In this document: positions 1-64,000 of the stretch, piece after piece
Layout of the letters: each line of letters starts with the position of its first letter
Position numbering within the stretch: position 1 is the first letter of the stretch
Assembly (NCBI RefSeq): GCF_009914755.1
Contig: NC_060936.1
DNA: 64,000 nucleotides
Direction: 5' to 3' (one strand)
DNA from: the human T2T-CHM13v2.0 reference genome, Homo sapiens
Made by a program: the position numbers and the translations under genes
The notes under the pieces: model-generated
The model's database searches: none
What the model was told of the DNA's origin: nothing
The model's input: only the letters and a program-made list of their open reading frames with translations

Positions 1-133
1 ACTTTTGAAGGTTGCTAATGACCCAATTCATTATTTTGAAAAATAGTCAATAAAGAAAAAGGGTTAAGTATTGTTATGGTTTGAATGTTTGTGACCCCAG
101 AAATTCCTTAATCTTTTTTAAAATTAATTTGTT

Positions 134-189
134 TGCTAATCTTCTTTTTATCATTCCAATTTTAGTATATGTGCAGCCGAAGCGAGCAT
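134..189 (-). pseudogene. 3'-truncated U6 snRNA retrocopy
   Basis: Minus strand reads ATGCTCGCTTCGGCTGCACATATACTAAAATTGGAATGATAAAAAGAAGATTAGCA, matching the first ~56 nt of U6 with a few mismatches. It is followed by an A-rich tract, with imperfect flanking repeats CCAGAAATTCCTTA / CCAAAATTCTTA. Confidence 0.9.
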
Positions 190-373
190 CCAAAATTCTT
201 ATGTTGAAATCCTAACCCACAAGGTGATATTACTAAGAGGTGGGGCCTTTGAGGAGGTGATTAGTCATGAGGGCTTTGCCTTCATGAATGGGATTAGTGC
301 CCTTATAGAGACCCCAGAGAGCTAGCTAACTAGCCTCTTCCACCATGTGAGGACAGAGCAAGAAGATGCTGCT

Positions 374-659
<286 letters not shown>

Positions 660-2294
660 TTAAGAAAGTAGACCCCCTTGCCAGACACTGAATCTGCTAA
701 TGCCTTGATCTTGGATTTCCCAGTCTTCAGAACTGTGAGAAATAAACTTCTGCTGTTTGTAAACCACCTAGTTTATAGCATTTTGTTACAGCAGCCTGAA
801 CAGACTAAGTATTTATCCTGCTTTTCCTATGCAAACTATACCACTGGGTATCCAAATAATGGATAAAGAGAAATTTCTTCAGTTTTCCAAATAATAGATA
901 AAAAAGAAATAAATTCACAATATTGCCATTTTACAACACCTAATGAATCAACAGATCTCAGCAATGAGCATCAAAAGGCTGCTACCAGCACAAAAAGAGA
1001 CAACCAGACATTACATGCCTACTGACAGAAGACACCACCACCTATGAAGATCACACCTCTGGACCCAACTGCCAACTTGCAGGAAATACCAACAGAATAA
1101 CATGTTAGACTACAGTATGGAGGTGCAATCTGCTAAATCCAGACTATGAAAACTATACAGGAACAACCACCTATTTTCTCCAAAACAAAATTAGGAGAAA
1201 GAGAGCAACCTATAGATTAAAAGAAACTTATAAGGCATTATCATCAAGTCACCATATTGTGTGAACTTCATTTGAATTATAACTTAAATGATCAACCTAC
1301 ATACATATTTACATACATACACACAAAAATATGACAACTAGAAATTGGAAAACTGACTCAATACTTGATATTAAAGAATTATTGCTAATTTTTAAAGTAT
1401 GATATTTGTGTATCTTTTAGAGATACATAACAAAATATTTACAGATTAAATGATACATCTGAGATGTGCTTCAAAATAATACATACAGGAAGAAAATGGG
1501 TGGCCATGAATTGATGTCAGAAGAAACTATCCAAGAAGGCAACAAAAAGATGAAAAATTTCCATGTAAGAGGTATAGAGTAAGAAGATATTTAGCACAGA
1601 TTTAATCAGAATCTCAGAGGGAGACAGAAGATTCTGGCTTGGACTTCCAGAACAATACTAAATAGAAATGTTAATAGTGGGCAAACTTCTCTTAATCCTG
1701 ATTTCAAAGAGAAACTTCAAAAAACTTGCTGGAGTATTTTTTGTAGATACTATCAGGCTAACAAATCTTTTCTACTCCTAGCTTCACTAAGTTAAAAAAA
1801 AATCACATATGGTTATTAAATATTATTTTTAAAACGCTGCATCTATTGAGATTACTTTTCTTCTTTAATCTCTAATGTGTTGAAACACAGCTATATAAAA
1901 TCTTTATTTAATATAAACAATTGCCCTACTGTATTAGAGATCTGAAAAATTACAAAAGGAACACTGCAGTATCACAGATTAGTAACTAAAGGAAGCAGCT
2001 ACCACCCTATGGCAAGGGAAACAAAAGGAAAAGTTTGAAAGAAAGGGCCCTGCAGACCTGAGACTCAAATTTTGAGAAACGGTTGCTGCTTGGCTGCTAA
2101 AGGTACCTCAGGATCTCAGAAGAGGAGCTTGAAGGAGGGACCCCACACATCTGGGACTCTGACCTTTGAGAAGGAATGCTGGCTGGCCGGTACTGTACAT
2201 CTGAAGAGGCACAATGAGGGTGGTTCTGGGAGTGCAGAAAAAAAACTGCAAACTGGAACCAAGTGATGCTGTCAGAATGAGGAGTTGTTACTGA

Positions 2295-2641
<347 letters not shown>

Positions 2642-2779
2642 GGAAAATGTCTCTTCTAGCCCTACAATCTGCCTTTAGTAGTCCCTACAGGCCAGCCAGC
2701 TGACAAAGGAGAAATGTGATTTGCAGAGTTCTAGTCCCAGCAAACAACAGTGTAAAAACCAGCACAACACTCCTTTAAA

Positions 2780-4043
<1,264 letters not shown>

Positions 4044-4269
4044 CTACTTCTAATAGTAAGTCAGCAGATTAAATATTTAACTGTAAACATGAAGACTGAG
4101 TTACTATCTTGTCTACAGAATCGTACTTTTCCCTTACAAATGAATGAACCTATAGACATGGCTGGATTTGCTATTTTACTTGTATTCATTCAATGTCAGC
4201 ATTAACTCATCATTGAAAAACTTGGGATGAAGTGATGCCTGAGCTGAAAAGAGAGAACTTATACTTTTA

Positions 4270-4490
4270 AAATAATAAGTTACCATTTTCTGAGGGTTTA
4301 CATGTTTCTGAGTTTCTAATTCTTTGTTTTTCACTTTATCTCACAATACTTCTAGGTGAGTGTTACCCCTATTACACAGTCGAGAAAACTGAGGTTCAGA
4401 GAGGTAGTGATTCAAAGTCACAAAGTTCTCAGAGTAAGTGGCAAAACCAGGATTCAATCCAGGTCCTTCTGAATTCAAACCCCATGTACT
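4270..4490 (-). mobile_element. MIR SINE
   Basis: MIR core on the + strand: CCCTATTACACAG...GAGAAAACTGAGGTTCAGAGAGGT...CAAAGTCACA...GGATTCAATCCAGG. Confidence 0.7.
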
Positions 4491-4869
4491 TGGCTACATT
4501 TCAGTTTCCTTTTCAAATAAATCTAAGAATGGCTGGAGAATAGCCTGTAAGAGAAAGAACATTTCAGGATGACTGCCCATAGATAAATATGATCAGATTA
4601 TGAAGTCTTAAATGCCATGCTGAAGCAGCTGGTTGTTTTGTTTTTTCCTGACAACAATGAGGTGTAACTGAAGGCTAGGGGTTGCCATAAGCAGTGAGAG
4701 ACAGGATAAAGTTTTCAAGATCATTCTGGCTGCAGTACGGATTGAAAAAGGGTGAGACTGAGAGACCAACTAGGAGACGACTGCCTTTCTCAAGAGAAAG
4801 GATGAGGGCCTAAACCAGGAGTCACACATGAAGCATAAAGGAGTGAAGCAGGCAGGTTTTCTAAGACAG

Positions 4870-5190
4870 TTCCTTGCTGGCTGTCAGTTTTGGTAGAGGG
4901 GTCATCCTTAACAACTAGAGACCTCTCTCCAGTCTTTGCAGACATCCAGAACCAACAGGTCATTGAAACCTTCTCACGCTATTGCTTCTGATCACAGCTG
5001 GGAAAGGTTCTCTGCTTTTAAGGAGTCATGATTATATTGGGTCCACCTGGATAATCCAGGCTATTCTCCATCTCAAAACCCTTAACCTTGACCACATCTT
5101 AAGTTCTTTTTGCCATTTTACAATAGCATATTCACAGATCCCAGGGATTAGGATGTGGACATCTTTGGGATGATTATTCTGCCTATACAG
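4870..5190 (-). mobile_element. MLT1-type LTR fragment
   Basis: GATTATATTGGGTCCACCTGGATAATCCAGG...CAGGGATTAGGATGTGGACATCTTTGGG is typical of reverse-oriented MLT1 LTRs. Confidence 0.6.
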
Positions 5191-6261
5191 TTGGTACTCC
5201 CTCACACAACTGTAACTGAATTAACACGTGCAGCAACCCTAGCCTGAGAAGGGTATGATTACCAAAGGCTCAAGACTTGCCAGGAATTAAGGTAGGTTCA
5301 CACCACCAGGCAAACCAAGACCTACCATCGTAATAACTGAGGGAATTTAGAATGTATAGTAGAGTGGGGAGATGTGATTACCAGTTGCAGCCCCCAAGAC
5401 AAACTGTAGCTATGAGGGCTGTAATTTGTACCCCTAAGTTTCTCCTTTAAAAGGCCCCCAGGAATCATAAACATGCATGGGAGAAGTGGATCTGACAAAA
5501 GGCTGCAGCCATGGAGGTATGCCGCCCTGATTTCAAGAGAATGAGCTGCAGTTAACTGACAGCTTCCAGCATCCTAACCTTTGGATCTACCAAGGTATCA
5601 CACTTCCCTCAGGTTGCTGCCAGTGACTGAGCACAAGGGTATTAGGCCATTTCTTCTAACAGACCTTTGTTTAGAGACTCATTACCAGGGCCAAAACTTT
5701 CTCAGTAACATGGTGCAGCCTGAGGCCCCTCCTACCCCCTCTTCCTGTTTTCTCTGCACCTAATGAGAGCCAGAACCTTGGAGAATGGTAGCCAAACATA
5801 GCCTTCCCAAAACTCACCACAGCTGAGTCTGCAAGCATGCGTGGCTATCAGAATTTCTGAGGCACTAAGAGTAGATTCCCTGGCCCTCATTCCCCAGAAA
5901 GTGCTGACGGGCCTATTAATTTACTTTTTAGCAATCATGCTGGGTGATATATATGCTAGTGGTCTGTAAATTACATTTTTTTAAACAACAGGAAGAGGAT
6001 ATCTAAGCAGTCATGTTTAAGCTCATAGCTGTGTAAGAAGTAACGTTTGTCTTAGCTAGGCATGATGGTACGTAAGTCCCAGATTTAAGAGGCTGAAGCA
6101 GGGGAATGGCTTGAGCCCAGTTTGAGACTGCAGTGAACTATAATCATGACACTGCTCTCCAGCCTGGGTGACATAGTCAGATCACATCTCAAATATAAAC
6201 ACACACATAAATAAAAAGTAATGTTTGTCTTTGTGGATAAAGTATAAAATGCACTAGACTA

Positions 6262-6566
<305 letters not shown>

Positions 6567-6996
6567 CTAGACTAGAGAATCAAAAAAGCAGTGGGAACTA
6601 CAAACTTAAAAAGAGTATCACTGGAAGACCCAGTAAAGGCAATCTCCCCAGTGGTTCATCTGATGGGCCTTTTATGAGTTACTTTCAACCATTCTCTGAA
6701 TGTAAATGCTTAAAGTTAAGATGATGGTATAACTGTAAGCCATTCTGTGCCCATTTCAGTTCTTATAGAAAGTAATCTTTTGCCCTCCTTGTCATAATGC
6801 AGTATAGAAATAGACAATTTCTAGCATAGGTACCTCAACCCTAACTGAACTTCTATTTTAATCCTGCTCTAAGATTCAGTGTCAAAACGATCTTGACAAT
6901 ACCTATCTATGTCTATCTTAGTGATCCAGCATCAGGCCCAATTTCTCTATGTTTTAAGTATATTCCTACCACTAGAGAATTCTGAGATGGTATTAG

Positions 6997-7170
<174 letters not shown>

Positions 7171-7233
7171 TAATCGTGAGAAATGGGAGTGGGTGTAGGA
7201 GACACAGAGTGGAGGGTAAAAAGAAGAAAGATA

Positions 7234-8066
7234 TTTGGAACTGATGGGCTTTAATAAGTCCTGCCCCTTTTCATTTACTTCTTCCTTCAAAGCAAAACCA
7301 AAATGAGCTACTGAAGATTTATTTACTTCTTGGGATGGAAGTATCATCTGTCCCAACTTCCCTTTCCCATCAGAGACAGGTCCCCAAAACCGCGAAAAAG
7401 AAACTATATTCTCAAACAAAACATGCATTCAATTCAGGTGACTGTTTGATATTTTCATAACATTTTCTTTAACATTTAATAGAAACTATATACAATAAAT
7501 TTTTACTATATTTTACATAAGATAGCAACCACAGAAATTTACATAGGTTAAAAGCAAGACGGATAAGGAGGACCCAGTCCTGTGGGCTGTTTTCTCAGAG
7601 GATAAAAAGCCAGAGTTCACCAGGGAAAGGGGTTAAAGACTGCCCAATTAAGTAGAGGTGAAGAAAAGCTAAACTGCAGGTCTTCAGATAGAGATAACCG
7701 ATATTAGGGCCATCAGTATCTCAAAGACACCACTCACAAAGACAGCTCCCACCTAGCTACTTAAGTGGATTTCTATCCATGACTTGGGAAATCCCATTAC
7801 AAAGATGTCACTTTCCTTTTAGGTATAGTCCCAAATAATCCCAGAAGCTTTGATAGGGATTATCTCTCTTTCTCTTCCTTGCCCTGAGTGGGAAGAAACC
7901 CACGGTCCACGTCCTCAAAATTTGGCTTTACGTTTGACTATAATACTCAATCCAGAAGAAAAACAAGGTAGTCTGGGTTGCCTGTGTTTTGTGAGAGATG
8001 ATCAGAAATACTTCTTTGAAGAACGAGAAATTTAAATCCACCAAAGTAAAATGGTTCCCCAAACTA
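7234..8066 (-). other. KANSL2: KANSL2 3'UTR (distal end approximate)
   Basis: Follows the TGA at 8067-8069. Candidate minus-strand ATTAAA signals lie at 7475-7480 and 7250-7255. Confidence 0.7.
7250..7255 (-). terminator. Candidate distal poly(A) signal ATTAAA of KANSL2
   Basis: TTTAAT on + is ATTAAA on -, followed downstream by U-rich TCTTTCTTCTTTTT. A second ATTAAA lies at 7475-7480. Confidence 0.6.
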
Positions 8067-8198
8067 TCAACTAATAGAAGTGGGTTCTGGCTTCCCATTT
8101 GCAGTAGCCAATCCACTCTGAGACAATGGTGCAGAGGCTTTCTCAGAATTTCGAGATCCCTGGGATCTGCACCCATCTCCAGCCATCTGCATCTGGCC
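8067..8198 (-). CDS. KANSL2: KANSL2 exon 10 coding part ([10 protein letters not shown]...KPEPTSIS*)
   Basis: Acceptor ttttaacag|GGC, phase 0, 43 codons plus TGA. It completes a 492-aa spliced ORF. Confidence 0.93.
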
Positions 8199-8404
8199 CT
8201 GTTAAAAGAAATAAAGGCACTTCAGTTAGTAATTCATTCACTGTGGTCTGAAGTATGAATCTGACTTATCAGTGGCCACTTAAACTAGCAATAAGAACAA
8301 TACAACAGAAATTAATTCTGGACAGATGCTCTTCCCATATTAGCTATCCTAGTCCCTTGGAAGAGCCTATTCCTGAGCCTCTTCCAATGGGATGGTGAGC
8401 TGTA

Positions 8405-8541
8405 GGTTGTTTCTTCCAAATGAAATAGCCATTCCCTACTGAGGTCCCAGAACAGCCAACAGACCACAGGAAGACAGTCCTTTAGGCCTCTGCTTGAAAC
8501 CAACAGCCACAGTACAACTGCTGGTCTTCAGTCAGGGCCAC
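8405..8541 (-). ncRNA. SNORA2C: H/ACA box snoRNA SNORA2C (SNORA34/ACA34) in KANSL2 intron 9
   Basis: 137 nt starting GTGGCCCTGACTGAAGACC, with H box AAAGGA after hairpin 1 and ACA three nt from the 3' end. Clear paralogy to the copies at 10671 and 21482. Confidence 0.92.
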
Positions 8542-8553
8542 TGGAATTCTACC
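8467..8553 (-). ncRNA. MIR1291: MIR1291 hairpin overlapping the SNORA2C 5' half; mature miR-1291 at 8517-8540
   Basis: The minus strand of 8517-8540 is TGGCCCTGACTGAAGACCAGCAGT, which I recognise as miR-1291. Confidence 0.85.
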
Positions 8554-8963
8554 CAAGGCTCACGGACAGAACTCAAATCACATTACTTTACTGGTCCTTC
8601 TACAATGAGAACAATTTCAGTGATGAACTCTCCCTCAGAAGGTATGATTTCCCTAGATTCCTTGTCTCAAGCTTTTATTTAAATAAATGTATGTCCTACT
8701 CTGGGATATGAGGATCACGGGCCATTAGGTGTTCTAAGAGCCCATCTGGAGAACTACAGCAACAAGGGTACACAGGAGCAGAGTAGGGCATTTTTAAAAG
8801 TGCTTTGCTTATATGGTATTCAATAAGTGAGAGACATGTGGAGCATCTTTATACTAGTGATGACACCCCACTCCCCTCCAGGAGCACATGCTATCTAGCA
8901 GGGAACCCTCTGCCTGGCCAGGTCACTACATGAGGGAAACAGGTGGGACTGTTCTTCACTTGC

Positions 8964-9083
8964 CAAAATATCCACTGGGTCTTCAGCAATTTCTTTGACT
9001 AAATGATCTTCAAGGGTTAGTGAAGGATCAAAAAGCAAAGGTGAAGGAGGACACTGCATACCATCACCCACAACATCCAAGTC
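8964..9083 (-). CDS. KANSL2: KANSL2 exon 9 (DLDVVGDG...EDPVDIL)
   Basis: Acceptor tttctag|GAC, 120 nt, phase 0/0. The donor is non-canonical, TTG|GCAAGT. Confidence 0.88.
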
Positions 9084-9191
9084 CTAGAAAAAAGAGAAAA
9101 GCCCATCAGCAATACCAAGGGAAACAGTAATAAAGTTGGCATGTTTTTCAGCAAACTTTAAAGCAATACTCTGCTGTCTCCCTCAACCCTA

Positions 9192-10000
<809 letters not shown>

Positions 10001-10132
10001 ATATTTTTTAAAAAAGCATATTCTCTGAGGCTACCTGTAATGAACATGTAAGTTCACCAGTGATTAATTTAAATATGAACAATGCTACGTTAAAATTAAA
10101 TATTGCTGGGTAATACAAGATTGCCTGATTAA

Positions 10133-10619
<487 letters not shown>

Positions 10620-10670
10620 TAGTTTTGCTCTGTAAAAAAAAAAAAAAAAAAAATGACATTACATTCTAGA

Positions 10671-10805
10671 CTATGTTTCTTCCAACTGAATTGGCAATTC
10701 GCACTGGAATACTGAATAGCCAACAGACCACAAGGAAGACATCACTCTTAGCTCCTGTTTGAAACCAACAGCTACAGCAAACCATTGGTCTTGATTCAGG
10801 GCCTA
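10671..10805 (-). ncRNA. SNORA2A: H/ACA box snoRNA SNORA2A in KANSL2 intron 8
   Basis: 135 nt, TAGGCCCTGAATCAAGACC...GGAAGAAACATAG, with H box AGAGTGA/AAGAGT region after hairpin 1 and ACA+3 at the end. Shares GCTGTTGGTTTCAA and TGGTCTGTTGGC with its paralogs. Confidence 0.92.
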
Positions 10806-11123
10806 AGGCAATACAAACTCAAACAATATATCAAACTAACTTTCATGCCACTGCTTTTCAAGAGTCTGGTGCTAAATTCTCCTTCTTCCTAAGAATTAAA
10901 AATATCCAGGAGGTTTGTACCCCCCTATGTTTAATCCAGTTTATAGATGCTCCGTGTTTCTATTCATCTAGCTTCACGAGAAGCTTAGTTCTACGCTTTT
11001 AAATAAATCTAAGAATTTGCAATCCTTTCCCATTTGTTGGTGTGCTAATCACCAAAAATGAGAATCACAACATCTTCACATTAAAGAATATATATAATTT
11101 TAAAATCTACTTAAAGCTGCTCA

Positions 11124-13722
<2,599 letters not shown>

Positions 13723-13729
13723 AGTTCTT

Positions 13730-14180
13730 AACAGTATATTCCTTAATAGCCAGAAAGTAGAAACAGCACAAATATCCATCAACTGATATATTTTTAAAGC
13801 GTGGTATTTCCAAACAATGGAATATTAATTCAGTCACAAAAAGGAATGAAGTATTGATACATATTATAGTATGGATAAACCTTGAAAACATTATGCTAAG
13901 TGAAACAAGCAAGACACAAAAGGATACATATACTATTACATTGATATGAAATGTCCAGAATAAGCAAAATCAGAGACAAAAAGTAGATTCATCGTGGCCA
14001 GGGGCTGAGGGGAGAAGAAAATGAAGAGTGTCATAATAGGTACTGAGTTTCTTTTGGAGATGGTGAAAACCTTCTGAAATTAGATAGTGGTGGTAGTTGC
14101 GTAACTTTGCGAATATACTAAAAATCACTCAATTATACACTTTCAAAGAGTGCAATTTATAGTATGTAAATTGTATCCCT
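13730..14180 (+). mobile_element. L1M 3'-end fragment
   Basis: AAAAGGAATGAAGTATTGATACAT...ATGGATAAACCTTGAAAACATTATGCTAAGTGAAA...AAATGTCCAGAATA are typical of L1MB/MC 3' ends. Confidence 0.8.
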
Positions 14181-14388
14181 AAAAAGGTATGGGAAGAGTC
14201 TGGAAAAAAATATAAGGTAGGGTAGATTTCTCTAAATGAATATGCTAACATATAAATACAACTATACGTATATATCACTTCAAAAACTTTGTCGATTCTC
14301 CTAACCACAAAGACTAACCTATTCTCACCATTAATAAATAAGGCTTTGTCTCAAGGGCCTGAACCAAAGCAGAGCTTCTCTAACTTAC

Positions 14389-14642
14389 ATCACTGAACTC
14401 CAGAGGTAAACTCTCAGTGGGCTGAAGCTCAGCAGCACTCAAGTACAGATCCATGGGGCCGGCTTCCAGATCGTCTGGCACAGACAGTACCTGCTCGGGC
14501 TTATACATCTGAGGAGGCAACTGGAAATGCAGTGGGCAGCAGGGATCCTCAGAGAGGCTTACAGGAACAGGTTTGTTGCAGGGTACCTCTTCAGATCCCT
14601 GGCAGCACTTGAAGAGAACCTGATTCGTATCCTGACAAATAT
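14389..14642 (-). CDS. KANSL2: KANSL2 exon 8 ([14 protein letters not shown]...LPLEFSD)
   Basis: Acceptor ctacag|AT, donor GAT|GTAAGT, 254 nt, phase 1 to 0. Matches ORF-track 14380..14778. Confidence 0.95.
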
Positions 14643-15755
14643 CTGTAGAAAAATGGTCAAGGGAAATAAAACACAATCTATCGAAAGCATAAAATACAAA
14701 TAGCATTGTCTGCCACATAAAACTCAAGGTGTGGACTATATAAGATAAATTACAACTACATTTGATACAGAATACCAAATGCAGTTAGCAATTTTTAAAG
14801 TTACTTCTCAAAATAAATGTCATTTACTAGCATCAAATTCTAGCTCTACCAGTAATTTAAAACTTGTCCCCAACCTCCTTTTCAGGATCCTGGTCATTTA
14901 AACTAGACACCATCCCATTCTCCCTTAAGCAAGTAGCAGTAACACTCCTAGGAACACACACATATTCAGAAGAAACATGTAGTGGCAAATGCAAATAGCC
15001 TTGAAAATGCCCCTAAACAGCCCTTCCAAAAGAGTCAAGCGATACAATGTCTCTGCTCCCTTAGCAGACTGGCAAAGTTTGCAACAATTTCTTGGACCTC
15101 GTTTCCAAAGATGATTACATGATAAATTCATTTAAAGCACCACTGGAATAGGGGGAAACAGAGCTCTAGTAAAAGTCACTAGGTATCATATCCTAACAAG
15201 AAATTAAATATACATGCCTTTTTTTTTTAGGGGAGTGTGCTAGTACAGAGGAATCCTTTTATGATCCTAAAGGAAGAAGAAAATTTTGTGTATGAAGGCC
15301 CATTGAAAAAAAAAAGTATTCTAGAAACATTCCAAGGACTCTATTAACAACTTTTGTTAAAGGTAGAAGAAGAAAAGGGCTATATTTCCAAGTTAGCAAA
15401 GAAGCTCTGTAGGATGAACCAAAATTGAGATGATTAGATACAATAAAATTCAAGTTACTTTACAAAACACATTTTATGCAAGTGCTACCATTTCTTGAAA
15501 TCTGTTAACTACCTGGTTATCTTCCTAGATTAATAAACATTATTTTAAAATTTGACTTATTTTTAACCAGAAAACACAATTTTTCTTAAACTGATAGTAC
15601 CTGAATTATGGAGTTATAATTTTCAACTCAAAACTTTTATGGTAATTTTTTTAAATAAAAAAACTAACATACATTATAATTTTTAAAACCATATGAACTT
15701 CCTTGAATAAAGCTATTTCTTTCAATGCATACTTGGAAATAACTAAACTCTCAAG

Positions 15756-15947
15756 CAGGGTGTGACAACTGTGGCACTACCAACACTGTAGGCCAGGTAC
15801 ATCTTTGTTGGAAGAAGGATGTATAGCAGCATTCCTGGCCTCTATCCACTAGCTGTCAGTAGCACCTCCATCTGAGTTGTAACAACCAAAAATTTCTCCA
15901 CACATTGCCAACTGGAAAACAAAATGGCCCCCAGTTGAAAACCACTA
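15756..15947 (+). mobile_element. MER20-like hAT-Charlie DNA transposon relic
   Basis: GCAGCATTCCTGGCCTCTATCCACTAG...ACAACCAAAAATTTCTCCACACATTGCCAA...CCCAGTTGAAAACCACT. Confidence 0.75.
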
Positions 15948-16122
15948 CTCTAAAGAAACAGAAGATAGTACAAGGCAAACAAATATTTATTGAATGATCA
16001 AATGAATAAACATATGAATCTAATGGGAATCATCAGATTTGCACTATGCGCTTAAGAAAATCTAAGCAATATCTAATGTGCTTAAGAAGCCCACTCTTAA
16101 TATTTAAAATATTATCCATTAA

Positions 16123-16347
<225 letters not shown>

Positions 16348-17486
16348 TAACTCCTGACCTCAGGTGATCAGCCCGCCTCAGCCTCCCAAAGTGTTGGGAT
16401 TACAGGCGTGAGCCACCACGCCTGGCCAAGAACTTTTTTTTATTGGAATTCAAAGGACTTTCACAAGTCTCTTATGTATTTAATACCACAATATCCTAAA
16501 AAAGGACTCCCCCCATCATCCTCCACCCGCTTTCCTTTCAGATGGGGCAAAAGAGGTAAAAAGAAGGGAATGGTTAACCTACAACTAGAGTCTGGGTCCT
16601 TCACTTTCAGTCGAGTGCTGTCTCCATTAGACCACAGTAAAGAGTTAACAGGTCACCAATGGCAGTCGCATCTTTCTCTGGGATAAGGACTTAAGGAAGG
16701 GTAAGTGACTTAGGCAACTATGGAGTGGAAAGGAAAGAGCATAAAAGGAAAAAAAATACTTCCCTTCTCTTTTCAAATACATTTTCAATTTTGCTTTATA
16801 TTTATATTTTAATAAGCTATTTGACTACAGTATTATAATATCTAAAATAGTCCTTAGTATCTGTAAACTGAGTTTTTTCCCTTATAAAAGTAATTCATGC
16901 TCGCCTTAAAAAAACAAAAAATAAAAGAACAGTGAAAAAAGGGCATTCACAACCACACCATGCACAAATTATCACATTTCTGTATTGTTCCCTTCCAGTA
17001 TTTGGTTTCATGCAATTTCAGACACCGTACAGAATTCCATATCCTGGAATGTCACTATCATTTTGCTGTCATTCATAAATTCTGTTAAATATATTTAATG
17101 CCTGAAAATATTCCACACTATGTTGTGTCATTAATTTATCTACCTATTCTCCAGCTCTAAAAATGTTAAGGCTGTCTCAAGTTGGAAGAATATTTCATGT
17201 AAAAATATTGGTCTGCATTTGATTATCTCCTTAAAATAAATTCCCAGAGGTAAAAATTACCATATGAGGAAATATGAATTACTGTCAGATTGCTTTCCAA
17301 AAAGCTTTTATCTATTTATATTCCCACTGGCAATATTTAGAAGGGTCAATTTCACCATACTCTCACCTACTTTTGAAATTCACTGACTCATTTTTGAAAA
17401 ATTGTATATTTTAAATTTTATTTTAAAACAAATATATGTACAAATATCAATTTTATAGATTTTTAATTTTCCTTATTTCCTATTTA

Positions 17487-17899
17487 CAGTTGACCTTTAA
17501 CAACACAAGCTTGAACTGCACGGGTCTACTTACACGTGCATTTTCTTCTGCCTCTGTCATCCCACAGACAATAACACTTCCCCCTCCACTTAACAAAAAG
17601 ACCATGAGAATAAGGACCTCTATGATAATCCACTTCCATTTAATAAACAGTAAATATATTTTCTCTTATGATTTTCTTAGTAACACTTTTTCCTAGTTTA
17701 TTTTAAGAACACAATATATAAGACATATAAACATATAAAATATGTGTTAGGAAGCTATGTTGTTGATAAGGCTTCTGATCAACAGTAAGCCATAAGGCTA
17801 TTAGCAGTTAAATTTTGGGAGAATCAAAAATTATATACAAATTTTCAACTGTGTAGGGGGTCAGCACCCTAACCCCATGAATTGTTCAAAGGCCAACTG
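17487..17899 (+). mobile_element. Tigger2a-like (TcMar-Tigger) non-autonomous DNA transposon
   Basis: TA|CAGTTGACCTTTAACAAC ... TTGTTCAAAGGCCAACTG|TA, i.e. terminal inverted repeats with TA target duplication; 413 bp. Confidence 0.85.
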
Positions 17900-17911
17900 T
17901 ATTTATAGTGA

Positions 17912-21240
<3,329 letters not shown>

Positions 21241-21481
21241 GTGAGGGCCCTAACCACACAAAAGGATAATACTAGAAGTTCACAGTGCAAAATCATCCTT
21301 TCAACTGGGGTGGAAAACCCACAGTAATTTTTTAAGTTTATAATTAGATTTAACAGCATTAGGATCCTAATAAGCAAGTTAAATCAGAAACCTTGAGACA
21401 ATTACAAATATTTTATGTATATTTTGGGACCCAAGTATTAAGGCTATAAATAAATATTAGCCCACATCTATGAAAAACGAC

Positions 21482-21618
21482 TCATGTTTCTTTCTAATGA
21501 ATTGACCATTACATTTCCAAAGTTATGAAATGGCCAACAGACCATAGAAAGACAATTCTTTAGGCTCCTGCTTGAAACCAACAGCTTCAGCAAACTGCTG
21601 GCCTTGATTCAGGGCCAA
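21482..21618 (-). ncRNA. SNORA2B: H/ACA box snoRNA SNORA2B in KANSL2 intron 7
   Basis: 137 nt, TTGGCCCTGAATCAAGGCC...AGAAAGAAACATGA, with H box AAAGAA and ACA+3. Paralog of the other two copies. Confidence 0.92.
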
Positions 21619-21717
21619 AGGAAAACAAAATCCTTCAATTAAGCAAACTAGCACAGAGATTCCCACTAGTCTTCAAACTAGCAAACCACAGCCTTAACAG
21701 GCAGAGTAAAAAGATAC

Positions 21718-21814
21718 GGGTAAGGCAGTGTCTGGTCATTGGAAGAGACTGATTGGAACAACGAACATCATCCACAAAGGCCAAGCACCTCTGACTGGAA
21801 CGAGTGGTATGGGC
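21718..21814 (-). CDS. KANSL2: KANSL2 exon 7 ([32 protein letters not shown])
   Basis: Acceptor atttcag|GCC, 97 nt, phase 0 to 1. Encodes a Cys/His zinc-finger-like motif (C-x8-C-x11-C-x2-H) completed by exon 8. Confidence 0.93.
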
Positions 21815-23130
21815 CTGAAATGGAAAAAGACAGATAAAATAGACCCACAAAAGAACACACAAACAATTACGATGAAAATAGTTATATAAGAAAAGCACAT
21901 CCTAAAGGCTAGAAATTCAACATTTAACAAAAATAGATTCACCAATATTATGCAAAAGACAAAAAACTTTAAAACCTAGTGCATAAAGAATGAGTCAACC
22001 TCAATCCCAAATACACCTCTCCATATTCTAAAAGTGTGATATAGCCTATTTAACACAAATTTTGTCTTTTACCAACAGAACTCTGAAATTGCAGCCTTAA
22101 GTGGAATCTCAACAAATGAAACAAAATTACTCTTACTGAAACAGAGACCAAGGGTCTGAAAAACAAATTTAAGAATGATCACTTAATTCTTCTTCCTATT
22201 AACCTTACTTCCTGACATTCAATTGCTCCTATTCTACCTTCCCACCTTTTAAAACAAGATTCCCAAGCAATTTAGGATTAACCTGTGCTTATTTCTGAAC
22301 TGAAGAATATCTGAACCAAGGACTTAGAAACTTTTCCCAACTACTCAATATGCAGATGAGAATACTGAGGCCCAGAAAATTTAAGCTAACTGTGCAGACA
22401 CAGAGCTGGTCAGTGGGGACTCACACTAGAATCCATGTCTCCTGACTTCAAGCTAAGTGCTTTCACTATAACCCATGTGCAAAAAGTCAGATTTCAGATC
22501 CAAGACTGGACATAGGGAGTTCAAGACCAGCCTGACCAACATGGAGAAACCCCGTCTCTACTAAAAATACAAAATCAGCCAGACATGGTGGCACATGCCT
22601 GTAATCCTAGCTACTCAGGAGGCTGAGGGAGGAGAATCACTTGAACCCAGGAGGTGGATGCTGCGGTGAGCCAAGACGGCGCCATTGCACTCCAGCCTGG
22701 GCAACAAGATTGAAACTCTGTCTCAAAAAAAGACTGGACATAGTGTTTTGACAATTACTCTAACTTTGTAAATAAAGTGAACATGAACAGGCACGGTGGC
22801 TCATGTCTGCAATCCCAACACTTTGGGAGGCCGAGGTGGGTAGATCACGAGGTCAGGCATTGGAGACCAGCCTGGCCAACATAGTGAAACCCCAAAAAAT
22901 ACAAAAACATTAGCTGGGCGCATGGTGGTGGGCACCTGTAATCCCAGCTACTCGGGAGGCTGAGGCAGGAGAATTGCTTGAAACTGGGAGGCAGAGGTTG
23001 AGAGATCTCAGTGAGCCGACATCGCACCACTGCACTCCAGCCCGAGTGACAGTGCGAGACTCCGTCTCGAAAAAATAAAAACAATAAATAAAGTGAACGT
23101 ATATACCTTAAAGGTATACACACAAATTAC

Positions 23131-23297
23131 CTGTTGGGCAGCACCATCTGTGGCCAGCATTCTCCGTTCCTTCAACTGCCTATGCAGTAAGGCTTCCACT
23201 CCATAGCGCTGGCGGTATCGTCGCAGACATTTTAATCGCTTTAAGTTCTCTCGTTCTTTGGCCAAAAGTCCCTCTGGGCCAGTCAGGAGACTACTGC
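23131..23297 (-). CDS. KANSL2: KANSL2 exon 6 ([10 protein letters not shown]...ATDGAAQQ)
   Basis: Acceptor actctag|GC, donor CAG|GTAATT, 167 nt, phase 1 to 0. Confidence 0.95.
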
Positions 23298-23455
23298 CTA
23301 GAGTTACAAGAGTCAAGATGTTATTTGCCAAGCAATCCATCAAGGTTACGTCTCCAAGTCAACAAGTAAACAGGAAAATCCTTGGGCATAAGATAGGCAG
23401 TTTCAAAAGCAAATGACCCCCAATCCAGGTACCAAGACAGAAATAAATCTAATTA

Positions 23456-25765
<2,310 letters not shown>

Positions 25766-25824
25766 TACTACCAAATTCACATGTTAAACCCACAACAGCT
25801 TGTTGGAACTGGCATAAAACTTGC

Positions 25825-25988
25825 CTAGAGCTTCATGTTCCACTTTGCGATTATGTAAGTATCGGCGCTTCTTCTCCTTGAGCAGATGCTGAAGTCGTTT
25901 AAACTGATCAATATACAACGACTGCAAACGAATTAGCTTTTCACGCATAATCAGGGCCACTTCTTCTGCTGTGTAGACACCAGCATGT
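25825..25988 (-). CDS. KANSL2: KANSL2 exon 5 ([19 protein letters not shown]...VEHEAL)
   Basis: Acceptor ttttattccag|A, 164 nt, phase 2 to 1. The donor is non-canonical, TAG|GCAAGT. Not present in the ORF track because it has no start codon with sufficient length. Confidence 0.9.
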
Positions 25989-26375
25989 CTGGAATAAAAC
26001 AGAATTCAGCAAAGCATAAGAAAACAATAATAATAAAACCCAAGTTTGAAAGAGTAGAGATGTCAGACTAAGTTTGTTATTTAACAAGTGGTGACATAAT
26101 CACCTTAATGTTTTTGCAAAACATTGTACCATTCAAGTTGTTATTAAATAAAACAAAAGAGAAAATCTCCAAGAAAGAATACTAATCTGTGATTTCCCAA
26201 AATGGGGGAAGGAGAAATGTCTTATTTTTCCCAGCTATTTGCATTATGTTGAAAAGAAAGTGAACATGCGGAACACTTTAAACTTTTATTAATCTACATT
26301 CTTAATGTTTTGATATGAAATCATCACTTACCAGTCAAGACAGCTTTAAAGTGTTCAATTAACATGTATCTTTCA

Positions 26376-26437
26376 CATATACATATATACATGTATATAT
26401 ACGTATATATATATACATGTATATATATATATACGTA

Positions 26438-26460
<23 letters not shown>
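26376..26460. repeat. (TA)n / (TACA/TACG) compound microsatellite at an Alu tail
   Basis: Direct inspection; it abuts the poly(T) of the minus-strand Alu at 26461. Confidence 0.9.
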
Positions 26461-29462
<3,002 letters not shown>

Positions 29463-30131
29463 CTAAGTTACATCTTCAGAAAAATGGGTTATGCCTACAT
29501 TAACCTGTCTGTAACCTAAAATACTGAGGCCTTAACCTAATATAGAGTTTGTTAAAATGAAATTCACTTTTTGAATACTGAAAATGAGAAAAATAAAAAT
29601 TGTTTTAAAAAATTAATTTCACTGCACCCTGTCAGAAGAGAATTTAACCAATGGTCTGGAACTGAAATGTACCTATCTGAAGCCATTACTATTAGAAGTT
29701 ATTAGAAATCATTTGGTGGGGGCAGTAAGCAACCTACTAAATGAATGCCGGCTGGTTCATGTAACAGATGGCTCATTTACTTAAAGATGAATGCGCCAGA
29801 CTTTCAGAGCCGGACATTAAAATTATGTACTAATTCCCCTTGCTCTGGTATGCACAAATTAAAGTCAAGGTTTTATTATTAGCATTCATCTTCAAAAAAG
29901 AGGGTCTCACCTTATATTCTACTAAATAGTCTCTCTTATAAAGGGCATTCTCCAAATTTATTTGGAAAACAATGATGAAGATTCAATAATGTGAAATAAC
30001 CTTCAGCCAAACAAGTTATAGATGTTTATAGAGGTCATATGATACAATTATTATTTAAAAAAGGGAAATGAAAATTTAACAATTACCTTAAGGATAAAAT
30101 TTCTTAAGTATTAGATGTTGTAGACAAGCTT

Positions 30132-30732
<601 letters not shown>

Positions 30733-31644
30733 ATAAACAAGCTTTACTTTTAACAAAACAATTAAGTAAGTGGTTACTTTGAGGGAAATCATATATATAC
30801 TAACAGGAAGTTTAAAAAATCTATGCCAACAATATTCTAGTTAGGATCAAGTCTCTAGCAACATCATAAACAATATAAAATTGCCCTTTGTGTAACAAGC
30901 AATTGAAGATAAATGTGGTTAAACTATTAGATGATTCAAAAAGTGATCCTATTGATGACAAAGACACTGGTGCCCTAAGATAAAAATTCTTAATGAAAAG
31001 AATTTTACTCAGTGGACATACTACTAAATTACTATATTATTAAATATAAGAAGATAGTAATATGTAATCATAAGGAGACACTGAACAACTCTATTTACAT
31101 GCCTAAAAATGCATAAATTTAGTGGGTCTAAATTTTTTTAAAAAATAATCTCACTGAGGAAAATTAACGAAAGCCTTATACTTAGTTGCCTAATAGCTGA
31201 CCATATTTGGGGCTTTATTTTCTCTTCTGAACATGTTTCCTCTAGGAGAGAGTGACATCAACTGCCTAGTACTTTCCACATTTGTATTTCTCATAAAATG
31301 ACCTGGTATTTTGGTTTATACAGCAGCCTCCTGTAAGTTAAATCAGCATCCATGTGCCTCCTAGAGACTGATCCACTCTAGATTACTAACAAAATCAAGT
31401 TTCTCGACCTTAAGCTGAGTGTTTACCACACCAAACGACACTCCCTTTGTAACCCTAGAGAGCATACATCTCTTCAAAGCAGCAAGTTTGGCCATCTAGA
31501 ACCACAATGGAAAAAAAAGGAATGAAGCTGGGCCTGATGGCTCATGCCTGTAATCCCAGCACTTTGGGAGGCCGAGGCAGGTGAATCACGAGGTCAGGAA
31601 TTCGAGACCAGCCTGGCCAACATGGTGAAACCCCATCTCTACTA

Positions 31645-31911
<267 letters not shown>

Positions 31912-32012
31912 TTAGATGGGTTTTCTAAACTAGTACTTCCTGAATAGTTGACCACAGTGAGATTACTCAATAGAAATGGATGAAATTATTCTACTCAGAA
32001 AACGTAACCCTA

Positions 32013-32078
32013 ACATACGGCCATACTATCCGGAACATGCCCAACCTCCTCTGATCTCAGAAGCTAAGCAGGGTCAGG
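32013..32078 (+). pseudogene. 3'-truncated 5S rRNA retrocopy (tailless)
   Basis: TACGGCCATACTATCCGGAACATGCCCAACCTCCTCTGATCTCAGAAGCTAAGCAGGGTCAGG matches 5S rRNA nt ~1-66. It is flanked by the TSD AGAAAA(C/T)GTAACCCTA. Confidence 0.9.
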
Positions 32079-33061
32079 AGAAAATGTAACCCTAAATGAC
32101 TTCTTATAAACCAAAGAATCCAAAGTAATGAAGAAAATGCTATTGCAAGAACAAAAGCCCAATAGTCAATCTAGAAATTACCCCTTCCACTATTTACAGT
32201 CCCTTTACATAAACTGTCAGTACAAAGTGTTAAGACACAGAAGTCAGCAGGCAAACATTTTTAAAAACTACACCCAGACCTTGAGACACAGAAATATGAG
32301 ACTCCAGAGTGGTAATGTTTTTATGCTTCTACAACTCCTACGGTGATGATGGGTTAAGTGAAGAGCAGAAGCTTACTAAGATATAAACCTGATTAAGATA
32401 TAATCACTTTTGGGTTTCTAAATCGGTTTCTCTTTCTTAGGCATGAAACCAAACTCTTGAATACCTTTTTATTCTTCTTTTTAAAAAAAAAATCCACACA
32501 CAAAAAAACACTAAATGCTTGAGCTGATGAATATGCTAATTACCCTGATTTGATCATGACACAAGGTTTACAAGTATCCAAACATCACACTGTACCCCAT
32601 ACATTGTACAATTGTCAATTTAAAACAATATATAACTTTAAAAAATTTATAAATCCCATAAACACGACATTTTGCAGAAGTATTCAACTACAATCACATT
32701 ATTCCTGAGGTTTAGGCCAAGCACCCATTCACAACCATTTTCTCTTCTCTAAACTGGTCTGACCATTTCTCAATCCACCTCCCACACTCCCATGTCTAAA
32801 TTTCCTGTTTTCTCCCCTATACTTTCTCATACGTAGAATTTGGTGTTCAAACTTTTTTTAAATTACAAGGCTTCTAAAAAAGAATCATCCTGCCTTGAAG
32901 CAAGACGACAATGAACCATGCCACTTTTATATACAGAACCTCTTACTGCTGACAAATAGCTGTCTTCAACCCTCCTAGGTTACTAATTTATTAACAGCAT
33001 GCAGCACTACATTCCACATACTAACTACATTTCAAATGCCTTATGTGGAGTTACAACTTAC

Positions 33062-33176
33062 TTTAGGGGATCTTCTTGATCACTGTCTATGCTATCAGCT
33101 TCACTGTCAGGGTCACCTCTCCATGTCTGATCCACAGTAATGGGTTCCTGCTCCCCATCACTCCAGCTGTCTTCAT
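33062..33176 (-). CDS. KANSL2: KANSL2 exon 4 ([38 protein letters not shown])
   Basis: Acceptor cctcag|AT, donor AA|GTAAGT, 115 nt, phase 1 to 2; acidic segment. Confidence 0.93.
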
Positions 33177-33680
33177 CTGAGGCAAGGAAGGGAGAGCAGC
33201 CATTAAGACTTCCCACCTCTGTAACTCCACCACACAAAACTAGATTACTTTTATCAACCCAAACCTTGAAATTTTAAAAACAAAACAAAAAAAAAAACAC
33301 TTAGTACAAAGGTACTGGCAAATAAAAACGCTTTAAGAAAATACAACCCAAGTAAGATTACTTACAACATAAATGAGTAAACCATGCCCTCTCAAACAGA
33401 AAAATCAACTTAAAATTACTGTTTCCTGAAATTACCTAACAAAGCTGCTGAGCATTAAAAAAGCAATGAAAGAAATGGTCACCAACTCAGGAAAGTAAAC
33501 CTAGGCAAACACAACTTCAAATTCAAAAGAACTGGTAAACAACAAAGCAATCCCAGCATTCTCACCAAATTCCTGATGAATTAACAATATTGCCAAATAG
33601 ATCAAGGCATTGTGCTAACCCAAAATAGTTCCCCCTTAACTTTCTTCCTCCTTTTTCATTCCAGGAGAGAAGGTCCTTAC

Positions 33681-33859
33681 CTAGTATTCGGCTGGCTTCA
33701 CTGCGACTACTTTCTGGAGTCTGAGACCCCAGCTCTGTCTTAGCATATGAGCTCAGCTGGCACAGGAGTGTTTCACCCACAGGCCCTGGGTTGGTCTTCT
33801 TCATTTGAGCATGAAGTGCCAGGGCATTCCTACGGACATGTTCAGCACAGAAGGACACC
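33681..33859 (-). CDS. KANSL2: KANSL2 exon 3 ([15 protein letters not shown]...SEASRIL)
   Basis: Acceptor ctcttcag|G, donor TAG|GTAAGG, 179 nt, phase 2 to 1. Confidence 0.95.
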
Positions 33860-35407
33860 CTGAAGAGACAAAACATTAATATTTTATAAGTTCCTTCTTG
33901 AAAGCGTTCAATAATGTTCACAGTCCCTAATCTTTAAATCATTTTTAGGGAATTAAAATGACTATTACATTCATTTCTAAAAATGCAAGTCAGAGGAATT
34001 TAACTGGCCCAAGGTCAACTCATTTGACTTTATTAAAGGGAAATAACAGGACGGATGAAGTGGTTCACCCTTGTAATCCCAGCACTTTGGGAGGCTGAGG
34101 CAAGGGATTGGGTCTTGCTCTGTTGCCCAGGCTAAAGTGCAGTGGTGCAATCATAGTTCACTGTAGCCTTAAACTGCTTGGTTCAAGCGATCCTCCTGCC
34201 TCAGCCTCAAAGTAGCTAGAACTATAGGCATGCACCACTGTGCCCAGCAAATTTTTTTTAGTTTTTTGTAGAAACGAAGTCTATGTTGCCAAGTCTGGTC
34301 TGGAACTCCCAGGCTCAAGTGATCCTCCCACCTCAGCCTCCCAAGTAGTGGGGACTACATGTCCACGCCACTATGCCCAGCGAGTTTTTTAATCTTCTGT
34401 AGAGACGGGGTCTCACTGTATTGCCTGGGTTGGTCTCCAACTCCTGGCCTCAAGTGATCCTCCTCCCGTGGCCTCCCAAAGTGCTGGGATTACAGGCATG
34501 AGCCACTGCGACCAGCCAGGGACACAATTTTAAAACTATAAGATACGTAAAAAATTATCTAGTCAGGTTATGTTTTTGCATGGATACCTTTGCATACATG
34601 ATGAAAACTATGAAGCCTCTTACAGAAGAATACACACATATATAACTTTGCATGTTATTTAACAAAATTCATGGACAGCCAAATAGAGCCACACACCCCT
34701 CCATTAAGAAGAATTTTAGGGGCCAGGTGCGGTGGCTCACTCCTGTAATCCCAACACTCTGGGAGGCCGAGGCGGATGGATCACCTGAGGTCAGCAGTTC
34801 AAAACAAGCCTGGCCAACATGGTGAAACCCCGTCTCTACTAAAAAGTACAAAAATTAGCCGGGCATAGTGGCGCACGCCTTAAGTCCCAACTACTTAGGA
34901 GGCAGGAGAATCGCTTGAACCTGGAAGGAGGAGGTTGCAGTGAGCCGAGATCTCCACTGCACTCCAGCCTGGGGAATAAAGCAAGAATCTGTGCGCCGCC
35001 CCCCCGCCAAAAAATTAACTTTAGGGCCGGGCGCGGTCGCTCACGCCTGTAATCCCAGCACTCTGGGAGGCCGAGATGGGAGGATACCTTGAGGCCAGGA
35101 GTTTGAGACCGGCCTGGTCAAAATAGCAAGACCCCATCTCTCTTAAAAAAAAAAAAAAAAAAAAAAAGACTAATTTAGAATATGCCTTTATTTTACAGAT
35201 AAGGGAAAAGAACCAAAGAGGTGAACTAAGTAATCCAACTCAAGGGTCTTTCCAGTCTTCACCGTTTTTTCAGTTTTCCAAGGATACAACCATAACCCCA
35301 AATTTACAAGGACAAAATCTCAAACGCGGCAGCTATGCTGAAGCCCGCATCATATCACATACCCCCTCGCTTTAAGAAAAACGACATATATATCTATACA
35401 TATATAC

Positions 35408-35658
35408 CCATCTTTCTTCTCTGGCTTTGGGGCAGCATTGGGACATCTTTTTCCATTCTTCGTCGATATATAACTACACTGCTTGAAGGGTGCATTCTTG
35501 TCTTCAAGGATATGCTTAATGCAAAACTCCTGCCCCTCCAGACGAGGGTGAGAGCATGGACGATGAGTGAATGCACAAGACAGAGGTTCCTGAGACCTGG
35601 GCACTGGAGTGATCCTCCCCCGATTGGTTGGCAAGACGTGAATCCGAATCCTGTTCAT
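35408..35658 (-). CDS. KANSL2: KANSL2 exon 2 coding part ([10 protein letters not shown]...KPEKKDG); the exon begins at 35667
   Basis: Acceptor ccccgcag|GTTTTGGTT ATG, donor GG|GTATAT, 251 coding nt. Contains a Cys/His zinc-finger-like motif (C..C..C-IKH..C..C). Confidence 0.93.
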
Positions 35659-36560
35659 AACCAAAACCTGCGGGGTCAAACGAAAGACCAAAAAGCCCTT
35701 ACCCTTCCCGAAAATTCCTGCTCCACACAGATCGCGCGGACAGTTTCCAAAGGACATGCAGAAGTCGTCCCCGTAAGGTACGCTCCGTAAGTCCCCGCCG
35801 CCCTCCCCAAGTCTCCACAGGCATCTGTGGCTTTGCCTCCCTTTAGCGTGTCCCTCCATGCCCGGCCCCACCCCGAACCACACCACGCTGAATGTATCTT
35901 CAGGACTCGCACAGCTGCAGCACGAAGGGAAGCGACAACACCAGCCCCACGCGGCGGCCACGCCGCCTCCCCGCACGCCGCCTTTGTCCCGGCCTGCCTC
36001 AGAGCGCACGACTGGGCCTGGCCTCGGAAGCCTATGCGAGCGCCATTTTGTCCTACGGCTCCAGTCACCGGAGATCCTGGCTCCTGGAAGCCTGCAGGAA
36101 GGAGACTGACTCTGACACTGCTTTGAGGCGGAGTAGCAGCTCTGAGCTGACAAAAAGAGCGAAATAGCAGCCCAACCGCAAGAGCTTAGAGGAAAGAGCA
36201 CCGCCATCTTACCTCAGGAGCTGCGCTGCGCCGCACTCTGCCGCGCCGCTCGCCCTTCTCTAGTGGCGCCAGCGGCTCTCAGATCGGCCTCGCCCCTTTC
36301 CGGACTCCTGGCTACTCATTGGCTACCGCTCGTATGACAGGATGTCGCCATTGGCCGAGACCAACTACCTATCGTGTCTGGGAGGGCGGAGCGCTGAGAA
36401 AATGCGAGGTTGGGGTGGCTAAGACAGACTGTCTGTCAGCAACTCCGCCCGGAGGAGAGTGAGCCGGGGAAGGGGGCGGAGAGCGGGCTGCGGGGCGGGT
36501 TGCCAGCTAATATTTTTCCACCTTGCAGCGTGGCTCGTTTTCCGGCTACTTTTGGACCCT
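35640..36560. promoter_or_regulatory. CpG island / KANSL2 promoter and first intron
   Basis: High GC and CpG density. ATTGG boxes at 36318 and 36350, GC boxes at 36384, 36474 and 36493, YY1-like GCCAT motifs at ~36040 and ~36201, ETS-like TTCCGG at 36298. Confidence 0.9.
36213..36264 (-). other. KANSL2: KANSL2 non-coding exon 1 (TSS approximate)
   Basis: Strong donor GAG|GTAAGA at 36213/36212, immediately downstream of the CCAAT/GC-box promoter. Confidence 0.75.
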
Positions 36561-36626
36561 CAGTCTGTGGTCCTAGGCTGCTGTTCCCTCACCACTGTAC
36601 ACAGCTAGTATAAAATCAGACAGACA

Positions 36627-36935
<309 letters not shown>

Positions 36936-37740
36936 CAGACAGAGGCTGGAGGATCACTGTTTACACATAAAAAGTCTTTAGCTTTCTTTTGTGAACAGTT
37001 CAATACATGTACTGAACATTTGGTATAGAGAACACTGAGAAACATTTTTTGGGTGTTTACTGATTCTGGGAATTACATGTATAAAGTCATTGAATTTTTC
37101 AAAGCAACCCTAAGAGGTACAGGTTAGTATTATGTCCATTTTACAGATAAGAGGACTGAGGAACAGAATGGGACCATAGCTATTAAATGGGAAAGGAAGA
37201 CGAATTTGAACCCAGCCCGCATTCTTTATCCCTTATTGCCTCTTATATAGTAAAGAGCATTGGACTGAGAATAAGGAAATATTTGTTCTAGTTTAGGGCT
37301 GCTTCTCATAACTGTGTGCCCTGTCTTTAAAATTCCATGCTAAATAATGCAGGTATCATAAAAATGACAGACACAATACCAATCATACCATCCTTTAAGG
37401 ATTTTTAGTTTAAAAGCATCTTTCTGTCATCTCCACCACTTGTAGAAATGATTCCTAGCTTTCTTCCCATAACCCTTCTAGACATTTTTTGCTTTCCAGC
37501 ATCTCTTATCTCCTCACTGTCAGTTTAAGAAAGATGTTTTATCCATGCCTAACGAGCAAGTGAGCATGAGTCCCAGTGGAAGTGAACATAAAGATTCCAC
37601 AGCCCTCAAGAAAAACACTAAGGCTGGGCGTCATGGTTCACCACTGTAATCCCAGCACTTTGAAAAGCTGAGGTGGGAAGATCACCTGAGCTCAGGAGTT
37701 CGATCCCAGCCTGGGCAATATGGAGACACCTCATCTCAAA

Positions 37741-37775
<35 letters not shown>

Positions 37776-39214
37776 ATACACTATAGGACCGATAAATTAT
37801 TAAAAAAAAAAAAAAACCTTGGGGGTTGTGCTGTTTCCAGAGACTAGAGCAGCCCTAGAAGAAGGCCTGAAATTCATTCATTCAACGAATATTTATTGAG
37901 CACCTAAGTGCCAGGAGAGAACAAGGAAGATAACCCTGCTCTCTTGGAGTGAACATTCTAGGATAGCTTTGGATTATGGATGCAATACAAACATAATATT
38001 AATAACAATGATTTATATACATAAGCAAACAGACCAACCCTCAGGAGTACGAAAAAAGATGTTTTGTTATAAACACCCTATAATTAAAAAACAGCCAGAG
38101 GCAGTCATGTCACAGAAAATTTGGGAATCCGAATCTGCAACCAAATGTAGTAATATCAAAAAGCAACATTAAAACTACTGTAGTGAACAATATGAAGAGA
38201 CACAGGAATAGATGGGGAAGAAACAAAAGACTTTCTTTCAATGAATTTACTGAAGGTCTTAGTTGAAAAAAGAATCCTTCTTGTAAGTCCAAGACAGACA
38301 AAACATTACTATTTAGAACCACTTCTTTTTTTTTTTTTTTTTTTTAGCGGGAGTCTTGCTCTGTCGCCCCGGCTGGCTGGAGTGCAGTGGCGCGCGATCT
38401 CGGCTCACTGCAACCTCCGCCTCCTGGGTTCAAGGGATTCTTCTTCCTCAGCCTACCCCCCAAGTAACTGGGACAACAGGTGTGCGCCACCATGCTCGGC
38501 TAATTTTTTTATATTCTTAATAGAGACAGGGTTTCACCATATTGACCAGGCTGGTCTCCAACTCCTGACCTCGTGATCTGCCCACCTCAGGCTCCCAAAG
38601 TGCTGGGATTACAGGCGTGAGCCACCATGCCCGGCCTAGAACCACTTCTAAGTGAAAGGAGGGAGCAGATATTAAGAGCTCAAGATGTCAGCAAATTCTT
38701 TGTTCTGTTTAACAAAGTAGATGGCTTTTTTTTTTTTTTTGAGATGGAGTCTTGCTCTGTTGCCCAGGCTGGAGGTAGATGGTTATTTTTAATTCACTGA
38801 ACACTTTGTAGCTATTGAAGAGGTTAAAGTAGACCAGAAGCTATTTGTAAATAGGGATTAGGAAACTAGAGTTTGGGGGGCTAATCCTAGAGAAAAGTGA
38901 GAAAAAAGATGAAAACGGCTGGGCGCAGTGGCTCACGCCTATAACCACAGCACTTTGAGAGGCCGAGGCGGGTGGATCACCTGAGGCGAGGAGTTCAAGA
39001 CCAGCTTGGCCAACATGGTAAAACCCCATCTCTACTAAAAGTACAAAAACTAGCCAGGTGTGGTGGCATGTGCCTTAATCCCAGCTACTTGGGAGGCTGA
39101 GCAGGAGAATCATTTGAACCCAGGAGGCAGAGGGTGCAGTGAGCCAAGATTGTGCCACTGTACTCCAGCCTGGGTGACAGAGCAAGACTGTCTCCAAAAA
39201 AAAAAAAAAAAAGT

Positions 39215-41040
<1,826 letters not shown>

Positions 41041-41554
41041 CAGTCCACAGCACTTAGTTTTTTTTTTTTTAACTTTTTTTTCCCGAGACTGGGTATAGAT
41101 CTATAGCCCAGCAGGAGTGCAGTGGTCAATCATGGCTCACTGCAGCCTCCAATTGCTGGGCTCAAACAATCCTCCCTCCTCAGCCTCCCTAGTAGCTGGG
41201 ACTATACACTACTGTGCCTGGCTAATTTGTATGTCTGTGTGCAGAGATGGGGTCTCACTTTGTTGCTCAGGTTGGTCTTGAACTCCTGGCCTCAAGCAAT
41301 CCTCCCACCTCAGCCTCCGAAAGTGTTGGGAAGTAGGTATTATTTTCTAAAGAAGGAATGAATGAAAAGCAGGGGAGTGCTTCAAACCACACCAGAATTC
41401 CTAAACTGTCAGCATCTTCCTATTCTATCAGCAACTTCTGCAAAGATTTCCGATTTCATATTCTTTTCAGGAGCGGTATACAGTTTGTAAAATTAGCTAC
41501 CTTATTTTAGAAAACAGAAGAAACGACTCAAGTGACTTTTCAGAAGTATCATTA

Positions 41555-41560
41555 TTTATT
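41555..41560 (-). terminator. Candidate far-distal AATAAA for CCNT1
   Basis: Minus-strand AATAAA followed ~25-45 nt later by the GU/U-rich GTCGTTTCTTCTGTTTTCT. Confidence 0.55.
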
Positions 41561-42136
41561 TTTTTCCTTTTAAAGCTTTCAAACTATATCTATTACTAAC
41601 TTTGTGTAATAAGTATGGAGTACTTTAGCATAAAAGTTCTTTATTTTCAGTGTGTAATTTACAAGAGTTACCTTGTAAATGTGGTTTTATTACGTCTCAG
41701 GATGAGTATTCACTATCAATTTTTCCAGGCACTACCAAGAATGTTTTTTTCTTCGAAGTGTATTTTCCTCCAGATACAATGCTATGTCTGTACTAACATG
41801 TCAGGCTTTTCAAAGAACCACGTATACAATTATGAATCATGTTGATAATGCTTGCTAGATAAGCAGTACATGCTGCCATCATCTGTTAGTGCTATAATTT
41901 TTTTTTTGTACAAGTTACTCTTCCAGGTATTCATGTAACAATACAGAGTGAGGGTTTTTTTCTTCCCTTTGACTACAACATACTTTATACTACTGGGTTT
42001 ACTGATCGACAAATCTTGGGTCTTTCCAACGGACTCAATTCCCACAGGATCTTGCACAATAAGAAAACAGACTAATACCAAAATTGAAACAAAATTGTAA
42101 ACATATCAATAAAATTACAGTTAAAGACTAAGGACT

Positions 42137-42438
42137 AGGCTGGACGCGGTGGCTCATGCCTGTAATCCCAGCACTTTGGGGGGCCGAGGTGGGTAGATCA
42201 CCTGAGGTCAAGAGTTCGAGACCAGCCTGGCCAACACAGTGAAACCCCGTCTCGACTAAAAATACAAAAATTAGCTGGGCATAGTGGTGGGTGCCTGTAA
42301 TCCCAGCAACTCAGGAGGCTGAGACAGGAGAATCGCTTGAACCCGGGAAGCAGAGGTTGCAGTGAGCCGAGATCACGCCACTGTACTCTCCAGCCTGGGT
42401 GACAGGGCTAGATTCCGTCTCAAAAAAAAAAAAAAAAA
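42137..42438 (+). mobile_element. AluSx-like element with clean TSD
   Basis: TSD AAAGACTAAGGACTA on both sides. Confidence 0.95.
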
Positions 42439-42484
42439 GACTAAGGACTAATTTGAGGACAGTACACATAAACAACAATCAAAT

Positions 42485-45400
42485 GAGTGTTTTACCATTA
42501 ACATTTATTGATGGGATGGATAAATACAGATTGAGAAACATACTTGACAGCAAGATATCAAACTGATAGCCAGACTATAAAATGTATACATCCTTTTTAA
42601 ATTTTTTGAATTTTTTTACAAAGAGCCCTTACTATAATGGTCACTTACCTCCTATCATTCACATAACAGCAGTAGATATCCCAGGGGTAGCATCCAGAGC
42701 TGAGGTGCCCCAAGGAAGACAGAGGCAATGGCAGAATAATATGCTGAGAAAGGACTCTTAAGAGCAATACAAAGAGAACAGACAAAAATCTCACCACAAA
42801 ATTGTACCTGAGTGACAGATTGGTAAAGTGTTTTACTTTTTTTTTTCTTTTCGCTCTTTGGTCTGACAAGAAAAGAGTTTTAGGTGTGTGAAGTAGGGTG
42901 GGAAAAAAGGTCAGTTTCAAATTCAGTAACATATGGTAACACTAAGTTAGGCTGCTGCATTCTTTTCTTTGGGTACTTAAGCCAGCTGGCACTTCCACTT
43001 TGTAACCAATTATATTATGATCAACAACTAATCAGTTAGTTCCTCAGCTTCAACTGAAGAGTTCCTGATTACCTGATGAAGGACATACTTGCTCTGGCTT
43101 CAATTAGCATGCTGTCAAGCATCCCTCTCCATGCTTAACATGGCAACACAAAACCCAAGAGTCCTTCTCTTTTTTTCATTAGCCATGAATAAACACTCAC
43201 AAAGGGGAAGAGTAGACACTGCTTTTAGTAAACGTCCTTTTTCTTTACCTCCCTTTTCCAATGCCAAGTTCATATGAAAAACTTTAGAAACATTAAAATG
43301 GAGAACTCTCTCACCCAAAAAGTAATTCTCATTCCAGACTACTCTATCAGGCAGGATTACTGTACCGTGCTTGTTTCAAACTCACATCCACGGAGGGATA
43401 AAAAGACAAAATAAAACTTGACAGTGTGATACAACATGAAAATCTCCTAAACCATCAGGAGCAAACACTCAGTTAAAAGCTGGGTGTTAACAAGCAGCAA
43501 CTCAAGAAACTTGGGGAGGTATCAAAGTCACTGAAAGCTTACTGGAACCTCGGAGGGCTATTTCTCACCATTTGATGAGTTGCATAGACTGCTTAAATTC
43601 TCCCAAGACCAAAAGAATAAAATTTGTATTTCAACTGCAAGATGTTCTAGATTCTCTCTTTTCTTAGTATCAAAATAACTCATAAACAAAAAAAATTGTA
43701 AATATTAATCAGTTCCCAAAATAACGGAAACACAGATATGTTTAAAATCCAACCATACTGGGATAGACAGGGCCCCTCTACAATTGCCTTTACTTGGAAG
43801 CCATGTATGTGGAGGAGTATGCATTTCAATATGGAGAATTAAGTAGCAGAGGTTTAAGATAACTCAGCAGTGATGTCACCATGATTTTATTTCCATATCC
43901 TAATCCATTGCTGTTTGCAACTGGAGATTTAAAATTTTTCTGTCAACACTGGTAAAGCCAATAATACTGAACTATGTAGTATACACTAAATCAAAACACT
44001 AAAATCATTTTTAAAAAGGAAGAAAAAAGAAGTTGAGGCTCTCTGATATGGACATACACTGATTCATGAATGGGAAGACTAGACTAACACCTAAGTATTT
44101 TCTAAACTCAAAAGCATAACTGATACTTCAGAAGACCGATTTGGATCGATGCTTCACTACAGTTCAGCTAACAGCAACACAGGTATCTGATTAAAAGCCT
44201 TAAGGACAATCCACAGGTATTTGTTTTTGCCAACACGAGTCTAGCAAAATTTTAGGAATGAGATTTACAGAAGCTGAGGCTCCAGGCCTACTTATCACCA
44301 TCACTTATTTTTGACAGTCTAGGTTACATGGAGAAACAAAAAGCCATATTTATCAGACTAACTTTGGATGTATAAATCTCATTTCTCACCCTTTGAAGGT
44401 ACAAGGATAGGAAAGACACATAGAGCTCAGAAACCACACAGCCCTTAAAAACCTTAAGTTTATGGAATTTGGACAATACACATGCTAGTTGACAGGCACA
44501 TCTGTTAACCCAAAAACAAAGCAGCAGCTTCATGCAGAGCCCACAAGGAGCTTCATGACATATGCATAGATCTAAAAACAGACACTGTACGTATCTTAAG
44601 ACAGTACCAGGAGGCATTAACACAGAAAGGTCTCTAAACTGACCTATGTCAGCAATGATCTACTAGTGCAAAGGCCGGACTACACGGCACAAAGCAACTC
44701 TTAGGCCCTAGTAAGCACTTTTTTCTAGTTCACTCCTGGCAAAGTTCTAAGGAACTTTACTACAGTACGGCCATGGATAACTGCTATGAGGCCAAATGAT
44801 TATGTGCCTCTGTGGTAAAGGAGTGCATGTGATTAGAAAATATGTGACATTTGATGAGAGTAACTAAAAGCTGGAAAAGACATTTTTCAAAATCAAACCA
44901 GTGATCATCAAGTCCACAAAGATACAGATGCAGACTAAATGGCACATTCCCTTTTGGAAACAGACTCCAACAAACAAAATCTAAATAAATAGAAGCCCTA
45001 AATGTACTAAACCACAACTATATATCTACCAATTATCTAACACAACATAGAAAATATCAAGGGGAAAGAGGAAAATGTCATCTATAAAGTGAAGTGACAC
45101 TCTAAGTCAAGAAGTATTAATGATTTACAGGTCAACAGAGAGCTCCTCGTTTTATACCCAGCAATGGCAGGAACTCTAGACAGTTCAAATATGCAAGATG
45201 CAGGGCACTAACCCACCGTCAGTTAACGTTTACTCCTGCCTACAAATTCCTTTCTATATTAGGCCAGTACATCATCAATTCCAACAGCCACAATTTTCTT
45301 CCCAACCTGTTCCTGGCAAGTAGCAGCATAAGTACAACTCCTGTCTCCCTATGACTTCCAAATGAAAAATAATTCGACCTCTCCCTAAAAAATCCTTGGC

Positions 45401-47058
45401 ATGAAGTAAGCTGCAATCAAATCATGAAAACAAACTCAAATTGAACCACCTTTTCCAGAGCAAAAAAAATGCAATGAAGATCAAAGAATATCTCATTAAA
45501 TGATCTCTGGCTAGGTAGTTTTCAGTGGTTAGACAACTAACTTAGAATTCTTTCTAGCCAAGATTTTCTGAAAGATTTATTAAAAATGTTCACTCCTAAT
45601 ATCTGGGATAATCAAGCCTCCATAACAACAGGACTCTTGACCTATTTTTATAAAGGACTTAGAAATCTTAAGAACCTCGATCAAGAACCTAAAGCTACCA
45701 AAGATGAACAATCTAAACACAATAGTATCCATTGGCTAGGCTTTGCTCATTCTCATGGCACCAGTACTGTTAAATTCACAAGCTCCAATCTCAAGTCATA
45801 TAGGCTGCAAAAACTTGAGGATGTAGCTGTTTCCCTTCGGATATACACATAAAAAGCATGTCTTACATTTATAATGTAATTTTTAAAACAATGTTCTAAA
45901 CTTCCAAATCACAATTTCATTGTTTTTAGTATCCTCTAGCTTCTCCCATATGGTTTGGGCTTTCACAGGCAGGATATACATAGCACATTCCCCATCTCTT
46001 AGAGACCTTAAGACTGCTCTCATTTGAACACTTTCCCAAAGCCTCACTTGAAAAAAAAGACACACCCAATTCTGTAGGGCAGAAGCTGGCCTTGCTCGCC
46101 AACCCTCCTTCCTCAACCCCATCTCTGTTTTGCACAAAAACAAAAAAAGGGGTAAAAAGGAAGTTCTCATAATAAGGTTAAGAGTCAGGGTGTTGGCTGT
46201 ACTTGCCCAAACTACAAATTAGAGGGCTACTACTCAATTATAACATAAAGAAAGGGAAAAATACCATGTCAAATACATGCCTCTTCCTTTATGTTCTCAA
46301 GGCCAACCATGTTTTTCTCTAGTAGACTGTTGGAAAATGAAAACGGTAAGGAACAGGGAGGGAAGATAAAACATTATTTTTAAACACACACACTTAAAAA
46401 CACACATACCCACACTTACATACACACTTAAAAGTCTGAAAAAAGTGGCCTGAGCCTATTTCAGAACTCCTAGCCAAAAACCTAGCCTCCCACCCACCCT
46501 CACACATTCCCACCCTCCAATCCCACCCACCAGGAGTTACTGCTATGTATCATATACACACAGCAAAATCCCTATCCCCTTCCCAATTATATAAAAAAAC
46601 TAAACAGATAACTTACTTTCTTTAAATTATTAAGTCTATTAAAAGATTTGACGTTTAAATACTTCCTCTCTTCTGATATATTAAACACCGAAAGGATCCA
46701 CAATTGTCTGATACAAGAAACCCTCCATTTTTCAGCTCTGGCAAGAAGAGGGAAGATATCAACTCCAATCAACCTAATTAGATGGTGGAGAGGCCAAGAA
46801 TTCAGAATGTGTCCTTAATCCTTCACAGCTTCAACACCTCTCTAATACCAGTAAAAACTGTAAGAAAATAGTTAAATGCATGAGACAGCAGATATATAGC
46901 CAAGGCCTTCTACCACCCTCCTAACTATGTCTCAATATCAATTTATTCCCTAGTCCAAGGATGACATATTTCATAAGTAATTTTCTTAGTCCAAAAAAAA
47001 AAAAGAAAAATTATGTGTTTTTTTAAAGAAGTTTTTTTCTCCTCTTCTTTTTCTTTTT
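42485..47058 (-). other. CCNT1: CCNT1 long 3'UTR (~4.6 kb, Alu-free; end approximate)
   Basis: Follows TAA at 47059-47061. Minus-strand AATAAA at 46942, 45576, 43886 and 42504; the last has a GU-rich downstream TGATTGTTGTTTATGTGT. Confidence 0.8.
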
Positions 47059-48462
47059 TTACTTAGGAAGGGGTGGAAGTGGTGGAGGAGGTTCTGATGG
47101 CAGAGGTGGTGGCCGGGGTTTGTCTGTATTGCCAGATCTCGAGGAGATTCCACCAGACCGAGGATTCAGATAGTCACTATAAGGACGAACAAATTCAAAT
47201 GCAGTGGGCTGAGTGGGCTGAACACCCTGGGCACTGAGCAGGGAGTGAAGCATATTCACAGTGTCTTGATAGTCTATTGTCTGGGTCGTGTTGTGACCAT
47301 TGGCCCCAGTGGGCCCTTTATCCAGTTTCGAATGAGGGACACGAGTTTTACAGCTGGGCTGTGAAAAGGAAAGGCCACTTGTGTCTGAGCTATGCCCAGG
47401 CATCTGACCCATTGTAGGAAGTGAAGGGAAGGAGAAATTTAGGGAAGAGGATTTAGTACTCTTGGCAATCTTGGCTGGATGATCAAACACAGCCCCTCCA
47501 GTCTCTTCAGAGGGTCCCCTTTTACGAGTAGAACTGGAAGAGGAAAAAGAACTAGACAAGCTATAGGTTTTATGTGCTAAGTTGCTTGTCTGGCTACTAT
47601 GTTTTGGATCACCAGGACGTTTGTTCCCAGTACCAACTGGAAGTTGGGAATGAGAGTGCTTGTGTGAGTGGTGATTATGATGATGATGATGATTAGATGG
47701 GTGAGTCTTGTGCTTTTCTTTGTGCTCTCGGCTCTTTGTAACACTGTCCTCTACAGAATTGTGCTTATCAGCTGCAGCATGGACTTTTATGCGCATTTTT
47801 ATCTCCTCTGGTTTTGAAGACGCAGCTTTATCTCCACCTGCCACTGGGATTCTCATTTTGAGAGCTGTTTTGTCAGCCTTTTCCAGAAAAGGCCGCTCGG
47901 GGTTTTCTGAACCCTCTATGGGCATTTTTAGAATGACTGAAGAATGGCTATCATGATGAGAAAGGAGATTCTGGGCAGCATATGCATATTGTGACTTCAC
48001 ATTGGCTTCCATGTTCTCCAGTTGCCTCTTCTGGGCAGCCAATTCTTCTGCATGCTTCGCGCGGTATTCTTTCAGTGACACTTTAGCTGATGGCACACTC
48101 TTACTATTCTGCTTCTGGGAAATAAATGCATTTGAACCATCCTGTGGTAAGGAATGATCAACTCCTGTAAGTGCTAAATTCTCACTAGTCCGATGACCCT
48201 GAGTAGGTTCTAGTTTGAAAGAAGGTTGGGAGGACAGCCAACGCTTGCCCGGCAACATCTCCACACTGGTTAAGTTGCTGGATGACTCTTCGGAGACTGG
48301 CAGGGAAGGCACTGCACTTGTGGTAGAAGTTGACATGCTCATTAAACCTGCAATGGTTGTGTCTGAAGAGCTCTGGGAAATCATATTGAGGATTGTCTGC
48401 TCTGAAGTCTTTTCATCTGTTCCTCGGTCATCTGCTTTTGTTTTCTTGGCAGCCTCGCATGC
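47059..48462 (-). CDS. CCNT1: CCNT1 (cyclin T1) last exon: Cys261, coiled coil, His-rich domain, C-terminal PEST/Pro-rich tail
   Basis: Acceptor cattgcag|GCA TGC GAG; 1404 nt running ACEAAKK...[15 protein letters not shown]...[10 protein letters not shown]. Recognisably cyclin T1. Confidence 0.98.
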
Positions 48463-48766
48463 CTGCAATGAAGCAAATAGCATCTCTTTACTTAGGTAAT
48501 TTACTAAATAAAAAAACACTGAGATGAGTAGATTGTACTTGCAGCAACACTGGAAGTTCTGGATAGGCCACAGGCAGGAGGCTATCCTAACATGTAATCC
48601 AATAAATATTACCATCAAGAGAAGATTTTAAAACCTTCAATTAAGAGTCACAGCAATCTATCCAAACGTTACAAAGCAATAATAACAACAAAGAATCTAT
48701 GCTTATCTAAAATTCATACATGAACATCCATGCCTTCGCTTATGATTATAGTTAGTCCATAACTGA

Positions 48767-49222
<456 letters not shown>

Positions 49223-49784
49223 TGAAATTAACTTTTTCTGTCTGGATTTAGGAGAAAACAATGGAAACATTTTAAAACAAGTTTTATATCTGACAGAAAA
49301 AAAAGGAATGATTCCATTATTCCTGAATAAGGCTTTGACAAGTATTTGAAATACAACTTCAGACTACAGCCTATATAAAAACAAAATTCTAAAATCCATT
49401 TTAAAAGTAGGTAATGTCAAACACAAAACTGTGATACCGGCTCTAACCTTGTAATTCTCTATCTTGCCTCTACCAGAAGCCAATACTCTAACTCCGAGAA
49501 GCCATGTTTTTTCCCTACCAGTTTCCACACAGAAAATACTGAACCAGTGTTACTGCTCAAATGATCATATCACAGGAGTTACACAATGAAAAGCAAATCC
49601 TGCTATCCCATAGAGACACTGACTTTTACAACAGTATCCAAGGTATGAAGTAGAAGTCATGATTACTGTGTAACTATAAAAAGGGCAATTCCAAACCTAG
49701 GGTACATATTCAATACTGGTATATTCACTGGTGCAGTCAAAAGAAATTGATTTTGTTCCACAAGCTGACAGTAATGATTCTTAC

Positions 49785-49855
49785 CCTCCAATTCCAAATG
49801 CGTTTGAGCCTGTTGGGAGTTTTCTCCAAAATCTGTAGAAACTCATGTGTCAGTT
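49785..49855 (-). CDS. CCNT1: CCNT1 exon 8 ([24 protein letters not shown])
   Basis: Acceptor cttgtag|AA, donor AGG|GTAAGA, 71 nt, phase 1 to 0; Tat-TAR recognition motif region. Confidence 0.96.
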
Positions 49856-50024
49856 CTACAAGTAAAACAGAACATTCAAGAAAGACTGAGAGAAACAGAA
49901 GTAATGAAACAAGAATAACCTGAACTACTAACTAACTATTTTCATCTGAATCAAGTCACCTTTGGCCAGCTATGTGACAGATCAACAGCAAGTGCTTTTC
50001 AAGGTCCCTTACTCTAAAACTTAC

Positions 50025-50188
50025 CATCTAAAAGTTCCAAGGTCACAGTGGCGTCAACATACTCCCACCAGTGCTTCCCGTCAGTTGAGACTGGGATCTC
50101 CCAATTGGACCACTTGCAAGCCAGGTGAATGCAGACACAGGCCACCACAGGAGGTGTGTACTGCAGGCTAAATGTGGTCAAATGCAGG
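50025..50188 (-). CDS. CCNT1: CCNT1 exon 7 ([32 protein letters not shown]...LELLD)
   Basis: Acceptor gatgtcag|C, donor ATG|GTAAGT, 164 nt. Confidence 0.96.
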
Positions 50189-50261
50189 CTGACATCAGAG
50201 GGAAGAAAACAGAGAGTGTCATGAGCTCTCAATTCTCAGCCCAAAGCTAAAACTCTCCATT

Positions 50262-50294
<33 letters not shown>

Positions 50295-50843
50295 CTTAAA
50301 AATAGACAGGAGAGTAAGAAGGGTAAGAAATATGCAATGCTCTGATCTAGCACTCAATATAATTTCCTATTAACCCACCTGTTCAGGTAACAACATTTTA
50401 AAAACTCTTGAATTACACATCACTTAATCTACACATTGACCAGAGCCAAAAAAAAAAAAAAGGAAAAAAGGAAAAAGGCTGGGAATTCAAGTTCTTTAAA
50501 ACATTGACTTCTGGGCCAGTATTCAAGCCTAGAAGTCAATATTTATTACCTATTATCCTGAGACTAAGCTCAGATCCTAAGGAAAATTGTAAGCTTTTTG
50601 GTCTGTGTAATCCGTAAATCAAAAACTTAAGGAAATATCTTAAAAATAATTTGTCTCTCACCAATCATAGTTCTGGTCTATTTAAAATAATAAACAGACA
50701 ACTACTCTCTCAAGTATAAATATGTTGGTTTATTTCAAAACTTTTTCGTAACAGGCTATAAAAATGAACTTCTTAGCCCTGACAGTTACTAGGGATATCA
50801 TTGGTTTCCATTAACTAACAATGTTGGGCAAGTCATTTGGTAA

Positions 50844-51038
<195 letters not shown>

Positions 51039-51552
51039 TAGTAAAGATGTGGTTTCACCATGTTGGCCAGGTTGGTCTCGAACTCCTAGCCTCAAGTGAT
51101 CCACCAGCCTCAGCCTGGGATTACAGGTATGAGCCACTGTGCCCAGTCTCATTTACTTTTTTTAAAAAGGGAAGAAGGAAAAAGACTGAAACTCTTAACA
51201 TCCATAAGTGCCCATTGATTGATAGAGGGGGAAGAAAAAGGAATATTTTAAAATATAATTATTGGCCAGGCACAGTGGTTTACACCTGTAATCCCAGCAC
51301 TTTGGGAAGCCAAGGCAGGCGGATCACTTGAGGCCAGGAGTTTGAGACCAGCCTAGTCAACATAGCGAAACCCCATCTCTACTGAAAATACAAAAAAATT
51401 AGCGGGGCATGGTGGCGCCAGTCTATAATCCCAGCTTAGTGAAGAGGCTGAGGCCGGAGAATCACTTGAACCCGGGAGGCAGAGGTTGCAGTGAGCCAAG
51501 ATCGCACCACTTCAGTCCAGCCTGGTAGACAGAGTGAGACTCTGTCTTAAAA

Positions 51553-51583
<31 letters not shown>

Positions 51584-51627
51584 TGCCTGTAATCCCAGCA
51601 CTTTGGGAGGCTGAGGTGGGCAGATCA

Positions 51628-51933
<306 letters not shown>

Positions 51934-52163
51934 TTAGATTTTCAGTCACTATCATGCAGAACTGAGTAGGTTATCAAAAAAATCAGTACTAAATAATTAC
52001 ATAACCTTAGAAAATTAAAAAGTACCATGGAAATTTAAAGTACAACATGAAAACTGTGCAGAAAAATCAACATTCACCAGAGAATTATCTATAGCACACT
52101 GTATCAAACTCAAGTAAAGTCCTATACCAAAAATCGAAGAGAAAAAAAAATTAAAATATAAAC

Positions 52164-52209
52164 CTGTTGGTTGCCATGAAGTAAGAAGTCTGTGCTAAGT
52201 CCTTGCTTG
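52164..52209 (-). CDS. CCNT1: CCNT1 exon 6 (ASKDLAQTSYFMATNS)
   Basis: Acceptor tttctttag|CA, donor CAG|GTTTAT, 46 nt. Confidence 0.93.
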
Positions 52210-52701
52210 CTAAAGAAAAAAAAAAAAAAGTCAGGGGTGGGGGAGGAAAAAAGTTATTAGTTCCATTCATTCTCAACAAATATTTAGTAAGCATTTAATA
52301 TTTGCAAGGTACTGTGAATATAGTGGCAAATGAGACACACATGGTCCCTGTAAACCTGACGTTTACATTCTGCCAAAGTAGACAGATCAATGATTTTTAA
52401 TTTTAACATTAATAACTATGCTGCTTCCAGATCTAGGTACTCAAGCTTTATTCTGCACACCACATATCTGAGGTACTTGTTTAAATGCAATTCTTGGACC
52501 TGCTCCCTAAAATTTAATTAAATGTTTGGAGAAGGGTGCAAGCATTTTTTAACAAGTAACCCAGAGATTCTGATGTAAGGATTCACTGAGAATCACTAAA
52601 CTACAGGATGAACTAAGATGATCTAGAAGCAAGATCAGAATCTAGAAGACTTTGACATATTTGGGAAAAGTGACTTTTGCTGTTAAGAAAGTTTTTAATT
52701 A

Positions 52702-52981
<280 letters not shown>

Positions 52982-53804
52982 TCAAAAAAAAAAAAAAGTT
53001 TTTAATTAAGTAGCCCTAATTAAGATTTAATTAATTAATCCCCAAATCATCAAATAATGTAATATATTACAATGAAAAAATTTAACTTCTTCCAAAACAA
53101 ACTGTTCTGGGTGACAAAGCAAATTTTTATCTTCCTCAGGACATAGTCTTCTCAATATTAACATACACCCATCTCTAGTCTTATCCTTGTGCAATATAAC
53201 ATTTTAATACTTTCAAATATAAAGAACTCAGGAAAATTTGGGAATTTTCACAGGAAACACATATTAGTAAAATGTAAAATAAGACCAATTATCAGTTTGG
53301 CCTAAAAATCATAAAAGGCACTTAAAGGCACAATAGTGTTCAGATATTCTTGATACTAAACTAAATAAGAGAGTTTCATTCAATTATACCTAATATTGTT
53401 AAATTAGAATTAAAAAGAAAAGTTCTGCCAAGGGATTGTATATCATGGAAAGTCCAAATAAATTCTGTATGATCCTCTAGGTGGCCTTTAATCAACCCCA
53501 GAATTAAAATAAGATCACCCACTCCTCACAACTTTCATAAAATTTCTGTTAAATAACTTCACAAACTGCCCAACTTTGACAAACATTCTCAAGAGGTTAG
53601 TTCTCTTTAACTAGAGATCATCTAAAAATATTACTTGTAAGAACCCAACAGAAAAACATCAAGTCAGAACAACTCATTTTGATTTAAGCCAAGTAGGCCT
53701 TTAAATTTAGCCAAAGCAGAACTATTATGTATTGTCCACCACAAACCACAACCTCTAAATGGGAAAACAGCTTGAGATAGTCTTCATAAGCTGGGATTCC
53801 TTAC

Positions 53805-53867
53805 CTCGAACAAGTTGAGTGCACTTTACTACATGAGTATGTGGGTGATCAATTGTTAGTTCAAAGC
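53805..53867 (-). CDS. CCNT1: CCNT1 exon 5 ([21 protein letters not shown])
   Basis: Acceptor cttttaag|GC, donor GAG|GTAAGG, 63 nt. Confidence 0.95.
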
Positions 53868-54158
53868 CTTAAAAGAAAAAGTAATGGATTAAAAAACTAT
53901 TAAGAAGTTTACATTTTACAAATTATTGTAAAAGGATAACTGATTGTAAATTACACCTTACTGGTTTCCACACTAAAATATTAATAGAAATTTATTCCAC
54001 CAGAAAAACATCATTGTCCCATGAAATATAATTTGAAGATATTTTAAGAAAAAAGTTAACTAGAGGCTGGGCGCGGTGGATCAAGCCTGTAATCCCAGCA
54101 CTTTGGGAGGCCGAGGCGAGCGGATCACAAGGTCAGGAGATCAAGACCATCCTGGCTA

Positions 54159-54473
<315 letters not shown>

Positions 54474-55039
54474 TCATGAAATCTTACCCTACCTAGAAGA
54501 GAAAAATGATAGCCCAAAAGAACCAGGAAAAAAAAAATCTGTATTTTCATATTTTCTAAACTTCTAAAGGCAGCCTGTGTGATGAAAATAACAGATAATA
54601 ACACAATATCATCAGAGTTGCCCATGCAACCACTAAAGCTTAAGTTCCCCCACTTTCACTCTGCTGTTCTAAACACTAGTTACCAATTTTAAAAACAAAT
54701 GCTGTTACAGGCCATAACAATCCACGGAAGGAAAAACATTCTTTAGATAGTTTTTATAATTTTTGGGGGTAAAAATCACCAAAACTTAAAAAGCAAATAA
54801 CCCTAGAATGAAAAAAATAATAACCCACTGGCTGCTGTTTCAAAGGTCAGCTGTACTACCTGCATTCACTCTATGGAACAGGTCAAAGCTAAACTCAGGT
54901 CTACAACCTCTATCATCTGGAAACAGAGGGACACTACAAAAACTTTCCCAAGAAATATTCTTCCTATATAGCAAATTTTTAGAATCAAATCATTTTATTG
55001 CATAATTTAAAAAAATGTTTCAAAGGAAAATAAACTTAC

Positions 55040-55100
55040 CTAAAGTCTGCAAAATTATGCTTTCTAAAATGACCAGATCTTGAACTTGTTGCAAATAAGC
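55040..55100 (-). CDS. CCNT1: CCNT1 exon 4 (AYLQQVQDLVILESIILQTL)
   Basis: Acceptor cttttag|GCT, donor TAG|GTAAGT, 61 nt. Confidence 0.95.
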
Positions 55101-55235
55101 CTAAAAGTGAGAAGACAGAAATTATTCCCTACAAAGGCACAATATATAAAGTATAAACAATTCTAACAATCCCTTCCAGGGAAACCAAAACAATAAAAGG
55201 CATGAGTGGAGTTAGGAGGTAGAGTTAAGAACTGA

Positions 55236-57970
<2,735 letters not shown>

Positions 57971-58249
57971 TATTTTTCATAACATTTATAGTGATTTTAA
58001 AAGCTAGAAATTATCTAGACTTCTTCATGGAGAATTGTTAAAAATACATACATTCACATATATATCATTAAATACTAGCCAGACATTTTTAAAAAGTAGA
58101 GAATCCATCAGATGGGAAAATATTTGGGATATAGTAAGCAAATGAAAACAAACCAGAGACAAAATACATGCACACATAGCTATCTATAGAAAAGAAGCCA
58201 CAAATAACAGTGGTTCATTAGTATACCTGTGCTTCAGTTGTCTATATAA

Positions 58250-59057
<808 letters not shown>

Positions 59058-59063
59058 GTCTAG

Positions 59064-59276
<213 letters not shown>

Positions 59277-59794
59277 TAAAGATGTGAGCCAGCATGCCCA
59301 GTTGTTTTTTGTTGTTGTTGTTGTTGTTGTTTTTCTTTTTTTGTAGAAATGGGGTCTCACTTTGTTGCCAGAGCTTGTCTCGAACTGGACTCAAGCAATT
59401 CTCCTGCCTCAGCCTCCCAAAGTGCTGGGATTACAGGCATGAGCCACCACATCTGGCTTTTTTTTTTCTTTTTTTTAAATATAGAGACAGGGTCTTGCTA
59501 TGTTGTCCAGGTTGGTCTTAAACTTCTGGCCTAAAGTGATTCTCCCACCTTACCCTCCCAAAGTGCTAGGATTACAGGTATGGTGAGCCACCATACCTGG
59601 CCTGATTTTCTTACTGTTAAGAAAAACACAAACACTAAAATATTCTTTTAACAACACCAATCTAAACTTCAATAAATCGAAGTTATAAAATTAAGTTGCA
59701 TTGAAATACATAAAGATCCAGGCATGCTTGGGAGTAGGGAAAAAAAAAGAAAGGAAAAAAATTAAGAAAAACAGATGTGTAATTAATCTCCTAC

Positions 59795-59923
59795 CTCACT
59801 TCTAGTATCAGGAAGGGATTCCTGAGGATGGAGACAAGTATGTGCTACCTTGATGACATGTTCCAATTTTTTGGGCTGCTCCTCCACTTTAGCTGCTAGA
59901 AACAAGGCTGCTGGAGCCACAGA
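59795..59923 (-). CDS. CCNT1: CCNT1 exon 3 ([43 protein letters not shown])
   Basis: Acceptor ccattcag|TCT, donor GAG|GTAGGA, 129 nt, cyclin-box motif LFLAAKVEE. Exons 1-2 are outside the window. Confidence 0.96.
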
Positions 59924-60244
59924 CTGAATGGAGAGAAAATAAATCATATTTATTATCAATTTATTCATTCATAGAGTAAGGTAGATCTAAAGAGGAGCTA
60001 AGTCTCAAATCAAGTTATTTGCTTGCCTCAACTTTGTCACCTCTTTACCCTTTCCCGCCCCCCCGCTTCTACCATCTTCCCCTCTCCTACCCATTAATCC
60101 ATCTCCACTTCCAAATACCAATTCTTTGACAAACTGTCATTAAAAGCTGTCTATGGGAGAAGCTACTAGATGTAAGCAGACAGTTTTCTATTTAAAGTGA
60201 GATTCTTTATTAAGTTTGTATCAAATCACTCAATACATTTTTTA

Positions 60245-60490
60245 AGGAGTAAACTGAAATGTCCAGAATACGCAAATCCATATAGAGAAAAAGTTTAGTG
60301 GTTGCCAGGAGCTGCGGGGAGAGGAGTATAGGAATAACTGCTAATAGGTGAGGAGTTTTCTGGGGTGATGTAAATGTTCTGCAATTAGACTGTGCTGATG
60401 GTTGCACAATTTTGCGCATATACTAAAAACCAGTGAACTATATAATTTAAACAAACGAATTTCATTGTACGTGAATTATATCTCAATTAC
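60245..60490 (+). mobile_element. L1M 3'-end fragment
   Basis: AAATGTCCAGAATA...AAATCCATATAGAG...TTAGTGGTTGCCAGG...GATGGTTGCACAA...GTGAATTATATCTCAAT. Confidence 0.8.
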
Positions 60491-60948
60491 TTATACATAT
60501 CGAACCTTTCAAAAATACAAAGCATGGCATTATATGCAAGACATTATTTATAGAAAGCATTAAGAAGGAAAAATTGAAGTCAATATAAAAGTAGATAACA
60601 AACTTTATAAAAGATTAAAGCAATATGACATAAATGTAGCCTGGTGATCTTGGAAACTTCAGGAAATAGAACTTTTCTTGAATATTAAGAACATTTCAGT
60701 GACTCAAAGATAGTAATGCTAAGAGCTGTATTTCACCAGGAGTCAAAGAAATACATAAATAATTTTACAGAATTTAAATATATATTTCATTTTACTGACT
60801 AGAACTGATATTCTAATACTTATTTGTAACCCTGATGTCACCTATGCTATACTTTTCTAGAGTAAGTTTTTCTCCACAAATTCAACTCATAGTATTGATT
60901 TCAGACAAGACCATAGGAGACAAAAATAATTTAAAACAAAATTTTTTT

Positions 60949-63290
<2,342 letters not shown>

Positions 63291-64000
63291 AACTAGATAA
63301 ATGTTTCTTGAGGTAATTAATATTTGTTGTTTGTTAGGGTGGAAAGAAAAGGACCCTCACCTACAGTGCTGGAAACAATGTATAATCTTTCAGTAGGGCA
63401 AACTGACACTACAAAAATTTTTATACATTGTATACTCTGGGCACAGCAATTCCACCTATAGGAACTTGTATTAAAATGCTTATATAAGTGCACTATATAT
63501 GTACAAGACTATCCCATGAAACATAATGTACAATATAATAAACTAGAACAACAACCCAAATAGCTATCAATAAAAAGCTGGTTAAATAAACTACAGTAAC
63601 TACACAAATACCATGTGGCAAATTAAAATAATAAGAAATCCAAAAAATAATAAAGGGAAGTATGGAAAGATGTCCAATACATACTGTTACATGATAAAGG
63701 CAAGCTGTGCAACAGTAGCATAGCAAGATATGATTTTTTAAATAAAAATACCTCAATGCTAGTTTATGTGCACAGAAAAATGTCTGGGTCACTATAAACC
63801 AAACATTTATCAATGGTTATCTCTGGGTGGGATTACAGAGTAGTTTTCACTTTCCACATACATTTCTGTACTGTCTTAATTTTTACCATGGGAATTTATT
63901 ATAATATCTTTGGGTTTCTTCATTTTTTTTTTTTTGAGATGGAGTCTCACTCTGTCACCCAAGCTGGAGTGCAACGGCACGATCTCAGCTCACTGCAACC

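What the first reader, a model, noticed from the sequence alone, without database searches (positions are those of the whole stretch)
16579..16700. Second U12-like acceptor inside the minor intron opens a MIR-derived poison exon (twintron-like arrangement)
Seen: within KANSL2 intron 7 the minus strand reads CCTTCCTTAAGTCCTTATCCCAG|AGAAAG. This is TTCCTTAAG (8/9 match to the U12 branch consensus TTCCTTAAC) with its A at 16691, 14 nt from a CAG at 16678-16680, the same geometry as the true acceptor at 14643. Joining exon 7 (phase 1) gives QKDATAIGDLLTLYCGLMETALD* with TGA at 16607-16609. Candidate U2 donors follow at TT|GTAGGT (16582) or AG|GTTAAC (16578). The exon body (GTGGTCTAATGGAGACAGCACTCGACT...GACCCAGACTCTAGT) resembles a MIR 5' end. 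Established: stops upstream of exon junctions trigger NMD, and snoRNA host genes often use unproductive splicing. Inference: the minor spliceosome can choose a proximal acceptor, releasing SNORA2B from a shorter U12 intron while sending the mRNA to NMD, with the remaining intron removed by the major spliceosome.
Basis: partly seen in the sequence, partly recalled or inferred. Interest (0 to 1): 0.8.

Follow-up and report, generated by a model that had tools for sequence, protein, structure and literature searches.

The report
Known alternative exon in KANSL2 minor intron

Summary
On the minus strand TTCCTTAAG (16698-16690) lies 13 nt before CAG| (16680-16678). A 95-nt exon follows (16677-16583) with an in-frame TGA (16609-16607) and the donor TT|GTAGGT (16582).

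Sequence alone gives modest support: the exact motif with this spacing appears in 20 of 1000 shuffled introns.

Print decides it. Kwon et al. [quoted passage not shown] Their ZRSR2 CLIP peak maps to window 16672-16704 (max 32, against 36 at the exon 8 acceptor). They list TT|GTAGGT as a U2-type donor "effectively spliced" to the exon 8 acceptor. Olthof et al. 2019 score cryptic-exon use in this intron at 15-53% in 8 human tissues. KANSL2 isoforms are in a published NMD-substrate set of snoRNA host genes.

Still open are the MIR origin, NMD of this particular isoform, conservation and any regulatory role. SNORA2B lies in both the short and the long intron, so acceptor choice cannot change its release.

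Verdict: real and already known. Interest is low to moderate.

The parts
21718..21814 (-). KANSL2 exon 7, which ends in codon phase 1
   Evidence: Hub annotation. The coding sequence to this point is 973 nt.
21709..21719 (-). U12-type GT-AG 5' splice site CC|GTATCTTTT, shared by the long and the short minor intron
   Evidence: one occurrence in 14600-21760. Olthof 2019 file 1 gives human CCCGTATCTTTT a score of 75.6. Kwon 2024 Tables S6 and S7.
21482..21618 (-). SNORA2B H/ACA snoRNA, starting after 98 intron bases (21717-21619); it lies inside both U12 introns
   Evidence: Rfam RF00410, 159.5 bits, E 6e-31. Hub annotation.
16690..16698 (-). U12-type branch-site motif TTCCTTAAG of the internal acceptor
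   Evidence: Named as the branch point sequence in Kwon 2024 Table S6.
16678..16680 (-). Internal 3' splice site CAG|, 13 nt after the branch A at 16691
   Evidence: The hg19 site chr12:49056413-49056462 in Kwon Table S4 lies 2035 nt from the exon 8 site, equal to 16678 minus 14643.
16672..16704 (-). Published ZRSR2 CLIP peak (hg19 chr12:49056407-49056439; max 32, sum 887) mapped onto the window
   Evidence: Kwon 2024 Table S3. The offset hg19 = window + 49039735 was derived from the exon 8 acceptor.
16583..16677 (-). Alternative cassette exon '7a', 95 nt, which shifts the frame
   Evidence: Its boundaries are those in Kwon Tables S6 and S7.
16607..16609 (-). Premature TGA in the exon 7 reading frame, 24 nt before the 7a/8 junction and 278 nt before the 8/9 junction
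   Evidence: with the annotated exon 8 length of 254 nt.
16577..16584 (-). U2-type donor TT|GTAGGT of exon 7a
   Evidence: one occurrence. Kwon Table S7 lists the KANSL2 U2-type donor TT|GTAGGT, 96 nt from the internal acceptor as in the window.
16573..16580 (-). It departs from the recalled donor consensus at +3, +5 and +6 and has no published support that I saw.
   Evidence: It is not in Kwon Table S7.
16147..16426 (-). Alu element just downstream of exon 7a, in the same orientation as KANSL2
   Evidence: Sub-threshold SRP RNA matches, which are typical of Alu. The Alu profile masked it.
14643..14665 (-). Annotated exon 8 acceptor: branch site TTCCCTTGACC and CAG|. It is used by both spliceosomes ('dual-type').
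   Evidence: Olthof 2019 branch-site score 85.5. ZRSR2 peak hg19 49054334-49054405, max 36. Kwon main text and Table S7.
14389..14642 (-). KANSL2 exon 8
   Evidence: Hub annotation. The translation continues the open frame.

Best explanation
KANSL2 intron 7 is a GT-AG minor (U12-type) intron that holds a real alternative cassette exon, called 7a here (window 16677-16583, minus strand, 95 nt).

The U11/U12 machinery that recognises the exon 7 donor CC|GTATCTTTT can pair it with either of two U12-type acceptors. One is the annotated acceptor at exon 8. The other is the internal acceptor with branch site TTCCTTAAG, 13 nt before CAG| at 16678. When the internal acceptor is used, a 5040-nt minor intron containing SNORA2B is removed. 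The remaining 1940 nt, from TT|GTAGGT to the exon 8 acceptor, is removed by the major spliceosome. That makes the exon 8 acceptor a site used by both spliceosomes.

Exon 7a shifts the frame and carries an in-frame TGA 278 nt upstream of the exon 8/9 junction. The product is therefore predicted to be an unproductive mRNA open to NMD.

Shown in print: both splice sites, ZRSR2 binding on the internal acceptor, use of the U2 donor, frequent cryptic-exon reads in this intron, and NMD-sensitive KANSL2 isoforms at the level of the gene. Inferred: that the minor spliceosome catalyses the 7-to-7a junction, that this particular isoform is degraded by NMD, and that U1 at the 7a donor helps define the upstream U12 acceptor across the exon.
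For: Sequence:
- All motifs, the spacing, the phase and the stop codon are as described.
- The exact branch motif with its spacing turns up in 20 of 1000 shuffled introns.
- The exon 7 donor has CC at -2/-1 and departs from the U2 donor consensus at +4 and +5 (consensus recalled). Use by the major spliceosome is therefore unlikely. Kwon et al. report no AG at -2/-1 of any validated GT-AG U12 intron.
- Both acceptors have A at exon position +1, the bias Kwon et al. describe for U12 acceptors.

Kwon, Jin and Song 2024 (PMC10853781; I read sections 10, 15 and 22, passages of section 16, and the supplementary tables by search):
- Table S6 has the row chr12 49,056,438-49,061,475 (-) KANSL2, CC|GTATCTTTT, TTCCTTAAG.
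- Table S4 has two KANSL2 U12 3' sites, scores 12.425 and 9.625. They are 2035 nt apart, which equals 16678 minus 14643.
- Table S7 lists the U2-type donor TT|GTAGGT, the U12 donor CC|GTATCTTTT and one shared acceptor. The donor-to-acceptor distance of 96 nt matches the window.
- Table S3 has ZRSR2 CLIP peaks that map to window 16672-16704 (max 32, sum 887) and 14599-14670 (max 36, sum 1652).

Olthof 2019 (PMC6717393; passages and supplement files 1, 6 and 8): CAT9, meaning a cryptic exon inside the minor intron, passes the filter for KANSL2 in 6 of 8 human tissues. The MSI values are 0.53 bone marrow, 0.15 cerebral cortex, 0.29 heart, 0.37 kidney, 0.22 liver, 0.41 lung, 0.48 spleen and 0.50 testis.

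Olthof 2021 supplement: KANSL2 CAT9 is 0.29-0.52 in 3 of 11 human samples.

Lykke-Andersen 2014 (PMC4233243): one KANSL2 isoform is in the stringent NMD-substrate set and three are in the relaxed set. KANSL2 is also listed as a host of several snoRNAs.

A 2026 preprint names KANSL2 among NMD-coupled splicing events that differ between cell types.
Against: - I saw no read-level junction data. [quoted passage not shown]
- RefSeq lists a single KANSL2 transcript without this exon (hub table).
- CAT9 counts any read that joins a flanking exon to a point inside the intron, so those numbers need not all belong to exon 7a.
- In Olthof 2021, KANSL2 CAT9 was 0 in 8 of 11 samples. In that paper's morpholino experiments cryptic-exon use as a class was 'not affected at all' by minor-spliceosome inhibition. 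That does not fit simple dependence on the minor spliceosome.
- The branch motif ends in G where the consensus has C. The site's score in Table S4 (9.625) is below that of the exon 8 site (12.425). I did not find a definition of that score.
- The site carries the source label 'U12DBv2' in Table S4 yet is called novel in Table S6. I could not resolve this.
- The NMD evidence does not say which KANSL2 isoform is involved.
- The last 20 intron bases before CAG are 80% pyrimidine, so the major spliceosome could also use this acceptor.
Confidence: 0.74

Rival explanations
1. A regulated switch. The choice between the proximal and the distal U12 acceptor is tuned, for instance by minor spliceosome activity or by factors bound to exon 7a. 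It sets how much KANSL2 mRNA is made while SNORA2B output stays constant.
For: - Cryptic-exon use varies 3.6-fold between tissues, from 0.15 to 0.53.
- A preprint lists KANSL2 among NMD events spliced differently between brain cell types.
- snoRNA host genes are enriched for NMD isoforms, and KANSL2 is in both lists.
- The human exon 8 branch site is weaker than the mouse one (85.5 against 100), which would favour competition.
- Srsf10 and CENATAC are precedents for regulation through minor-intron competition.
Against: - SNORA2B lies in both introns, so its release does not depend on the choice.
- There are no perturbation data for this exon.
- There is no mouse Kansl2 cryptic-exon row in the Olthof 2019 table: the only Kansl2/KANSL2 row of any kind in file 6 is the human one. 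The mouse intron is 1862 nt against 7073 nt in human. Deep conservation is therefore unlikely.
- Tissue variation in such reads can reflect differences in NMD efficiency or read depth.
Confidence: 0.15
2. The exon is real, but the major spliceosome uses its acceptor with some other upstream donor or after exon 7 is skipped. The ZRSR2 peak would then reflect binding of the U12 machinery to a decoy site that is never spliced.
For: - The last 20 intron bases are 80% pyrimidine, which would serve U2AF.
- Kwon et al. call the evidence for the novel U12 introns weak.
- Cryptic-exon use as a class did not respond to minor-spliceosome morpholinos.
Against: - Table S6 gives the intron with the exon 7 U12 donor as its 5' end.
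- The ZRSR2 peak is nearly as high as at the true acceptor, 32 against 36. Kwon et al. found ZRSR2 at only 161 of 221,261 annotated U2-type 3' sites.
- The exon 7 donor departs from the U2 donor consensus (recalled) at several positions.
Confidence: 0.08
3. A chance motif. The branch-like sequence is a coincidence, and the exon is negligible splicing noise.
For: - TCCTTAA alone is at background frequency, 13 in 128 kb.
- Looser versions of the motif with the same spacing arise in 176 to 315 of 1000 shuffled introns.
- RefSeq does not annotate the exon.
Against: - A ZRSR2 CLIP peak sits exactly on the site.
- Its donor is reported as effectively used.
- Cryptic-exon reads are 15-53% in eight tissues.
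- The exact 9-mer with its spacing arises in only 20 of 1000 shuffles.
Confidence: 0.03

Closest known systems
This same site as listed by Kwon, Jin and Song, Nucleic Acids Res 2024 (PMC10853781), Tables S3, S4, S6 and S7
   Same: The donor, branch-site string, acceptor position and U2 donor string are identical. ZRSR2 binding is shown, and the exon 8 acceptor is called dual-type.
   Different: In what I read, the paper does not discuss the stop codon, NMD, the snoRNA or a repeat origin. KANSL2 occurs once in the main text. I could not see the supplementary figures, which are PDFs.
CENATAC (CCDC84) intron 5: competing U12 and U2 donors that share one 3' splice site
   Same: One acceptor is used by both spliceosomes. 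One of the two products carries a premature stop and is thought to be degraded.
   Different: In CENATAC the two donors compete directly for one acceptor, and both are highly conserved. Here there is also a second U12 acceptor that creates a cassette exon, and conservation is unknown.
Cryptic or alternative exons inside minor introns: Tmem87b exon 11a and Mapk9 exon 7a (Olthof 2019, category CAT9)
   Same: An exon is embedded in an annotated minor intron, its use depends on tissue, and it involves both spliceosomes.
   Different: Those exons are mutually exclusive with the upstream exon and keep the protein reading frame. Exon 7a is added after exon 7 and ends the frame.
Srsf10 autoregulated minor intron (Meinke 2020, PMC7244321; I saw the abstract in a listing only)
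   Same: Competition around a minor intron controls the productive output of the gene. Kwon Table S6 also lists two SRSF10 U12 introns that share one donor string and one coordinate but differ at the other end.
   Different: Srsf10 is shown to regulate itself. Nothing of the kind is known for KANSL2.
snoRNA host genes with NMD-sensitive isoforms (Lykke-Andersen 2014, PMC4233243)
   Same: [quoted passage not shown]
   Different: That work is about genes as a whole. It does not tie the NMD isoform to the minor intron or to exon 7a.
Vertebrate twintrons (Janice 2013, PMC3564746) and the Drosophila prospero twintron (known to me from the review's citation and from recall)
   Same: A U2-type intron is nested in a U12-type intron.
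   Different: KANSL2 does not occur in the main text of Janice 2013, which holds the table of 18 human twintrons. Those twintrons are conserved across vertebrates.

Membership tests
U12-type (minor) intron, GT-AG subtype: the short intron 21717-16678 | 5' splice site close to |RTATCCTT | tested here: met
   |GTATCTTT matches 7 of 8 positions. It is the same donor as the accepted KANSL2 minor intron, scored 75.6 in Olthof 2019.
U12-type (minor) intron, GT-AG subtype: the short intron 21717-16678 | Branch site close to TTCCTTAAC, about 10-15 nt before the 3' splice site (the distance range is recalled) | tested here: met
   TTCCTTAAG matches 8 of 9 positions, and the branch A is 13 nt from the last intron base. 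The motif arises in 20 of 1000 shuffles.
U12-type (minor) intron, GT-AG subtype: the short intron 21717-16678 | No AG at -2/-1 of the upstream exon, and A favoured at +1 of the downstream exon (Kwon 2024) | tested here: met
   CC| precedes the donor, and the acceptor reads CAG|A.
U12-type (minor) intron, GT-AG subtype: the short intron 21717-16678 | Bound by minor-spliceosome factors in cells | tested here: met
   A published ZRSR2 CLIP peak maps to 16672-16704 with max 32. This was read from a supplement, not measured here.
U12-type (minor) intron, GT-AG subtype: the short intron 21717-16678 | The junction depends on U11, U12, U4atac and U6atac | not testable with these tools
   No perturbation data for this junction were seen.
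Poison (NMD-coupled) cassette exon | The exon is used in cells, with working splice sites on both sides | tested here: inconclusive
   The donor is reported as effectively used. CAT9 is 15-53% in 8 tissues. No read-level data tie both junctions to one molecule.
Poison (NMD-coupled) cassette exon | A premature stop more than 50-55 nt before a downstream exon junction | tested here: met
   The TGA at 16609-16607 is 24 nt from the 7a/8 junction but 278 nt from the 8/9 junction (and annotation).
Poison (NMD-coupled) cassette exon | The isoform rises when NMD is blocked | tested here: inconclusive
   KANSL2 isoforms are in the stringent (1) and relaxed (3) NMD sets, and a preprint mentions the gene. 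Their exon structures are not given.
Poison (NMD-coupled) cassette exon | Conservation, the usual mark of a regulated poison exon | not testable with these tools
   No other mammalian genome is on hand. The mouse intron is 1862 nt and has no CAT9 row.
Nested U2/U12 introns (twintron) as defined in PMC8329584 | An intron of one type lies within an intron of the other type and shares at most one splice site | tested here: met
   The U2 intron 16582-14643 lies within the U12 intron 21717-14643 and shares only the 3' site.
MIR SINE-derived exon | Significant similarity to the MIR consensus or to other MIR copies | tested here: inconclusive
   No repeat library is on hand. Self-searches, a genome search, an iterative profile search with shuffled controls and an all-against-all comparison gave no support.

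The most novel reading that the evidence does not exclude
The internal U12 acceptor may be a recent, possibly primate-specific gain. It sits in an intron that Alu insertions have expanded to about four times the mouse length, and it now competes with an exon 8 branch site that is weaker in human than in mouse. On this reading, the share of KANSL2 pre-mRNA diverted to NMD depends on minor-spliceosome activity and on exon definition by U1 at the exon 7a donor. The level of an NSL-complex subunit would then be uncoupled from the output of the three SNORA2-family snoRNAs that the gene hosts. That would be a lineage-specific dosage control built on two competing acceptors of the minor spliceosome.
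Probability: 0.12. Interest if true: 0.55.

Novelty: already known. Interest (0 to 1): 0.3.

Why it matters
It shows that a reader can recover, from raw sequence alone, a minor-spliceosome acceptor that took CLIP experiments to find, which is useful as a calibration of the scan. Biologically the locus is a clean natural case of three things: one U12 donor choosing between two U12 acceptors, an acceptor served by both spliceosomes, and a frame-ending exon in a gene that hosts snoRNAs. If the choice proved to be regulated, it would link minor-spliceosome activity to the dose of a chromatin regulator. As it stands, the sites and their use are in print. The stop-codon and NMD reading follows directly from them, and no regulatory role has been shown.

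Tried and rejected
MIR origin. All of the following were blank or inconclusive.
- blastn and nhmmer of 16420-16800 against the rest of the window found nothing on the exon body.
- An Rfam scan of 14000-22000 at E up to 1 found nothing in 16430-16800.
- ARAGORN found 0 genes.
- A search of the window's own genome with 16440-16760 found only the locus itself at E up to 0.001. This also means there is no recent paralogue or processed pseudogene carrying exon 7a.
- I fetched 200 kb of neighbouring DNA. A default nhmmer run gave no hits, and a run at full sensitivity gave only hits at E of 1.4 or worse.
- A first iterative profile drifted into Alu and was discarded.
- After 375 Alu matches were masked (102,727 of 264,000 bases), the real query gave 10 first-round hits, against 3, 2, 3, 5, 7 and 4 for six shuffled queries. 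The iteration grew no more than the controls did.
- 0 of the 45 pairs among those 10 hits resembled each other.
- An all-against-all comparison gave 141 non-self hits, none touching 16440-16760.
- My own recollection is that the exon body looks somewhat like the 5' part of MIR. That is recall only, not a test.

RNA structure. The fold of 16560-16720 has a z-score of +0.80, so nothing special.

Literature.
- Searches for KANSL2 with minor intron, U12, poison exon, NMD or snoRNA host, and under its old names, found no main text that describes exon 7a as a poison exon. Supplements are not indexed by that search.
- KANSL2 is not among the 18 human twintrons of Janice 2013.
- The mouse Kansl2 event in Olthof 2021 is CAT2, skipping of both flanking exons, not a cryptic exon.

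Full report
**What is in the sequence**

The finding is accurate to the base. On the minus strand the window reads CCTTCCTTAAGTCCTTATCCCAG|AGAAAG. TTCCTTAAG lies at 16698-16690 and CAG at 16680-16678. The second A of the motif (16691) is 13 nt from the last intron base. At the annotated exon 8 acceptor, TTCCCTTGACC...CTACAG|, the matching distance is 14 nt.

Exon 7 ends ...CC|GTATCTTTT. The coding sequence up to that point is 973 nt, which is phase 1. Joining it to 16677 gives QKDATAIGDLLTLYCGLMETALD followed by TGA at 16609-16607. The donor TT|GTAGGT starts its intron at 16582, which makes the exon 95 nt long. The weaker AG|GTTAAC follows four bases later.

The stop codon lies 24 nt before the 7a/8 junction but 278 nt before the 8/9 junction. 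The usual 50-55 nt rule for NMD (established knowledge) is therefore met.

**Is it more than chance?**

TCCTTAA alone occurs 13 times on the two strands of the window, which is background. With 7-13 nt and then YAG it occurs four times in the window and once in intron 7. In 1000 dinucleotide-preserving shuffles of the 7075-nt intron:
- the exact TTCCTTAA[CG] with that spacing appeared in 20;
- TCCTTAAN with that spacing appeared in 176;
- TCCTTRAN with that spacing appeared in 315.

The sequence alone is suggestive and no more.

**What is in print about the sites**

KANSL2 is an accepted gene with a minor intron. Retention of the mouse Kansl2 phase-1 minor intron was validated after loss of U11, and the gene is used as an RT-PCR marker of minor-spliceosome failure.

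The decisive source is Kwon, Jin and Song, Nucleic Acids Res 2024 (PMC10853781). I read sections 10, 15 and 22, passages of section 16, and searched the supplementary tables.

[quoted passage not shown] One is chr12 49,056,438-49,061,475 (-) KANSL2, 5' site CC|GTATCTTTT, branch point TTCCTTAAG.
- Table S4 lists two KANSL2 U12 3' sites, hg19 49054378-49054427 (score 12.425) and 49056413-49056462 (score 9.625). They are 2035 nt apart, exactly 16678 minus 14643.
[quoted passage not shown] The donor lies 96 nt from the internal acceptor, as in the window.
- Each of the four strings occurs once in 14600-21760, so the mapping is not in doubt.
- Table S3 holds ZRSR2 CLIP peaks from HA-tagged ZRSR2 in H1 cells. 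One peak, at hg19 49056407-49056439 (max 32, sum 887), maps to window 16672-16704, directly on the branch site and CAG. The other, at 49054334-49054405 (max 36, sum 1652), is on the exon 8 acceptor.

[quoted passage not shown] It also says that ZRSR2 overlapped only 161 of 221,261 annotated U2-type 3' sites. [quoted passage not shown]

One oddity remains. The internal site carries the source label "U12DBv2" in Table S4 yet is called novel in Table S6.

**Use of the exon**

Olthof et al. 2019 (PMC6717393) define CAT9 as spliced reads that join a flanking exon to a point inside the minor intron, that is, cryptic-exon use. Their human table has a CAT9 row for the KANSL2 intron (hg38 chr12:48660620-48667692). 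It passes the filter in 6 of 8 tissues. The MSI values are 0.53 in bone marrow, 0.15 in cerebral cortex, 0.29 in heart, 0.37 in kidney, 0.22 in liver, 0.41 in lung, 0.48 in spleen and 0.50 in testis.

Olthof et al. 2021 (PMC8034651) have the same row at 0.51, 0.29 and 0.52 in 3 of 11 human samples and 0 in the other 8.

These numbers do not name the exon. Together with Table S7 they point to exon 7a.

Against a simple dependence on the minor spliceosome, the 2021 paper reports that cryptic-exon use as a class was "not affected at all" by morpholinos against minor snRNAs.

**NMD and the snoRNA link**

In Lykke-Andersen et al. 2014 (PMC4233243), Table S6 lists KANSL2 as a protein-coding host of SNORA2A, SNORA2B and SNORA34. 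Table S4 lists one KANSL2 isoform in the stringent set of 1969 NMD substrates and three in the relaxed set of 7267. Their exon structures are not given.

A 2026 preprint names KANSL2 among NMD-coupled events that are spliced differently between brain cell types derived from iPSCs.

NMD of KANSL2 isoforms is therefore documented for the gene, but not for exon 7a.

Rfam places SNORA2B at 21482-21618 (159.5 bits), so 98 intron bases separate the U12 donor from the snoRNA. It lies in both the 5040-nt and the 7075-nt minor intron. Acceptor choice cannot change whether it is released.

**Most likely mechanism**

The exon 7 donor has CC at -2/-1 and departs from the U2 donor consensus (recalled) at +4 and +5. 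A junction that starts there is therefore almost certainly made by the minor spliceosome.

The U11/U12 machinery can pair this donor with either branch site. When it takes the proximal one, the rest of the intron, from TT|GTAGGT to the exon 8 acceptor, is left for the major spliceosome. The exon 8 acceptor then serves both machineries, as Kwon et al. conclude.

U1 at the exon 7a donor probably helps recognition of the upstream U12 acceptor across the 95-nt exon. This is inference, based on the exon-definition cooperation reviewed in PMC8329584 and studied by Olthof 2021.

By that review's definition (nested U2 and U12 introns that share one site but not both) the arrangement is a twintron or nested intron.

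**Evolution**

The mouse Kansl2 minor intron is 1862 nt, against 7073 nt in hg38 and 7075 nt in this assembly. The mouse exon 8 branch site TTTTCCTTAACT scores 100, and the human TTTCCCTTGACC scores 85.5. The Olthof 2019 splicing table has no mouse Kansl2 row at all.

The human intron is full of Alu elements. Conservation in other mammals could not be tested here.

**MIR origin**

This was not confirmed. No repeat library is on hand. Window self-searches, Rfam, ARAGORN, a search of the whole assembly, an iterative profile search over 264 kb with shuffled controls, a pairwise test of its hits and an all-against-all comparison gave nothing beyond noise. These methods are weak for repeats as old as MIR, so the result is inconclusive, not negative.

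**Verdict**

For the same reason it is already known: both splice sites, ZRSR2 binding, the dual-type acceptor and frequent cryptic-exon use are in print. The poison-exon label follows directly from the sequence.

The MIR origin, NMD of this isoform, conservation and any regulatory role remain open.

My searches found no main text that calls this exon a poison exon, but supplements are not indexed by that search. KANSL2 does not occur in the main text of Janice 2013, which holds the table of 18 human twintrons.

Noticed in passing
window 14655-14665 (-) compared with mouse, from Olthof 2019 supplement file 1: The exon 8 branch site is a perfect consensus in mouse (TTTTCCTTAACT, score 100) but weaker in human (TTTCCCTTGACC, score 85.5). 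The human internal site, TTCCTTAAG, is closer to the consensus. This could explain why the internal acceptor competes well in human.
   Followed up: partly
window 14643-21717: The intron is 7075 nt in this assembly but 7073 nt in hg38 (Olthof coordinates). Kwon's hg19 donor coordinate is likewise 2 nt short of the offset fixed at the acceptor end. There is therefore a 2-nt length difference somewhere in 16678-21717.
   Followed up: no
window 17957-21041 and 16147-16426; L002-L021: Alu load is very heavy. Sub-threshold SRP matches tile much of intron 7. An Alu profile masked 102,727 of 264,000 bases (39%) of the window plus the next 200 kb. This accounts for much of the fourfold expansion of the intron relative to mouse.
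   Followed up: partly
just beyond the window end (about 68548-68597 by the hg19 offset), CCNT1: Kwon Table S4 lists a ZRSR2-bound U12-type 3' site in CCNT1 (hg19 chr12:49108283-49108332, score 10.665), so the neighbouring gene also has a minor intron. It falls outside the 64-kb window. A CCTTRAC-plus-YAG match at 57889 (-) inside CCNT1 is at chance level.
   Followed up: no
L003:4541-5094 and L015:1927-2988: Two stretches, about 125 kb apart downstream of the window, each had up to 22 matching partners in the all-against-all comparison after Alu masking. They are probably internally repetitive or a shared repeat.
   Followed up: no
window 21482-21618 (-): SNORA2B starts after only 98 intron bases, next to the U12 5' splice site and more than 4.8 kb from either acceptor.
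   Followed up: no
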